A DNA stretch of 64,000 nucleotides from an uncultured delta proteobacterium (GCA_963711565.1 CAVQEQ010000004.1:992001-1056000), one strand, 5' to 3'; positions 1 through 64,000 are shown, numbered from the stretch's first letter. The notes: a model not told the origin generated them from the letters alone. A program made the numbers and translations.

Positions 1-537
1 TCGCGCTTGCTCAAGGACCGGATCGTTTTCCTGGGCGGCACCGTGACCGACGATCTCGCCAACCTGGTCACCGCACAACTGCTGTTCCTCGAGTCCGAGG
101 ATCCCGAGCGCGAAATCAACATGTACATCAACTCGCCGGGTGGCTCGGTCACCGCCGGCCTGGCAATCTACGACACGATGCAATTCGTGAAGCCTCCCGT
201 CTCGACGCTGTGCGTAGGCCAGGCCGCCAGCATGGGATCGCTCCTGTTGGCCGCGGGAGCCAAGGGCAGGAGATACTCGCTGCCGCACTCGCGAATACTG
301 ATCCATCAGGTCTCCGGCGGCTTCGAGGGGCAGGCCAGCGATATCGAGATTCACGCACGCGAGGCTTTGCGTCTTCGCGAAATCCTCAACGACATTCTTG
401 CTCATCACACCGGCCAGAACGTTAAGAAGATCGAAAAGGATACCGACCGCGACAACTTCATGTCCGCGGCGCAGGCCGTCGAGTACGGACTTATCGACGA
501 AGTGATTGCGGGGCGGCCGATCAAGGCCTCGCTCTAG
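1..537 (+). CDS. clpP: ATP-dependent Clp protease proteolytic subunit (5' end outside window)
   Basis: [30 protein letters not shown] (catalytic Ser), [13 protein letters not shown] motifs; frame open from base 1. Confidence 0.97.
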
Positions 538-561
538 CCGATAAACGGGCCGCGCTCGCCC

Positions 562-3066
562 ATGGACGCGCAACACATTCTCGAAAGCCCGGCAATCGAA
601 AAGGTCGAACGGTTCCGAATTCGCGGCATGCACTGCGCGAATTGCGCGGACACAATTGAAAAGGCCGTCGCGCCGATTCCCGGCGTCATCGACGCCCATG
701 TGAATTTCGCCGCCGAGACGCTTACCGCACGCGTCACCGACGAACTTGCAGCCGGTACGATAGAGGCGAAGGTCGCGGCCGCCGGCTACAGCGCGGTCGC
801 CGAGACGGGAATCGTTGGCGCGGGCGAATCGGCCCTTGATCGCCTCGACGCGCGCCGCAACCTGGAGTGGGTGATCGCGAGTGCGATTGGCGCCGCCGTT
901 GTCATGTATCTGCAGGACGGCGAGAGCCTCGCCGCGCGCATCGCGACGCTGGTCGTCGCCAGCGCGCTGATGTTCACCGCCGGCCTGACGTTTTACCGCG
1001 GCGCGTGGATGGCCGCGCGCAACCGCACCGCGAATATGGATACCCTGGTCGCGCTCGGAATCAGCGCGGCGTACCTTTATTCGATCCTCACGACATTCCC
1101 GGAAGTGTTCTTCGCCGGTCCGCGATTCTTCGATACCGCTATCGAGCTGATCCTTTTCATTCGCTTCGGTAAATTGCTCGAGGCGCGCGCTCGCGGCCGG
1201 GCGATGGCGGCGTTGCGGTCCTTGCTGACGCTGGTCCCCGATGTCGCAACGATGGTGCGCGACGGTAAGGAGTTCGTCGTGCCGGTTTCTGAGTTGGCCG
1301 TCGGCGACATCGTGCTGGTCAGGCCGGCGTCCAGAATTCCGGTTGACGGTGTGATAGTCACCGGCGCCAGCGCCATCGACGAGTCGATGCTCACGGGCGA
1401 GTCGATGCCGCTCGACAAGGCGGCGGGCGCCGAGGTTTCAGGCGGCACCCTTAACACCGCGGCCGCGATCACGGTGCGTGCGACGCACGTTGGCTCTGAG
1501 ACTGTGCTTGCGCAGATCGTCAGAATGGTTGCGGACGCGCAGGGCGACAAGGCTCCGATTCAGCGCGTCGCCGATGCGGTTGCCGCGCGATTCGTGCCCG
1601 CAGTGATCGCGATCGCGATCTTCACTTTCATCGCGTGGATGTGGCTCGGCCCAAGTCTCGTGATGGCGTTGACGGCGATGACCGCGGTGCTGGTGATCGC
1701 GTGCCCGTGCGCGATGGGACTGGCGACTCCGACCGCGCTCATGGTTGGCAGCGGGCTCGGTCTGCGCAGCGGAATCCTGTTCAAGCGGGCTTCGGCGCTC
1801 GAGTTGATTACGAAAATCCGCGTCATTCTGTTCGACAAGACCGGTACTCTGACCGCCGGCAGGCCGGAACTCGAGGCGATTGTCACGCTCGACGGCGACC
1901 AAAATAGTGCGCTGTCCTTCGCCGCAGTCGCCGCCGCCGGCTCGATTCATCCGCTGTCGCGAGCGGTCACTGCCGGCGCGCAAGCACGAAATCTCGCCCC
2001 TCAGTCCACTCCCGAAAACTCGCTCGAGAAACCGGGCATGGGCGTTACCGCCGAGCATCAGGGAAAGCAGATTGCGCTCGGCAACGACCGTCTGATGACG
2101 GAAGTCGGCGCCAGTATCGATTCTCGCGCCCGCGACGAGGCCGCACGCATTGCGGCATCTGCGGCGACGCCATTGTTCCTCGCGATCGATCGCAAAATAG
2201 CCGCGGTGCTGGCTTTCCGCGATCCCGTCAAACCCGAGGCGCGCGGCGCGATCGCGGCTCTCCATCGTATGGGCATCCGCGCCGTGATGATTTCCGGCGA
2301 CAATACCGAGGTTGCCAAAACCGTTGCTGCCCGGTTGGGAATCGACGAGTTCCACGCGCAATTGATGCCCGCCGACAAGATTGCGCTGGTTAAGCGCTAC
2401 CAGGAGGCTGGCCAGTTCACCGCGATGGTCGGCGACGGTATCAACGACGCGCCCGCATTGGCGGCCGCCGATATCGGCATCGCGATCGGCTCGGGCACCG
2501 ACGCCGCCAAGGAGACCGGCAACGTCGTGCTCACGCGCGACGACTTGTACGACATCGTGCGCGCGCTGGTGCTCGGCCGCCTGACGCTGAATAAGGTGAA
2601 GCAAAATCTTTTCTGGGCTTTTTTCTACAACGTCCTCGGGATTCCGATCGCCGCCGGCGTCCTGTATCCATCATTTGGAATCATGCTGAACCCCGCGCTG
2701 GCCGGACTTGCGATGGCGCTGTCGAGCGTCAGCGTCGTCAGCAACGCGCTGCTGCTGAATTTAACCGGCCCGCGCAAGTTGGCGGCGGTGGATGCCGAAG
2801 TCGAAGCAGGGCAGGGCACGCCTCCGATTTCTTCAACACTTCCGCAGGTGCGGAGCGGAACTACTGAAAAGAGGGAGACTGCGGTGGCAACCAAACTCAA
2901 GTGCGAGAAGTGCGGCGCCGAGACCGCGATGCCGATGCATTGCAATCGCCCGATGCATTCCGAACAGGTCGGCGCCGAAACCAAACTGGTATGCTGGATG
3001 GGTCCCGATTGCGGCGTCGCCGACGTTCCCAAGCATTGCGGCGCACCGATGCACGACGCGGCCTAG
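562..3066 (+). CDS. copA: Cu(I)-translocating P1B-type ATPase with Cys/His-rich C-terminal extension
   Basis: N-terminal HMA GMHCANC, TGES, CPC, DKTGT, GDGINDAP, YN and MALSS motifs typical of P1B-1. Confidence 0.92.
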   Translation: MDAQHILESPAIEKVERFRIRGMHCANCADTIEKAVAPIPGVIDAHVNFAAETLTARVTDELAAGTIEAKVAAAGYSAVAETGIVGAGESALDRLDARRNLEWVIASAIGAAVVMYLQDGESLAARIATLVVASALMFTAGLTFYRGAWMAARNRTANMDTLVALGISAAYLYSILTTFPEVFFAGPRFFDTAIELILFIRFGKLLEARARGRAMAALRSLLTLVPDVATMVRDGKEFVVPVSELAVGDIVLVRPASRIPVDGVIVTGASAIDESMLTGESMPLDKAAGAEVSGGTLNTAAAITVRATHVGSETVLAQIVRMVADAQGDKAPIQRVADAVAARFVPAVIAIAIFTFIAWMWLGPSLVMALTAMTAVLVIACPCAMGLATPTALMVGSGLGLRSGILFKRASALELITKIRVILFDKTGTLTAGRPELEAIVTLDGDQNSALSFAAVAAAGSIHPLSRAVTAGAQARNLAPQSTPENSLEKPGMGVTAEHQGKQIALGNDRLMTEVGASIDSRARDEAARIAASAATPLFLAIDRKIAAVLAFRDPVKPEARGAIAALHRMGIRAVMISGDNTEVAKTVAARLGIDEFHAQLMPADKIALVKRYQEAGQFTAMVGDGINDAPALAAADIGIAIGSGTDAAKETGNVVLTRDDLYDIVRALVLGRLTLNKVKQNLFWAFFYNVLGIPIAAGVLYPSFGIMLNPALAGLAMALSSVSVVSNALLLNLTGPRKLAAVDAEVEAGQGTPPISSTLPQVRSGTTEKRETAVATKLKCEKCGAETAMPMHCNRPMHSEQVGAETKLVCWMGPDCGVADVPKHCGAPMHDAA

Positions 3067-3075
3067 CAGATCGCG

Positions 3076-3858
3076 TTGTTCCAACACTGGTTTCTGCTCC
3101 CCGTCGGCGTTGCGATCAGCACGCTCGTGATGTCGGCGGGCGTGTCGGGCGCGACACTCTGGGTGCCCGTCTATCTGTTGTGGCTCAAGCTCGAAGCGCC
3201 GGTTGCGTTTTGGCTGGGGTTGCTCACGATGCTGTTCGGGTTTGGCAGCGGCGTCACTCGCAACTTTCGCGACGGTACTTTCGATGGCGTCCTCGTCCGT
3301 CGCTACCTGCTCGTCGCGGTTCCCGCGGCCCTCGTCGGCGGATGGGTGTCAGGCTCGGTCAATCAGGCGTTGCTCGTCGCGCTCTTCGGCGCGTTTCTCA
3401 TTGTGTATGCGATCGTGATTGGCGGCCGCGCACTTGGGATGCGCAGCGACAGCGATCGCCACGACCGGGTTCCTGTCTCAATCGCACTGACAGGCGGCGC
3501 GCTCACGGGGCTCATCTCGATCGGAATTGGAATCCTGGCGATGCCCTCCGTGGTGGGTCACCGAGCGAGCCGTTCGCCCGGCGCCGCGATCGGATCCCTT
3601 GTCATGATTATCTTTTTCACCAGCCTGGCGGCGGCCATTGGCCGAATGCGTCCGTCGCTCATCTCGGAGTTGCGGCGCGACTCCACGCAGATCATCGCGA
3701 TCGCAATCTGGGCGGTGCCGGGAGTTATAGTCGGCGGACAGATCGGTCCGCGCATCGCGCAGATGCTCCCGTCAGAACGTCACGCGCGCTTGTACTGCAG
3801 CGCGATTTTGCTGGTCGTCGGCGTACTGACTCTGGTCCGCGCAGCCGCGATCCGCTAG
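3076..3858 (+). CDS. TauE/SafE (sulfite exporter) family membrane protein
   Basis: ~8 hydrophobic helices in two repeats (AGVSGA..VP, ISIGIG..MP), G.QIGPRIA motif. Confidence 0.75.
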   Translation: MFQHWFLLPVGVAISTLVMSAGVSGATLWVPVYLLWLKLEAPVAFWLGLLTMLFGFGSGVTRNFRDGTFDGVLVRRYLLVAVPAALVGGWVSGSVNQALLVALFGAFLIVYAIVIGGRALGMRSDSDRHDRVPVSIALTGGALTGLISIGIGILAMPSVVGHRASRSPGAAIGSLVMIIFFTSLAAAIGRMRPSLISELRRDSTQIIAIAIWAVPGVIVGGQIGPRIAQMLPSERHARLYCSAILLVVGVLTLVRAAAIR

Positions 3859-4087
3859 AGCAGCGTATCACGTCGCCGATGCCGTTTGCGCTCACGTCGT
3901 TGACTCGATCGTCGAAGCGATGGTCTCCCAGGCGCGTCGCCCGCTCGGGATAGAGTTGCATCTCGGCCTGAACAAATTCAGAGACTTGCTTTCTGAACGC
4001 GCGATTCGGCGCCGACGCGGTTTGCGCAATCGCCGGCGTGCAGACTGAGACGACCAGCACGATCGCGAGATGAGCGGCTATCTTCAT
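3859..4087 (-). pseudogene. 5' remnant of a DUF885-like secreted protein, truncated at the tauE stop
   Basis: MKIAAHLAIVLVVSVCTPAIA signal peptide, then PERATRLGDHRFDDRVNDVS resembling the DUF885 N-terminus; similarity ends at the convergent gene. Confidence 0.65.
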
Positions 4088-4101
4088 CGCGAGCTGAGGC
4101 G

Positions 4102-4842
4102 CTACTTCAGCGTGCCTGCGAACAATTCCGTCAACTTGTCGAACGCGCGGTCGGCTTGCGGCTGGTTGTAAACCGGAGCGTCCGGCACCGTCCAGCCATG
4201 GAACGCGCCTTCGTACACTTCGCTTTGATATTTTCCGCCCCACGCCGCGAGCGCGCGATCGAACTTTTCGATCACTTCCGGAGGCATGCTGCGGTCCTTG
4301 GTCGCGTGTCCGAAGTAGAGCCGCGCCTTGATCCGTGGCAACACCAGATGCGGGCTCGTCGGCTCGTCGGTATAGAGGCCGCCGCCGTGGAATGACGCCA
4401 CCGCCGCAACTTTGTCAGGCATCGCGGCCGCCGTGCGCATCGCGAAGGACCCCGTGAAGCAGTAGCCGACGACGCCGATCGATCCCGCGCTGACGGCACT
4501 ATGCTCCGCGAGAAAATTGACGTAAGCCTTCCCGTCGCGCTCGACCGCTTCAGGAGTCATCGGTGCCCGCAGCTCGCCAAATCGCTTCATGGTGCGCTCA
4601 TCGCCCATCCCAATCGTGACGTCGATAACCGGCGGCTTGGTCGTGCGATAGAACACGTTGGGCATCAGCACGGTGTAACCTTTCTCGGCCAGCCGCTTCG
4701 CCATCTCGCGATGCGACGGGCGGATGCCGCCGATGTCGGTCAAATGGATCGCCCCCGGCGACCGCCGCGCGCCTTCCGCCCGATAGAGAAAACCGTCAGC
4801 GGTCCCGTCCGGTGTGCGAATTTCAATTGCTTCTTCGATCAT
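4102..4842 (-). CDS. Dienelactone hydrolase family protein
   Basis: GYCFTG nucleophile elbow, SFHGG, HGW; ATG 4842 with AAGGAGAG RBS. Confidence 0.9.
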   Translation of the reverse strand: MIEEAIEIRTPDGTADGFLYRAEGARRSPGAIHLTDIGGIRPSHREMAKRLAEKGYTVLMPNVFYRTTKPPVIDVTIGMGDERTMKRFGELRAPMTPEAVERDGKAYVNFLAEHSAVSAGSIGVVGYCFTGSFAMRTAAAMPDKVAAVASFHGGGLYTDEPTSPHLVLPRIKARLYFGHATKDRSMPPEVIEKFDRALAAWGGKYQSEVYEGAFHGWTVPDAPVYNQPQADRAFDKLTELFAGTLK

Positions 4843-4942
4843 AATTCTCTCCTTCAATTCCTGCGGGTGAGTCCGATCCATATACCACAGAGCAGGGAGT
4901 TCCGGCGCTTTCATCGAAGGGATAGGGCTGGGACTATGGCAA

Positions 4943-5731
4943 TTGATGCCGAGCCGGACTCATCAATTCTACGCGGTGGCCTTCGAGGAAAACTTCTCGC
5001 TCCGCCAGATTGCGCCCGCGTTTCCCGAAGCGAGAACGTCACCGCTCGAGCTGTTTGTGCCGATCGAGTCCGACGGCGGCCTCTACATCTTTCCCTTCGG
5101 CGCCATCGTCACGCACGACGTTCCGGTCGATCAGCGCGAGCGCATCTTCGGACGCCTCACCCAGGTCCTGCCAAAACTCACCACCCGCATCATCCGAGAG
5201 GATTACTCCGTGCTCGAAGATCCCGAGGCGCCGATCGGCATTTCCGCCGGGATGCTTCGCGTCAACAAGCTCACGCCGCAGCGCGCGGGAATCGTCGCGC
5301 TGACGGTCGCCCAGAGCGCCGCGATGGAATACTACGAGCGCATCGTGGACAGCCTTTTCGCACGGACCGCGCAGTTGGTCGATCGGATGGCATCGAAGGG
5401 CACTGTGCCCTACCGGATTACCCCGCTGCATCGCTTCATCGGCGAGGCGATTTCGTCGCGCACAGAAGTTCTCGCCGTCCTTCACCTGCTCGACAAGCCC
5501 GACGCCGCGTGGGAAGACCCCGCGATGGATCTCATCTACGACGACCTGCGCGACGAATTCGATCTCGTCGATCGCTACGCCGCGCTGACCAGCAAGCTGC
5601 AGAGCATCCAGGACTCTCTCGTGCTGGTCCTCAACGTCGCGCGCGATCGCCGCCTGGTATTGCTCGAAGTCATCGTCGTGCTGCTGATCCTGCTCGAGAT
5701 TATCTTGGGCGTCATACACTTCACCTCGTAA
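4943..5731 (+). CDS. RMD1/YagE (DUF155) family protein
   Basis: YIFPFGAIV, VAQSAAMEYYE, LDKPDAAWED, C-terminal LEVIVVLLI TM helix. Confidence 0.85.
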   Translation: MMPSRTHQFYAVAFEENFSLRQIAPAFPEARTSPLELFVPIESDGGLYIFPFGAIVTHDVPVDQRERIFGRLTQVLPKLTTRIIREDYSVLEDPEAPIGISAGMLRVNKLTPQRAGIVALTVAQSAAMEYYERIVDSLFARTAQLVDRMASKGTVPYRITPLHRFIGEAISSRTEVLAVLHLLDKPDAAWEDPAMDLIYDDLRDEFDLVDRYAALTSKLQSIQDSLVLVLNVARDRRLVLLEVIVVLLILLEIILGVIHFTS

Positions 5732-5848
5732 GCGTTTCTCCGCGCTACGGCTTAATATTGCCGAAACACTGGTCTGGTAGGTTTGTCATCGCGCGAACTT
5801 TAGCCTCGCGCTTGCGCGATCGCGCGCTTGTACTATCGAGGACATGCG

Positions 5849-6266
5849 ATGTCAGACGAAAAGGGAATCGATATCGGACTTCTCCTGCCGGGACAGTACG
5901 TTCGACCTGGTCAGGCGGAATCACGTTATCGAGGGCGAGCTGAAACTCCTGCTGGCGGTTCTGGAAGACGCGATTCGATGCTACCTGCGAAACGTGAACG
6001 CGCAGGACGGCGAGCGCCGCCGCGATTTCATCGAGGTCCGGAACTGGTTCGAGGGCAACGGTAGAGCCCGCGATATTTTCAGCTTCGAAAATCTTTGCGC
6101 CGCGCTTGGCATCGAGCCGCGCATCCTGCTCGCGCGGATGCGTATTCTGACCATCGGCGATCTGCCGTCGCGACGCTACCAGATGCGCCGCCATCGCCCT
6201 CTGTCGAGCCTGCGAAATGCCAACGGCCTGCGTCAGCGAGCCACCGCCCGCTCGCACGGTTCTTAA
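5849..6266 (+). pseudogene. Conserved hypothetical protein with apparent +1 frameshift at 5900
   Basis: GAGGA RBS then MSDEKGIDIGLLLPGQY; an extra G, then FDLVRR..GELKLLLAVLEDAIRC..FSFENLCAALGIEP in the next frame. Confidence 0.65.
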
Positions 6267-6270
6267 TACC

Positions 6271-6292
6271 GGGTGCAGGGGTCACCCCTGCC
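6271..6292 (+). repeat. Partial copy of repeat family B (central hairpin only)
   Basis: GGGTGCAGGGGTCACCCCTGCC, identical to the core of the 19448 copy. Confidence 0.8.
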
Positions 6293-6301
6293 CAGGGAAG
6301 C

Positions 6302-6324
6302 GTGAAACCCACGGAGGGTTTCAC
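6302..6324. terminator. Probable terminator hairpin between convergent genes
   Basis: GTGAAACCC-acgga-GGGTTTCAC followed by ATTTAA. Confidence 0.5.
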
Positions 6325-6336
6325 ATTTAATAAGGT

Positions 6337-6846
6337 TCAATCGAATATCCATCGCGTAGCGCTGCCCTGGAACTCACCCGGCGTCGCATCGACGCCAATC
6401 ACCTTGCGCGGACGCACGGCGAAAATCGGCCCCATGTCGAGCACCGTCTCAACCTTCAAGTCCCACTGGTACTTGGGATTGTACGCTTCGACGAAGCGGC
6501 GAATCGCAGCCGCATCCGTAATTCTCTCCGCGACGCCTTCGAGCGAGACTGCCTGGATGCCGTCTTCGGGGCACACGACGCAATTCGGATTCGCAGCGAG
6601 GTTGCGCGCCTTGCGCGACCTCGCACCGCTGCTGAAGTAGAACGCCTCGTCGAGCCAAATCCCCCAGACCGGCACGCAATGCGGCCGGCCGTCGGGACAC
6701 GTAGTCGCCACCCAGTAGTTGCGCGAACGCGTCAACCGCTCGACCGCCCATTCCCACGGCAACAGCCCGCGCCCGCCGCTCGCGTCGAGGATTCCGTAAC
6801 CCGGCATGTAAGGCCGGCTCGCTTTAGGCGTCTGCTCGATTGCCAT
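6337..6846 (-). CDS. Pyridoxamine 5'-phosphate oxidase-like (split-barrel flavin/F420-binding) protein
   Basis: LPWEWAVERL, WVATT.PDGRPH.VPVWG, SRKARNLAANP. Confidence 0.85.
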   Translation of the reverse strand: MAIEQTPKASRPYMPGYGILDASGGRGLLPWEWAVERLTRSRNYWVATTCPDGRPHCVPVWGIWLDEAFYFSSGARSRKARNLAANPNCVVCPEDGIQAVSLEGVAERITDAAAIRRFVEAYNPKYQWDLKVETVLDMGPIFAVRPRKVIGVDATPGEFQGSATRWIFD

Positions 6847-6990
6847 AAACGCCACGATCTCATCACGGGATTCCGCGCGCCAGTCATGCGCAACGTCTCG
6901 TCGTGCGCGAATTTTGCCCCCATCTTTCTCTATGAGCGCCCAAGCGCTAAGAACATCGAGTATAAAATTTCTACGGGAGGGGAGTCGGTT

Positions 6991-7527
6991 ATGAAATCAG
7001 CGAAGATACTCGCGATCGTCGCCTGTGCGTGCCTCCTGTCCGTGATCATGATGTACTCGGCGCGTCATGCGTATGCGCAGGACGACGACCAGGTCGATGA
7101 GAACGCTGGGAGCTGGAGCACACCCGGCGGCGGCAGCGCGGACGCGGACGAAGTATCGAGTCCCGATATGAAAAAGCCCCCGCTAGATGTTCAAGGCTGC
7201 TGGGACGGCACGGCCATTGACAACAACCCCACCCTCGGCATGGGAACCGTCATCTTCGAGTCGCTCGAACAGAACGGGAAGAAACTTGAGAAGACGAGCA
7301 ACTTTGACTTCCGGTTTGCCGGCGGCTCATACAACGCGTTGGGCCATCTGACGGGTGCCGTAAGTTCGACGGGATTCACATTCAAAGGCAGTGCGGGTAA
7401 AGGATGTCCGATAAGCGGAAGCGCCACGGGTGACGATACCTCGATGACGGGGAAGTTCAAGTTCGGAAAAAAGTGCAAGCACGATTTCGACAGCGGAACC
7501 TTCGCAATCTTCAATCCTTGCACGTAA
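6991..7527 (+). CDS. Secreted hypothetical protein
   Basis: GGAGGGGAG RBS, signal peptide ending AYA-Q, four Cys in the mature part. Confidence 0.7.
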   Translation: MKSAKILAIVACACLLSVIMMYSARHAYAQDDDQVDENAGSWSTPGGGSADADEVSSPDMKKPPLDVQGCWDGTAIDNNPTLGMGTVIFESLEQNGKKLEKTSNFDFRFAGGSYNALGHLTGAVSSTGFTFKGSAGKGCPISGSATGDDTSMTGKFKFGKKCKHDFDSGTFAIFNPCT

Positions 7528-7598
7528 CGGATTCGCGGCTTCTCAGCCCGCGCGTGCGCTCGCGCGCGATGACGGTTTTGGCAATTCGTTCGCGGCGC

Positions 7599-8357
7599 TC
7601 ACTCGCAGTTTCCCATCGGGCTGGTGACTTTGGCTTTGCCGCTGTTCTTTGACGTACAAGTCGGCGCGACGGTGTCGCTGCCAATGGCTGTAGAGCCGTT
7701 AGTCGCGAGTGCCGTTACATTGCTCCCGGTTTCCTCAGCAGACGCTTCCGCGACGCTGCCGGTGCCCGACGCGGTTGCTTGAGCGTTGCTGCCGCTGTCT
7801 GCCAAGGCGGTCGCGGTCGCGTCCTTTCCCTTCGCGGAGCTGACGGCCTGGGAGCCGCCATCCGCCTCGGCTGTTGCATCGGCGTGCCCCCCCTTCGCGG
7901 TTGCTGTCGCCTCGCTGCCGTTGTCTGCCTCTGCAGTCGCATCGGCGTCCTCTCCCTTCGCGGAGCTGACGGCCTCGCTGCCACCGGGGCCTCCCGCCTC
8001 GGATGTCGAGTCGGCGCTTTTTCCCTTGGCGGTTGCGGTAGCATCGCTGCCGCTTTCGGCCTCGGCGGTTGCGTCGGCGTTCTCTCCCTTCGCGGTCGCT
8101 GCAGTATCACTCCCGCCGGCTGCCTCGGATGTCGCATCGGCGTCCTTTCCCGACGCGTGGGCCTTCGCAGTGTTGGGTGCGCCGGTTTCTGCGTCGCAAG
8201 TGGCCTCAGTACCGTCGGCGCTCGGACCAGACGTAACGTCCGAGCTGGTCGTCGAGCATGACTCGGTACCCGACGCGAACGCCTCGGTTCGAGCCACTAT
8301 GAGAGCGATTCCAACTGCGGCTATCGCCGCCCCCATCTGAACGATTCGTATCCGCAT
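7599..8357 (-). CDS. Secreted Ala/Ser/Gly/Thr-rich tandem-repeat protein (probable beta-solenoid)
   Basis: GGAGGAA RBS, signal peptide ending AFA, ~20-aa repeats AKGxxADATAEAxxGSxAxAT, Cys pair at each end. Confidence 0.8.
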   Translation of the reverse strand: MRIRIVQMGAAIAAVGIALIVARTEAFASGTESCSTTSSDVTSGPSADGTEATCDAETGAPNTAKAHASGKDADATSEAAGGSDTAATAKGENADATAEAESGSDATATAKGKSADSTSEAGGPGGSEAVSSAKGEDADATAEADNGSEATATAKGGHADATAEADGGSQAVSSAKGKDATATALADSGSNAQATASGTGSVAEASAEETGSNVTALATNGSTAIGSDTVAPTCTSKNSGKAKVTSPMGNCE

Positions 8358-8559
8358 AGATTCCTCCGGTGACGACGCATTTAGCAGAGCGGCAAGCAAC
8401 CGACAAATGGCAGTCAGCAACAGTCAGGCCGCGGGGGTTCCGTCTTTACCAGCAGACCTCGGTCTCGTGTGATCGCGGCGCTGGCCTCCTTCACTTGGCG
8501 CGAGGAGGCGCCATCCGTTCCTTCGTGAGGGCGTTGCGATGCGGGAACCCTTCTCTGAG

Positions 8560-8635
8560 TGGTGGGCAGGGAGTGAATCGAACACTCGACACAAGGATTT
8601 TCAGTCCTTTGCTCTACCGACTGAGCTACCTGCCC
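8560..8635 (-). tRNA. tRNA-Phe(GAA)
   Basis: GGGCAGGTAGCTCAG...ACTGAAAAT...TTCGATT...CCTGCCCACCA cloverleaf, 76 nt. Confidence 0.97.
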
Positions 8636-8707
8636 ACCGTGTCTGGACGCGTACGCGATGAGGCGAACCTTCATTGGTACCGATGATTGCGCCGCCTTGC
8701 AACGCCC

Positions 8708-9712
8708 TCACCGCTTGAGACCCGTCACTCGCGACTCGACGAAATCTATCACCTTGCCCTCGAGGTTTACGCCGTCGAGCCGGTCGATCTCCTGCACTCC
8801 GGTCGGACTCGTCACGTTCACCTCGGTCAGGTACTCGCCGATAATGTCCAGACCGACGAAGTACAGCCCGTCGCGCTCCAGCCGCGGCTTCAGCATCCCG
8901 CAGATCTCTCGATCGCGCGCCGTAACCGGCGCCTTCACGCAATTGCCGCCGACATGGATATTGCCGCGATTCTCGTCGTCGCGCGGCACCCGCAGCATGC
9001 ATCCCAGCGGCTCGCCGTCCAGCACTATCAGCCGCTTGTCGCCGTTGCGCGCCTCGGGGATATAGCGCTGGGCCATGATTGGGCGCGATTCGTATTGCGT
9101 CACCGCCTCGAGAATCGCGCCGCGGTTGCGATCTTTCGCCGTCACCAGGAACACGCCTTCGCCGCCGTGGCCGTCGAGCGGCTTCACGATCATCTCGCCG
9201 CCCTGTTCGTCGAGAAAAGTCTTGAGCCGCGGAATTTCGTAGGTCACGAGCGTCGGCGGAATCGCGTCGGGAAAATTCAGCGCGTAGAGCTTCTCGTTGG
9301 CTTCGCGCAGTCCCGCGGGATTGTTGAGCACGAACGTGCGGCTGGAGTCGGCGAGGCTGAGCAGCATCGTCGCGTAAAGATAGGCCGCGTCGGCGGGCGG
9401 ATCCTTGCGCATGAAGATCGTGTCGAAATGTTCAAGCGGATACTCGGCGCCGTCGTCGAGAAACTTGTAGTGAGGATTCCCGCGCCGCGTCAGCTCGCAT
9501 TGCCGCGCTCGCGCGATCACCTTCGGCCCGCGCGCGTAGAGATCGCGCAGCCCGAGAAAATAGATTTCGTGGCCGCGAAACTGCGCCTCGAGCATGAACA
9601 CGAACGTCGTGTCCTTGTCGACGATCACCCGCTCCAGCGGGTCCATGATGAACGCGAACTTGCGCGCCGACGTCTTACTTTTCTTCGCCATCTTCGCCTG
9701 ACCCTTGCCCAT
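8708..9712 (-). CDS. gshB: Glutathione synthetase
   Basis: FIMDP, KDTT, MRKDPP, NEKL, KPLDG.GG, GDKR, RGNIHVGG, TEVNVTSPTG; start may be 9691. Confidence 0.96.
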   Translation of the reverse strand: MGKGQAKMAKKSKTSARKFAFIMDPLERVIVDKDTTFVFMLEAQFRGHEIYFLGLRDLYARGPKVIARARQCELTRRGNPHYKFLDDGAEYPLEHFDTIFMRKDPPADAAYLYATMLLSLADSSRTFVLNNPAGLREANEKLYALNFPDAIPPTLVTYEIPRLKTFLDEQGGEMIVKPLDGHGGEGVFLVTAKDRNRGAILEAVTQYESRPIMAQRYIPEARNGDKRLIVLDGEPLGCMLRVPRDDENRGNIHVGGNCVKAPVTARDREICGMLKPRLERDGLYFVGLDIIGEYLTEVNVTSPTGVQEIDRLDGVNLEGKVIDFVESRVTGLKR

Positions 9713-10490
9713 CGTGAAGCAACCCCTGTGCTATGGCGACCGCTGCCAGAGCCGCCGTCTCGCTCCTGAGCCGATTCGGTCCGAGTCCGGCCGCGACGAA
9801 TCCCGCGTTTGCGGCATTCGCGCGTTCGTCGTCGTCGAAATCCCCCTCCGGTCCAACCGCTATCAATATCGCACGCGGGTGCGCGCGTCGAATCACTTCG
9901 CCGAGCGGCTCCCCGGCTTGCGCGCAGATCACGGCGAGCGTCCCTGGCGGCACGCCGCGAATCAAGTCGTCGATTCCTGTTGGCGGCCGCACTTCCATCG
10001 TACATGCGGAGTGGCTCTGCTTCGCGGCGGAGAGCGCGAGCCGGCGCCATCGCGCGATACGTTCGGCTCCCGGCGCTCGCACCAATCCGCGCGCAGAGAC
10101 TAACGGCCACAACTCTGATGCTCCCAACTCGGCTGCCTTCTCGACGATGAAGTCCATCCGCGGTCCCTTGACGATTGCGGCGGCGAGAATGATTCGACCA
10201 CGGACACTCGGCGCCGATGACGATTCGACTCGAATCACGGCGCGCTCGCGTTCGTAGCGTTCGATCGCGCCCCGATGCTCGACGCCTGCCGGGTCCAGCA
10301 ACGACACGCGCGCGTCAACCGCCAGCCGCAGAACAGTGCGCATGTGATGCAATTCCGCGCCCTCGACGTGCGCGCGGCCGGCGTCGGGCACTTGTGCGAT
10401 CGAAAAGCGCGGCGGCGTCGCAGGCATCAGCGTGGCGCTCGCGCCATCACGAGCGTCGTCCATCCGCGATGGGTCTTGCGGCTGAGACAT
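9675..10490 (-). CDS. rsmE: 16S rRNA m3U1498 methyltransferase
   Basis: HHMRTVLRL, EKAAELG, AAKQS, VGPEGDF, LGPNRLRSETA. Confidence 0.93.
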   Translation of the reverse strand: MSQPQDPSRMDDARDGASATLMPATPPRFSIAQVPDAGRAHVEGAELHHMRTVLRLAVDARVSLLDPAGVEHRGAIERYERERAVIRVESSSAPSVRGRIILAAAIVKGPRMDFIVEKAAELGASELWPLVSARGLVRAPGAERIARWRRLALSAAKQSHSACTMEVRPPTGIDDLIRGVPPGTLAVICAQAGEPLGEVIRRAHPRAILIAVGPEGDFDDDERANAANAGFVAAGLGPNRLRSETAALAAVAIAQGLLHDGQGSGEDGEEK

Positions 10491-11338
10491 CGCAGCGGCG
10501 ACCTGTAATGACTCAGTACGTCGTCGGCTTCGTCGGCAAGAAAGCCGCCAAGGATCAAGCGTCCGCTGGGCGCGACGATTCGCTTGAGGTGCGGCGCGAG
10601 TTCGATCAACGTGCCGCTCAGAATATTCGCCACGATCAGATCGAAATGCCGATGTATTGAGACGAGCGGCACCGACGAGAATCGAATCGATTTCTCCACG
10701 CCGTTGAGGCGCGCATTGGCGCGCGCGTTCTCCAGTGCCGTCGGATCGATGTCGATCGCGATTATCTCACTGTCGCACTTGCCCAGCAGGGCCGCCGCGA
10801 TCGCCAGGATGCCGGAACCGGTGCCCGCATCGAGGATCGACCTGGGTGCGTGCGCGCCGACAATCGATTCGAGCGCGCGCAAAGCCCCGGCTGTCGTCGG
10901 ATGGTGTCCGGTGCCGAAGGCGCGCGCCGGCTGGACCACGATAGTAGTGCGGCCATGCTCATTCTCGCGCTTCCACGGCGGCACGATCAGCATCCGCCGC
11001 CCGACGCGAAACGGGCCGAAGCGTTTCATCCACAGCGTTGACCATCCCGGATCGACGATTCGGCGCACACTGCGCTCGCCCGCCGCGCCGTCCGCGAGCA
11101 TCCCGGCTTGCTCCAACGTCAGCTTGAGTTGCGACAGCTCGGCCGCGGAAATCGCGTCGAAGTATGCTTCGAGTGCGACCGTCTTATCCTCGCGCGCACG
11201 CGGCAGCTTCATCCCGGCGACGGCGCATCCGATCGCGCCGCCCGCGACGAGAATCCCCGCCGCTTCATCCGCAAGATGTGCGTGAGTGCGAAAGATCGCC
11301 CTCGTATAACTTCGCTTGGATGCGACTGCGCGTTGCAT
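10427..11338 (-). CDS. prmA: Ribosomal protein L11 methyltransferase
   Basis: AFGTGHHPTT, LDAGTGSGILAIAA, DIDP, FDLIVANIL; prmA-rsmE-gshB order; start uncertain. Confidence 0.9.
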   Translation of the reverse strand: MQRAVASKRSYTRAIFRTHAHLADEAAGILVAGGAIGCAVAGMKLPRAREDKTVALEAYFDAISAAELSQLKLTLEQAGMLADGAAGERSVRRIVDPGWSTLWMKRFGPFRVGRRMLIVPPWKRENEHGRTTIVVQPARAFGTGHHPTTAGALRALESIVGAHAPRSILDAGTGSGILAIAAALLGKCDSEIIAIDIDPTALENARANARLNGVEKSIRFSSVPLVSIHRHFDLIVANILSGTLIELAPHLKRIVAPSGRLILGGFLADEADDVLSHYRSPLRCLSRKTHRGWTTLVMARAPR

Positions 11339-11384
11339 ACAGGTCGGGCTGAAGTCTGCCACCAGCGCGGACTTCTTTCGAGGC

Positions 11385-11470
11385 CCCTGAGAGCAAAGTA
11401 GCGCGCCGCGCGCAACTTTGCGCTTCACTGGGTGCAGGGCTCAGCCCTGCCGCCCGCCGCGCAGGCGATT
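11385..11470 (+). repeat. Repeat family B, full copy
   Basis: CCCTGAGAGCAAAGTAGCGCGCCGCGCGCAACTTTGC...GGGTGCAGGGCTCAGCCCTGCCGCCCGCCGCGCAGGCGATT; matches 18077 and 19448. Confidence 0.9.
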
Positions 11471-11610
11471 CCGCTTCTGCTTAGCATTTGCTTTTTCTTG
11501 ATAAGTCTTGTTGACAGCATACGCCGGGCGGGTTTGCGCCTGCGCGCGATGAGCGCGTAAACTCGCATCATTATTAGACTTCAATTGTTCCAACGTGGTG
11601 GAGGCGGGCT

Positions 11611-12315
11611 GTGTTGAACATAGCCCATCGCGGGGCGAGCGGTACTTTTCCCGAGAACACCCTGAGCGCATTTCGCGCCGCTATCGACGCGCGTGCGGAC
11701 ATGTGCGAGCTGGACGTTCAGCTCACTCGCGACGGCGCAGTCGTCGTCATTCATGACGAGACCGTCGATCGCACGACCGACGGCAAGGGCGAAGTCGCGG
11801 AGCTGACGCTCGAAGAGCTCAAGCGTCTGGACGCGGGCGCGAAATTCAAGGGCGGTCCCGTGAAGGGCGAGCGGATTCCCACGCTCGACGAAGTGTTCGC
11901 CGTCACGAGCGGCAAGTGCGGCCTCAATATCGAGCTCAAGGCGGCCGGCGTGGAGCATCAGGTCGCCCAGATCATGCAGGCGCGCAATGCGTTCGGCGAC
12001 AGCATCGTGTCGAGCTTCGATTGGGAATATCTGAAAAAGATTCAACAGATCCACTTCAACATTCGCATCGCTTTGCTGGCCGACGAAAAGCCGGTTGACC
12101 TGATGATGAACGCGGTCGCGATGCGCGCGCATGCGATCAACCCGCGCTGGGACATGGTGACCGCCGATTTGTGCAAGGCGGCCCACGAGCGCGGCCTCAA
12201 GGTGTACACCTGGACCGTCGATGCGGACGCGCGGATGCGCGCTCTAATCGAATGCGGCGTCGACGGAATCATGACGAACTATCCCGAGCGGTTGCGGACG
12301 GTGATGGGCGGCTGA
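11611..12315 (+). CDS. Glycerophosphodiester phosphodiesterase
   Basis: IAHRGAS..PENTL, ELDVQLTRDG..HD, IPTLDE, NIELK, WTVD, GVDGIMTNYP. Confidence 0.93.
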   Translation: MLNIAHRGASGTFPENTLSAFRAAIDARADMCELDVQLTRDGAVVVIHDETVDRTTDGKGEVAELTLEELKRLDAGAKFKGGPVKGERIPTLDEVFAVTSGKCGLNIELKAAGVEHQVAQIMQARNAFGDSIVSSFDWEYLKKIQQIHFNIRIALLADEKPVDLMMNAVAMRAHAINPRWDMVTADLCKAAHERGLKVYTWTVDADARMRALIECGVDGIMTNYPERLRTVMGG

Positions 12316-14117
12316 TGGGACGTTTCGGCGACGACAAAATCGAGGAGGTCCGCTCGCGCGCCGATATCGTCGAGATTGTCGGCGCGCACGTGCGTCTGCG
12401 CCGCGCGGGGCGCAACTTCGTCGGCCTGTGTCCGTTCCACAATGAGAAGACGCCGTCGTTCTCGGTGAATGCCGAGCGCGGATTCTTCCATTGCTTCGGA
12501 TGCGGCGTCGGCGGCAGCGTTTTCAATTTCATCACGCGCGTCGAAGGGCTGACGTTTCCCGAGGCGGTGCGGTCGCTCGCGAAAAAATACGGCGTGACGC
12601 TCCCCGAGCACGACGTTTCGGGACCAGCGGCTGGCGAGCGCGAGGCGATGCTGAAAGCGAGCGAGGTCGCCGCGGATTTTTTTGCGCACGTGCTGTGGAA
12701 CACGACCGACGGAGCGATGGCGCGTGACTATTTGAAGTCGCGCGGTATCAGCGTCGAGACCGCGCGCGCATTCATGCTTGGATACGCGCCGAGCCGGCCC
12801 GCATCGCTGGCGAAGGCGCTCGAGAAGCGCGGGCTGCGCGAAGCGGGGGTCAAGGTCGGTCTGGTCAAGAAGGACGGGAGCGACGCCTACGACATGTTTC
12901 GCGCGCGGGTGATGTTTCCGATTCGCGACGCGCAAGGCCGCGCGATCGCATTCGGGGGCCGCGTGCTCGACGCACGCCTGCCCAAGTACATCAACTCGCC
13001 CGAGTCGCCGCTGTACTCGAAGACGCGCACGCTCTACGGGCTGTTTGAAGCGCGCCAGGCAATCTCCTCGAGCGCATCTTCCGGCAAAGATCGCGCGATA
13101 CTGGTCGAAGGATACTTCGACGTGATCGCGTTGTGGCAGGCGGGCTTCAAGGAAGCGGTCGCGGGATGCGGCACGGCGCTGACGGTCGATCAGCTTCGCG
13201 TGCTGAGCAGGTACACGAAAAATGTGATCGCATGCTTCGACGGCGACGTAGCCGGGCGCAAGGCGTCGATGCGTGCGCTCGAAATCTTCCTGCAGGCAGG
13301 GCTGTTGGGCCGTGGAATTTTCATCCCATCGGGATTCGATCCGGACACCTTCGTCCGTGAACGCGGCGCAGCCGCGTTCACGGAGCTGATCGACAAGGCG
13401 CAGCTGCTGGTCGATTATTTTCTGAGCGAGCAGGCAACTGAGGCGCGCGGCTCGATCGCCGAGCGCGCGCGGGCGGCGCAGCGGGTGGCCGAGATGCTCA
13501 AGCTGGTCGGCGATCCGTTCCAGTTCGACTTGCTGGCGCGCAAAGCGGCGGAGCTGCTGTCGATTGGCGAGGAAGTGCTGCGCAAGGAGGCGCGCGGACC
13601 GCAATCGCGGTCCGCGACGCCGTCGCGGTTCGCGCGCGATACGCGCGCGAACGCTTCGTCGCCGCCCGCGGGCGCGGGCGGCGGCGACGCCGGCGACAAG
13701 GCCGAGATCGGCCTGGTCGCGCTGGCGCTGCTGCATCCGGAACTGCGCAATGAAATTGCGCAGTCCGGGGCGACTGCGAATTTCGAAGAAATTCGCCTCG
13801 GCGGCATCCTCGCCGATTTGTGCCGCACCGACGAGCCATACACCGCGCTCGAGCAATGGATTGCGGATCGGTTGACCGCCGACGAACAGGGCCGCGTCAG
13901 CGAGTTCGCCGTCGGTCCGCGAAACGACGAGGTCGAGGACGAGACGCAGAAGGTCCCGAGCGATCTCGACCAATGCCGCGCGCTCGTCAAGGACTACGTC
14001 GTTGCGCTCGAGCGGCGCCGCCGCACGCGCGAACTCGGGCGCCTGCGCCAGGGCGCTGCCGACGTCTCGACCGCGCAGGCCGTCATCGCGCTTCGACGGG
14101 AGAGTCGCGGCGCGTGA
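12315..14117 (+). CDS. dnaG: DNA primase
   Basis: CPFH.EKTPSF..CFGC zinc finger, KYINSPES, VEGYFDV, CFDGD TOPRIM, DPD; ATG overlaps upstream TGA. Confidence 0.97.
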   Translation: MGRFGDDKIEEVRSRADIVEIVGAHVRLRRAGRNFVGLCPFHNEKTPSFSVNAERGFFHCFGCGVGGSVFNFITRVEGLTFPEAVRSLAKKYGVTLPEHDVSGPAAGEREAMLKASEVAADFFAHVLWNTTDGAMARDYLKSRGISVETARAFMLGYAPSRPASLAKALEKRGLREAGVKVGLVKKDGSDAYDMFRARVMFPIRDAQGRAIAFGGRVLDARLPKYINSPESPLYSKTRTLYGLFEARQAISSSASSGKDRAILVEGYFDVIALWQAGFKEAVAGCGTALTVDQLRVLSRYTKNVIACFDGDVAGRKASMRALEIFLQAGLLGRGIFIPSGFDPDTFVRERGAAAFTELIDKAQLLVDYFLSEQATEARGSIAERARAAQRVAEMLKLVGDPFQFDLLARKAAELLSIGEEVLRKEARGPQSRSATPSRFARDTRANASSPPAGAGGGDAGDKAEIGLVALALLHPELRNEIAQSGATANFEEIRLGGILADLCRTDEPYTALEQWIADRLTADEQGRVSEFAVGPRNDEVEDETQKVPSDLDQCRALVKDYVVALERRRRTRELGRLRQGAADVSTAQAVIALRRESRGA

Positions 14118-14216
14118 GCGTTCAGATGTACATGAGTTGAACGAATGTTTAAGCGATCAGCCCTTAAGTCTGCTGCGCGAACTTGCTACCATTGGGGCAC
14201 CTTGATGCACTTTCGA

Positions 14217-14292
14217 GGGCCCATAGCTCAGCCAGGTTCAGAGCTGCCGGCTCATAACCGGCTGGTCCCAGGTTCAAATCCTGGTGGGCCCA
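14217..14292 (+). tRNA. tRNA with CAT anticodon, probably tRNA-Ile2 (lysidine); CCA not encoded
   Basis: GGGCCCA/TGGGCCC acceptor, CTCATAA loop, TTCAAAT T-loop; location after dnaG is typical of Ile2. Confidence 0.9.
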
Positions 14293-14391
14293 TCTCATTT
14301 GTGCCCGCGGCGTCGCCGGCGGGCTTTATTATGTTTCACGATAACGGACAGAAACCTTGCGCGACGCGCATAACTTTAGCGGAGAGACGAA

Positions 14392-15120
14392 TTGCGTGAA
14401 GAGATAAACCGGCTGATGGATCTCCAGATCATCGACCGGCAACTGCAAGAGTTGGAGCAATCGCTGTCGTCGATTGCCGGGCGAGTTGACCAGCTTCGCG
14501 ATGAGAACCAGAAGAACCAGACCGAACTCGATCGCCTTACCGAACATGACAAGGAAATAACCGCGGCGCGCAAAAAGGCCGAGCGCGAGCTCGCCGAAGG
14601 CGAGGTCCGAATCCGCAACAAGCGGATGCGCTTGACGCTGGTCCGCAACGACAAGGAACTGCAGGCGCTGACGCATGAGATCGAGTCGTTGAAGGAGACC
14701 AATCAGCGCCTCGAGACTGAGTTGCTGACCTCGATGGAAGGCGCGGACGTGCGGACCGCGCGCATCAAGGAGCTGACCGAGGCGATCGCGAAGGGCCGCG
14801 TTGACCTGGCGGCGGCTGAAAAAGAAATCGCGGCGGAAGTCGAAGAGCTGAAGAGCAATATCGGCAAGCGCAGGAAGGCGCGCGAGAAGGTCGCCGAGAA
14901 CGTCGACGCGGGCCTCCTCTCGCGCTACCAGATGATCTTCAGCCGGCGCGCCGGCGTCGCGGTTGCGCTCGCGAAAGGCGGAACCTGCCAGGGATGCCGG
15001 ATGCGCCTGCCGCCGCAGCTATACAACGAGATCCAGAAACATCTGCAGATCCATTTCTGCCCAAACTGCCAGCGCGTCCTGTACTACGAGGAGCCGGCGG
15101 CGGAAAAGGCAAGCTCGTAG
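14392..15120 (+). CDS. Coiled-coil protein with C-terminal C4 zinc ribbon (DUF164/CT398-like)
   Basis: LMDLQIID start, long heptad region, CQGC...CPNCQRVLY. Confidence 0.9.
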   Translation: MREEINRLMDLQIIDRQLQELEQSLSSIAGRVDQLRDENQKNQTELDRLTEHDKEITAARKKAERELAEGEVRIRNKRMRLTLVRNDKELQALTHEIESLKETNQRLETELLTSMEGADVRTARIKELTEAIAKGRVDLAAAEKEIAAEVEELKSNIGKRRKAREKVAENVDAGLLSRYQMIFSRRAGVAVALAKGGTCQGCRMRLPPQLYNEIQKHLQIHFCPNCQRVLYYEEPAAEKASS

Positions 15121-15123
15121 ATT

Positions 15124-15357
15124 CCTAACCTCTCATTGTCCGAGGAGAGGTCGCCGCGAGCCAAAGGTGAGCGGCGGGAGAGGTGCAACGCGGCCGTCGC
15201 AACTGCGTGTAGTTGTGCTGCTGTCGAGCAGCTGAGTTAGTGTCTCTGCATCGCGATTAGACGAGTCGAGATTGGTGCGATGTCAGGCGTTGCACCTCAC
15301 CCGGCGACACCGCTGCGCGGCTTACGCCGACCTCTCCTCGGACAAGGAGAGGTTAGG
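15124..15357. repeat. Long imperfect inverted repeat (REPIN/MITE-like), related to family A
   Basis: CCTAACCTCTC..TGTCCGAGGAGAGGTCG...GAGGTGCAACG versus CGTTGCACCTC...CGACCTCTCCTCGGACAAGGAGAGGTTAGG. Confidence 0.85.
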
Positions 15358-15375
15358 ATCTGATCGAGCCGCGCC

Positions 15376-15948
15376 TCACTGGCCCGCACATCGCCACCCA
15401 CTCCCGTTGCGCATTAGCGTGAACACCGCCGGCATTGGCATCGATTCCCAGAATCCATAATCGACGCCCGCCATGAATGCGTGCAGCGCGAGCGCGATCA
15501 GATTCCCATGGCTCGCGACTATCACCGTGCCGCCCGAATGCCTCGACGCGATCGTATCGAGCACGCGCACCACACGCGCCTGCGCGACACGTCCGCTCTC
15601 TCCACCCGGCGGCGCGTAATCGAAATCCTCCCACGAGCGCCGCAGATGCGATCTCCAGTCCGGCAACTCGGTGGGCGACAGTAGACGTTCACGGAGATCT
15701 TCTATCGTCGCGATTGCGAGGCAGCGTGCCCGCGCGATCGGATCGATCGTCTGCCGCGCGCGAATATACGGACTTGAGAACGCCGCGTCGATTTGAGTCG
15801 AAGCGTGCTCATCGCGCAGTTGCTCCGCATCGCGGAGCCCCTTCACGGTCAACGGACGCGTGAATTCATCGTAGCCCGAAGTGCCCGGCGCGACCGGCTC
15901 GGCGTGACGAACCAGTAAGACGGTTAGCGATCGTTCGTCGATGGCCAT
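15376..15948 (-). CDS. Histidine phosphatase (phosphoglycerate mutase) family protein
   Basis: LVRHAE, SSPY.RARQT, GGES, ASHG. Confidence 0.9.
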   Translation of the reverse strand: MAIDERSLTVLLVRHAEPVAPGTSGYDEFTRPLTVKGLRDAEQLRDEHASTQIDAAFSSPYIRARQTIDPIARARCLAIATIEDLRERLLSPTELPDWRSHLRRSWEDFDYAPPGGESGRVAQARVVRVLDTIASRHSGGTVIVASHGNLIALALHAFMAGVDYGFWESMPMPAVFTLMRNGSGWRCAGQ

Positions 15949-15992
15949 CTCTCAATTTCCGTCCGCGGCGCAAATCTCTGATGCCGCAATAC

Positions 15993-16997
15993 TCAATGCA
16001 TCAGCACTGCTCTGAACCTAACCTTGCCCGTCATCATCCGCTCGTAGCCCTCGGCTGCCCGCTCGATCGGAAACGTTTCGATCATCGCGCGCACTCCGGT
16101 CTGCGCCGCGAACTTCAGCGTATCCTCGGAGTCCTTCGAGGTTCCCGCCGGCCATCCGAGGATCGTGCGCTGCAAGCTAATCAGCTGGATCGACGAAACT
16201 GCGAACGGCTCGGGACTCGCCCCGACGATAACCAATCTGCCGCGTACGCCGAGACCGTCAACCAGCGCGCCGATCGCCTTCGAGTCGGGCGCAGTGACGA
16301 GAATTACGGTGGCGCCGCCGTCCTTGTTCAACTCTGCCGCCACGTCCTGCTTGCTGCCGTCGATATAGCGTCGCGCGCCGAGCTTCAGCGCCAGCGGCTC
16401 CTTGTCCTCGCCCCGTCCGATCGCGACAACGTCGTAACCGGATTTCGCCGCAAACTGAATTCCCAAATGCCCGAGGCCGCCGATTCCCTGGATACCCACG
16501 AGGTCGCCGGGTCCCGCGCCGCTATGCCTCAGCGCGTTGAACGTCGTGATTCCGGCGCACATCAGCGGCGCCGCCTCTTCCGGTCGCAGCACGTCGGGGA
16601 TATGCGCGAGCGCCTCGACCGGCGCAATGACGTGGGCCGTGTAGCCGCCGTCGTAACTGATCCCGGGAATTTTCAAAAATTTGCAATTGACAAAATCGCC
16701 GCGCCGGCATGGATCGCATCGAAAGCAGTTCCCGCCATGCCATCCGACGCCGACCCGATCGCCGACTTTCCAATCCCCCAAATCTTCGCCGAGCGCGTCG
16801 ATCACTCCGGCGATTTCATGCCCCGGCGATCGCGGATAAGTGATCCCCGGCCATGCCCCTTCTTTCGTAAACATGTCGCTATGACAAATTCCGCAGGCCT
16901 GAACTCTAATCCGAACCTGCTCGCGCGCCGGCTCGACGATTTTTTCATCAACAAGTTTGAATGGTCCCTTGGGTTTTTCGACTCGAACGGATTTCAT
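15993..16997 (-). CDS. Zn-dependent alcohol dehydrogenase
   Basis: CGICHSD, PGHE, C..C..C.......C structural Zn site, GIGGLG; ATG 16997 with GAGAGGA RBS. Confidence 0.93.
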   Translation of the reverse strand: MKSVRVEKPKGPFKLVDEKIVEPAREQVRIRVQACGICHSDMFTKEGAWPGITYPRSPGHEIAGVIDALGEDLGDWKVGDRVGVGWHGGNCFRCDPCRRGDFVNCKFLKIPGISYDGGYTAHVIAPVEALAHIPDVLRPEEAAPLMCAGITTFNALRHSGAGPGDLVGIQGIGGLGHLGIQFAAKSGYDVVAIGRGEDKEPLALKLGARRYIDGSKQDVAAELNKDGGATVILVTAPDSKAIGALVDGLGVRGRLVIVGASPEPFAVSSIQLISLQRTILGWPAGTSKDSEDTLKFAAQTGVRAMIETFPIERAAEGYERMMTGKVRFRAVLMH

Positions 16998-17073
16998 AAT
17001 TCCTCTCCATTGGAAATTTCGAGTATCGGAGACTTCAGGATAACGCTCGAATCCATCTTGAGTCACGACTATT

Positions 17074-17342
17074 ATTCCCCCTCTCCCGGAACGGAAACCT
17101 TCACGCAACGCGAACCCACCCATTCGGGTCTGTTCCCCCTTTCCACCCTGGAAAGGGAGTGAAGGAGATAGGACACAGCTGCGGCTTCTCGTCTGTTCCC
17201 CCTTTCCACCTGGAAAGGGGGTGAGGGGGATAGGACACCACCAGCCGGGCATCTTGTGTTCCCCTTCCCCATTCTGGGGGAAGGGGCTAGGGGTTAGGGT
17301 TCTGGCTATGCAGCGCCAAATCTCCGGAAAGGGGGAATCAGA
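17074..17342. repeat. Cluster of family A palindromic repeats upstream of rnpB
   Basis: Units TTCCCCCTTTCCACC(C)TGGAAAGGG.GTGA.GG.GATAGGACA twice, plus a TTCCCCTTCCCC..GGGGAAGGGGCTAGGGGTTAGG variant. Confidence 0.88.
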
Positions 17343-17384
17343 TCATGCGCGCAGCCTCACCGGCAACATGCTACTCTCACAGCG

Positions 17385-17728
17385 CCGGAGTGAGTCGGGC
17401 GCTCGCTTCCCTTAAATGGGAAGAGGAAAGTCCGGGCTCCATAGGGCAGGATGGCCGTTAACGGCGGCGCGGAGCGATCCGCGGAAAGTGGCACAGAAAA
17501 TACACCGCCTGCAAAGGTAAGGGTGAAATGGTGGGGTAAGAGCCCACCGGCGCGCGAGTGATCGTGCGCGCATGCCAAACCCCATCTGGAGCAAGACCAA
17601 ATAGGAGGCTGAGCGGCCCGCTCTTAAGGCCTCGGGTATGGTCGCATGAGTCACAGAGCAATCTATGGCCTAGAGGAATGATCGCCGCCCGCAAGGGACA
17701 CAGAACCCGGCTTACAGACTCACTCCGG
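17385..17728 (+). ncRNA. rnpB: RNase P RNA (type A)
   Basis: GAGGAAAGTCCGGGCT, GGAAAGTGGCACAGAAAA, GGTAAGAGC, GAGCAAG, ACAGAACCCGGCTTA; P1 CCGGAGTGAGTC/GACTCACTCCGG. Confidence 0.98.
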
Positions 17729-17788
17729 TTCTCGCTTAGGCGAGCCTGCGATCTGCCTGCATCGCCGCTGCCGGCAAAGATCGCAATC

Positions 17789-18038
17789 TTTCCCCCTTTC
17801 CACCCTGGAAAGGGAGTCAGGGGGATAGGACATCACGATTCCCACGCTTGGTGTTGCCCTTCCCCATTTTTTCTGGGGAAGGGGCTAGGGGTTAGGGTTC
17901 TGCCTACGCAACGACGAAAATCCCCTAACCCCTGACCCCTTCCCCAACAGTGTGGAAGGGGAACGAGAAGAAAGCCCTGGAGCGCAACGCCGTCTTATCC
18001 CCCTAACCCCCTTTCCGGGGCGGAAAGGGGGAATCAGA
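17789..18038. repeat. Cluster of family A repeats downstream of rnpB (two forward, two inverted units)
   Basis: Same two units as the upstream cluster, then inverted CCCCTAACCCC..CCCCTTCCCC..GGAAGGGGAA and CCCCCTAACCCCCTTTCC..GGAAAGGGGGAA. Confidence 0.88.
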
Positions 18039-18076
18039 CAAAAGCCCCATCTGGAGTAGCCATCGGCTGGTTCCAT

Positions 18077-18146
18077 GCGCAACTTTGCGCTTCACACTGG
18101 GTGCAGGGCTCAGCCATGCCGCCCGCCGCGCAGGCGATTATTCTTT
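18077..18146 (+). repeat. Repeat family B, 5'-truncated copy
   Basis: GCGCAACTTTGCGCTTCACACTGGGTGCAGGGCTCAGCCATGCCGCCCGCCGCGCAGGCGATTATTCTTT. Confidence 0.9.
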
Positions 18147-18156
18147 CCTGGACCCT

Positions 18157-19362
18157 CTACTCGGCAACCCCGTGCGCCGCCGATTCCAGCCTCCTCAAAA
18201 TCCCAGTCCCCAACGTCATATACCCAGCCACTCTCGACAGCGCCGCCAAATCCCGCACCCCAGCCTCTATCTCCGGCGCAATCGCGAGCTTCACCCCCTT
18301 GGGCAAGTCGCGCGCGAACGCCGCGACGCGCTCGATCTCGCCAAGCGTCCGCTCCCGATACTCCTCGAAATGATGCACCAGGCGCCCGAACCCATTCGCC
18401 TCGGCGCCATCTCTCGCTACTGACGCACGCAATTCCGAAATCTCCGCTAGATGACTCAGCGGGCGCGAAGTTGAATCGGCTACAGCCGACCAAGTCCGCT
18501 CGTCGAGGAACCGATTGATCACGATCGCGCTGAGCTTGAGTCCTTCCGCGTTCATCTGCGCGACCAGCTCGCGCGCCTGCCGGATGCGGTCGGGCTCCGC
18601 CGTCGTGACCATCACGAATTTGACCGCTGGCGAATGCAGCAGCGCCTCGGTCTTCTGCAGACGATCGACAATCGCGTCCATGCTCTCCGCCATCGCCGCG
18701 AAAAAATCCGTGATAGTCGAGAGCACGTTGCTGCCAGCGAACCGCTCGATCTCGCGCACGACGAATCGCGCCGCCTCGCTCGCCACCTTCATCGCGATCC
18801 GGCCGGCCGAGAGCGACGGCGTGAACAACCATCGCGCCGTCCGTGAATCGAGCAACCGAATCATCCGCGCGGGCGTCTGCAGGAACTCGAACGAATGCGA
18901 CGCCGGCGGAGTGTCCACGACTTCGAGCTCGAATGCGCCCGTCTGATGGAGATCGTAAAGGCGCTGGAGCGCGGCGAATGCGTCAGCGCCGGCGAACTCC
19001 GCCGTCAGGCTTTTGTAAAATGGATTGTCGAAAACCTTGCGCCGCGTCGCCGGGTCGGCAACGAAGCGCTCGACGATCGCGTCCCATGCGCCGGATACGT
19101 CGAGCATCATCGCGGACAACTGGAGATGCGCATCGAGTCCCGCCGCCGCCAGCTGCCGCGCCCCAATCCGCGTCGGCTGCCCGCCCAGGCGCGCGAGCCC
19201 GAGGGCATCGCGCAACCGCTCGGAAGGATCGACGGTGATCACCGCCGTATTGAGATTCGCCGACGCCCCCGCCAGCGCCAGCGCCGCCGCGATCGTCGTC
19301 TTGCCGACTCCGCCGGTCCCCAGCAGTATCGGAATCGATCCTTTGGTGAGCAAGTCCTTCAA
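18157..19362 (-). CDS. ArsA/Get3-like ATPase
   Basis: GTGGVGKTT deviant Walker A, TVDP..RL.DALG, VDTPP. Confidence 0.88.
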   Translation of the reverse strand: MKDLLTKGSIPILLGTGGVGKTTIAAALALAGASANLNTAVITVDPSERLRDALGLARLGGQPTRIGARQLAAAGLDAHLQLSAMMLDVSGAWDAIVERFVADPATRRKVFDNPFYKSLTAEFAGADAFAALQRLYDLHQTGAFELEVVDTPPASHSFEFLQTPARMIRLLDSRTARWLFTPSLSAGRIAMKVASEAARFVVREIERFAGSNVLSTITDFFAAMAESMDAIVDRLQKTEALLHSPAVKFVMVTTAEPDRIRQARELVAQMNAEGLKLSAIVINRFLDERTWSAVADSTSRPLSHLAEISELRASVARDGAEANGFGRLVHHFEEYRERTLGEIERVAAFARDLPKGVKLAIAPEIEAGVRDLAALSRVAGYMTLGTGILRRLESAAHGVAE

Positions 19363-19447
19363 GTATCGGCTCCCTGGAGGGTCACAATATCAGTCCCGTC
19401 CCACATTTCCTCTCCCGAGCTTCTTGTTACGAGCCATCGAGTCGCCG

Positions 19448-19550
19448 CCCTGAGAGCAAAGTAGCGCGCCGCGCGCAACTTTGCGTTTTTCACTTTCACA
19501 CTGGGTGCAGGGGTCACCCCTGCCGCCCGCCGCGCAGGCGATTATTCTTT
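19448..19550 (+). repeat. Repeat family B, full copy
   Basis: Near-identical to 11385-11470, with GGGG-TCA-CCCC variant hairpin. Confidence 0.9.
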
Positions 19551-19692
19551 CTTGATATTTCTCGGCACACGACGCTTGCGGGCATCGCGACAACCGTTGT
19601 CATTCCGCCGCGCTAGACTTATGCACAGTGAGTTCGACGCCACCCGCATCGAAAGCTACAATCGAATGCGGATGGTGTGGGAGGTGGCTCTG

Positions 19693-20961
19693 ATGGAATC
19701 GGAAATGGTTGTGGCGGCGTTGGTTGTTCTGAGCGTCCTCTCGATCGCGGGGATTCTGATCGTAATTGCCCGCCTACGCGCTCTCTCTGCGAATGATTCC
19801 TTCGCGCAATTGACCGAGCGCCTGGATTCGATCGCGCGCAACCTCGACGAAAAATTGACCCAGACGCGCACCGACCTCGCCGGCCGCCTCCAGCAGGCAC
19901 AGGGCGATCTGAATCTTGCGACCGCCGATCGTTTGTCGGATGGATTCCTCAACCTCAACGCCGCGCTCGAGCAGCATCTCTCTGCCGGCCGGCAGGAGCA
20001 GGCGAACTCGCTGAAGCTCGAAATCGCTGCGCTGACCACACAAACCAGGGACAGCATCGAAGGCATTCGCGCTGATGTCGGCGATAAGCTGGCCGCCATC
20101 ACGAACACCGTGCAGGTGAAGCTGGACCAGAATATCAAGGACGGGTTTGCGCAGTTCGAAAAAGTTCAGAACCATCTCAACGAAGCGCAGGAACAGCTAA
20201 AAAACCTCGGCGTAATCGGCGCGTCAATCAACGACCTCAACAATCTGCTCAAGATGCCGCATCTGCGCGGCCGCTTCGGTGAGCAGGGCCTCGAGCGCCT
20301 GCTCGAGGATTTTCTCCCGCGTCACATGTACGACCTGCAGGCTTCGCCGGGCGGCGAGGGTTCGGGCCGCGTCGATGCGATCATAAAGTTTCCCGACCGC
20401 GTGCTGCCGATCGATGCGAAGTTTCCGCGCGAGCAGGTGCTTGCGCTTTTCGAGGCGAACGATCCTCAGGCTGTCGATCAGGCGCGCGTGGAATTCGAGC
20501 GCGTGATGAAGGAGCAGGCCAAACGCATCGCCGGCTACATCAGGCCCGAAGCGGGCACGACCGACATGGCCCTGATGTATCTGCCGAGCGAGACGCTGTA
20601 CATGGAAGCCGTCCTCAACGCCGAGCTCAGCGACTGGCTCAATCAGCGCCGCGTGTACCCGGTCTCGCCGAACACGCTGATCGTGACGCTGCAATCGATC
20701 CAGATGGTTTTCAAAATGTACGAGTATGCCAAGGGGCACGAGCGCGCGACCGAGGAATTGAAGAAGGCGCAGAACGCATTCGGCCATTTCGAGAATCAGT
20801 TCGAGGCGCTGGGCAAGTCGCTGTCGAAAGCGCAGGACGCGTTCGAAGTCGCCAAGGGTCATCTGACACGCTATCGCAATCGCGTCACCAACTTGACCGG
20901 CGAACCTGCCCCCGAGCTCGACTTCCCTCCGCCGCCGACCAACCTGCGAGAAATTGCGTAG
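19693..20961 (+). CDS. rmuC: DNA recombination protein RmuC
   Basis: N-terminal TM plus coiled coil, RGRFGE..LE.LL, VDAIIKFP, PIDAKFP, TTDMALMYLPSE, SPNTL. Confidence 0.92.
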   Translation: MESEMVVAALVVLSVLSIAGILIVIARLRALSANDSFAQLTERLDSIARNLDEKLTQTRTDLAGRLQQAQGDLNLATADRLSDGFLNLNAALEQHLSAGRQEQANSLKLEIAALTTQTRDSIEGIRADVGDKLAAITNTVQVKLDQNIKDGFAQFEKVQNHLNEAQEQLKNLGVIGASINDLNNLLKMPHLRGRFGEQGLERLLEDFLPRHMYDLQASPGGEGSGRVDAIIKFPDRVLPIDAKFPREQVLALFEANDPQAVDQARVEFERVMKEQAKRIAGYIRPEAGTTDMALMYLPSETLYMEAVLNAELSDWLNQRRVYPVSPNTLIVTLQSIQMVFKMYEYAKGHERATEELKKAQNAFGHFENQFEALGKSLSKAQDAFEVAKGHLTRYRNRVTNLTGEPAPELDFPPPPTNLREIA

Positions 20962-20964
20962 CCG

Positions 20965-22155
20965 CTACTCGGATTCCTGATCGGACGGGGGCGGCGGCTT
21001 CAACTGGCTGCGCTCCTTGCCCGCGACAATCCATCGCTCGACTTCGTGACGCTCGCGTTTCAAAAATCCCGCAATCGCGCGCTTGAGATCCGGATTCGAA
21101 ACATAGTGGATACTTCGCGTGAGTGCCGGGTCGAAGCCGCGCAGCCATTTGTATTCGCCGCCGGCGCCCGGCTCGTAGCGCTGGATGCCGTTCAGAATCG
21201 AGTGCTCGATTCCCGCGTAGTAGCAAACATTGAAGTGCAGAAATCGAACCTCACGGAAGCATCCCCAATAGCGGCCGTACATCACGTTCGCCTTCGCGAG
21301 ATTGACCGCGCCCGCGATCAGCTCGCGCCCCGCGTACGCGCCGATAAAAACCATGTTGCGCTTGAAGGTCCTGCGGATGAGGTCGAAAAAATCCGGCGTG
21401 AGATAGCGGCGTCCCCAGTAAAGCTTCTCGATCGTCGAGCAATAGATTTGGTACATCTCGGCGAACATCTTGTCGGGAATTTCCTCACCGGCGACGACGC
21501 GGATGTGGACGCCCTGATCGTCCATCGCGGCGCGTTCGTGACGCACCGCCGTGCGCCGCTTGTGCTTGAGCCGGTTGAGGTAATCGTCGAAGGTCGCGAA
21601 GCCCGCGTTGTGCCAATGGTACTGGTAGCCGAGCCGCTCCATGAATCCGATCGGCGCGAGCGCACTGGCCTCGTCGGGCTCGCAGAAATTGACGTGCACC
21701 GACGAGAGCTTGTTGTCTTCGCAGATCGACGTGAGCGCCAGCCCCAGCAGATTTATCAGGCCCCCGCGATCGCTGCCCGGCGCTGTAAGAAATCGCCGGC
21801 CGGTATGCGGCGTGAACGGCACGCCGACCAGAATTTTCGGGAAGTAGCGGAGTCCGGCGCGCTCGGCTGCGTCGGCCCATCCGTGGTCGAAGACGAACTC
21901 GCCCATACTGTGAGTTTTGAGATAGAGCGGGCACGCTGCGACGACCTGCTTTTTTGGACCCTGCCGAACAATCAGGTGATACGGCGCCCATCCGGTGTCG
22001 CGCGCCGCCGAGCCCGATTGCTCCATCGCGCGCAGCCAGTCCCATTCGACGAACGGAGAATCGTCGGGCGCGAGCAGACCGTCCCACGCGTCGCGGGAAA
22101 TCTTGTCGATTCCCTCGACGATTGCGACTTCGAGTCGTGGCGCGGCATCATTCAT
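20965..22155 (-). CDS. FemAB-like GNAT protein (DUF482)
   Basis: [48 protein letters not shown]. Confidence 0.9.
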
Positions 22156-22278
22156 GACGGACTCAAAATATCAGACTTATCGCAACCGAACCGATTTATT
22201 CCGATGCTCACTAGGCATCCGCGAATTTGTTATTATATTTATCAGACGGAGCGAGGCGCTCCGAGCGACAGAGGTGAG

Positions 22279-22653
22279 ATGGCTGATTTCGTGCGCACAA
22301 TTTCGGCGCGAATCACCGACGGCGACGGCAATGGCGACGGCCGCTCGGGCGACGGCGACATCGTCACCGAGCGCAAGACCCGCACCAAGTCGAAGACCGC
22401 CAAACCGCCTCTCTACAAGGTGATTTTGCTCAATGACGATTACACGCCCATGGAATTCGTCGTCGAAGTGTTGAAGGCGGTGTTTCATAAGCCGCATGCC
22501 GACGCGACGCGAATCATGCTGCACGTGCATCAGAACGGGATGGGCGTCGCGGGCGTGTATCCGTTCGAGGTCGCCGAGACCAAGACGCATACCGTCGAGG
22601 AACTCGCGCGGCAGGCCGAGTATCCGCTCAAATGCGTGATGGAAAAGGAGTGA
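22279..22653 (+). CDS. clpS: ClpAP adaptor ClpS
   Basis: [36 protein letters not shown]; GAGGTG RBS. Confidence 0.97.
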
Positions 22654-22668
22654 CAGGCTATAGCATCG

Positions 22669-25014
22669 ATGGCTTCACCGAATAACAACATTATGATCAG
22701 CCGCGAACTGCAGGTAACCCTGCAACTCGCGATGACCGAAGCCGTTAACCGGCGCCATGAGTTCGTCCAACTCGAGCATCTGCTGTTCGCGATGCTCCAT
22801 GACGTGACGACGACCACGATTCTGAAAAGTTGCGGCGCCGACCTCGACGCGCTGCGGCGCAAGCTCGCGCATTACCTCGACGAGCAGGTCGAGCGGATGC
22901 CCAAGGGCGAAGAAGTCTCGCCGCGCTACGCGATCGGAGTGCAACGTGCTCTCCAGCGGGCAGCCTTGCATGTGCAGTCGGCGGGTCGCCAGGAGATCAC
23001 GGGCGGCAACGTGCTGGTCGCGATGTTCCACGAGACCGAATCGCCGGCGATTTTCTTTTTGCAGGAGCAGGGCGTCACCCGCTTCGACGTGATCAATTTT
23101 ATTTCGCACGGAGTGTCGAAGGCGGGCGCTGAGGATGAGGAGGACGGCGACGAATCCGACGGCAAGGATTCAGTCGAGCGCGAAGGCCATGAGCATGAGG
23201 GCGGCGACGAAGAGGGCGAGCGCAAGATGTCGCCGTCGAAGGCGCTCAACACTTACGCAATCAATCTCGCCAAGCGCGCGGCGGACGGAAAGATCGATCC
23301 GCTCGTCGGCCGCAAGAAGGAACTCGAGCGCGCGGTGCATGTGCTGCTGCGCCGGCGCAAGAACAATCCCGTGTTCGTCGGCGAGGCTGGAGTCGGCAAG
23401 ACCGCGCTGGCCGAGGGGCTCGCGCTGGCGATTCACAAGGGCGACGTGCCCGACGCGCTGAAGGGCGTCGAGATTTACGCGCTCGACATGGGCGCGCTGC
23501 TCGCGGGCACGCGCTTTCGCGGCGATTTCGAGCAGCGGCTAAAGGCGGTCATCAAGGCTGTAGTCGGCGACTCGAAACGGATTTTGTTCATCGACGAGAT
23601 ACACACGATAGTCGGCGCGGGAGCGGCGTCCGGCGGGACGATGGATGCGTCCAACCTGCTGAAGCCGGCGCTCGCGTCGGGCGATTTGCGCTGTATCGGA
23701 TCGACGACCTACCAGGAATACAAGCGCTCGTTCGACAAGGACAAGGCGTTGGCGCGCCGCTTCCAGCGAATCGACGTGGTCGAGCCGACGCAGGACGAGG
23801 CTGTGCAGATTCTCAACGGCATCAAGTCGTACTACGAGAAGCATCACAACGTCCGCTACACCAACTCGGCGATCAGATTGTCGGTCGAGCTGTCGGCGCG
23901 CTACGTCAACGACCGCTTCCTGCCGGACAAGGCGATCGACGTGATGGACGAGGCTGGAGTCGCGGGACATTTGCGCGGCACGGGCGCGACGGAGCCGGTG
24001 ACGGTCGGCACGCGCGACGTCGAACGCACGGTGGCGCGGATGGCGAAGATTCCGGAGCGCACGGTGTCGGCGACGGATCGCGGACGCTTGCAGACGCTCG
24101 ACGAAGATATGAAGCAGGCGGTGTTCGGCCAGGACGAGGCGATCAACTCGGTCGCTCGCGCGATCAAGCTCGCGCGATCGGGGCTGAGCCATCCCGATAA
24201 GCCGGTCGGCGCGTTCCTGTTCGCGGGACCGACGGGCGTCGGCAAGACCGAAGTGGCGCGGCAGCTCGCGAAGGTGATGGGCGTCGAGTTCATCCGCTTC
24301 GACATGAGCGAGTACATGGAGCGGCACACGGTGTCGCGGCTGATTGGCGCGCCGCCGGGCTACGTCGGCTTCGACCAGGGCGGACTGCTGACCGACGCAA
24401 TCAACAAGACGCCGCATGCAGTGCTGCTGCTCGACGAGATCGAAAAAGCGCATCCCGATTTGTTCAACATCCTGTTGCAGGTGATGGATCACGCGACGCT
24501 GACCGACAACAACGGTCGCAAAGCGGATTTCCGCAATGTGATCCTCGTGATGACAACCAACGCCGGCGCGCAGGAACTGTCGCGCGCGATGATCGGCTTC
24601 AGCGGCGGCCTCGGCCAGGGCAATCCGAAGGGCGTGCTCGAGCGAATGTTCTCGCCTGAGTTCCGCAACCGCCTGTCCGCAACAATCGAATTCGCACCGC
24701 TAAGTCCCGCGACGATGGAACGCGTGGTCAACAAGTTCATCGCGGAGCTGCAAGAGCGTCTCGACAAGCAGAAGGTCACGCTGACAGTAACGCCGGCCGC
24801 AAAGAAATGGCTGGCGGAACATGGTCACGATCCCCGCTTCGGCGCGCGTCCGTTGGGACGCCTGATCGAAAACGAGATCGCGCGGGAGTTAGCGGACCAG
24901 GTTCTCTTCGGCAAACTGACCAAAGGCGGCAAAGCAACCGCAGACCTCGACGGCGACAAGCTCGCATTCTCATACGAGCCGAATCCCGCCCGCCAGCCCG
25001 CCCCAGTAGCGTAA
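22669..25014 (+). CDS. clpA: Clp protease ATP-binding subunit ClpA
   Basis: Two AAA modules ([16 protein letters not shown]), DMSEYME, no middle domain, follows clpS. Confidence 0.96.
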
Positions 25015-25015
25015 C

Positions 25016-25098
25016 CTCCGATACCCTCCTCCGATGTTGGAGGAGGGTTAGGGTGGACGACCATTTGCGGCGCGATTGTCTGTTGCGCCGCGAGCATT
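25016..25098 (+). repeat. Family A arm, copy 1, directly after clpA stop
   Basis: CCCTCCTCCGATGTTGGAGGAGGGTTAGGGTGGACGACCATTTGCGGCGCGAT. Confidence 0.92.
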
Positions 25099-25174
25099 GA
25101 ATTGATCGGACATCTGGCGAAGTCGCCGCCAGAGCCAAAGCAGAAAAAGTGAACCTAGGAGCCGATTTCTGGTC

Positions 25175-25690
25175 GTGACAGAACCAGTTGTCATTGAGGA
25201 TTACGATCCCGGGTGGCCGCGACGATACGAGACGTTGCGCGCGAGGGTTGCCGACGCCCTCGGCGGACTGGCGGCGAGGATCGAGCACGTCGGCAGCACG
25301 TCTGTCCCCGGACTTGCTGCCAAGCCGACCATCGACATCGTTGTTCTTCTCCGATCCGTGCACGATCTTCCTGCCGCTATAGAGGGACTTGCTCGACTTG
25401 GCTATGCGCATGAGGGCGATTTTGGAATCGTCGGTAGAGAAGCATTCGCGACCCCGCCAGGATACGCCGTGCATGACCATCACCTCTACGTGTGCGCCCC
25501 TGATTGGGTTGGATTCGAAGATCAAATACTCTTCCGCGATTATCTGCGCGCCCACCCAAGAATTGCTAACGCGTATGCGCGCTTGAAGCGCTCATTGGCG
25601 AACAAGCACCGACATAACCGTCCCGCCTATCCCGACGCGAAGGCTGGTTTCGTCAGAGCCGTTCTTGAGCGCGCCCGCCACGCACGATGA
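25175..25690 (+). CDS. GrpB/UPF0157 nucleotidyltransferase-fold protein
   Basis: YDPGWP, IEHVGSTSVPGLAAKPTIDI, HHLYV, FRDYLR.HP, YARLK. Confidence 0.92.
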   Translation: MTEPVVIEDYDPGWPRRYETLRARVADALGGLAARIEHVGSTSVPGLAAKPTIDIVVLLRSVHDLPAAIEGLARLGYAHEGDFGIVGREAFATPPGYAVHDHHLYVCAPDWVGFEDQILFRDYLRAHPRIANAYARLKRSLANKHRHNRPAYPDAKAGFVRAVLERARHAR

Positions 25691-25737
25691 CTACTTGTCA
25701 AGTATATAATTCCCCATGGAGGAGGGAATTCTGATTT

Positions 25738-25776
25738 TCAGATCTGATCGGCGGGCTTCTGCAGCACCGTTGGCTG
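25738..25776 (-). pseudogene. Orphan copy of the nadB 3' end (QPTVLQKPADQI*)
   Basis: Aligns codon for codon with nadB 26986-27024 (HPTVLQKPSEQI*). Confidence 0.85.
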
Positions 25777-25827
25777 GCATTCTCATACGAGCCGAATCCC
25801 GCGAGACGACCTGCGCCGGTTGCGTAA
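25774..25827 (+). pseudogene. Orphan copy of the clpA 3' end ([17 protein letters not shown])
   Basis: Aligns with clpA 24961-25014 ([17 protein letters not shown]), 16/17 aa identical. Confidence 0.93.
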
Positions 25828-25828
25828 G

Positions 25829-25911
25829 CTCCGATTCCCTCCTCCGATGTTGGAGGAGGGTTAGGGTGGAGGACCATTTGCGGCGCGATAATCTGACGCG
25901 CCGCACGCATT
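25829..25911 (+). repeat. Family A arm, copy 2, directly after the orphan clpA stop
   Basis: Near-identical to 25016-25098. Confidence 0.92.
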
Positions 25912-26284
25912 ACGTCCCCTTCTTGCCGGTTCGCAGCGTTGGCTGGAGAACTTCGGCGATCCGCGCAACAACGGAATCGACATCGCTCATTACATCGAAG
26001 TTCCAGAATCGCAACACGCGATATCCGTTGCCGCGCAGGAACTCGCTCCGGCTTTCGTCCCGCTCTTCCTGATCGGCATGCTGTGAACCATCAACTTCGA
26101 TGATCAGTCTCGCCTCCAGGCAAACGAAGTCGACGAAGAAGGGGCCAATTGAGAATTGCCTGCGGAATTGGAACCCATCGAGCTGCCTTTTGCGCAAGCG
26201 CGACCACAACTTCTGTTCGGCTTCCGTGGCGGTGGCGCGCAGTCTGCGCGCGGTATCGCGTGGGAGCGTTGGTTCGTGAGGCAC
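25910..26284 (-). CDS. DUF559 / Vsr-like PD-(D/E)xK endonuclease
   Basis: ARRLR..TEAEQKLW.RLR, FRRQ.IG.F.VDF.C, IIEVDGSQH, D..R..FL...GYRVLRFWN; GTG start inferred. Confidence 0.92.
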   Translation of the reverse strand: MPHEPTLPRDTARRLRATATEAEQKLWSRLRKRQLDGFQFRRQFSIGPFFVDFVCLEARLIIEVDGSQHADQEERDESRSEFLRGNGYRVLRFWNFDVMSDVDSVVARIAEVLQPTLRTGKKGT

Positions 26285-26306
26285 GCGCGTGCACTTGTCA
26301 GAATTA

Positions 26307-26380
26307 CGGCGCAGCAGACAATCGCGCAGCAAATGGTCCTCCACCCTAACTCTCCTCCAACCTAGGAGGAGGGAATCAGG
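26307..26380 (-). repeat. Family A arm, inverted copy, overlapping the DsbA-like stop
   Basis: Reverse complement reads TTCCCTCCTCCTAGGTTGGAGGAGAGTTAGGGTGGAGGACCATTTGCTGCGCGATTGTCTG. Confidence 0.92.
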
Positions 26381-26975
26381 CGATTGCCAATCCAGCTTCG
26401 GTGAGGCGAGCCTCCAGCACTGGGATTCGGTCGTGGCCCCAGAACGGTTCGCCTTCGAAGAAGAATAGCGGGACGCCGAAGACGTGATCATTCGCGGCTT
26501 CGTCCTGGGCGCGCTGATAGGCTAGGGCGCCATCGCCTGACAGATATTTGCGATAGTCGCCGGCTGACATGCCGAGACTCGCGATCACACTCGCGACTGC
26601 GTCGGGCTGATCGGCTTCCAGTTCGCGCTTGAAGAACAGTTCGTACACTCGACGACTGTAATCGAGCAGGCGGCCATGCTGCTCCGCGAAGAGGCCGCCG
26701 ATCAGCGCGGGAGTTGTGTCGTAGACCTTCAGCGGTCCGCGAATTATCAGGCCGCGCGGCTTGGCCCATCGGCGGGCGTCGAGGTACGAGTACTGCGCCT
26801 TGTGCTCCGAGTAGAGACTGCGCTCGCCCTTGCCCTTGATGCGTAGCTGGAAGGGAATCCATCGCAGCCGAATGCGATAGCGCTGCTCGAGCGCGAACGC
26901 GGGATCGAACGCGAGGTAAGCGAACGGACTCTTGTAGTCCGAGTACATTTTCACTTCTTTTTTCAGTGAATTCAC
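26376..26975 (-). CDS. DsbA-like / 2-hydroxychromene-2-carboxylate isomerase (GST kappa) family
   Basis: YSDYKSPFAYLA, DARRWA, VFGVP.F...GEPFWGHDRI. Confidence 0.88.
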   Translation of the reverse strand: MNSLKKEVKMYSDYKSPFAYLAFDPAFALEQRYRIRLRWIPFQLRIKGKGERSLYSEHKAQYSYLDARRWAKPRGLIIRGPLKVYDTTPALIGGLFAEQHGRLLDYSRRVYELFFKRELEADQPDAVASVIASLGMSAGDYRKYLSGDGALAYQRAQDEAANDHVFGVPLFFFEGEPFWGHDRIPVLEARLTEAGLAIA

Positions 26976-26985
26976 ACCTAGAGTT

Positions 26986-28617
26986 TTAGATCTGCTCCGA
27001 AGGTTTTTGCAGCACGGTCGGATGCACGAATTCCGCGCCGCCCGTCTCGGGATGATCGATGTTGTAGTGCAGGCCGCGCGATTCGCGCCGGCTCATCGCC
27101 GAGCGCACGACCAGCTCGGCGACCTTCGCCAGGTTGCGCAGCTCGATCGTGTCGGCGTCGAGCAGATGGTCCCAGTAGTAGCTGTGAATCTCGTCCTTCA
27201 CCAGCTCGATTCGTCGCAGCGCGCGCTCGAGGCGCCGGTCGCTGCGCACGATGCCGACGTAGTTCCACATCAGGCGGCGAATCTCGTCCCAGCTCTGCGT
27301 GATCATCACGCGCTCCTCGCTGCGAATCGCGCGTCCGGGGTTCCATTCGGGAAACTCGGGCGGCGCACCACCGCGTGATATGACGATCTCTCGCGCCGAG
27401 TTGAATCCACGACGGCCCATCACGGCCGCTTCGAGCAGCGAGTTCGACGCGAGGCGGTTGGCGCCGTGCAGCCCGGTCATCGCAACTTCGCCGGCCGCGT
27501 ACAGGCGCGGAATCGAGGTGCGGCCGTCGAGGTCGGTCTGCACGCCGCCGCACATATAATGAGCGGCCGGCACGACCGGGATCGGGCCCTTGGTGAGGTC
27601 GTAGCCAAAGCTCAAGCATCGCTTGAAGATATTCGGGAAGCGCCGCTTGATGAAATTCGCCTCGCGATGGCTCAAATCCAGGTACACGAAATCGAGGCCG
27701 TGACGCTTCATCTCGGAATCGATCGCGCGCGCAACAACGTCGCGCGGCGCCAGCTCGGCGTCGGTATGGTAGCGCTTCATGAACGCGGTGCCGTCGGGCA
27801 ATTTCAGAATGGCGCCCTCGCCGCGCAGCGCCTCGGAAATCAGAAACGACTTGGCGGCGGGATGGTACAGGCAGGTCGGATGGAACTGGTAGAACTCGAG
27901 GTTCGCGACCGACGCGCCCGCGCGATATGCCATCGCGACGCCGTCGCCCGACGCGATGTCGGGATTGGTGGTGTAGAGATAAACCTTGCCGGCGCCGCCC
28001 GTCGCAAGCATCGTGGCGCGCGAAATCACTTTGCGGATTTCGTGCGTGTTGCGATCGAGCGCATAGACGCCCCAGCATGCGCCTGGCCGTCCGGCGCTGG
28101 GAGTCTCGACCAGCAGATTGATCGCGACGTGATTTTGCAGCGTGCGGATATTCGGGCGCGCGGCTGCGGCCTCGGTCAGCGCGCGCATTATCTCGCGGCC
28201 GGTGAGGTCTTGCGCATGCAGCACGCGACGATGGCTATGCCCGCCTTCCTGGCCGAGGTCGTATTCGAGTTCGTTGTCGTCGGTCCCCGTGTTCTCGACG
28301 CGCGTGAAGCGAGTGCCGAGCCGGATCAGCTCGCGCACCGCCTCGGGACCTTCGCGCACGATGGTCTCGACAGCGGCGCGATCGCACAGGCCCGCGCCTG
28401 CGCGGATGGTGTCGTCGATATGCGATTCGAACGAGTCGTCGACGCTCCACACGCTGGCGATGCCGCCCTGCGCGTACGCGGTGTTGGCCTCGGAGCTGCC
28501 GGCCTTGGTCAGCACGGTGACAGTGCCGACTTCGGACGCCTTGATGGCGAAGGTCAGGCCGGCGATGCCGCCGCCGATTACCAGGAAGTCGCTGAATAGT
28601 TGCGCGTTATGCCTCAT
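26986..28617 (-). CDS. nadB: L-aspartate oxidase
   Basis: GGGIAGL, YAQGGIA, EGGHSHRRVLH, QFHPT, LISEALRGEG, LAPRD, HY.CGG, GLHGANRLASNSLLE, ESRGLHY. Confidence 0.96.
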   Translation of the reverse strand: MRHNAQLFSDFLVIGGGIAGLTFAIKASEVGTVTVLTKAGSSEANTAYAQGGIASVWSVDDSFESHIDDTIRAGAGLCDRAAVETIVREGPEAVRELIRLGTRFTRVENTGTDDNELEYDLGQEGGHSHRRVLHAQDLTGREIMRALTEAAAARPNIRTLQNHVAINLLVETPSAGRPGACWGVYALDRNTHEIRKVISRATMLATGGAGKVYLYTTNPDIASGDGVAMAYRAGASVANLEFYQFHPTCLYHPAAKSFLISEALRGEGAILKLPDGTAFMKRYHTDAELAPRDVVARAIDSEMKRHGLDFVYLDLSHREANFIKRRFPNIFKRCLSFGYDLTKGPIPVVPAAHYMCGGVQTDLDGRTSIPRLYAAGEVAMTGLHGANRLASNSLLEAAVMGRRGFNSAREIVISRGGAPPEFPEWNPGRAIRSEERVMITQSWDEIRRLMWNYVGIVRSDRRLERALRRIELVKDEIHSYYWDHLLDADTIELRNLAKVAELVVRSAMSRRESRGLHYNIDHPETGGAEFVHPTVLQKPSEQI

Positions 28618-28783
28618 CAGGTTGGCCTCGTTGTGTCAATTTGACGCTACTAGGTCTGCGCGCGGCCAGTCAAGGCGATCGAGCTGCTGCGATTTGCCCC
28701 CTCTGAGCGATTCCAATATTCTTGATGGCGCGGATCGAAACGAAAAAACGCAAGATTCGTCTAGAGGCTGAGGGACCAATCCC

Positions 28784-29371
28784 GTGCCGATGACGCCGCC
28801 CAACATTGTCACGCTTTTCAGAATCGCACTCGCACCGGTGCTGATCTGGATCCTGATGCACACCGGGCCGGAGGCGTCGTGGATTGCGGCGGGCGTGTTC
28901 TTCATCGCGACGGTCAGCGATTTTTTCGACGGCTACCTGGCGCGCAGCTACGACTACGTCACCACGCTCGGCAAATTTCTCGATCCGATGGCCGACAAGC
29001 TGATCGTGACCACGGCGCTGATCATGCTCGCGGGGATGGCGCGCACGCCGCACGTGCCGGCGTGGATGGTGGTAGTTCTCGTGACGCGCGAAATAATGGT
29101 GACGGGGCTGCGCGCGGTCGCGGCGGCCGAGGGGCTGATCGTCGGCGCGGAGGAGCTCGGCAAGTACAAGATGACGCTGCAGTCGATCGCGATTCACGGT
29201 CTGCTGATTCATTACACGTACCTGCACGTCGATTTCTACGCGGCCGGGATGTTCATCCTGTGGCTCGCGATGGGCGTGAGCATGTGGTCGGGCGCCGACT
29301 ACTACGTGCGCGTGGTCTCGGCATTGCGGCCGAAGCCGGTGGCAGCGGCGGGCAAGCGCGCGGCGATTTGA
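28784..29371 (+). CDS. pgsA: CDP-diacylglycerol--glycerol-3-phosphate 3-phosphatidyltransferase
   Basis: PN.VT.FR, D..DG.LAR.....T.LGKFLDPMADKL, RE..V.GLR, GKYK. Confidence 0.95.
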   Translation: MPMTPPNIVTLFRIALAPVLIWILMHTGPEASWIAAGVFFIATVSDFFDGYLARSYDYVTTLGKFLDPMADKLIVTTALIMLAGMARTPHVPAWMVVVLVTREIMVTGLRAVAAAEGLIVGAEELGKYKMTLQSIAIHGLLIHYTYLHVDFYAAGMFILWLAMGVSMWSGADYYVRVVSALRPKPVAAAGKRAAI

Positions 29372-29396
29372 CAGCGGCGCTCGCGCCGGATAATCA
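29368..29396 (+). promoter_or_regulatory. Possible sigma70 promoter for tRNA-Gly
   Basis: TTGACA overlapping the pgsA stop, GATAAT 15 nt later (non-ideal spacing). Confidence 0.4.
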
Positions 29397-29423
29397 AGTG
29401 GATTCGATCTACCGGTTTGGAGA

Positions 29424-29499
29424 GCGGGTGTAGCTCAGTTGGTAGAGCGCGTGCTTGCCAAGCACGAGGTCGTCGGTTCGAAACCGATCACCCGCTCCA
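29424..29499 (+). tRNA. tRNA-Gly(GCC)
   Basis: GCGGGTGTAGCTCAG...CTTGCCAAG...TTCGAAA...CACCCGCTCCA. Confidence 0.97.
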
Positions 29500-29562
29500 G
29501 TTTCGAGGGTCCCAAGTCTCCCGCCCCTGCGTAGGTCCGCCGAAAAAGCACCGGAGCCGGAA

Positions 29563-30624
29563 ATGACAACCCGAATTGCGCTCGACAATTACGTCTACGA
29601 AGACATCTATCCCGCCTTCAAGGCGACGACTAACGAAAAACAGATCACCGCGAACATCAGTCAGGCGTTCCTGAACAATCTTGCACAGCAAAAGATGGTG
29701 CTCGAGGGCGAGACACCGGCGACCGTCGCGGATATCGGCTCCGGGCCGTGCGACACGATCGTCAAGTACCTGACTGGAGTTCGGTTCGCGCCGGGGTATG
29801 TTGTGCGCGCCACCGATTTTCTTCCCGAGTACGCTGATTCGGAGCATGGCGAGGCGCTCAAGCTGCTGGCGGAGGCGCAGGCAAAAAATACGATCAGGCT
29901 TGCGGGATTCTCGGCGCGCGCAGGCGATGCGTTCGCCGGGAAGTTGCTCGAACTGCTGACGGGGCCCGACGGTGCGAGCGCACGTGCCGCATTTCGGATC
30001 GTGTTTGCGTCGCATGTCATGTATCACGCCGACGGCATCGTCGATGTGCGCCGCACGATGGCGGACATCGCGAACAATTTACTTGCGCCTAACGGCATCT
30101 GCATCATGTTTCATCTCGCGAGCACACCGGGGACCTTCCAGGGCTATCGCGCGCGCTTTGGCAGCGAGAAGGGTTCCAGCCCCAGCGACACCGGCGCGGT
30201 AACAATCGACGACCCGCCAACCCAGATAGCAAAGGCGTGCGCCGACCTTGGCGTGCCGTTCCATCAGATGGATTTCACAACTAGCCTACGATTCGGGACG
30301 CTGGGCGACAGCGAATGGCGTGCGTTCAAAGATCCGAATTCGTACGACGCGTTGGCCGAGTCAAATCCCGGCGCTTATGAGGATCTCAAAAGGCTCTATT
30401 TCATAATTCAGCGCGCGCCGCGCGAGTTCGCCGCCGATCGCTCCAAGACCGGGTTGAATCAGTACATGGACGAGATGCGCGAGCTGCTCGAGCGCACCCG
30501 CGGCGTGCTCCCGCTCGCGGAGCGAATGCAAGTGTTTACGCGAGCCGATGCGCCACCTCCGTTGACCGCTGCGATCCCCGTCGCGATGGCATCGGCATCC
30601 GCTGCGGCACAGCAAGCCGTCTGA
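29563..30624 (+). CDS. Class I SAM-dependent methyltransferase-like protein
   Basis: VADIGSGP motif I, FRIVFASHVMYH, LLAPNGIC. Confidence 0.65.
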   Translation: MTTRIALDNYVYEDIYPAFKATTNEKQITANISQAFLNNLAQQKMVLEGETPATVADIGSGPCDTIVKYLTGVRFAPGYVVRATDFLPEYADSEHGEALKLLAEAQAKNTIRLAGFSARAGDAFAGKLLELLTGPDGASARAAFRIVFASHVMYHADGIVDVRRTMADIANNLLAPNGICIMFHLASTPGTFQGYRARFGSEKGSSPSDTGAVTIDDPPTQIAKACADLGVPFHQMDFTTSLRFGTLGDSEWRAFKDPNSYDALAESNPGAYEDLKRLYFIIQRAPREFAADRSKTGLNQYMDEMRELLERTRGVLPLAERMQVFTRADAPPPLTAAIPVAMASASAAAQQAV

Positions 30625-30635
30625 CCGAATCATCC

Positions 30636-30944
30636 TCACGTTGGAGGATTCCCCAGCGCGGCGGGGCCGCCGGGCGTTGTCTTCGAGTCCGATCGATCAA
30701 GCCATCGCACCGAAAAATACGCGCCGATCCACGAGCCTGCTGCCGCGAAGATTACGTATATCGAGTTGCCGGTGTAGCTGATTACGGCGAACGCCGACAG
30801 CAGGTACCATAGCGCGCTCCACGACGCTGCCCGCGACGGGCGGCGCGCCGTCACTGCTGCGTTGAACATTACATATACAGCGTCGGTTGCGGCCGTCGAC
30901 GCTACGACGCCTGCCGCGATCAGTGGACTCAGGTTGAGCGTCAT
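30636..30944 (-). CDS. Small membrane protein (3 TM)
   Basis: GGAGGAG RBS, hydrophobic segments, GSWIGAY. Confidence 0.65.
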   Translation of the reverse strand: MTLNLSPLIAAGVVASTAATDAVYVMFNAAVTARRPSRAASWSALWYLLSAFAVISYTGNSIYVIFAAAGSWIGAYFSVRWLDRSDSKTTPGGPAALGNPPT

Positions 30945-30968
30945 CGGCTCCTCCATCTGCGAAAGTTG

Positions 30969-31466
30969 CTAGCTCTTCTTTGACGCCTCGGCCGCTTTGA
31001 GGCGCGCGCTCGCGAGCGCGAATATTCCCCAGTTGCCGGTCTGCCACGAGAGGGTCAGCTTGCACGCGCGGATTTTCCATCCGGCGGGCGTGCGCACGAA
31101 GCGATTCGTGTAATACCCATACATGGTTTGTGTACTATCGCCGGCAGGGTTCGGTAAAAAATGCCGCGCCTGCACGTATGCGATGCAGGTCGCGTCGTCG
31201 CCGGCCACCGTGATCACGTGATTCGTGATCATATGCTGTGTCGCCTTGAGGCCGCTGAGCGAGCGCCGCGCCGCCTCGGTCCATCGGTCGGCGCTGACCT
31301 TGCGCGGCTCGCCGCCGAAGACCGAGGTGAAGTCGGTCTCGATTTCATCGGTGAAGCATGAGCGGAACAGCGGCCAGTCGCGCGAGTCCAGTCCGGTCGC
31401 ATAGCGCAACTGCACGTCGCTGATCTCCGCGCGGTCGAGCAGCAATTGAAGCCTGGCGTCGTCCAT
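30969..31466 (-). CDS. SnoaL-like / NTF2 family protein
   Basis: LLDRAEI....RYA.GLD.RDW, TQHMITN, G.Y..RFVRT..GWKI. Confidence 0.9.
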
Positions 31467-31580
31467 GATGATTGTCTCCGTCGGAACATTCGTAGCGAAA
31501 ATTTCACTTCTTGCGTCTATCAACAAACCCCGGCCAGTGCGAGAATTTTGCAGGCTACGGCAACTCGAGGTCCTTTCTCC

Positions 31581-33947
31581 ATGGCAGAACCGCTCTCAGA
31601 CCAGCAGCTTTCTCTAATCGACGCGTACTGGCGAGCCTCCAACTACCTGACCGTCGGCCAAATCTACCTGATGGCGAATCCTCTACTGCGCGAGCCGCTG
31701 CGGCCCGAGCACATCAAGCCGCGTCTGCTTGGGCATTGGGGGACTTCGCCGGGGCAAAATTTTATCTACGTGCATCTGAACCGGCTGATTCGCGAGCGCG
31801 ACGCCAACATCATTTATATATCCGGTCCCGGCCACGGCGGACCGTCGGTCATGTCGCACACCTATCTCGAGGGTACGTACTCCGAGATTTATCCGCGGAT
31901 TTCCGAGGACGCCGAGGGTATGCGCCTCCTGTTTCGCCAATTCTCGTCGCCGGGCGGCGTGCCAAGTCATGCGGGCCCTCACGTGCCGGGGTCGATCAAC
32001 GAAGGCGGCGAGCTTGGATATTCGCTGGTGCATGCGTTCGGCGCGGCGTTCGACAATCCCGATCTGATTGTTGCGTGCGTGATCGGCGATGGCGAGGCGG
32101 AGACCGGGCCGCTCGAAGGTGGATGGAAAGGCGTAAAGTTTCTCAACCCGACGCGTGACGGCGCGGTGCTGCCGATCCTCCATCTGAACGGCTACAAAAT
32201 TTCCGGTCCCACCGTATTCGGCCGCGACGAGGACGAGGAATTGCGTCTCCTGCTCAAGGGCCATGGCTACGAGGTCCACTTTGTCGAGGGCGATAACCCG
32301 CCAAAGATGCATCGCGAGTTCGCGGCGACGCTCGACAAGTGCTACGCGGCGATTCGCGCGATTCAGACCGATGCGCGCGCAAACGGGCTTCGGAAGCGGC
32401 CGACGTGGCCGGCGATCGTCCTGCGATCGCTTAAGGGATGGACGGGGCCGAAGGTCGTTGACGGCGTGCAGATCGAAGGAACCTTCCGCGCCCATCAGGT
32501 GCCGCTTGCCGGCGTCAAGGAAAATCCCGAGCATTTGAAATTGCTCGAAAATTGGATGCGCAGTTACCGGCCCGAGGAATTGTTCGATCAACACGGACGA
32601 CTGAAGCCGGAGATTAAAGCGATCGCGCCAAAAGGAAATCGCCGGATGGGCGCGAATCCGCATGCCAACGGTGGAATCCTGACCGTCGCGCTCGACATCC
32701 CCTCGTTCACCAACTACGCGGTGAAGCTCGAGCAGCCCGGCAGCGTCAAGGTGGAATCGACGCGACCCTTCGGCAAGATGATGCGCGATATCTTCACGCG
32801 CAATGCCAAACAGCACAACTTCCGCCTGTTCTGTCCCGACGAAACCAACTCCAATCGCCTCGGCGACGTGTTCAACGTCGAGAACCGATGCTTGGTGAGC
32901 CGCGTCGAGAGCTACGACGATCACGTCTCGCACGACGGCCGCGTGATGGAAGTGCTGAGCGAGCATTGCCATCAGGGATGGCTCGAAGGCTACACGCTCA
33001 CCGGGCGTCACGGAGTCTTCGCGTCCTACGAGGCGTTCGCGATGATCGTCGATTCGATGGCGACGCAGCACGCGAAGTGGCTGCAGACTTGCCAGACCGA
33101 GTTGCCGTGGCGGCATCCGGTGCCGTCCTTGAACTACCTGCTCACTTCGACCTGCTGGCGCAACGATCACAACGGCTTCAGTCATCAGGGCCCCGGCTTC
33201 ATCGACACTCTGCTGACCAAGCGCGGCATCGTGTCGCGAATCTACCTGCCGCCCGACGCGAACTGCCTGCTGTCGGTCGCCGACCATTGTCTGCGCAGCC
33301 GCGACTACATCAACTTGATCGTGATCGACAAGCAGGAGCATCCGGTCTGGCTCGACATCGATGCTGCCCGCGAGCATTGTTCGCGCGGCGCGTCCGTATG
33401 GAAATGGGCCGGGAACGAAGGCGACAAGGATCCCGATCTCGTGCTCGCATGCGCCGGCGACGTGATGACGGAAGAGGCGATCGCGGCAGCGTGGTTGTTC
33501 CGCAAGTATCTTCCCGAGATGAAAATTCGAGTCGTGAACGTCGTCGATCTGATGACGCTGTTCCCGCCCGACCGTCATCCGCACGGCATGAGCGAGGACT
33601 ATTTTCTCGAGCTATTCACCCGCGACAAGGACGTAATCTTCGCCTTTCACGGCTACCCCGGCGAGGTTCATCAGCTCCTTCACGGTCGCCCAAATCCGGA
33701 TCGTTTTCACGTTCGCGGCTACGTCGAAGAAGGGACCACGACCACGCCGTTTGATATGTTGGTGCTGAACCAGGCGAGCCGCTATCACCTGTGCATCGAG
33801 GGTCTGCGCCGCGCGCCGCGCTACCAGGCGCGCGCGCGCGAACTGATCAAGATGACCGAGGCCGCGCTCGACGCGCATCGCAAATACATCGTCGAGCGTC
33901 TCGAAGACATGCCCGCGATTCGCAACTGGAAATGGACCCCGGATTAA
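31581..33947 (+). CDS. xfp: Xylulose-5-P/fructose-6-P phosphoketolase
   Basis: [58 protein letters not shown]. Confidence 0.96.
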
Positions 33948-33951
33948 TTCG

Positions 33952-35610
33952 ATGAAAGTAAGTCCGCTCGCCGGAAAACCTGTCGAACAAGCGCAGCTCG
34001 TCAACGTCCCGCGCTTGATCACCGCCTACTATAGTCTCGTGCCCGACGTCACGATTCCCGCGCAGCGAGTCTCATTCGGCACCTCGGGACATCGCGGCTC
34101 GGCGTTCGACGCGGCGTTCAACGAAGCGCACATCCTCGCCGTCAGTCAAGCCATTTGCCTCTATCGCAAAGGTCAAAATATCAGCGGCCCGCTCTACCTC
34201 GGGATGGACACGCACGCGCTTTCGGTTCCGGCGTTCGCCAGCGCGCTCGAAGTGCTGGCCGCGAACGGCGTCGAGACGATGGTGGATAGCGGCGAGGGCT
34301 ACACGCCGACGCCGGCCATTTCGCACGCAATCCTCACCTACAATCGTGGGCGCAAGAGCGGACTGGCCGATGGAATCGTGATTACGCCGTCGCACAATCC
34401 ACCGTCCGATGGCGGCTTCAAATACAATCCAGCCAACGGCGGCCCGGCCGATACGGCGATCACCGATTGGATTCAAAACAGGGCCAACGATTTTCTCAAG
34501 AACAAGCTAGCTGGTGTGGAGCGCGTTCCTTACGAGCGCGCGCTCACAGCGCCGACGCTGCACAAGCACGATTACATCGCCACCTACGTCGGCGACCTGG
34601 GCAACGTCGTTGACATGGAGAAGATTCGCAGCGCGGGCGTGCGGATCGGAATCGATCCGCTGGGCGGCGCCGCAGTGAACTATTGGCCCGCGGTGATCGC
34701 AAAGTACGGCATCAAGGCGACGGTCGTCAGCGACATCGTCGATCCGACATTTCGATTTATGACCGCCGACTGGGACGGCAAGATCAGGATGGATTGCTCG
34801 TCGCCGTACGCGATGGTGCGCCTGCTCGCGATGCGCGATCGATTCGACGTTGCATTCGCCAACGACACCGATGCCGACCGTCACGGGATTGTCACGCGCT
34901 CGAGCGGCTTGATGAATCCGAATCACTATCTCGCCGTCGCGATCTCGTACCTTTTTCCCAATCGCACGCGATGGCGCAAGGACGCTGCCGTCGGCAAGAC
35001 CGTGGTGAGCAGCAGCATGATCGATCGCGTCGCGGCGAGCCACGAGCGCAAGCTGATCGAGACTCCGGTCGGCTTCAAGTGGTTCGTAGACGGGCTGATC
35101 GACGGTTCGGTCGGATTTTGCGGCGAAGAAAGTGCGGGCGGCTCGTTTCTGCGCACCGACGGAACCGTCTGGACGACCGACAAGGACGGACTCATCCTCG
35201 GGCTGCTGGCCGCCGAGATGACGGCGCGCGAAGGGCGCGATCCCGGCTCGATTTACAACGACCTCACGAAGAAGTTCGGTGAGCCGGCCTACGAGCGGAT
35301 CGACGCGCCCGCAACGCTCGCGCAAAAAGAAATTCTAAAGAATCTGACCCCCGAGAAACTAAATGCGCGCGAACTCGCCGGCGAGAAAATTCTTAGCACA
35401 TTGACGGTCGCTCCCGGCAATCAAGCGGCCATCGGCGGAATCAAGGTGATCGCGAAGAGCGGATGGTTCGCGGCGCGGCCGTCCGGCACCGAAGAGGTCT
35501 ACAAGATTTACGCCGAGAGCTTCAAAGGCGAGGATCATCTGCACAAGATTCAGGCTGAAGCGCAGGAACTGATCGCGCAAGTCTTCAAGCGCGCCGAATC
35601 TGGCCACTAG
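33952..35610 (+). CDS. pgm: Phosphoglucomutase (alpha-D-glucose-1,6-bisphosphate dependent)
   Basis: [34 protein letters not shown]. Confidence 0.96.
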
Positions 35611-35620
35611 GGAATCAGGC

Positions 35621-36799
35621 TTGCCGACTCCTCACACCGTCCTCTGCATCAACGTCGGTTCGTCGTCGTGCAAGTTCACCCTGTACTCGGTTTCCGGCGG
35701 CGCCGAATCCGTCGTGGCCGAAGGCGCGCTGGATCGAATCGGCGCGAGCGGCGGTAACCTTAAAATTCGCGACGCCAGCGGCCGCGCGCTCGCCGAATGG
35801 GATCGCGAATTCGCACGCCCGCAAGTTGCCGTCGATGCGATGTTCGAGGAGTTCGAGCGCTTGAAGTTGCCGCGTCTCGACGCCGTCGGTCATCGAATCG
35901 TTCACGGCGGCGCTGATCATGTCGCGCCCGAGCTCGTCACTCCCGCCTTGATCGCCGATCTGAAAAAGCTGATTCCGTTCGCACCGCTGCACATGCCGGG
36001 CGGTCTCGAGGGCATCGAGGCGGTCGCCGCACGTCATCCGAAACTTCCGCAGGTCGCATGCTTCGACACCGCGTTTCATCGCGGAATGCCCGAACGAGCC
36101 GAGCGTTTTCCCTTGCCGCGCAATCTGTTTGACGCCGGAGTACGCCGCTACGGCTTCCACGGAATCTCTTACGAGTACATCATGCACGCTCTGGGAGCCG
36201 GCGTGCCGCCGCGCCTGATAATCGCGCACCTAGGCAACGGCGCGAGCATGGCGGCGGTGGCAAACGGCCATCCTTGCGACACCACGATGGGCTTCACGCC
36301 GGCCGGTGGCTTCATGATGGGCACGCGGCCGGGTGATCTCGACCCCGGCGTGATTCTGTACCTGCTCAACCAGAAGGGCTACGACGCCGCGCAGCTCGAT
36401 CGACTCGTGAATCAGAAGTCCGGCTTGCTTGGAGTCTCGGGACTCAGTTCCAACGTCAAGACGTTGCTCGACGCGCGGCCCGCGAACGCGCATGCGGCAA
36501 TGGCGATTGAAATGTTCTGCTATCAGATCAGAAAATCAATTGGCGCATTGGCAGCCGCGCTCGGCGGAGTCGATCTGCTTGTCTTCACCGGCGGGATTGG
36601 CGAGCATGCCGCCGCGATCCGCGCGCAAGTCTGCGACGGGCTGGAGCATCTCGGGCTCGCGCTCGATCCGCGGCGGAACGACTCGAACGAAGACACTATC
36701 AGCATCGCCGACAGCCGATCCCGCGTGCGGGTCATCCCGACCAATGAAAACCTGATGGTCGCGCGGCACACGGTCCGGCTGGTATTTCCCGCCGCCTGA
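35621..36799 (+). CDS. ackA: Acetate kinase
   Basis: INVGSSS.K, GHRIVHGG, APLH, FDTAFH, RYGFHG.S, HLGNGAS, FTGGIGE. Confidence 0.93.
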   Translation: MPTPHTVLCINVGSSSCKFTLYSVSGGAESVVAEGALDRIGASGGNLKIRDASGRALAEWDREFARPQVAVDAMFEEFERLKLPRLDAVGHRIVHGGADHVAPELVTPALIADLKKLIPFAPLHMPGGLEGIEAVAARHPKLPQVACFDTAFHRGMPERAERFPLPRNLFDAGVRRYGFHGISYEYIMHALGAGVPPRLIIAHLGNGASMAAVANGHPCDTTMGFTPAGGFMMGTRPGDLDPGVILYLLNQKGYDAAQLDRLVNQKSGLLGVSGLSSNVKTLLDARPANAHAAMAIEMFCYQIRKSIGALAAALGGVDLLVFTGGIGEHAAAIRAQVCDGLEHLGLALDPRRNDSNEDTISIADSRSRVRVIPTNENLMVARHTVRLVFPAA

Positions 36800-36902
36800 A
36801 ATAATTGCTGGCCGCAAGGTCGCGCGCGGCGCTAGAATCAGGGGCGCAAATTTTTCAGCCGCGCAACCGTCGGTAGCAATATCCTGAAGAGGCAAACCTG
36901 CG

Positions 36903-37469
36903 ATGAAGCTTTATTTCGCACCGCAGACCAGAGCGATACGGCCGCTGATCATGCTCGAGGAACTCGAAGTGCCCTACGAAATTGTGCTGATTGATTTCAA
37001 AGGCGGCGAGCACAAGGGCGTCGAGTATCTGAAAATTCATCCGCACGGCCAACTGCCCGCGCTGCAGGACGGCACGCTCACGATGTTCGAGTCGGCTGCC
37101 ATCTGCGGGTACCTCGCCGACAAGTTCCCGGACAAGCGGATGGCGCCGGCACTCGGCACCGTCGAGCGCGGAATGTACTACCAGTGGATGTTCTATTCGA
37201 TGGCGGCGCTCGAAGCATACGCGCTCGATCGTGAACGGATGAAGCAGTGTTTCCTCGTCCTCGGTCGCGCGCTCAGCGGTCAAGAATTCATCGTGGGCGA
37301 CAAGATCACTGCGGCGGACGTGATGATCGGCTCGGGAGTTATATGGCTCGACGCGCGGCACCATCTGCTGAACGATTTCCCATCGCTCGAGGCCTACGCA
37401 CAGCGCTTGCTCGCAAGGCCCTCATTTCAGTGCGCATTCGCGGCGCCCGGAGAAAACGCGCGAAAGTGA
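36903..37469 (+). CDS. Glutathione S-transferase family protein
   Basis: LEELEVPY, HP.GQLPAL.DG..MFESAAI..YL, TAADV. Confidence 0.92.
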   Translation: MKLYFAPQTRAIRPLIMLEELEVPYEIVLIDFKGGEHKGVEYLKIHPHGQLPALQDGTLTMFESAAICGYLADKFPDKRMAPALGTVERGMYYQWMFYSMAALEAYALDRERMKQCFLVLGRALSGQEFIVGDKITAADVMIGSGVIWLDARHHLLNDFPSLEAYAQRLLARPSFQCAFAAPGENARK

Positions 37470-37588
37470 AATTCCGGGGACGTCAGATGAACCTATCGCT
37501 AAGAAGCGTCCAGGCAGACGTTTCAATTGATGCACTTTACCGCGCGTGATAATTGATTGGGTCCGGTCGCGACTGCGACTCGGCACGG

Positions 37589-37664
37589 GGCGGCGTACCC
37601 AAGTGGTTAAGGGAGAGGTCTGCAAAACCTCCATGCATCGGTTCGAATCCGATCGCCGCCTCCA
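37589..37664 (+). tRNA. tRNA-Cys(GCA)
   Basis: GGCGGCG acceptor, CTGCAAA loop, TTCGAAT, CGCCGCC-TCCA. Confidence 0.97.
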
Positions 37665-37688
37665 TCAATCCCAACAAATCGCGCGCGC

Positions 37689-38588
37689 TCAGGCCCTCGG
37701 ATTGTTGCGCGAGAATTGCCGGAACTTCGCAACCAGCGGAAATCCCATCGGCGTATCGATCACTTGATCGAGCTCAAAATCGATCACTCGTTCCGCTCCA
37801 GGGAACTTGCGTATGCGGTCGAGACTCCAGTCGATCGATGCTCGACCAGTCAGCTGCAGCGTGCGGCCGCTATCGAAGTCGATGAACAGCAGTCCCGCGT
37901 GCGGATTGACCGTCAGGTTGCCGAGCGTATTGAACATGCTGTTGCCGTTGTAATCGGGGTAAGCGATGTGCCGTTCGTCGAGTATCCGCACGAAGCCGGG
38001 ATTGCCGCCCTTGTGCGACACGTCCGCGCCGCGCTCGGGATTGTCGGTCGCGATGAAGAACGTGTCGGCGCGAGAAATCCGCTCTTGTGCCGATGCTGAT
38101 AGCGTGGTGGCTACCCTGGCTTTCTGATTGGCCGAATGAATTTCCCGTTTGCCTGTGAATATTCGTTCCTGCAAGTAGCGGCGACAGTTGCCGTAAACCT
38201 CGTCGGTCGCGATGTAGATTGCGCCATCCTTGATCACGCCCCGGCCGTTGACCCGCACGCGCCGCGAAGAGACGAAATCCGGCGCGAACAGGGCTGCGTG
38301 ACCCTCGGTCGCGAGATTGCGGACGATCGGATCGCCGGACGATATAGGCGCCGCGATTTTGAGCGTGCGCTCGTCAACCGTCTCGATGAACCCAGGGTCG
38401 CCGATGACCACCGACGCCCAAACGTTCCCGCGACTATCGCCGGTGCCAAGTACCGCCATTTGCCGGCGTTCGAGAAACTCACTCGCACCTGCGGGAAGAT
38501 GATCGACGATGCCTTCGCCGACGTCCTCGGCGATGTCGCGGACTCCGGCCCGTTCCTGGACCGCGATTTCTCCGCTGTGAAATCTCAT
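37689..38588 (-). CDS. Tandem pyridoxamine 5'-phosphate oxidase-like FMN-binding protein
   Basis: FHSGE.AVQ.RAG, RVRVNG, DVSHKGG.PGFV, PDYNGN.MFNTLGNL. Confidence 0.88.
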   Translation of the reverse strand: MRFHSGEIAVQERAGVRDIAEDVGEGIVDHLPAGASEFLERRQMAVLGTGDSRGNVWASVVIGDPGFIETVDERTLKIAAPISSGDPIVRNLATEGHAALFAPDFVSSRRVRVNGRGVIKDGAIYIATDEVYGNCRRYLQERIFTGKREIHSANQKARVATTLSASAQERISRADTFFIATDNPERGADVSHKGGNPGFVRILDERHIAYPDYNGNSMFNTLGNLTVNPHAGLLFIDFDSGRTLQLTGRASIDWSLDRIRKFPGAERVIDFELDQVIDTPMGFPLVAKFRQFSRNNPRA

Positions 38589-38594
38589 CGACTT

Positions 38595-39074
38595 CTATTG
38601 CGCCGGTGCGCCGGGCGGCGCGGCATGTTGTACCGGCATTACTCGCAATTTCACGAGGCAGGGCGGACCGTCGTCGCCGTAGCATAGGTTGCTGACTTCG
38701 CCGAGTCGGGAATTGCGATCGTCGTGCGTGTAATCGGGACAGATCCAATGGCCGCCTTCGCGGTAAAGCGCGACCGCGAAATATTGGCCAGTCGCGAGAT
38801 TCCCGGACACCGGCGCGCCACCGGACGAGACCGGCCGCGTGTCAACAATGTCGAAACCGTCGTGCGCGGCATCGGGCGAATACTGCATGAAGAACATTCG
38901 CCATTGCCGTCCCGGAAGCGCGGTCACCTGGTATTCCATCGCGTGATTGTACGAGAAGACCGGCTTGTCGCGGCATAGCCACGGCCGCGCCTCTTGCGCC
39001 GACGCCGATGCTGCGGTCAGCGCCGCTATCGCCGCCGCGATCGAAAAGCATGTTGCAGCTTTTAGAATTTTCAT
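38595..39074 (-). CDS. Secreted hypothetical protein
   Basis: Signal peptide ending ASA-Q; ATG overlaps the mutase stop. Confidence 0.7.
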   Translation of the reverse strand: MKILKAATCFSIAAAIAALTAASASAQEARPWLCRDKPVFSYNHAMEYQVTALPGRQWRMFFMQYSPDAAHDGFDIVDTRPVSSGGAPVSGNLATGQYFAVALYREGGHWICPDYTHDDRNSRLGEVSNLCYGDDGPPCLVKLRVMPVQHAAPPGAPAQ

Positions 39075-41011
39075 GACTGTTCCCGATCCGCGATCGCGAT
39101 GATGCGACCGATGATCTCGCCGAGGTTGGAGTCCTTGGGGGTGAAGACCGCTTTGACGCCGAGCGCGAGCAGGGCGGTGCGGTCGGCTTCGGGGATAATC
39201 CCGCCCATCACGAGCGCGACGTCGGCGGCGCCGCGACTCTTTAGCAAGTCGATCGTATCGCGCGCGATTGACATGTGTGCGCCGGCGAGACTCGAGATTG
39301 CGAGCACGTCAACGTCTTCCTCGAGCGCCGTCGCGACCATCTGCTCCGGCGTTTGCTTGAAGCCCGCGAGGACTACCTCCATCCCGGCTTGCATGCATGC
39401 GTGCGCGAGCAGCTTGATAGCGTTGATATGGCCGTCGAGGCCGGCCTTGCCGAGCGCGATGCGAATCTTCCGCTTCGCGACGGGCACTTTCAGCGCGCCG
39501 ACGCTCACGCTGGTTTCGAGAATCGGCGGCGTGTAGCGGCCGCGGCCGACGCGCACTAGTGAGTCGGTCCATTCGCCGACGGTGCCACCGGCGCGCGCGA
39601 GATCGATCGTCGCCTCGATCAGTCCGCTGCCGCCGTTATCCGCGCCTGCGCGTTCGAGCGCCTCGCGCGCTTTCGCAACGGCGGCCCGGTTGCGCGTCGC
39701 GCGCCATTTCTTGATCGATTCGATGCGTTCCTTTTCCTTCGACGCATCCGCGCCGTGGTCCGCATTCTGTTTCGGCGGCGGCGTGAGTCCGACTTCGCCG
39801 GTGAAGGCATTGACGCCGATCTGCACGATCTCGCCCGACTCGACTTTGCGATGACGCTCGGCCAGCTGGCGCGTCAGCTCGCCGCTGACGATTGAAATTG
39901 CGCGCGAGTAGCCCGCCTCGCGCGTGCGGATCGCGATTTCGCGCGCGCGCGTCGCGGTCTCGTCGGTGAGCTTCTCGATAACCTTGCTGCCCTCGAAAAT
40001 ATCGCCGTAGCCCGCCAGCCCGGTCTCATACATGAGAACCTGCTGCGTGCGGAGGCTGAGCGTCTGCTCGGACTGGTCGGGCAGACTGAGTGCCTCGCGA
40101 AAGCCTGGCAACTGCAGCGCGTTAACGCGCGCGTCGGCCGACAGCACGACCGGCAGCGCCTCATATGCGATGCGAATAATGTTCACCTCAGGCTGCGGCT
40201 CGGTGAGCGTGAGCGATCGCACCTGGCATCCGGCGCGGAAAGCGACGTCATTGACGCCGTACTCGCTGGCGCATAGCTCACGCCAGAGTTTGAAGTACGC
40301 GCGAATCTTGCAAATCTCGGGGACCAGCTCGATGCCGCTGTTGATAAAAAATGAAATGCGGCGGACGGTTTGCTCGAAAGCGGCCGCGTCGAGCTTGGGA
40401 CGGATCGCGTCGAGAATCAGCAGCGCGTTGCCGAAGGCGTAGCCGATTTCCTCGGCGGGACCGGCGCCGCTCTCCATGTAGTGGTAGCCGCAACAGTTGA
40501 TCGGATTCCAGTTGGGCACGCGCTCCACGGCGAAACGAATCAGCTCGGTCGAGAGGCGAAACGACAGCTCGGGATGAAAAATCGAAGTGCCGCGCGCGAC
40601 GAATTCCTTCAGCAGATCGTTCTGCGTCGTGCCGCGCAGCTCGGACCACGGCACGCCATGCTTTTCCGCGACGACCAGGTACAGCGCGAGGACGAACGGC
40701 GCCGTCGCGTTAATCGTCATCGAGGTGTTGATCGACTGAAGCGGGATGCCCTCGAAGAGTCGCTCCATGTCATCCCAGTGGCAGATCGAAACTCCCGCTT
40801 CGCCGACCTCGCCGCGCGCGACCGGAGCGTCGGGGTCGTAGCCGTTTTGGGTGGGTAGGTCGAACGCGATCGAAAGGCCGCGCTGGCCCTGCTTCAAGTT
40901 CGCGAGGAATCGCTCGTTGGCCTGGCGCGCATCGCCGAAGCCGGCGTAAGTGCGGATGATCCACGGCTCGCGAGGCACGCGGGATTTTTTCTCAGCTTCC
41001 GGCATCGACAC
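39071..41011 (-). CDS. B12-dependent acyl-CoA mutase, ethylmalonyl-CoA mutase/MeaA-like but divergent
   Basis: PW..RTYAG, GLSIAFDLPTQ.GYD, NTSMTINATA, GTTQND.LKE, C-terminal GLDGH B12-binding domain. Confidence 0.85.
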   Translation of the reverse strand: MSMPEAEKKSRVPREPWIIRTYAGFGDARQANERFLANLKQGQRGLSIAFDLPTQNGYDPDAPVARGEVGEAGVSICHWDDMERLFEGIPLQSINTSMTINATAPFVLALYLVVAEKHGVPWSELRGTTQNDLLKEFVARGTSIFHPELSFRLSTELIRFAVERVPNWNPINCCGYHYMESGAGPAEEIGYAFGNALLILDAIRPKLDAAAFEQTVRRISFFINSGIELVPEICKIRAYFKLWRELCASEYGVNDVAFRAGCQVRSLTLTEPQPEVNIIRIAYEALPVVLSADARVNALQLPGFREALSLPDQSEQTLSLRTQQVLMYETGLAGYGDIFEGSKVIEKLTDETATRAREIAIRTREAGYSRAISIVSGELTRQLAERHRKVESGEIVQIGVNAFTGEVGLTPPPKQNADHGADASKEKERIESIKKWRATRNRAAVAKAREALERAGADNGGSGLIEATIDLARAGGTVGEWTDSLVRVGRGRYTPPILETSVSVGALKVPVAKRKIRIALGKAGLDGHINAIKLLAHACMQAGMEVVLAGFKQTPEQMVATALEEDVDVLAISSLAGAHMSIARDTIDLLKSRGAADVALVMGGIIPEADRTALLALGVKAVFTPKDSNLGEIIGRIIAIADREQS

Positions 41012-41065
41012 AAGGTTAGTTATCGAAGCCTCGGGATTCCAGCTAGCGGGAAGGGGGACCGGTCG

Positions 41066-42025
41066 TCAGCGCCGATGCGCCGCGCGGGCTGGGAGTTCCT
41101 GGTCGCGATGGCGGGCGAGGTCGGAGGCGAGGGTATCGATCAATTCGATTCCCGAGAGGCCGCTATGCTCGGCGATTTCGACGACGGGGCGGCCGGTCTC
41201 CGTGCGGATTTTTGCGATTGCTTTGCGCGCTTCCGCTGCGCGATTCAGTTCCGATTTTGCCAGCTCGGCCAGGTGCTCGAGGTCCTTCTTGCGGAGATGA
41301 GGGCCGCGCCGAGTTGTCAGCGCCGATATGTCGGCGGCATCGAATTCTGACGGCGGCATCCGATTGAAAAGTACGGCGGCCGGCGTCAGATGGATTTCAG
41401 TCAGCTGAGCATGCATCTCTATCGTTTCGGAAATCGAAAGAGAGTCGGCGGTGGTGACCTGGATGATTGCGCAATTGCGCCGATCGCGCAGCATCTGCGA
41501 GATGTTGCGCGCTTCCTTGCCGACGACGCTGTCGCCGAAGGTCGAGCGCGCCGCGGTCGGCATCTTGAGCAGGCTCATCGCCTGCCCGCTCGCGGGCGCG
41601 TCAACGATTATCACGTTGCTGGCGGGCGCCTTCGGATCGTTTCGCCCGGCGTCATAGAAGACTTTCCCGAGCATCATCAGTTCGCGCAGGCCCGGCGCGG
41701 CTTGTACGAAAAATTGATAGAGGCGGCTGGCGAAGACCGCCTTCAACAGCATCCGGCCCGGTACGACCAGGTGCAGATATTCTTCGAGTGCGGCGCGGCC
41801 GTCGAGCGTCATAAGCGCGAGATCGTGCGCGACAATCGTCGGCACGAATGACGGCTTGACGCCGAAGGTCGCCGCCAGCGGCGCGCGCGCGTCGCATTCC
41901 ATTATCAGCGCGCGCGAGCCTGACAGTGTCGCTAGCCTGGCGAGCGCGGCGCTGAGAGTAGATTTGCCGACGCCGCCCTTGCCGAGCACGATCAGCACGC
42001 GGCGGCCGAGGATTTCGTTTAGCAT
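41066..42025 (-). CDS. ArsA/Get3-like ATPase (second subunit type)
   Basis: GKGGVGKST, AAPGLRELMMLGK, VDAPASG. Confidence 0.88.
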   Translation of the reverse strand: MLNEILGRRVLIVLGKGGVGKSTLSAALARLATLSGSRALIMECDARAPLAATFGVKPSFVPTIVAHDLALMTLDGRAALEEYLHLVVPGRMLLKAVFASRLYQFFVQAAPGLRELMMLGKVFYDAGRNDPKAPASNVIIVDAPASGQAMSLLKMPTAARSTFGDSVVGKEARNISQMLRDRRNCAIIQVTTADSLSISETIEMHAQLTEIHLTPAAVLFNRMPPSEFDAADISALTTRRGPHLRKKDLEHLAELAKSELNRAAEARKAIAKIRTETGRPVVEIAEHSGLSGIELIDTLASDLARHRDQELPARAAHRR

Positions 42026-42038
42026 TTGCGGGGAGGAA

Positions 42039-42076
42039 CCTAACCTCTAACCCCTTCCCATAGTCGGAAGGGGAAC
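42039..42076 (-). repeat. Solo family A unit between fabH and the ArsA-like gene
   Basis: CCTAACCTCTAACCCCTTCC-catagtc-GGAAGGGGAAC. Confidence 0.8.
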
Positions 42077-42091
42077 CTGTCAGTAAGAAAA

Positions 42092-43069
42092 TTACCAGCG
42101 GACCAGGTTTGCTCCCCAGGTGAGGCCGCCGCCGCATGCGTTCAGCATCACGATGCTGCCGTCGTGGATACGGCCTTGCTCGAGTGCTTCGTCGAGCGCG
42201 ATTGGCACGGACGCGGCCGAAGTGTTGCCGTAGCGATCAATATTCGTGAAGACTTTTTCCGGCGGCATCCCGAGCCGCTCCGCGACCGCCGAAATAATTC
42301 GCATGTTAGCCTGATGCGGCACGAACAGGTCGATGTCCTCGAGCTTGACGCCCGCGCGCTCGGCAACGAGGCGGCTGACATCCTCCATGCTCTTGACAGC
42401 GATCTTGAAAAGCTCGGGACCCTTCATCTGAATCGCGTCATCGGGGGAGCGCCGCACTTCCGAATCGATCGTGCTGCGGGTTCCGGTCGAGCGGACGGAG
42501 AGCAGCGTCCAATGCTCGCCCGATGAGCGCAGCAGGCTCGACAGCACCCCGCGATTTCCCGGCTCGGTGACCATCACGCATGCGCCCGCGCCGTCGCCAA
42601 ACAGTACTGCCGTGCGGCGATCGTTCCAATCGACCATCGTCGAGAGCGCGTCCGCGCCGACTACGAGTACACGCTTGAAATCGCCGGCGCGCATCTGGGC
42701 GTCGGCGACTTGAACCGCGTACACAAAGCCGGAGCATGCGGCGGCAACGTCGAAGGCGGGTATCGTCGAGATGCCGAGGCCGTACTGAACCTGGCAGGCG
42801 AAGGAGGGGAAGCCGTACTCGGAGGAAACGGTGCCGACGATGATCGCGTCGAGGTCGGACGGCTTGACGCCGGCGCGATCCAGGGCGATACGGCTGGCGT
42901 CGGTCGCGATCAGCGCGAGCGATTCGCCCTGGCGCATCAGGTAGCGCTGGCCGATGCCGGTGCGCGAGCGGATCCATTGATCGGACGTGTCCATGTACCG
43001 CTCGAGATCGTTGTTGGTCAGCGCGGTGCGCGGTACGGCCCGTCCGGTAGCGACAATTCTTGAGCCCAT
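42092..43069 (-). CDS. fabH: 3-oxoacyl-ACP synthase III
   Basis: TSDQWI.SRTGI, AACSGF, LFGDGAGA, PHQAN.RI, GNTSAAS. Confidence 0.96.
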   Translation of the reverse strand: MGSRIVATGRAVPRTALTNNDLERYMDTSDQWIRSRTGIGQRYLMRQGESLALIATDASRIALDRAGVKPSDLDAIIVGTVSSEYGFPSFACQVQYGLGISTIPAFDVAAACSGFVYAVQVADAQMRAGDFKRVLVVGADALSTMVDWNDRRTAVLFGDGAGACVMVTEPGNRGVLSSLLRSSGEHWTLLSVRSTGTRSTIDSEVRRSPDDAIQMKGPELFKIAVKSMEDVSRLVAERAGVKLEDIDLFVPHQANMRIISAVAERLGMPPEKVFTNIDRYGNTSAASVPIALDEALEQGRIHDGSIVMLNACGGGLTWGANLVRW

Positions 43070-43098
43070 GTTGAAACCAGTGAAAGAGTTAGCTCTGG

Positions 43099-44346
43099 TT
43101 AGGCGGGCCTGAAGGCCAGCGTCGTGTTGGTGCCGCCGAAGCCGAACGAATTATTCAGCGCGATGCGAATTGTCTTGGCGCGCGGCTTGTTCGGCACGTA
43201 GTCGAGGTCGCATTGGGGATCGGGGACTTCCTGGTTGATAGTCGGCGGCATCATCCTGCGATCGATCGCGAGCACCGTGTACACCGACTCGATTGCGCCG
43301 GCCGCGCCGAGCGTGTGCCCGGTCATCGACTTGGTCGAACTGATCGAAAGTTTTGCCGCGCGCTCGCCGAAGACGTGCTTCACCGCTTGAGTCTCGGCGA
43401 GGTCGCCCTGCTCGGTCGAAGTGCCGTGAGCGTTGATGTAATCGACCTCGTTGGGATCGAGGTCGCTGTCTTCGAGGCACATCCGCATGCACTTGGCGGC
43501 GCCGCGTCCCTCGGGCGCGGGCGACGTGATGTGATAGGCGTCGCTGTTGGCGGCGTAACCGCAGATCTCCGCGATGATCTTCGCGCCGCGCTCGATTGCG
43601 GCGTCGCGCTCCTCGAGGATCAGCGCGGCCGAGCCTTCCGACATCACAAATCCGTCGCGCTCCTTGTCGAACGGGCGGCTGGCTTTCGCGGGCTCTTCGT
43701 TGCGCGTCGAGAGCGCCCGCATCGCGACGAATCCGCCGACGCCGAGCGAAGTGATCGCCGCCTCCGAGCCGCCGGTGATCGCGGCGTCGAGGTAGCCGAG
43801 CCTGATCATGCGGTACGCCTCGCCGATCGCATGGCTGCCCGACGCGCACGCACTGGTGGTGGCAAGGTTGGCGCCGCGCGCGCCGTAGCGAATCGAGATC
43901 TGACCGGGCGCCAGGTTGCTGATCAGCTTGGGGATGAAAAACGGGGTGACGTGGCGCAGCCCGGTTTCGATGAAGACCTTGTGGTACTCCTCGATGGTGC
44001 AGAGGCCGCCGATGCCGACGCCGATCAGTACGCCGACGTTGTCGGCATTGTCTTCGGTGATTTTGAACCCCGACTGGCGCATCGCCTGCTCGGCCGACGC
44101 GACCGCGTACTGGATGAAGGGGTCCATCTTTTTGATGTCGCGTTTTTCGATCCAATCCTCGGGATTGAAATCCTTCACCTCGCCTGCGATGCGGGCGGGA
44201 AATTCCGAGGCGTCGAAGCGCGTAATCAGGCCGATACCGGATCGCCCCGCCATCAGGGCGTCCCAGTTCTTCTCCACTCCAACTCCGAGTGGAGTTACCA
44301 GACCGACTCCGGTGACCACCACGCGGCGCTCAAGCATTCGTCTCAT
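43099..44346 (-). CDS. fabF: 3-oxoacyl-ACP synthase II
   Basis: RVVVTG.G.VTPLG, SACASG, RPFDK.RDGFV, NAHGTST, KSMTGH, NSFGFGGTN. Confidence 0.96.
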   Translation of the reverse strand: MRRMLERRVVVTGVGLVTPLGVGVEKNWDALMAGRSGIGLITRFDASEFPARIAGEVKDFNPEDWIEKRDIKKMDPFIQYAVASAEQAMRQSGFKITEDNADNVGVLIGVGIGGLCTIEEYHKVFIETGLRHVTPFFIPKLISNLAPGQISIRYGARGANLATTSACASGSHAIGEAYRMIRLGYLDAAITGGSEAAITSLGVGGFVAMRALSTRNEEPAKASRPFDKERDGFVMSEGSAALILEERDAAIERGAKIIAEICGYAANSDAYHITSPAPEGRGAAKCMRMCLEDSDLDPNEVDYINAHGTSTEQGDLAETQAVKHVFGERAAKLSISSTKSMTGHTLGAAGAIESVYTVLAIDRRMMPPTINQEVPDPQCDLDYVPNKPRAKTIRIALNNSFGFGGTNTTLAFRPA

Positions 44347-44531
44347 CAGGCCCCTCATCCTCCATCGAATTCAACTTTAATCATCTATCAAAAAGCAGTG
44401 CCGGTCGAGAATCAGATCCACCTTCTTCCCACATTCGCCGTATCTGTGCATGGGGATTCCGCTAAGGATGGAAATAGTAATTAGACACCCCCTTATGGGT
44501 GCGCTAGGCTGGCCGACAAGAGTTCCTGCGA

Positions 44532-44747
44532 ATGACGAGCGAATTTACGGCTATAGTTGAGCGCGACGGCGACTGGTACATCGCGTACTGCGCTGAAATT
44601 CCGGGCGCCAACGGCCAAGGCCGGACCAAAGCGGAAGCAAAAGAGAGTCTGGCAAAGGCGATTAAACTGATCCTAGCCGATCGCCGCACCGATGCTCTTC
44701 GCGGAGTTCCGCCCAGAGCGGTACGGGAAACCGTAACGGTCAAGTGA
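44532..44747 (+). CDS. hicB: HicB-like antitoxin (short form, no DNA-binding domain)
   Basis: FTAIVE.DG.WY.A.C.EIPGANGQG.T..EA..SL..AI. Confidence 0.85.
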   Translation: MTSEFTAIVERDGDWYIAYCAEIPGANGQGRTKAEAKESLAKAIKLILADRRTDALRGVPPRAVRETVTVK

Positions 44748-44937
44748 AACGTGGCGACCTGCTTCGTCATGTTCGCCGCCACGGCTGCTATTTGAAGCGC
44801 GAAGGCAGCGCACATTCACTTTGGTGCAATCCCTCAACCGGCGCGGTGGAAGCGTGCCGCGCCACAATGAGATCGCGAATCGGCTCGCGGCGAAGATTTG
44901 CAAGGGGCTTTCGCTTCCGGAACCGGGTCGATCTTGA
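44744..44937 (+). pseudogene. hicA: HicA toxin with 1-nt deletion near 44853
   Basis: MKRGDLLRH...GC.L.REGSAHSLW.NP; restoring one G gives AVPRHNEIANRLAAKICKGLSLPEPGRS*. Confidence 0.85.
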
Positions 44938-45023
44938 GAGCAGTCCAAGGTTCGATTCGTAATCGCTTCGGTCAAGAGAACTCGGCCTTGCATCTAAACT
45001 TGGACCGATGAAACAATCCAATC

Positions 45024-45392
45024 GTGCCGCTCAGCAATCCCGCAGACGATCCGTTCACTAAACTCGCGCAAAATCTTGGCGAACTCGAGATCGTGATCGG
45101 CGAGCGTGCGCGGCCTGCGATTGCCGGCGTGCGCGAGGGTTTGCGCGACGCGCTCGCATGCCGCGAGCGGGGCGATATGGCCGGGTCGATTGCCGCGATT
45201 CGCGTCGCGATGGAGCGGCTCGCTAATCTCGGCAGCACGCTCGACCCGGAGGAGGGCGCGATGATGCGGTTTATCGCGGATCGATTCACCGAAGCGCTGG
45301 GCGCCGGGCAGAAGGGTGACGCGAAAACCAGCGTGGACCTGATGCGTCGCAAGGCCGGCGACACCAACGACGACGACAAGAAAGATTGGTGA
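45024..45392 (+). CDS. Hypothetical helical protein
   Basis: 122-aa ORF with genome-like codon usage upstream of tkt. Confidence 0.65.
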   Translation: MPLSNPADDPFTKLAQNLGELEIVIGERARPAIAGVREGLRDALACRERGDMAGSIAAIRVAMERLANLGSTLDPEEGAMMRFIADRFTEALGAGQKGDAKTSVDLMRRKAGDTNDDDKKDW

Positions 45393-45501
45393 CCGCGCCC
45401 GCAGTTGGCGAGTCGCGCGCGTCCTGCGGTAAAATTTAGCGACATCGATTGAACCTAAACCGCGGATTCGATTACCGCCCCAAACCACGCGTGGTGAAAC
45501 C

Positions 45502-47535
45502 TTGGCGACTGCATCTGCGCAAATCAAAGTGAACCGATCCGATCTCGACCAAACCTGTGTCAACGCGATTCGCGTGCTGACCATCGACGCGGTCCAGAAG
45601 GCCAACTCCGGCCATTGCGGGTTGCCGATGGGCATGGCGCCCGTCGCATACCTGCTCTACACGCGCTTCATGCGGCATAACCCGAAGAATCCAAAATGGT
45701 TCGGCCGCGACCGTTTCGTGCTCTCCGCCGGCCACGGCTCGATGCTGCTGTACAGCCTGCTCTATCTTACCGGCTACGATATCTCTCTCGACGACATCAA
45801 GCAGTTCCGCCAGCTCGGCAGCAAAACTCCCGGCCATCCCGAGTACTGGTGCGTCCCCGGCGTCGAGACCACCACCGGCCCGCTCGGCCAGGGCTTCGGT
45901 AACGCCGTCGGCATGGCGATGGCCGCGAAGCATCTCGAAGCGCACTTCGAGCGCGACAAGTCGGGCCTGTTCGACCATCGCATCTTCGGCATCTGCAGCG
46001 ACGGCGACCTGATGGAAGGCGTGTCGAGCGAGGCGGCGTCGATCGCGGGACACCTCGGGCTCGGCAACATTGTTTTTCTTTACGACGACAACCACGTGAC
46101 CATCGACGGGCACACCGAGCTCAGCTTCGACGAGGACGTGGTCAAGCGCTTCGACGCGTACAAGTGGCACACGCAGGATGTCGCGGATGCGAACGATCTC
46201 GTGGCGCTGTCGAAGGCGATTGAAAATGGAATCGCGGAGACCAGTCGCCCGTCGCTGATTCGAGTCCACTCGATCATCGGCTACGGCAGCCCGCATAAGC
46301 AGGGCACCTCGGCGGCGCATAGCAATCCGCTCGGCGTCGAAGAGGTCAAGCTGACCAAGGAATTCTACAAATATCCGACCGAGCCGCCGTTCTTCGTCCC
46401 CGACGACGCGCTGGCGCATTTCCGCGAATGCGTCGAGCGTGGCGAGGAGATGGAGTCGGCTTGGAGCACGAAGTTCGAAACCTACGCCAAAAAAAATTCC
46501 GTCCTGGCTGGAGAATTTCAGGCGGTACTCGCGAAGGAGCTGCCCAATGGATGGGACGCCGAGCTGCCCGTGTTCACGCCCAAGGACAGCCTGGCGACGC
46601 GAGTGTCAGCCTCGCAGGCCGAAGCTGCGATCGCGAAGAAAGTCTGGTTCCTGTTCGGCGGCTCCGCCGACTTGAACGAATCCACCTTCACCGACATCAA
46701 GGACGGCGGCGATTTCGAGCGCGGGAACTACGACGGCCGCAATCCACATTTCGGAATCCGCGAGCACGGCATGTGCTCGATTCTCAATGGCCTCGCGCTC
46801 CACGGCGGGTTCATCCCGTACGGCTCGAGCTTCCTGTGCTTTACCGACTACGCACGCGGGGCGATTCGGCTGGCGGCGCTGATGGAACTGCAGGTTGTCT
46901 TCGTCTTCACGCACGACTCGATCGGCGTCGGCGAGGACGGCCCGACGCACGAGCCTATCGAGCATCTCGCGTCCCTGCGCGCGATTCCGCATCTCACTGT
47001 GTTTCGCCCCGGCGACGCGAACGAGGCGGTCGAGGCCTGGCGCACCGTCATGACGCATACGCAGGGGCCGGTACTGCTCGCGCTCTCGCGGCAGAAGGTG
47101 CCGACGCTCGATCGTACGAAGATGGCGCCCGCGAGCGGCGCGCGACGCGGCGGCTACGTGATTAGTGAGACGCAAGGCCGTCCTGCGGACATCATTCTGC
47201 TCGGCTCAGGATCCGAGCTGTCGCTGGTCGTCGATGCGAAAGCGAAGCTTGAAGATAAGGGCAAGTCGGTCCGCGTCGTCAGCATGCCCAGCGAAAATAT
47301 TTTCGAGCAGCAGGATCAGGCTTATCGCGATTCCGTTCTGCCGCCGGCCATTCGCCGCCGGCTCGCGGTGGAAGCGGGCGCGACGATGTCATGGTACCGA
47401 TGGGTCGGGCTCGACGGCGACATTATCGGGATGACGACCTACGGCGCCTCGGGCAAGTCCGAAGAAGTGATGAAGCATTTCGGCTTCACCGTGGACAACG
47501 TCGTCGAGCGCGCGCTGAAATTGCTCGCGCGTTAG
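45502..47535 (+). CDS. tkt: Transketolase
   Basis: ANSGH.G.PMG, RDRFVLSAGH, TTGPLGQG, DGDLMEG, GIREH, THDSIG.GEDGPTH. Confidence 0.97.
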   Translation: MATASAQIKVNRSDLDQTCVNAIRVLTIDAVQKANSGHCGLPMGMAPVAYLLYTRFMRHNPKNPKWFGRDRFVLSAGHGSMLLYSLLYLTGYDISLDDIKQFRQLGSKTPGHPEYWCVPGVETTTGPLGQGFGNAVGMAMAAKHLEAHFERDKSGLFDHRIFGICSDGDLMEGVSSEAASIAGHLGLGNIVFLYDDNHVTIDGHTELSFDEDVVKRFDAYKWHTQDVADANDLVALSKAIENGIAETSRPSLIRVHSIIGYGSPHKQGTSAAHSNPLGVEEVKLTKEFYKYPTEPPFFVPDDALAHFRECVERGEEMESAWSTKFETYAKKNSVLAGEFQAVLAKELPNGWDAELPVFTPKDSLATRVSASQAEAAIAKKVWFLFGGSADLNESTFTDIKDGGDFERGNYDGRNPHFGIREHGMCSILNGLALHGGFIPYGSSFLCFTDYARGAIRLAALMELQVVFVFTHDSIGVGEDGPTHEPIEHLASLRAIPHLTVFRPGDANEAVEAWRTVMTHTQGPVLLALSRQKVPTLDRTKMAPASGARRGGYVISETQGRPADIILLGSGSELSLVVDAKAKLEDKGKSVRVVSMPSENIFEQQDQAYRDSVLPPAIRRRLAVEAGATMSWYRWVGLDGDIIGMTTYGASGKSEEVMKHFGFTVDNVVERALKLLAR

Positions 47536-47558
47536 CGCGCCCGCTCGCTTATAAAGTT

Positions 47559-48302
47559 ATGTCTGAACCGAAATTGATCATTCTCAACGACGCGCAGGAA
47601 CTCTACGTTCGTGCCGCCGAAGAAGTCGCGCATATCACCGGCGAGGCGATCTGCACCCACGGCGAGTTCACGTTTTGTCTGTCGGGCGGCTCGACGCCCG
47701 CCGCCACCTACGACTTGCTCGCGACGCGATTTCGCCTGAGCGTCGATTGGAAGGAAGTGCAGTTTTTCTGGGGCGACGAACGATGCGTCCCACCCGATAA
47801 CGCCGAGAGCAACTACGCGATGGCGAATCGCACGATGCTGAGCAAGCTCGCGCTCCGCCCCGACCAGGTGCATCGGATGCGCGGCGAGGATCCTCCCGCG
47901 CCCGCGGCCGCCGCTTACGACGACCTGTTGCGCAAGCGCTTCGGACTTGCCGACGGCGAATTCCCGCGTTTCGATCTCATCATGTTGGGGCTCGGCGACA
48001 ATCGCCATACCGTGTCGCTGTTTCCGGGCGATCCCGCGATTCACGAAACCCAGCGCATGGTGGTTGCCGTCGAGGTTGCCGCCGAGCCGCCCAGGCGCCT
48101 GACCTTCACGCCGCCGGTGATCAACAACGCGCAGCACGTGATGTTCCTGGTGGCCGGGCAGGGCAAGGCCGCCGCCGTCAAGGACGTGCTCGAAGGACCG
48201 CGCGACCCGGACAAATTCCCCGCGCAGATAGTCGCGCCGGCGGGCGGCGAGGTGATCTGGATTCTCGACAAGGCCGCCGCCAGCCTGCTTTCTCCGCGCT
48301 GA
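47559..48302 (+). CDS. pgl: 6-phosphogluconolactonase
   Basis: LSGGSTP, WGDERCVP...ESNY, LGLGD..HT.SLFP. Confidence 0.94.
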   Translation: MSEPKLIILNDAQELYVRAAEEVAHITGEAICTHGEFTFCLSGGSTPAATYDLLATRFRLSVDWKEVQFFWGDERCVPPDNAESNYAMANRTMLSKLALRPDQVHRMRGEDPPAPAAAAYDDLLRKRFGLADGEFPRFDLIMLGLGDNRHTVSLFPGDPAIHETQRMVVAVEVAAEPPRRLTFTPPVINNAQHVMFLVAGQGKAAAVKDVLEGPRDPDKFPAQIVAPAGGEVIWILDKAAASLLSPR

Positions 48303-48320
48303 TCGGGCAAAATAGACGCG

Positions 48321-48861
48321 ATGCGATTCGTATTGCGCCACTTTACCGCAATTCTCATCCTTGCCGCAGTGGCGGCATGGGCGGTGTTTTACCTGCCGAA
48401 CTCTCCGACTTGGGCCGTGCTTCGGCTGAAGCAGAATATCGACGCGCGCGACGGCGACGAAGCGGCCAAGTACGTCGATTTCGAAAGCGTCGTGAAGAAG
48501 GCGGGTCAAGAGATGGTGCAGAAGCAGGGCGGCACCGACCCGCTGAGTGCGATGCTCGGCAACGCCGCGATCGAGATGCTCAGCAAGCCGATGGCGCAGG
48601 TGGCAAAATCGTGGGCCATCCAGAAAGTCGATGACGGTGCGCGCGAAGTGCAGATGCCCGGGGTGGCCGTGGCGGGCTCGATCGTCCTCTTGCATCGAAA
48701 CGGCGACACTGCGGCCACCGACTTCACCGACAACAAGGGTCAGCGCTGGCGGATACACCTGGCGCGCGGCGACGACGGCTATTGGCGCGTCACAGAGATC
48801 GAAGACGTTCGAGCAATTTCTGCAAAAGCTCCAACGCAACCAGCCCATGGCCACGCCCTAG
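48321..48861 (+). CDS. DUF2939-like membrane-anchored protein; probable 1-nt insertion near 48809
   Basis: TM then SP.WA..L...ID.RD.....YVDF; removing one T gives EDVEQFLQKLQRNQPMATP* (otherwise ends at 48893). Confidence 0.7.
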
Positions 48862-48897
48862 CCGCGGCCATTGTTCTTAATGTCTTCTTCTGATTTC

Positions 48898-49000
48898 AGT
48901 GGGGCGGGCCGCCGTGCCCGCCCTCTCTGGGATTTTCCTAGCAGACAATTGAGTAAGGTGAGTCACTGGCCGGATGGCGGGCACGGCGGCCCGCCCCACT
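48898..49000. repeat. REPIN-like doublet (family C, GTGG-type REP)
   Basis: Perfect 25-bp inverted arms AGTGGGGCGGGCCGCCGTGCCCGCC at 48898-48922 and 48976-49000, each internally palindromic. Confidence 0.88.
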
Positions 49001-49112
49001 ATATACAGACCCTGAGAGCGCTGCGTTTACTCTGTTCCCAGCGACGGCTAGAATAGAGCTCACGCGCGGGCGAACCTGACGGGCTCGGCCGCGCGTTAGC
49101 ATTCATCACACA

Positions 49113-50960
49113 ATGAGACGCCCAGACATAAGAAATTTAGCGATCGTCGCCCACGTCGATCACGGTAAAACCACTTTGGTCAACGCGATGCTGCGGCAGT
49201 CGGGCGTGTTTCGCGCCAACGAGCAGGTCATTGATCGCGTGATGGATTCCAACGCACTCGAGCGCGAACGCGGCATCACGATCATGGCCAAGAACACCTC
49301 GATCCTGTGGGGTGAGACGCGCATCAACATCGTCGATACTCCCGGTCACTCGGATTTCGGCGGCGAGGTCGAGCGCACGTTGTCGATGGTCAACGGCGTG
49401 CTGCTGCTGGTCGATGCGTGCGAGGGGCCCCTGCCGCAGACGCGGTTCGTGCTTAAGAAGGCGCTCGAGTCGAACCTGCCCGCGATTCTTTGCATCAACA
49501 AAATAGATCGCGCCGACGCGCGCGCGCCCGAAGTTCTCGACGAGGTTTACGATCTGTTCATCGACCTCGGCGCCAACGAAAGCCAGCTCGATTTCCCGGT
49601 GCTCTACACGCAAGCGCGCGCGGGAACCGCCTCGCTCAAGCTCGACGTTCCGAGTGAGAATCTGGTGCCGCTGTTCGACGCGATAGTCGCGCATCTGCCC
49701 GGCCCCGAAGTCGATCCCGACGCTACGCTGCAATTCCAGGTAAATAACATCGACTACGACGATTACGTCGGCCGCCTCGCGGTCGGCAGGATCATCGCCG
49801 GCTCGATGACGGCGTCGCAGAACTATTCGCTGTGCCGGCGCGACGGCAAGACCGTCGTGTGCAAGGTCGCCCACATCTACGGCTGGCAGGGGCTGACGCG
49901 CGTCGAGCGCGATACCGCCAGCGCGGGCGAGATTGTGATCGTCGCGGGCGTCGAGGATATCGCGATCGGTGAGACCATCGCCGACCTCGAAAACCCGCGC
50001 CCGCTGCCGCCGATTCGCATCGATGAGCCGACCGTGGCGATGACCTTCTCGGTGAACAATTCGCCGTGGGCGGGCCGCGAGGGAGAATTCGTCACCTCGC
50101 GCAAGCTGGGCGAGCGCATCGAATTCGAAGCGCGGCGCAACGTCAGCACCCGCGTCGAGCAGTTGTCGCCGGAAGCGTGGCGCGTGATGGGCCGCGGCGA
50201 ATTGCAGCTCGCCGTGATCATAGAAACCATGCGTCGCGAAGGCTACGAGATGCAGGTCTCGAAGCCCACCGTAATCACCAAGCAGGCCGACGGCCAGGTC
50301 CTCGAGCCGATGGAAATGCTCGTCATCGACATCCCCTCCGAGTACATCGGCACCGTCACGCAGATGCTCTCGAGCCGCAAGGCCAAGATGCGCACGATGG
50401 TCACGCATGCGAGCAATCGCGTGCGGCTCGAGTACGACATTCCCGCGCGCGGGCTGATCGGCTTTCGCGGCAGGTTTCTCGAAAGCACCCGCGGCAACGG
50501 CCTGATGAATACTCTCTTCAATGGTTACGCGCCGTGGTCGGGCACGATTCGCTCGCGCGCCAACGGGGCGATGATTTCCGATCGCGAGGGCGTCAGCACC
50601 CCTTACGCGATCTTCCATTTGCAGGAGCGCGGTATATTCTTCGTCGGACCCGGCCAGCCGGTTTATGAGGGGATGATCGTCGGCGAGTATGCGCGCGAGA
50701 TAAATTTGCCCGTCAACGTGTGCCGTGAAAAAAAGCTCAGCAATATGCGTGCGTCAGGCCACGATGAAGCCATTCGACTGTCTCCCGCGCGCATTCCGAC
50801 GCTCGACGCGGCGCTGGAATGGATCGACGAGGAGGAGCTGGTCGAGGTCACGCCCAAGTCGGTGCGGCTGCGCAACCGCGTCCTCAAGACCGCGCTCAGG
50901 AACAAGCATCGTGCGGGATACATCGACGCGCCGCCGTCGGAGATGGCCGAAGGCAACTGA
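49113..50960 (+). CDS. typA: Translational GTPase TypA/BipA
   Basis: [50 protein letters not shown]. Confidence 0.97.
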
Positions 50961-51020
50961 TCGCTTCGTGAGCCATGCGTTCGGCGTCGCGCGGGACGTG
51001 GCGATGGCGTCATCGCAATC

Positions 51021-54000
51021 ATGAGACTGGTCCGAATCGCCGCGGGTTTCGCGCTCATCCTGATAATCGTGGTCGGCGGTTCCGCGGGCCTGATCCTTTC
51101 CAACCAGGCTCGCCTCGTCGTTTACGTCCTCTCCTCGATCCACAAACGCACCGGCGTCGAGATCATCCCGCGTGCCAGTTCCGTCCACCTCAGCACTCAC
51201 CTGATTGTCGTCCTCGACCAACCGCAGGTCATCGAAAATGGTCATGAAATCGTCAAGCTGAAATCGCTCAGCGCCACAATCTCCTACCATTCAATCTTCA
51301 CCGGCACCGGGCTTCCGCTGTATCGCCTCACCGCCGACAGTCCCGAGATAACCCTTCCTGTCACCGCGACTCACGCGGCCGCCGTCTCGGTCCCGCGCCC
51401 CGGCACCCCGACAATCGATGCGCTGCAGGACACGCTGCACTCGCTGGCGCGGATTTGCTGGCGCGTCGATACGATCGACGCATCGGTGCGCTACGCCGAC
51501 GGCGTGCCGCTGGCGAATCACGTTGGGATGGTGGCGTATCGTACCCGTCGCGAACCTTCTCGATGGCGGCTCGGCTTCAGCGGCGCGCTGCTTGGCGCGC
51601 GTGTTTCCGGCGCACAATTCAGCGGGAAGTTCAGTTTGGGCACTTCGAGCAGTTCGCGTCCCGGCGAATTCGGGCATGGCGAGGTGTGGACCTGGAACGT
51701 GCCGCTCGAGGGAATCGAGGCTGAGGGTTTCACCCTGGCCGGCGCCGTCCAGAGCACCCTCAAATATTCGCTCCGTGATGACGGCTCGGTGACCGGCGAG
51801 ATCGATGCCGGTGCGAAGGACCTGGTACTCAAAAGTGCGCGGCTCGCTGCTCCGCAGGATCTTGGCGAGTACTCGCTGCATGCCGGCTTCGACATCACCG
51901 ACGGCAAGTATGCGGTCAACCAAATCGTTTTGCGCCACGTCAACACGCCGATTCTTTCCGCCAATACCGAGCTGGTCGGTCCTGAAAGCGAGAAGCCTCG
52001 CCTGGGAATCCAACTCGGCGGATTTCGCTTCGACGCGGCTGCGGTTAAGCAGAAGCTGCTGTCGGTCCGTCATCTGCCCGCCGACTTCGTGAGCATGCTC
52101 AACCGGCTCGGTCCTGGCAAGGTGACCGTCGGTGACGCGACTCTCAGCGCCGCGCTCGAGGAGATCAAGACTGCGCCGCTCGAAACGATTCGCAGGAACC
52201 TCGTGGTCACCGGCATGATCGAGGACGTGGGCTTCACAATTCCGTCGGATACCAGGCTGCCGGCTGTCAACGGTCTGAGCGCGCAGCTCGCCTACTCGAA
52301 GGGCCTGCTGACGATCTCGCAGGGCACCGCGAAGTTCGGAAACTCCTCGATCCACGACCTCGTTGCCAGTGCGAATCTTGCCAACGGAATCGAGGGCGCC
52401 GACTACAAGTCCAGCGTCGGCATGGACGCCGACCTCGCCGAACTCTATCCCGCCATCGCGCGGTCGCTCGAGTTGTATCAATTGCAGCAACGCGACCGTC
52501 TCGAGCACTTGGGCGGCCGCGTCCAGGTGGTTGTTACCGCATCGGGAAAGTTGAGTGTTAAAACCCTGGTTCCACCCAAAGATTACCAGGTGCGCGCGGA
52601 TGCTAACGGCACCGTCGTCAGCATCAAGGGTTCGCCGGGACCGCTCAAGGTTTCACGCGGCACGATCGTCATCAATCGGGACTCAGTCAGGTTCGACCAT
52701 CTGATGCTGGCGGCGACCGGTGGCGACGCGACCCTGGACGGCACCGTCAATTTCGTTAAGCAGGGATTCATACTGCGCGATGTGACCCTCGGTCTGCATA
52801 ACTTCCCGTCCGAAACGTGGTTGTCGTTACTGGTCGATCCGTCCGATTTCAGCGTGAGCGGACCGATCGGCGGCAGAGTCGTCGTCAACAGCGATCCAAA
52901 GAATCTCACGAACATGACGCCCGAAGGCAAGCTGACGCTCGCCGGGGGCAACGTGAAGTTCAACTTCCTGCGCTCGCCGATCCTGGTTCAGGGCGCGACG
53001 CTCACCATGCACCGCAAGGAGGTCATCCTCGCGATGCCGGGCTCCAAGCTGGAAAATCAGGCGATCAACTTCAAGGTCACTGTCGCTGACTACACACATC
53101 CCACGATTCGCATCGACGCCACCGTGCAGAAGCTCGATCTCGAGGTGATGAACTTTGTGCGGATGCCGTGGTCGCCGGCCATGCCGCCGATCCATTTCCC
53201 GGTTCCTTGCAGCGGGCATATCGAAGCGCACGCGGCAAATCTGGCGGCATTTCAGATGACCAACGTCAAGACTGATTTTACGCGCAGCCCCATGGGCGAT
53301 TGGCACATTTACAACATGAGCGCTACCGCCTATCGCGGGAAGATGAAGCTCGAACTGGTCGGCCGCGCCCCCGACAACTGGATTCACATGATGGGCAGCG
53401 CCACCGACATGGACCCGGCGCCGCTCTTCATGCTGGGCGGCGAGAACAAGCAGTCGCCGTTGTTGGGGCATCTCTATCTGGCAGCGGATCTGTGGGGCAA
53501 CACCGACACCAACTTCTTCGAGACTCTTGCCGGCGACATGACGATCACCGTGCGCGACGGAACCCTCAACAAGTTTACCCTGCTCTCGCGCCTGCTGAGT
53601 TTTATCGATATCAAGAATTGGTTGAGCGCGCAGATTCCGGACCCGCGCATCAATGGCGTCCCGTTCAAAACTATCTTCACCGATTTCAAAGGCGAGGGCG
53701 GCCTTTTCTACACCGATAACTTCGCGCTGAAGGGCCCAGTGATGGATATAACTGCGAACGGCAGCATTCAGTTCGGCGCCGATATGCTCGATATGCAGGT
53801 CGGCATGTTCCCGTTCGACACGGTCAACTGGGTCTTGAATCACATCCCGTTAATCGGCGAGCGCATCGGCTCGGGCACCGGCAAACTTGTCGCGGCGTAC
53901 TTCCATGTCAGCGGCCCGATCAGCAACCCGTCGATTATGCCGCAACCGATTTCGTCGGTGACGAACTTCATCAAGAAGACTCTCGGCATGCCGATAAACA

Positions 54001-54026
54001 TCATCCGTCCCAACACGATCAAGTGA
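51021..54026 (+). CDS. AsmA/YhdP-like (repeating beta-groove) envelope protein
   Basis: N-terminal TM, beta-rich body, C-terminal LN.IPLIG...AYF.V.GP..NP. Confidence 0.8.
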   Translation: MRLVRIAAGFALILIIVVGGSAGLILSNQARLVVYVLSSIHKRTGVEIIPRASSVHLSTHLIVVLDQPQVIENGHEIVKLKSLSATISYHSIFTGTGLPLYRLTADSPEITLPVTATHAAAVSVPRPGTPTIDALQDTLHSLARICWRVDTIDASVRYADGVPLANHVGMVAYRTRREPSRWRLGFSGALLGARVSGAQFSGKFSLGTSSSSRPGEFGHGEVWTWNVPLEGIEAEGFTLAGAVQSTLKYSLRDDGSVTGEIDAGAKDLVLKSARLAAPQDLGEYSLHAGFDITDGKYAVNQIVLRHVNTPILSANTELVGPESEKPRLGIQLGGFRFDAAAVKQKLLSVRHLPADFVSMLNRLGPGKVTVGDATLSAALEEIKTAPLETIRRNLVVTGMIEDVGFTIPSDTRLPAVNGLSAQLAYSKGLLTISQGTAKFGNSSIHDLVASANLANGIEGADYKSSVGMDADLAELYPAIARSLELYQLQQRDRLEHLGGRVQVVVTASGKLSVKTLVPPKDYQVRADANGTVVSIKGSPGPLKVSRGTIVINRDSVRFDHLMLAATGGDATLDGTVNFVKQGFILRDVTLGLHNFPSETWLSLLVDPSDFSVSGPIGGRVVVNSDPKNLTNMTPEGKLTLAGGNVKFNFLRSPILVQGATLTMHRKEVILAMPGSKLENQAINFKVTVADYTHPTIRIDATVQKLDLEVMNFVRMPWSPAMPPIHFPVPCSGHIEAHAANLAAFQMTNVKTDFTRSPMGDWHIYNMSATAYRGKMKLELVGRAPDNWIHMMGSATDMDPAPLFMLGGENKQSPLLGHLYLAADLWGNTDTNFFETLAGDMTITVRDGTLNKFTLLSRLLSFIDIKNWLSAQIPDPRINGVPFKTIFTDFKGEGGLFYTDNFALKGPVMDITANGSIQFGADMLDMQVGMFPFDTVNWVLNHIPLIGERIGSGTGKLVAAYFHVSGPISNPSIMPQPISSVTNFIKKTLGMPINIIRPNTIK

Positions 54027-54030
54027 GTCA

Positions 54031-54732
54031 GTGAGAGATTCGCGGCCAGCGCTGATCGTCTTCTGCCGCGAGCCTGTCGAGCACCAGGTCAAGACCCGCT
54101 TGCTCGGTGCGATCACGCCCGCCGCCGCGGTCGCGTTGTCCGACGCGTTCATTCGCGACGCACTCGCCAAGGCAGTCTCGGTCCACCCCTCGCAAATCGT
54201 CATCGCAGCCGGCGCGCGGGGCGGTGCCGAGCGGAGCAAATACTTCCAGCGCCTCTCGCGCCGATTTGGCGCCGACCTCATCGATCAAGGAAGTGGCTCG
54301 CTCGGCGCGCGGATGACGCACGCACTCGAACCGTTTTCATCCAATGGCGCGCTGTTAATCGGTACTGACACTCCGTCTCTTCCAACTGCGCTGCTCGCGG
54401 CCAGCCTCGAAGCACTTCGCCGCGCCCGCGTCGTGATCGCGCCCAGTCTCGACGGCGGCTACTACGCGGTCGGCGTGCGCGGTGCGATGCCCCCGATTTT
54501 CACCGGCATGCGATGGGGTACCGGCAGCGTCTTTGCCTCAACGATCAGGCGTCTCAAACGCGCCGGCATCAGGTACAGTCTCGGTCCAGCGTGGTACGAC
54601 GTCGATCTATGGGGCGACGTGATGCTGTTGGCAGCGCACCTGCGGCTGCTTGCTCGATTCCGCAATGGCACGCCGTGTCCCGCGACCGAGTCTGTGCTCA
54701 AGCGGCTTGGACTCCTGCGCCACGCTCGCTAA
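54031..54732 (+). CDS. DUF2064/TIGR04282 family glycosyltransferase-like protein
   Basis: VKTRL, QG.GSLGARM, IGTD.P, P..DGGYY..G, WYDVD. Confidence 0.85.
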   Translation: MRDSRPALIVFCREPVEHQVKTRLLGAITPAAAVALSDAFIRDALAKAVSVHPSQIVIAAGARGGAERSKYFQRLSRRFGADLIDQGSGSLGARMTHALEPFSSNGALLIGTDTPSLPTALLAASLEALRRARVVIAPSLDGGYYAVGVRGAMPPIFTGMRWGTGSVFASTIRRLKRAGIRYSLGPAWYDVDLWGDVMLLAAHLRLLARFRNGTPCPATESVLKRLGLLRHAR

Positions 54733-54741
54733 AGTACCCCG

Positions 54742-54990
54742 GTGATCGAGCTGACTCTCTACACCCGCAACGACTGCGAGCTGTGCCGCGAGATGGAAGA
54801 AGTGATCGCGGCCGAGCTGCCGAAATTCGACGCGCAGCTGCGGCGCATCGAAATCGACGGTGACGCGGACCTCGAGGCCCGCTTTGGAATCGAAGTGCCG
54901 GTGCTGTTTGTGAACGATCGCAAGGCGTTCAAGTATCGATGCACTCCCGCTGAGTTGCGGATTCGCCTCGCGCGCGAGGCAAGGAGCTGA
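54742..54990 (+). CDS. Glutaredoxin-like protein (DUF836)
   Basis: LYTR.DCELC, EID.D..L..RFG.EVPVL. Confidence 0.88.
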   Translation: MIELTLYTRNDCELCREMEEVIAAELPKFDAQLRRIEIDGDADLEARFGIEVPVLFVNDRKAFKYRCTPAELRIRLAREARS

Positions 54991-54991
54991 C

Positions 54992-55390
54992 ATGCCGGCG
55001 CGAACCCCTCACAAGATGCGCGTGATATTCGTTACGGCCGCGAGCGAGGACCAGGCCGTCACGATCGCGCGTACGCTGGTCGGCGAACGACTCGCGGCCT
55101 GCGTCAATATCGTCGGACCGGTGCGCTCCATTTATCGCTGGCGCGACGAGGTCAAGGACGATCGCGAGTATCTGCTGATCATCAAGACTCGCGCGATGCT
55201 CTATATGAAAGTGGAGACGCGCGTTCGCGAGATGCATACCTACGAGGTGCCCGAAGTCCTCGCGCTGAACGCAGATCGCGGCTCGCCGCCTTACATTCAA
55301 TGGATGCTCGACACGACCGGGCCGCCGCGCGGACACGCGAACAAGGGTCTATCGAGACCCGCAACCAGTCATCGCGGACGCTCACGATGA
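54992..55390 (+). CDS. cutA: Divalent-cation tolerance protein CutA
   Basis: LV.ERLAACVNI, SIYRW, IKT, HTYEVPEV. Confidence 0.93.
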   Translation: MPARTPHKMRVIFVTAASEDQAVTIARTLVGERLAACVNIVGPVRSIYRWRDEVKDDREYLLIIKTRAMLYMKVETRVREMHTYEVPEVLALNADRGSPPYIQWMLDTTGPPRGHANKGLSRPATSHRGRSR

Positions 55391-56430
55391 TCAGGATTGC
55401 GATTGCAGGCGCCGGCGCGATTACCGAGCGCGCGCATATTCCGGCGCTGCGCGGCGTCGCCGACGCCCAAATTGTCGCGCTGCAAAGCCGCACCGCCGAC
55501 AAGGCCGAGTACGTCGCGCGCGCGCTTTGGCCAGACGACGCGGGGCGCCCCAAGACCTACTCGAATTTCGACGACATGCTGGCGCGCGAGCGTCCCGACG
55601 CGGTCGGAATCTTCACGCCGAATCATTTGCATTGCGAGTTCACCGTCAAGGCGCTGAGCGCGGGCGCGCACGTGCTCGTCGAGAAGCCGATGGCGCCCAC
55701 CGCCGCCCAAGCGCGCAAGATGGTCGATACGGCCGCGAAAGCTGGTCGCGTGCTGATGGTCGCGATGCAGCGGCGCTTCGGTGGAATCGAGCGCGCCATC
55801 AAGGACGCCCTCGCAAGCGGCGCAATCGGCACGCCGAATTTCATTCGCGCGCGGCTCTCGCACGGCGGACCGCAGGCGTGGGCGCCCGGGCAGAAATGGT
55901 TCACGACGGCTTCGGAAGCGGGCGGCGGCGCGATGCTCGATCTCGGCGTTCACGTCGCCGACCTTGCAATCTGGTTCATGGGCGAGATCGATTCCGTCTC
56001 CGGCCAGGTGGCAACGCTCGCCAAGCAGATCGAAGTCGATGACACCGGCGCGATGGTTGTCCACTTCAAGTCGGGCGCGATCGGCGTCGTCGATGCTAGT
56101 TGGAGCAGCATGCCGCCGCTGTCTGCGATCGAGATTTATGGCAGCGAGGGCAGGGTGATGGCCGGTTATCCGCGCAACGACATCTCGATTCTTAAATCCG
56201 ACGGCAATCCGGCGCCTGGATTTTCACGCGAGGAAGTGATCAGTCGTTTCGATCCGCGCGATTTTCTCGCGCCTTCCCGCGCGCTCGCGGAGAACTTCAT
56301 TGCCGCGATTCAAGGCCGTGCGAAACCTTCACCCGACGGCATCGACGGCCTGCGTGCGGTCGAGGCGATCGAGGCGTGCTATCGTTCGTCGCGTACCGGT
56401 AGTCGAATCAACCTGCCGCTCGATTCATAA
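55387..56430 (+). CDS. Gfo/Idh/MocA oxidoreductase
   Basis: GAGAI, TPNHLH, HVLVEKPMA, GGGAMLDLGVH. Confidence 0.92.
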   Translation: MIRIAIAGAGAITERAHIPALRGVADAQIVALQSRTADKAEYVARALWPDDAGRPKTYSNFDDMLARERPDAVGIFTPNHLHCEFTVKALSAGAHVLVEKPMAPTAAQARKMVDTAAKAGRVLMVAMQRRFGGIERAIKDALASGAIGTPNFIRARLSHGGPQAWAPGQKWFTTASEAGGGAMLDLGVHVADLAIWFMGEIDSVSGQVATLAKQIEVDDTGAMVVHFKSGAIGVVDASWSSMPPLSAIEIYGSEGRVMAGYPRNDISILKSDGNPAPGFSREEVISRFDPRDFLAPSRALAENFIAAIQGRAKPSPDGIDGLRAVEAIEACYRSSRTGSRINLPLDS

Positions 56431-56437
56431 TTCACAC

Positions 56438-57523
56438 ATGTTTCGCGAATCGATCAAAAGCATGGCGCCGTATCGGCCCGGCGAGCAGCCGCGTCCCGGC
56501 GAGCGCCTGATCAAGCTCAACACCAATGAGAATCCGTATCCGCCGTCGCCGCGAGTCCGCCGTGCCGTTGCGAGAGCGATGGCGGGTTCGGCGCTGCGAT
56601 TGTATCCTGCCCCGCGCGCCGACGAATTCGTGGCGAGCGCTGCGAAAATCTACTCGATACCGCAAAGCATGATCCTCGCCGGCAACGGCTCGGACGAATT
56701 GCTCGCGATGGTGTTCCGCGCCACGCTCGGCGAGGGCGACACCGTTGCCTATCCCGTCCCGACCTATTCGCTCTACGACACCTTGGCGCTCGTGCAGGAG
56801 GCGCGCATCCTCCACGTCCCGCTGGGCGGCGACTTCGCGTTGCCGCTCGACGCGCTCGCCGACGCGCGCGCCAATCTCACGATCGTTTGCAGTCCGAACT
56901 CGCCGTCCGGCACCTCGACCCCGAGCAGCAACCTGGGCGCGCTGGCAAAACGCCTCGAGGGCCGTCTCCTCGTGATCGACGAAGCCTACGTCGACTTCGC
57001 GGACGAGAATGCGCTCGGCCTGGTCCGGCGCCATCGCAACGTCGTCGTCCTGCGCACGCTGTCGAAGTCCTACTCGCTGGCCGGAATGCGGCTGGGTCTC
57101 TGCTTTGCGCATCCGTCGGTGATCGACGCGCTGATGAAGGTCAAGGATTCGTACAACCTGAGCCGCGTCGCGCTGGCTGCCGGGGCCGAAGCGCTGCGCG
57201 ACGATGCCTGGATGCGCCGCAATGTCGCGAAGGTAATCCGCACGCGCGCCGCGACCGAGGTGCGGCTGCGTGAGCTCGGCTTCGAGGTGCCGCCCTCGCA
57301 GGCGAATTTCGTGCTGGCGCGGATACCGGGACGCGACATGGCCCCGGTCATGCGCGGGCTGCGTCGCGCCGGAATCCTGGTCCGCCACTTCGCGACGCCG
57401 CTGCTGCAGGACGCCCTCCGCATCTCGATTGGAACTCCGACCGAGATGGACGCGCTGACCAAGGCACTCGCGCCGCTGGTTCGCGCGACGCTACCGAAAC
57501 CGAAACGCCGCGTTCGCGCATGA
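56438..57523 (+). CDS. hisC: Histidinol-phosphate aminotransferase
   Basis: KLNTNENP, GNGSDE, PNSPSG, DEAYVDF, RTLSK.Y.LAG.RLG. Confidence 0.95.
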   Translation: MFRESIKSMAPYRPGEQPRPGERLIKLNTNENPYPPSPRVRRAVARAMAGSALRLYPAPRADEFVASAAKIYSIPQSMILAGNGSDELLAMVFRATLGEGDTVAYPVPTYSLYDTLALVQEARILHVPLGGDFALPLDALADARANLTIVCSPNSPSGTSTPSSNLGALAKRLEGRLLVIDEAYVDFADENALGLVRRHRNVVVLRTLSKSYSLAGMRLGLCFAHPSVIDALMKVKDSYNLSRVALAAGAEALRDDAWMRRNVAKVIRTRAATEVRLRELGFEVPPSQANFVLARIPGRDMAPVMRGLRRAGILVRHFATPLLQDALRISIGTPTEMDALTKALAPLVRATLPKPKRRVRA

Positions 57524-57527
57524 GCGC

Positions 57528-58220
57528 TTGAATTCGATGGCGGCGATCAAGCGTCTATTCGGAAATTTTCGTTCGTCGCGCGCGAAGAAATCCGACTCCG
57601 AAGCGCGTTCTGCGATTGAATGGGTTGTGACCGGGCTGGGGAATCCCGGCGAGGAATACGCGCGCTCGCGCCACAACTCCGGCTTCATGACGATCGATCG
57701 GATCGCCAAAGCGAAAGGCGTCGAGCTTGGCCGGCGCCGATTCAAAGGCGTCACCGCTGAGACTACGCTGGCCGAAAAGCCGGCGCTCCTCGTCAAGCCG
57801 CAGACTTTTTACAACCTGAGCGGCGAATGCGTTTCGGCTCTGCTCGGCTATTTCAAAATTCCGCCCAATCATCTGATCGTGCTGCATGACGAGCTCGACC
57901 TCGAAGCAGGGCGCCTCAGGATCAAGCAGGGCGGCGGCGACGCCGGCAACCGCGGCGTTCGTTCAATCGCCGAGTCGCTCGGAACAACGGATTTCATCCG
58001 CGTCAGAATCGGAATCGGCCGGCCGCCCGGATTTACCGTCGAAATGGAACCTGGCCGCCAGCCGAAGACCGAAGAAAACAAGGACTACCTCCTCCGCCCG
58101 ATGACGGCCGCCGAGCGGCAGGCGCTGGCGCCGATCCTCGAGCGCGCCGCGAGCGCGGTCGAAGCGATCGCCGCCAACGGACTCGAAGCGGCGATGAATC
58201 GTTACAACCAGCGCAGCTGA
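57528..58220 (+). CDS. pth: Peptidyl-tRNA hydrolase
   Basis: GLGNPG..Y..SRHN.GF, KPQTFYNLSG, HDELDL, RVRIGIGRP. Confidence 0.94.
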   Translation: MNSMAAIKRLFGNFRSSRAKKSDSEARSAIEWVVTGLGNPGEEYARSRHNSGFMTIDRIAKAKGVELGRRRFKGVTAETTLAEKPALLVKPQTFYNLSGECVSALLGYFKIPPNHLIVLHDELDLEAGRLRIKQGGGDAGNRGVRSIAESLGTTDFIRVRIGIGRPPGFTVEMEPGRQPKTEENKDYLLRPMTAAERQALAPILERAASAVEAIAANGLEAAMNRYNQRS

Positions 58221-58253
58221 AGTTGATTCAGGGTGATCTGCGGAGAATCCTGA

Positions 58254-59975
58254 ATGTCGCCAAACACGCGCGCCTCTGAAGAATCCGTTTCTCGTTTCAA
58301 AGGAATCGACGCGGCGCTGCTCGCGCTCCTGCTCGCGCTCGCGATGCTCCTCATCGCCGACTCGGGATTTGTCAGCGGACAGGAGTTGTGGCCGATGCCC
58401 GACGCGGTCGAATACGCCGCGCTTGCCGTCAACCTCGATCGCGGCCTGGGCCCGGTACTCCATTTCGGCGGGGATACTTATCCGAGCCGCTACACCATCG
58501 GCTATCCACTGATCCTCGCCGCGGCCTATCCAATTCTGGGCCGCAAGCCCGAGCGGCTATGCCTCGTCACGGCGCTGACGGCATTGATCGCGATCGCCGG
58601 CCTATACCTGCTGACGCTGTGGGTATTCGATCGGCCGAGCGCAATGGTGGCCAGTCTGCTGCTGGCTACCTCGCCACATTTTCTCGGACTTTCCACTTGC
58701 GTGCTGAGCGACGTTCCTTCGCTCGCCGTCGTAATCCTCGCGGTGCTGGCATTTTCATATGCCGAGGAAAAACAAAGCCTGATTGCGTCAGCGCTGTGCG
58801 GGATTCTGGTCGGCCTGGCCGTCACAATCCGTGTCACCAACGGCGCCATTTTGATCGGAATGCTCGCGGCGGCATTGCTCGTGCAACCGCGGAGAGCGCA
58901 ATTCGCGCGAGTGACCGCGTTCGCGATCGGATTCGTCGCATTTCCAGGATTGCAGGTTGGGCTGAATCTGCATTACCTCGGTTCGCCGCTGTCGAACGGT
59001 TACGCGTTCTGGCAGCCGGATGTTTACAGCTCATTTTTCACCGCCTTTGATCCGCGCTACCTCTTTGTCCCTTGGGATCCGTCGCATCGGCACGGAAATT
59101 TCGTCGCTTATGCGATCGCGATGCTCGGTCTCGACGGCATCTTCGGCCAGCTTAATTTGGGCGCTGAGTCACGAACGTTATTTCGCGCGCGCTACGGGTT
59201 CTACCCGTTTCCGGTGGTGCTGTTCGCAGGGTTGGGCGTGTTCCTGGCGATGCGCCGCAAGCGCGACGCACTTACGATGCGCACAGTGATTTTGGGCTTG
59301 AGCTTTCTCGCCGCGCTGTTGCTGGTTTACCTCCCTTATTTCTATGTCGATCCCCGTTTCTTGCTGCCGGCGTTGTTCATCGTTTTTGCCGCGGCAGGCT
59401 ACGGGCTGATCAGCGCAAATCGAAAGCTCGAGCGCGGATGGGCTGGATTTGTGGCGATTGCCCTCGACGTGGTTGTCGCCGGAGCGATCGTGGTGCAGAC
59501 GCTTTCGCGGCTTGCGATGCCGCTGCCACGGGATTCGAGGCTCGTTGCCGACGTGCTCGCGCTCCGGCCCCGGCTCAGCAACGCCGTGCTGGTCAGCGAC
59601 ATTTCTCTACAGTGGCTCGAACTTTATGCGGGCGGAGAAGGAACCGAATTTGTCGGCCTCCGCAGTCATTTTGGCGCGCAACCGGTCAACGAAGAACATT
59701 TGCACTGGCTCTACGAGAAAAGGTCCAAAGGATGGTCCGGGCCGACGCCGCCAATATTGCTCCTTCCCGATGGTGGCCTCGACCCGGCCGAGGCGCGCCG
59801 GCTCGCCGACGAGGACAAGCAGGGACGCCCGGTTTACCTGCTCGTCTTGAATGCCACCTCCAGCGAATGGTTGGGGGTGCTCAAGCGGGAGGTCGCCGAG
59901 ATCGATCGCGGCTTCGCGCTCGAAAGGATCGCGCACTATCCCGAAATGGGGCTTTACCGTTTGCGGCCGCGCTAG
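58254..59975 (+). CDS. GT-C fold (PMT/ArnT-like) membrane glycosyltransferase
   Basis: PDAVEY loop after TM1, GYP, LSDVP, DPRFLLP; ~11 TM plus soluble C-terminus. Confidence 0.75.
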   Translation: MSPNTRASEESVSRFKGIDAALLALLLALAMLLIADSGFVSGQELWPMPDAVEYAALAVNLDRGLGPVLHFGGDTYPSRYTIGYPLILAAAYPILGRKPERLCLVTALTALIAIAGLYLLTLWVFDRPSAMVASLLLATSPHFLGLSTCVLSDVPSLAVVILAVLAFSYAEEKQSLIASALCGILVGLAVTIRVTNGAILIGMLAAALLVQPRRAQFARVTAFAIGFVAFPGLQVGLNLHYLGSPLSNGYAFWQPDVYSSFFTAFDPRYLFVPWDPSHRHGNFVAYAIAMLGLDGIFGQLNLGAESRTLFRARYGFYPFPVVLFAGLGVFLAMRRKRDALTMRTVILGLSFLAALLLVYLPYFYVDPRFLLPALFIVFAAAGYGLISANRKLERGWAGFVAIALDVVVAGAIVVQTLSRLAMPLPRDSRLVADVLALRPRLSNAVLVSDISLQWLELYAGGEGTEFVGLRSHFGAQPVNEEHLHWLYEKRSKGWSGPTPPILLLPDGGLDPAEARRLADEDKQGRPVYLLVLNATSSEWLGVLKREVAEIDRGFALERIAHYPEMGLYRLRPR

Positions 59976-59988
59976 TCCGCGCGCGCAC

Positions 59989-60039
59989 GCGAAGCACGGA
60001 TCGGAAGCCGCGATCAATCGCTACAACCAGCGTCGTTAG
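59989..60039 (+). pseudogene. Orphan copy of the pth 3' end (AKHGSEAAINRYNQRR*)
   Basis: Aligns with 58170-58220 (AANGLEAAMNRYNQRS*). Confidence 0.85.
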
Positions 60040-60279
60040 AGTACATTGAGCGACTTCATTAATAACAAATTGTCTCTAACTCTAATCATTCTGTTGACTT
60101 AGCGACGGACCCCGCGCTAAGCATCACTTCATTGGAATCCTCGTCGCGTTGGTGCGGGTAAGGTTTCGCGTCCCGCTCGAATAGCAGCGCTGTTCGCGCA
60201 GATGCGAGAGGGGCCTGATTGGCCCCGTCGCCCACGCGCTTCGTTCGGGTTCGTAATCTTTACCTCGGATAGGGCTGCC

Positions 60280-60768
60280 ATGTTTGACGAAAACAAGACC
60301 CGCTTCAAAAGTGCGGAGGAAGCTCTTCGCTTTTATTTCCGTTTGCGCGAGCTGCTTTACAGCGGACGGTCGCGACGCCTGGTGGCGGACGAGTTGCCGA
60401 CCAATGCCTGCGCGGTAGCGCTCAACGCGATCGACGACTACCAATGCATCGGCTGGTGCATGCGCAGTCTCGATCAGATCGCCCTGTGGCTGCTCAGCGA
60501 ACTTTACGGGCCGACTTGCTTCGGCGTGCATCGGCGAACGCTCTCGCACGCCCGCCGGGCCGGCAGGCTCGAGTTCCCCGAGCGCGAGTTTCGCCTGCGC
60601 GAGGTCGGCCTGATCCACGAGCACGCACTCGGCGTTGTGAAGCGAGGCTTGCGCGAACTCGGCATGATCCCCGCCCGTCAAGTGAAAGCCGTGCGCGATC
60701 GCCGCGGGATGATCGCCGTGGGCAAACGGACCGATTTCCAGGGCTCCCGCGCGGCCGAGCGCGGATAG
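60280..60768 (+). CDS. Hypothetical protein
   Basis: MFDENKTRFKSAEEALRFYF..., plausible codon usage. Confidence 0.65.
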   Translation: MFDENKTRFKSAEEALRFYFRLRELLYSGRSRRLVADELPTNACAVALNAIDDYQCIGWCMRSLDQIALWLLSELYGPTCFGVHRRTLSHARRAGRLEFPEREFRLREVGLIHEHALGVVKRGLRELGMIPARQVKAVRDRRGMIAVGKRTDFQGSRAAERG

Positions 60769-60876
60769 TTTCGCGATCGGAAGTCAGGGAGCGCCGGCAG
60801 GCTATTCCGCGCCGTCAAAATTCCTGTACCCTTGAGCATCTATGGCTCTGGGCGAACGGATTTGACGAAGCGAAAC

Positions 60877-62061
60877 GTGAAGGAAGATCAGGCGAATGAA
60901 CAGGCTGCCGCGTTCGCGCGCGGCACCGCGGAGGTTATTTCTCCGACGGAGCTTGCCGCCAAAATCGCGCTCGGCCGGCCCCTCAGGATCAAGCTCGGGA
61001 TGGATCCGACCGCGCCCGATCTGCATCTCGGTCACAGCTTGACGCTCAAGAAGCTGCGCGAGTTTCAGGATGCGGGCCACACCGTAATTTTCCTGGTCGG
61101 CGACTTCACCGCGATGATCGGCGATCCAACTGGACGCTCCGAGACGCGCAAGCCCCTCTCGCGCGACGAGATCGAGCGCAACGCTGATACCTATCGCGAA
61201 CAGGCTTACCGGATTCTCGATCGCGAGCTGACCGAGGTCCGCTTCAACAGCGAATGGATGAACGAATTGGACGTGGCGAAGCTGATCGAAGTTGCGGCGA
61301 AGGTGAGCGTCGCCCGCCTGCTCGAGCGCGACGACTTCGAGAAGCGCCTCGGCGCCGAGGAGCCCCTGTTCCTGCACGAGCTGCTGTATCCCGTGATCCA
61401 GGGTTACGATTCTGTCGCGCTGAAAGCGGATCTCGAAATTGGCGGCACCGATCAGAAGTTCAACATGCTGGTCGGGCGCGATCTGCAACGGCATTTTGGA
61501 CAGGCGCCGCAAGCGGTGATGACGATGCCGCTGCTCGAAGGTCTCGACGGCGTGCGCAAAATGTCCAAGTCGCTCGGCAACTACGTCGGCCTGACCGACA
61601 AACCCGTGGACATGTATGGCAAGCTGATGTCGGTGCCCGATAAGTTGATGGTTCGCTATTACGAGCTGCTGACGACGGCCACGCCTGAGGAGATCGCGGC
61701 GGTGAAATCAGGCGCGATGCATCCGATGGAAGCGAAGAAACGTCTTGCCCGCACCATCGTCACCGAATATCACGGTGCGCCCGCCGCGACTCGCGCCGAG
61801 GAATACTTCGAGAGCAAGCACCAACGGCGCGAAGTTCCCACAAGCGCGCAGGTGTATCGAATCGCCGAGGACCTTTGGATTTGCGAGCTGATGAAGCAGC
61901 TACAGTTCACGCCTTCGACCAGCGAGGCGCGCCGCCTTGTCAGCCAGGGCGCGGTGCGGGTTAACGGCCGCACGATTACCGACGTGAATTTTCGCTTCGT
62001 TCCCGGAGAGCACAAAGTGCTCGAAGTGGGCAAGCGCCGCGTCGCGCGAATCGAGCCCTGA
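60877..62061 (+). CDS. tyrS: Tyrosine--tRNA ligase
   Basis: GMDPTAPDLHLGH, IGDPTG, QGYD, GGTDQ, KMSKS, C-terminal S4 domain. Confidence 0.97.
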   Translation: MKEDQANEQAAAFARGTAEVISPTELAAKIALGRPLRIKLGMDPTAPDLHLGHSLTLKKLREFQDAGHTVIFLVGDFTAMIGDPTGRSETRKPLSRDEIERNADTYREQAYRILDRELTEVRFNSEWMNELDVAKLIEVAAKVSVARLLERDDFEKRLGAEEPLFLHELLYPVIQGYDSVALKADLEIGGTDQKFNMLVGRDLQRHFGQAPQAVMTMPLLEGLDGVRKMSKSLGNYVGLTDKPVDMYGKLMSVPDKLMVRYYELLTTATPEEIAAVKSGAMHPMEAKKRLARTIVTEYHGAPAATRAEEYFESKHQRREVPTSAQVYRIAEDLWICELMKQLQFTPSTSEARRLVSQGAVRVNGRTITDVNFRFVPGEHKVLEVGKRRVARIEP

Positions 62062-62073
62062 CGCGCCGGGCGC

Positions 62074-62337
62074 TCAGTCGCCTTTATTCTTCTCGGCCGC
62101 CGCTACCGCTTCGCGCAGCTTTTCCATCGTGCGCCCGAGCGCCTTCGTGTAGCGCTGCTTGGTCCAGGTCTCCTTGGTGCGCATCTTGAGCCAGCCGAGC
62201 TTCACCGCGTCGGGCTTGTTGCCCATCTCGCCGGTCGAAACCTCGATGATCGCGCGCTCCTCGGTGTTGAGCGAGTCGAGCACTTCGCGCTTGAGGTTCT
62301 GCAGAAATCCGGACTTGAGGTCGATATCGATCTTCAT
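62074..62337 (-). CDS. Hypothetical protein
   Basis: 87-aa ORF with strong genome-like codon bias. Confidence 0.7.
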   Translation of the reverse strand: MKIDIDLKSGFLQNLKREVLDSLNTEERAIIEVSTGEMGNKPDAVKLGWLKMRTKETWTKQRYTKALGRTMEKLREAVAAAEKNKGD

Positions 62338-62485
62338 CGAAAACGCACTTCCATCACCAAAGCCTAGACCATCGCATGCGCGCCCTCAACGGGTGGCAGC
62401 AACGATCGTCCGCCAGCGGCACGCATCGAGTTCCCGAAAAGGAATCGGCGTGCCGCCGGCATGGGGAGCGGAAGCGCGAGCTCGG

Positions 62486-62920
62486 CTACTCTTCGTCGAC
62501 CGCCTGCCGAATCGCGTTTAGAATGAACAAATACTGATTCGGCCCCGACACGCGGCCGAGCATGTTCACGGTTTTAAGAACCCTGAGTTCCTGCTCCGTC
62601 ACCTTGTGACGCGCGAGCGTCCCGCGATCGCCGGCAAACCGGCGCCATGCGTCTTCGCGCCGCTTGGACGGTGAGGCCTCCGGCCGCTCGGTGACGATCC
62701 AATGCGCCTCAGGATGCGCCAGCAGGAACAGCCGCTTCTTGTCGAGTTCGAGCGTATCCGCGATCCGCGACAGCAGCGAGAGCGAAGGGCGCCGCCGTCC
62801 GTTTTCGAGGTAGGCGACGTGGCTGGCCTTGACGCCGAGTTTGCGCGCCAGTTCACGCTGTGTGTAAGCGTAGGCGCCGCGCCGCTGTTTGAGGACCTGA
62901 CCAAGAGTTTCTTTTTTCAT
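62486..62920 (-). CDS. XRE-family HTH transcriptional regulator
   Basis: TQRELARKLGV..SHVAYLENG.RRPS. Confidence 0.88.
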   Translation of the reverse strand: MKKETLGQVLKQRRGAYAYTQRELARKLGVKASHVAYLENGRRRPSLSLLSRIADTLELDKKRLFLLAHPEAHWIVTERPEASPSKRREDAWRRFAGDRGTLARHKVTEQELRVLKTVNMLGRVSGPNQYLFILNAIRQAVDEE

Positions 62921-63346
62921 AGTTCGTCGTCCGCCCATAGTGCCCGTAGGGGTCTCGCGTAGTGGATGTTACCGGTCAGGTGTTGAGAACACCGACCGAT
63001 CGATAGTGAAATGCCAAAATCGCCTTTGCTCAAATTCTGCGGTTCTCGGATCGGCTTCTCAGCGCAAACTTTAATCGCGGCCGGTTTCGCGGCCCGATTT
63101 CAAAATCGCTTCAGCCACCATACATGCGTCTGAGCGTTCGTTCAGTTTTCAGCGCTTTGACCAACAGTCTCATACTTATGCACATAAAGTCCACACCGAC
63201 AACTCTTCGCGCGGCAAGAGTTACAAGAATATTAACAGAACGAATGGCCCGTTAGCGCGTTCGATGACAGTTTGACTCTGGTAGAAAGACTGCAAGTTAC
63301 GGAACAACGGTAAATTTTACAATCTGCGTTGTTCGGAACTTCGAGG

Positions 63347-63822
63347 CTATCCGGCTGATGGCGGTGGAAGATGTGGCTTCTGGCAGGTGCCGCCCGCGGC
63401 GCAATTGAGACCGGCGCCAAAATAAATCGCGCCCGCCTTCACCGGATAGAACAGATAGTCGAGCGGCGTCTGAATCGGATCGAACCGCTGCGGTGGCCCT
63501 GCCGCAGCTGCCTCGGCCTGAGTTTGTTCCTCGACATGCTGCTGGGTATTGGTCTCGACATCCTGCACGCTCGCCAGGCGCTCGTCGGATCCGAAGATTG
63601 CGGCTTTGCCCGGCTCGAGCCAGACGTAGCGTAGCACGGTGGCGCCGCTATGGTTGGGGTCCGCGACGTTGTCCTTGAGGTCGGGCTCGCCCATCGACTG
63701 TACCGTTTGAGCCGGCGTCATCCCGGGAGTCAGCGACCCGCTCTTGACCGTCGAGCACGCGACGACAAATAGCGCGATCAGCCCGACCGCCGCGCGTGCA
63801 AGAAGTGTCTGCATCGTCATCA
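63347..63822 (-). CDS. Putative lipoprotein
   Basis: VVAC lipobox, GMT..Q....MGEP (BamE/SmpA-like); start uncertain. Confidence 0.65.
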
Positions 63823-63901
63823 TTCGATACCTCAAGACTCGTATGGAGCTAACATACGAAAACATCTGCGGCAACCTGACCGCCCATCATTGTCGTCGCC
63901 G

Positions 63902-64000
63902 TCATTTTGTAGAAGTCGAATCCGCAGTGCCGGGCGCGGGCGCGGCGACCGCTGGAATCGCGGACATTGTCGTCGGCGCCGGTTGAGAACTGCACGCGCT
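63902..64000 (-). CDS. 3' part of a small putative lipoprotein (starts outside window)
   Basis: SACSSQPAPTTMSAIPAVAAPAPGTADSTSTK*. Confidence 0.45.
   Translation of the reverse strand, partial: SACSSQPAPTTMSAIPAVAAPAPGTADSTSTK

Follow-up and report, generated by a model that had tools for sequence, protein, structure and literature searches.

Islands that carry an integrase together with a substitute 3' end of the target gene are well known, for example phage 21 and e14 in icd, and cis-mobilisable elements accrete in tandem at fda in Streptococcus thermophilus. Dispersed REP/REPIN repeats and a RAYT gene, which encodes an IS200/IS605-type Y1 transposase, together make up a 'REPtron'. A third precedent is homology-facilitated illegitimate recombination (HFIR), the joints of which usually show an overlap of 3-8 nt. 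According to the relevant parts of PMC5361080 and PMC3240628, HFIR is known in Acinetobacter, Streptococcus pneumoniae and Pseudomonas stutzeri (de Vries & Wackernagel 2002, Prudhomme et al. 2002 and Meier & Wackernagel 2003, all via PMC5361080). Kirchberger et al. (2017, PMC5361080) also invoke an HFIR-like process without an integrase to explain the 3' regions left orphaned by sequential or C-terminal displacement in T6SS effector-immunity arrays and at Rhs loci, and displacement at Rhs/CDI loci is attributed there to Jackson et al. (2009) as well.

The locus studied here is the clpA-nadB interval of a soil Candidatus Binatus genome, which was assembled from metagenomic data into 4 contigs. 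The window, that is, the whole stretch of DNA that was analysed, comprises 64,000 nt. Its sequence, ORF calls, a repeat search and a Pfam search gave the following layout:

22669-25014, plus strand: clpA, an ORF of 781 aa (Pfam AAA_2, AAA_lid_9, ClpB_D2-small, Clp_N)
24961-25014, plus strand: working clpA tail, the 3' end of clpA
25015-25100, plus strand: arm A, a dispersed repeat of about 85 nt that begins right behind the clpA stop codon
25175-25690, plus strand: GrpB cargo gene, 171 aa (Pfam GrpB, 1.4e-49)
25706-25732, no strand: degenerate hairpin, right border of the grpB cassette (repeat search and sequence)
25738-25773, minus strand: orphan nadB tail, PTVLQKPADQI plus TGA, 12 codons including the stop (repeats, codon comparison, relatives)
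25774-25827, plus strand: orphan clpA tail, 17 codons plus TAA, directly abutting the orphan nadB tail
25828-25913, plus strand: arm B, left inverted repeat of the DUF559 element, fitting a relaxed triplex-motif pattern
25910-26284, minus strand: DUF559 gene, 124 aa, GTG start, Vsr-like PD-(D/E)XK fold (Pfam DUF559, 4e-40)
26295-26380, minus strand: arm C, right inverted repeat of the DUF559 element (repeat search); its first bases overlap the stop codon of the DsbA-like gene
26376-26975, minus strand: DsbA-like thioredoxin-fold gene (Pfam DSBA, 4.9e-25)
26986-28617, minus strand: nadB, L-aspartate oxidase, 543 aa (Pfam FAD_binding_2, Succ_DH_flav_C)
26986-27021, minus strand: working nadB tail, the 3' end of nadB

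The order and coordinates of the features in the preliminary description of this DNA hold at all four levels of analysis. The repeat search revealed a direct repeat of 139 nt (24960-25098 versus 25773-25911, 86% identity) and a direct repeat of 44 nt (25733-25776 versus 26981-27024, 75% identity). In addition, two inverted repeats of 71 nt (25020-25090 and 25833-25903) are each about 90% complementary to 26307-26377, and the degenerate hairpin contains a 12-nt arm terminus (25718-25729) that matches the termini of the arms at 12 of 12 positions.

The clpA copy measures 54 nt and the nadB copy 36-39 nt (25738-25776 at its longest). The nadB-derived part stops at 25773 and the clpA-derived part begins at 25773-25774, leaving an overlap of at most 1-3 nt. 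It had been proposed that the two tails are fused over a shared CTG, with an H>Q change at the junction codon, but the CTG is more simply read as the leucine codon of the clpA copy; as AAGCTGG is the natural clpA form in 7 of 33 relatives, the nadB part ends at 25773. Back-to-back 3' ends cannot be native, and thus the joint is a novel junction. A junction of this kind could in principle be created in a metagenome assembly of 4 contigs by merging the interval fillings of two co-occurring strains, and strain variants of the locus do co-occur in soil runs. However, the joint is present with 0 differences in three non-branching contigs that were built independently in three soil studies (X1, 25028-25858; X6, 25639-25851; X10, 25720-25858), and a fourth contig (X8) spans 25604-25797. 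Because contigs of three independent studies bridge the joint, an assembly chimera is rejected at the 31-mer level and the chance of such an artefact is negligible; the check for a haplotype chimera across 25690-25830 that had been called for thus favours a real joint.

Both orphans are recoded copies of the working tails, as had been reported, and are 19-25% diverged from them. The clpA orphan differs in 8 of 17 codons, with 10 nucleotide changes, eight of them at third positions, and a single amino-acid change (Q>R). In the nadB orphan, 7 of 11 codons differ (8 nucleotide changes, 7 at third positions), resulting in two amino-acid changes, S>A and E>D, and the stop codon is TGA instead of TAA. 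When the same number of changes was placed randomly in 200,000 trials per tail, the probability of as few amino-acid changes was 2.5e-5 for the clpA tail and 0.0047 for the nadB tail. The protein tail of ClpA is kept in 33 relatives, with variable codons, and the identity of the clpA 3' end is 80-91% across the genus; upstream of the orphan clpA tail the frame is closed, with an open length of 30 codons. Over the orphan nadB allele and the 6 nt past its stop codon, there are 2 nt differences from the end that nadB naturally has in a different species of the genus (L033). The almost exclusively silent differences indicate that both tails would have diverged under selection as gene ends, and not after an in-place duplication. 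The codon comparisons and the L033-like allele therefore support the earlier view that each orphan once served some lineage as a functional gene end.

The grpB cargo gene has a GC3 of 0.60, compared with 0.73-0.88 in the neighbouring genes. At the DNA level it was not found among 47 genomes of the genus, its best match among 400 genomes of the phylum has 41% identity, and its best match overall has 80%, the named matches being MAGs of Caulobacteraceae/Caulobacterales. Judged by composition and relatives, the gene is foreign. This also bears on the possibility that the region bounded by the clpA and nadB tails was duplicated in tandem in place, followed by differential loss of cargo and allelic replacement of the working tails. 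Such a duplication yields exactly the back-to-back joint observed, and close strains do show allelic replacement of the working nadB end: contigs of X1 and of run X2 are identical to the window over 25846-26948, and then show 20 substitutions and 13 gap positions at about 26949-27049. Nevertheless, at least four further events would be needed, grpB is foreign and absent from all 47 genus genomes, and close strains seem to differ by the presence of the whole cassette, so that the event looks recent, whereas the orphans are considerably diverged. An origin by tandem duplication is therefore very unlikely.

It should be noted that Pfam revealed no tyrosine or serine recombinase in the five genes of the locus, nor did it find one among 16 ORFs from the cargo of relatives and 30 ORFs located at the other orphan-tail loci. 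The locus resembles the integrase islands in that a recoded duplicate of a gene 3' end flanks an insert and elements can stack at one gene end, but it differs from them in the lack of a recombinase in or near the cargoes, in the variable lengths of the duplicates from locus to locus, and in the inclusion of the tail of the opposite gene. A site-specific element borne by an integrase was rejected, since there is no recombinase gene and the extents of the orphan clpA tails are not constant in the five genomes that have one.

We propose instead, with a probability of roughly 0.6, that the orphans are a recombination scar and that a foreign allele of the interval was added by HFIR or a close variant of it. 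DNA of another Candidatus Binatus lineage with a different clpA-nadB filling would have been spliced in, by homologous pairing within one of the flanking core genes and non-homologous end-joining at the other end. If the non-homologous join landed in the last codons of a gene, one end of the fragment and one displaced resident gene end would be left fused back to back; the incomer would be either the grpB cassette or the cassette with DUF559 and dsbA. The silent bias of both tails, the L033-like nadB allele and the absence of grpB from the 47 genomes all point to a foreign lineage, and the joint fits the union of one end without homology at a short microhomology. The overlap of merely 0-3 nt is, however, shorter than at usual HFIR joints, and a donor with the order clpA-arm-grpB-hairpin-nadB was found neither in the 47 genomes of the genus, nor as the exact 32-nt pattern of the joint in JGI metagenomes, nor among 80 GrpB loci. 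The nearest of 30 relatives keeps changing along dsbA-nadB, the region covered by the sliding-window comparison, with no clear breakpoint.

A survey of 32 clpA/dsbA-nadB loci revealed that the junction is an insertion hot spot in the genus. A DsbA-like gene is the usual convergent neighbour of clpA (27 of 32 loci). The gap is 1 nt, the empty state, in six loci and 33-128 nt in six others, while ten loci contain a DUF559 element and ten contain other cargo (hicBA, an ABC transporter, Sel1, DUF1275, HNH and others). Orphan clpA tails occur in 5 of the 32 loci and have lengths of about 52, 54, at least 80, 121 and 136 nt. As the lengths differ, the joints are not site-specific, and by this comparison the spread is that expected of illegitimate joins. 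Orphan tails are also found elsewhere in the genome: a stop-anchored whole-genome scan, with the last residues of each gene reversed or shuffled as decoys, yielded 33 orphan-like matches versus 1 (reversed) and 0, 3 and 4 (shuffled) for the decoys. Of these 33, about nine can be credibly assigned to genuine genes: Usp, RNase E/G, a methyltransferase (with hicBA-type cargo in between), a response regulator, Pth, GtrA, OEP and two others. GC3 is mostly low (0.56-0.65) in the cargo that separates these genes from their orphans.

The arms combine a leader of 8 nt with a pyrimidine/purine hairpin, a TTA loop, a third block rich in G and another hairpin, and they appear to be a variant of the BoxC/PIT/TM class of putative triplex-motif repeats. 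Shared features are the 9-nt pyrimidine block, a loop of 3-6 nt, the purine block, the 3-nt TTA loop and the G-rich block, as well as the intergenic location, singly or in palindromic pairs. In contrast to that class, the Binatus arms have the second hairpin and the leader, which often abuts a stop codon, and the arms of the locus are CCCTCCTCC / GGAGGAGGG / GGGTGGAGG variants that lie off the strict consensus. Within this genome, 7 arm-family repeats match the published consensus CCCTCNCCC N3-6 GGGNGAGGG N3 GGGNGAGGG (PMC4666352) exactly and 20 match a relaxed form of it; of the three arms at the locus none fits the strict form and one (arm B) the relaxed form, while all three keep the three-block build. 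The genome contains about 24 scattered arms, many of which begin at a stop codon; inverted pairs enclose DUF559 genes in 3 cases, and about 17 arms stand alone. The DUF559 domain itself (PF04480) scores 136.5 bits versus a cut-off of 20.6 and covers positions 5-109 of 109, and there are eight full copies in the genome. Orthologues occupy the same locus in nine relatives, in either orientation. As in the REP/RAYT system, a small nuclease-type gene is enclosed by a repeat in inverted orientation, single copies of which are also dispersed between genes, but the DUF559 protein has a PD-(D/E)XK/Vsr-like fold and is not a Y1 transposase, and mobilisation by it is hypothetical.

The preliminary description had suggested that this element drives an integrase-free stacking of cassettes, in which cassettes are actively captured at gene 3' ends, through cutting by DUF559 or recombination of the triplex/hairpin arms there. 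The intact DUF559 gene with inverted arms on both sides would fit, as would the same package of gene and inverted repeats of this motif at 24 of 27 DUF559 loci from other taxa of many phyla, the numerous arms at stop codons, and the flips of DUF559 orientation within one well-supported clade. Moreover, triplex-motif loci in E. coli are more rearranged than controls in the portions of Holder et al. (2015, PMC4666352) that concern them, in which DUF559 goes unmentioned. However, arms and DUF559 are both missing from 3 of the 5 loci that contain an orphan clpA tail, 0 of the approximately nine other orphan tails in the genome lie beside an arm, and the joints vary in position, with orphan lengths of about 52-136 nt, and are situated in coding remnants and not in an arm. 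In the literature, we found no report of DUF559 acting on or mobilising such repeats, and none that links a Vsr-like nuclease with REP. A dedicated stacking mechanism is therefore very unlikely. The triplex-motif arms likely destabilise the site and provide extra homology, yet are not required.

A further route would be of the Campbell type, in which a foreign copy of the interval (clpA tail, arm, grpB, hairpin and nadB tail) would have been circularised at the nadB/clpA joint and then inserted through one homologous crossover within a resident arm or tail. Over the first 61 nt, arms A and B share 95-97% identity, compared with 81% for the adjoining tails, which would fit a crossover or conversion, and the 139-nt direct repeats would permit re-excision. 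In run X2, the depth of the grpB contig is 18.8 versus 164-170 for both flanks, suggesting that a dominant close strain is without the grpB cassette. The clpA tail of this strain is of the working type, from which it differs at 3 clustered silent sites, and is unlike the orphan, as would be expected if the strain shows the ancestral state. These findings fit a Campbell-type insertion with both orphans foreign, or a secondary deletion between the 139-nt repeats, no less well than a simple HFIR event anchored in clpA. If the Campbell-type route were true, both orphans would be foreign and both working tails resident. It is nevertheless unlikely, because it presupposes that 0.8 kb was circularised illegitimately in a donor, which is a rare event, that the circle was transferred without being able to replicate, and that about 60-140 nt of homology sufficed for recombination; in addition, neither a circle junction, which contigs cannot reveal, nor another carrier was seen, and the other four orphan-bearing loci of the genus require no circle.

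HFIR, which had been named as the known alternative to stacking, is thus the best explanation. The locus shares with HFIR the foreign DNA beside a presumed homologous anchor, the far end joined without homology, the cargo without a recombinase gene and the outcome of an insertion instead of an exchange. It differs in that the event is read from a natural scar and was not observed, that a gene end was duplicated and no resident DNA deleted, and that the end of the fragment is the tail of the opposite convergent gene, so that two orphans arose at once. As in the accounts of T6SS, Rhs and CDI loci, each new addition at a conserved gene moves the older 3' pieces farther downstream, where they persist as orphans, and the alleles derive from other strains; in those accounts, however, the arrays retain working immunity genes and are presumed to be selected, whereas the orphans here are dead ends, 12-18 codons long, of housekeeping genes, with unrelated cargo (grpB, DUF559, hicBA and others). 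One-sided recombination is likely, and under HFIR the DNA would have entered as a linear fragment, by natural transformation or a similar process; the claim that an allele was added rather than swapped agrees with a joint that is real in three studies and with cargo that lacks an integrase. Because the join lies inside the last codons of a gene, the interval was lengthened and not exchanged, and the clpA-nadB scar of Candidatus Binatus is likely to be of a known kind and not the mark of a new mobile system.

Examination of the sequence of 24700-27300 with an ORF list, a repeat finder and Pfam confirmed the coordinates and the order of the elements in the preliminary description of the locus, which belongs to a 4.84-Mb metagenome-assembled genome of four contigs.

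Elements of the clpA-nadB interval (window positions)
22669-25014, + strand: clpA (ORF, Pfam)
25015-25100: arm, an 85-nt repeat that starts directly after the clpA stop codon (repeat finder)
25175-25690, + strand: grpB (ORF, Pfam)
25706-25732: degenerate hairpin with a 12-nt arm terminus
25738-25773/6, - strand: copy of the nadB end
25774-25827, + strand: copy of the clpA end
25828-25913: second arm
25910-26284, - strand: DUF559 gene (ORF, Pfam)
26295-26380: third arm, inverted
26376-26975, - strand: DsbA-like gene (ORF, Pfam)
26986-28617, - strand: nadB (ORF, Pfam)

Two 3' ends that lie back to back, as the copies of the nadB and clpA ends do here, cannot be native, and the joint between them is therefore a novel junction. 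The stretch is partly present in 20 public soil and rhizosphere metagenome runs from 13 studies. In three runs from three studies, the joint is bridged by non-branching contigs with 0 differences to the window and more than 31 nt on each side (X1, 25028-25858; X6, 25639-25851; X10, 25720-25858), and a contig of run X8 covers 25604-25797, reaching just 21 nt past the joint. With the joint spanned in X1, X6 and X10, a chimera of two haplotypes, which the preliminary description had considered, is excluded at the 31-mer level, and an artefact is scarcely conceivable. Run X1 is possibly close to the source sample, though its contig departs from the window at 26949-27049.

The clpA copy has 17 codons in common with the working tail, of which 8 differ, with 10 nucleotide changes (8 at third positions) and a single amino-acid change; in the nadB copy, 7 of 11 common codons differ, with 8 nucleotide changes (7 at third positions), two amino-acid changes and, in addition, a TAA to TGA replacement. 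When the same number of changes was placed at random in 200,000 trials, equally few amino-acid changes arose by chance with probabilities of 2.5e-5 (clpA) and 0.0047 (nadB). The ClpA tail peptide is near-invariant in 33 relatives while its codons vary between species, and the orphan nadB allele (PADQI, TGA, then 'aaatca') is nearly identical to the natural nadB end of one relative (locus L033), with 2 nt differences. The silent-site bias, the variable codons under a kept peptide and the match to L033 thus bear out the earlier proposal that each orphan once worked as a gene end in some lineage. The same proposal had read the junction codon as an H>Q replacement in the nadB copy, and this detail does not stand: CTG is better read as a Leu codon of the clpA copy, natural in 7 of 33 relatives, and the true overlap at the joint is therefore at most 1-3 nt.

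All of these features would follow from a single one-sided event, in which a linear piece of DNA from a different Binatus lineage would have paired homologously within one of the flanking genes. Its other end, by chance lying 36 nt into the tail of the opposite gene, would have been attached with no homology some 54 nt ahead of the clpA stop codon or, in the mirror-image version, within the resident nadB tail. Both working genes would have stayed intact; one orphan would be the fragment's own terminus, and the other the resident end that was displaced. Such an event matches the homology-facilitated illegitimate recombination (HFIR) of transformable bacteria, and we assign an HFIR-like origin a probability of roughly 0.6. 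An HFIR-like process has also been proposed for the orphaned 3' regions of T6SS and Rhs loci (PMC5361080).

Either cassette may have been the incoming one: the donor was not found, the mosaic profile is flat, and the strain pattern in run X2 fits several models. When 25100-25830 was compared with 47 genomes of the genus, only the gene tails matched, and an exact 32-nt pattern over the border between the hairpin and the nadB tail gave 0 matches in JGI metagenome contigs. At 80 metagenomic GrpB loci (at most 77% identical), no arm, clpA, nadB, dsbA or DUF559 was found nearby. A sliding-window profile from dsbA to nadB places all relatives at much the same distance (85-97%), with a different closest relative from window to window; the profile is flat and hence uninformative on the crossover. 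The grpB gene, flanked by a full arm on one side and by an arm remnant on the other, is foreign, with a GC3 of 0.60, and no DNA match in the 47 genus genomes; its best protein hit reaches 41% identity among 400 genomes sampled from the phylum and 80% in a collection of 5.8 billion proteins. As the closest named relatives (72-80% identity) come from Caulobacteraceae/Caulobacterales MAGs, this cargo probably crossed phyla before it arrived at the locus.

In X2, the grpB contig (25028-25767) has a depth of 18.8 and both flanks have depths of 164-170, which suggests, at most, that this run is dominated by a very close strain without the grpB cassette; the clpA tail of that strain is of the working kind apart from three silent changes that lie in a cluster. 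The pattern fits an HFIR-like event, equally well a later deletion between 139-nt repeats, and equally well a Campbell-type insertion, in which a circular copy would have entered through the arms by a single homologous crossover and which we consider unlikely as the origin of the joint. The contigs end at arms, so that an excised circle or an empty site lies outside their reach, and uncovered stretches in runs X8, X9, X10 and X12 are uninformative. Contigs of X1 and X2 equal the window at 25846-26948 and then have 20 substitutions and 13 gap positions over 26949-27049, a segment that covers the dsbA start and the nadB end, with a nadB tail of the PLDQI type. Here, a short segment differs by allelic replacement in strains that are otherwise very close; thus, allelic exchange at these gene ends continues between close strains. 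A tandem duplication combined with allelic swaps is, as an origin of the double orphan, very doubtful.

The region downstream of clpA was taken from 33 genomes of the genus (the unpublished G018 and G023 were omitted), and 32 loci, window included, had clpA and dsbA or nadB in range. Locus L031 lies at a contig edge, and L009 has neither dsbA nor nadB within 8 kb of clpA, so that the locus is rearranged there; in L009 (relative G004), clpA is followed by an 811-aa ORF, by eye a putative tRNA synthetase, and then by other genes. In six of the 32 loci, clpA and dsbA converge with 1 nt between their stop codons; another six have a spacer of 33-128 nt, which in three of them is a lone arm-type hairpin. 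Ten loci harbor a DUF559 element of about 546 nt framed by inverted arms, in either orientation, and ten contain other cargo (hicBA, a HicB remnant, ABC transporter, Sel1, DUF1275, HNH and DUF6968 by Pfam, as well as unnamed ORFs); dsbA is absent from five, and grpB is found in the window alone.

Orphan clpA tails are present in five of the 32 loci, namely the window (about 54 nt), L005 (about 136 nt), L010 (at least 80 nt, decayed and frameshifted), L020 (about 52 nt) and L022 (about 121 nt), and three of the five (L005, L020 and L022) have neither arms nor DUF559. A starting codon shared by the orphans of the window, L010 and L020 was considered as a hint of a specific site and was discarded, as alignment showed that the L010 orphan extends further upstream with a frameshift; close-lying joints number only two. 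In L010 (oriented, 420-1320), an 'empty' arm pair (arm+, 126 nt, arm-) abuts a full arm-DUF559-arm element, the orphan tail follows these elements, and dsbA is missing. In L005 (oriented, about 940-970), a second, very short clpA-like end (PAPVA and stop) lies directly after the hicA stop codon and precedes the 136-nt orphan; an earlier round of insertion may have left it behind, or the similarity may be fortuitous.

Of the roughly 24 arms that nhmmer detects in the source genome, three inverted pairs frame DUF559 genes and about 17 stand alone; many of the arms start at or over a stop codon. An Rfam search of 24000-28000 had no hit even at E values of up to 1, which places the arms outside the curated RNA families. 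Among the arms of the genome, 7 fit the published TM(ECO) consensus (earlier name BoxC/PIT) exactly and 20 fit a relaxed form, and the three arms of the clpA-nadB locus are TM(ECO) variants with the same three-block build. Holder et al. (2015, PMC4666352) report that, across 56 E. coli strains, rearrangements affect TM loci much more frequently than intergenic control sites, by a mechanism described there as unknown. Inverted repeats of the triplex motif, with the same hairpin and a TTAGGGTG-type block, flank 24 of 27 DUF559 loci from many phyla, and the package of gene and triplex repeats is therefore very widespread; in the literature searched, we found no paper linking DUF559 to triplex-motif repeats or to mobility. 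A tree built from 16 DUF559 proteins groups the copies from clpA loci, and copies of either orientation occur within one well-supported clade (97/95), so that the gene appears to have flipped between its arms; the opposed copies at L013, L014 and L023 suggest such an inversion. Deletion between arms may have left the lone hairpins that occupy the clpA site of L006, L011 and L033.

Orphan tails were also sought throughout the genome: the 15 C-terminal residues of each of 9036 candidate ORFs were compared with every stop-anchored peptide within 6 kb. A first control, tails against the neighborhoods of other genes, gave unstable counts (10, 23 and 215) because paralogue arrays match one another, and was replaced by decoy tails. 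Limited to the same strand, to ORFs of at least 120 codons and to closed upstream frames, the scan yielded 33 hits, versus 1 for reversed and 0, 3 and 4 for shuffled decoys. Low-complexity and tandem-paralogue hits were removed by eye, and candidates h (C4 358545) and j (C4 1540583) were dropped because their 'parent' ORFs look like antisense artefacts by GC pattern. About nine credible orphan tails remain beyond clpA and nadB; Pfam confirmed seven parents (Usp, RNase E/G, methyltransferase, response regulator, peptidyl-tRNA hydrolase, GtrA and OEP), and two have no Pfam name.

Further orphan tails in the source genome (G000, contig:positions)
C1:476479/477273: Usp gene
C1:1021842/1022858: unnamed gene, 125-nt repeat of 99% identity
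C3:1316863/1318150: unnamed gene
C3:1027644/1032797: RNase E/G, 5.1 kb of cargo
C3:95333/96056: methyltransferase, cargo a DUF1902/HicB-like and HicA pair
C4:760261/761062: response regulator
C4:528024/528956: GtrA
C4:1625279/1627902: OEP

The peptidyl-tRNA hydrolase orphan lies in the window itself (57528-60040): the end of the gene (57528-58220) recurs about 1.8 kb downstream with a stop near 60037 and 10 of 15 residues matching, and a PMT_2 glycosyltransferase gene (58254-59975) separates the two. The HicB-like/HicA cargo of the methyltransferase locus is of a type found at clpA in two relatives. Some orphans are silently recoded (8 silent to 3 replacement changes for RNase E/G, 10 to 6 for the response regulator), and others are nearly identical to their parents. 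Cargo ORFs at these loci mostly have a GC3 of 0.56-0.65, versus about 0.8 for core genes. Pfam revealed no integrase among 30 ORFs at the genome-wide loci, and a search with the nhmmer arm set found no arm adjoining any of the approximately nine further orphans.

These results bear on the proposal that the triplex-motif arms and the DUF559 nuclease form an active, integrase-free capture device that stacks cassettes behind core genes, at their 3' ends. In this scheme, foreign or ectopic DNA would be recruited by breaks or stalled forks at arms directly behind stop codons, the recoded gene ends would be by-products, and the double orphan of clpA and nadB would represent the stacking of cassettes caught halfway. 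The nuclease-driven stacking envisaged in the preliminary description finds no support, and orphan tails form here just as well in arm-free places; such a device is highly unlikely, and a dedicated process driven by DUF559 or the arms is an equally improbable source of the joint.

At this hot spot with triplex repeats, additive recombination has thus left a genuine double scar of unusual neatness. No new mechanism comes to light in it. It provides a clean natural case, verified in independent metagenomes, of foreign genes added at the ends of housekeeping genes without an integrase, in which one event stranding both convergent gene ends means that an entire alternative allele of the intergenic islet was added next to the resident allele. 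The case also connects such a hot spot with the BoxC/PIT/TM repeats, whose published link to genome instability is unexplained. Given the five orphan-bearing loci of the genus and the roughly nine others in this genome, these uncultured soil bacteria appear to gain genes regularly by the route that such scars record, and the scars can be used as markers of past recombination between lineages.
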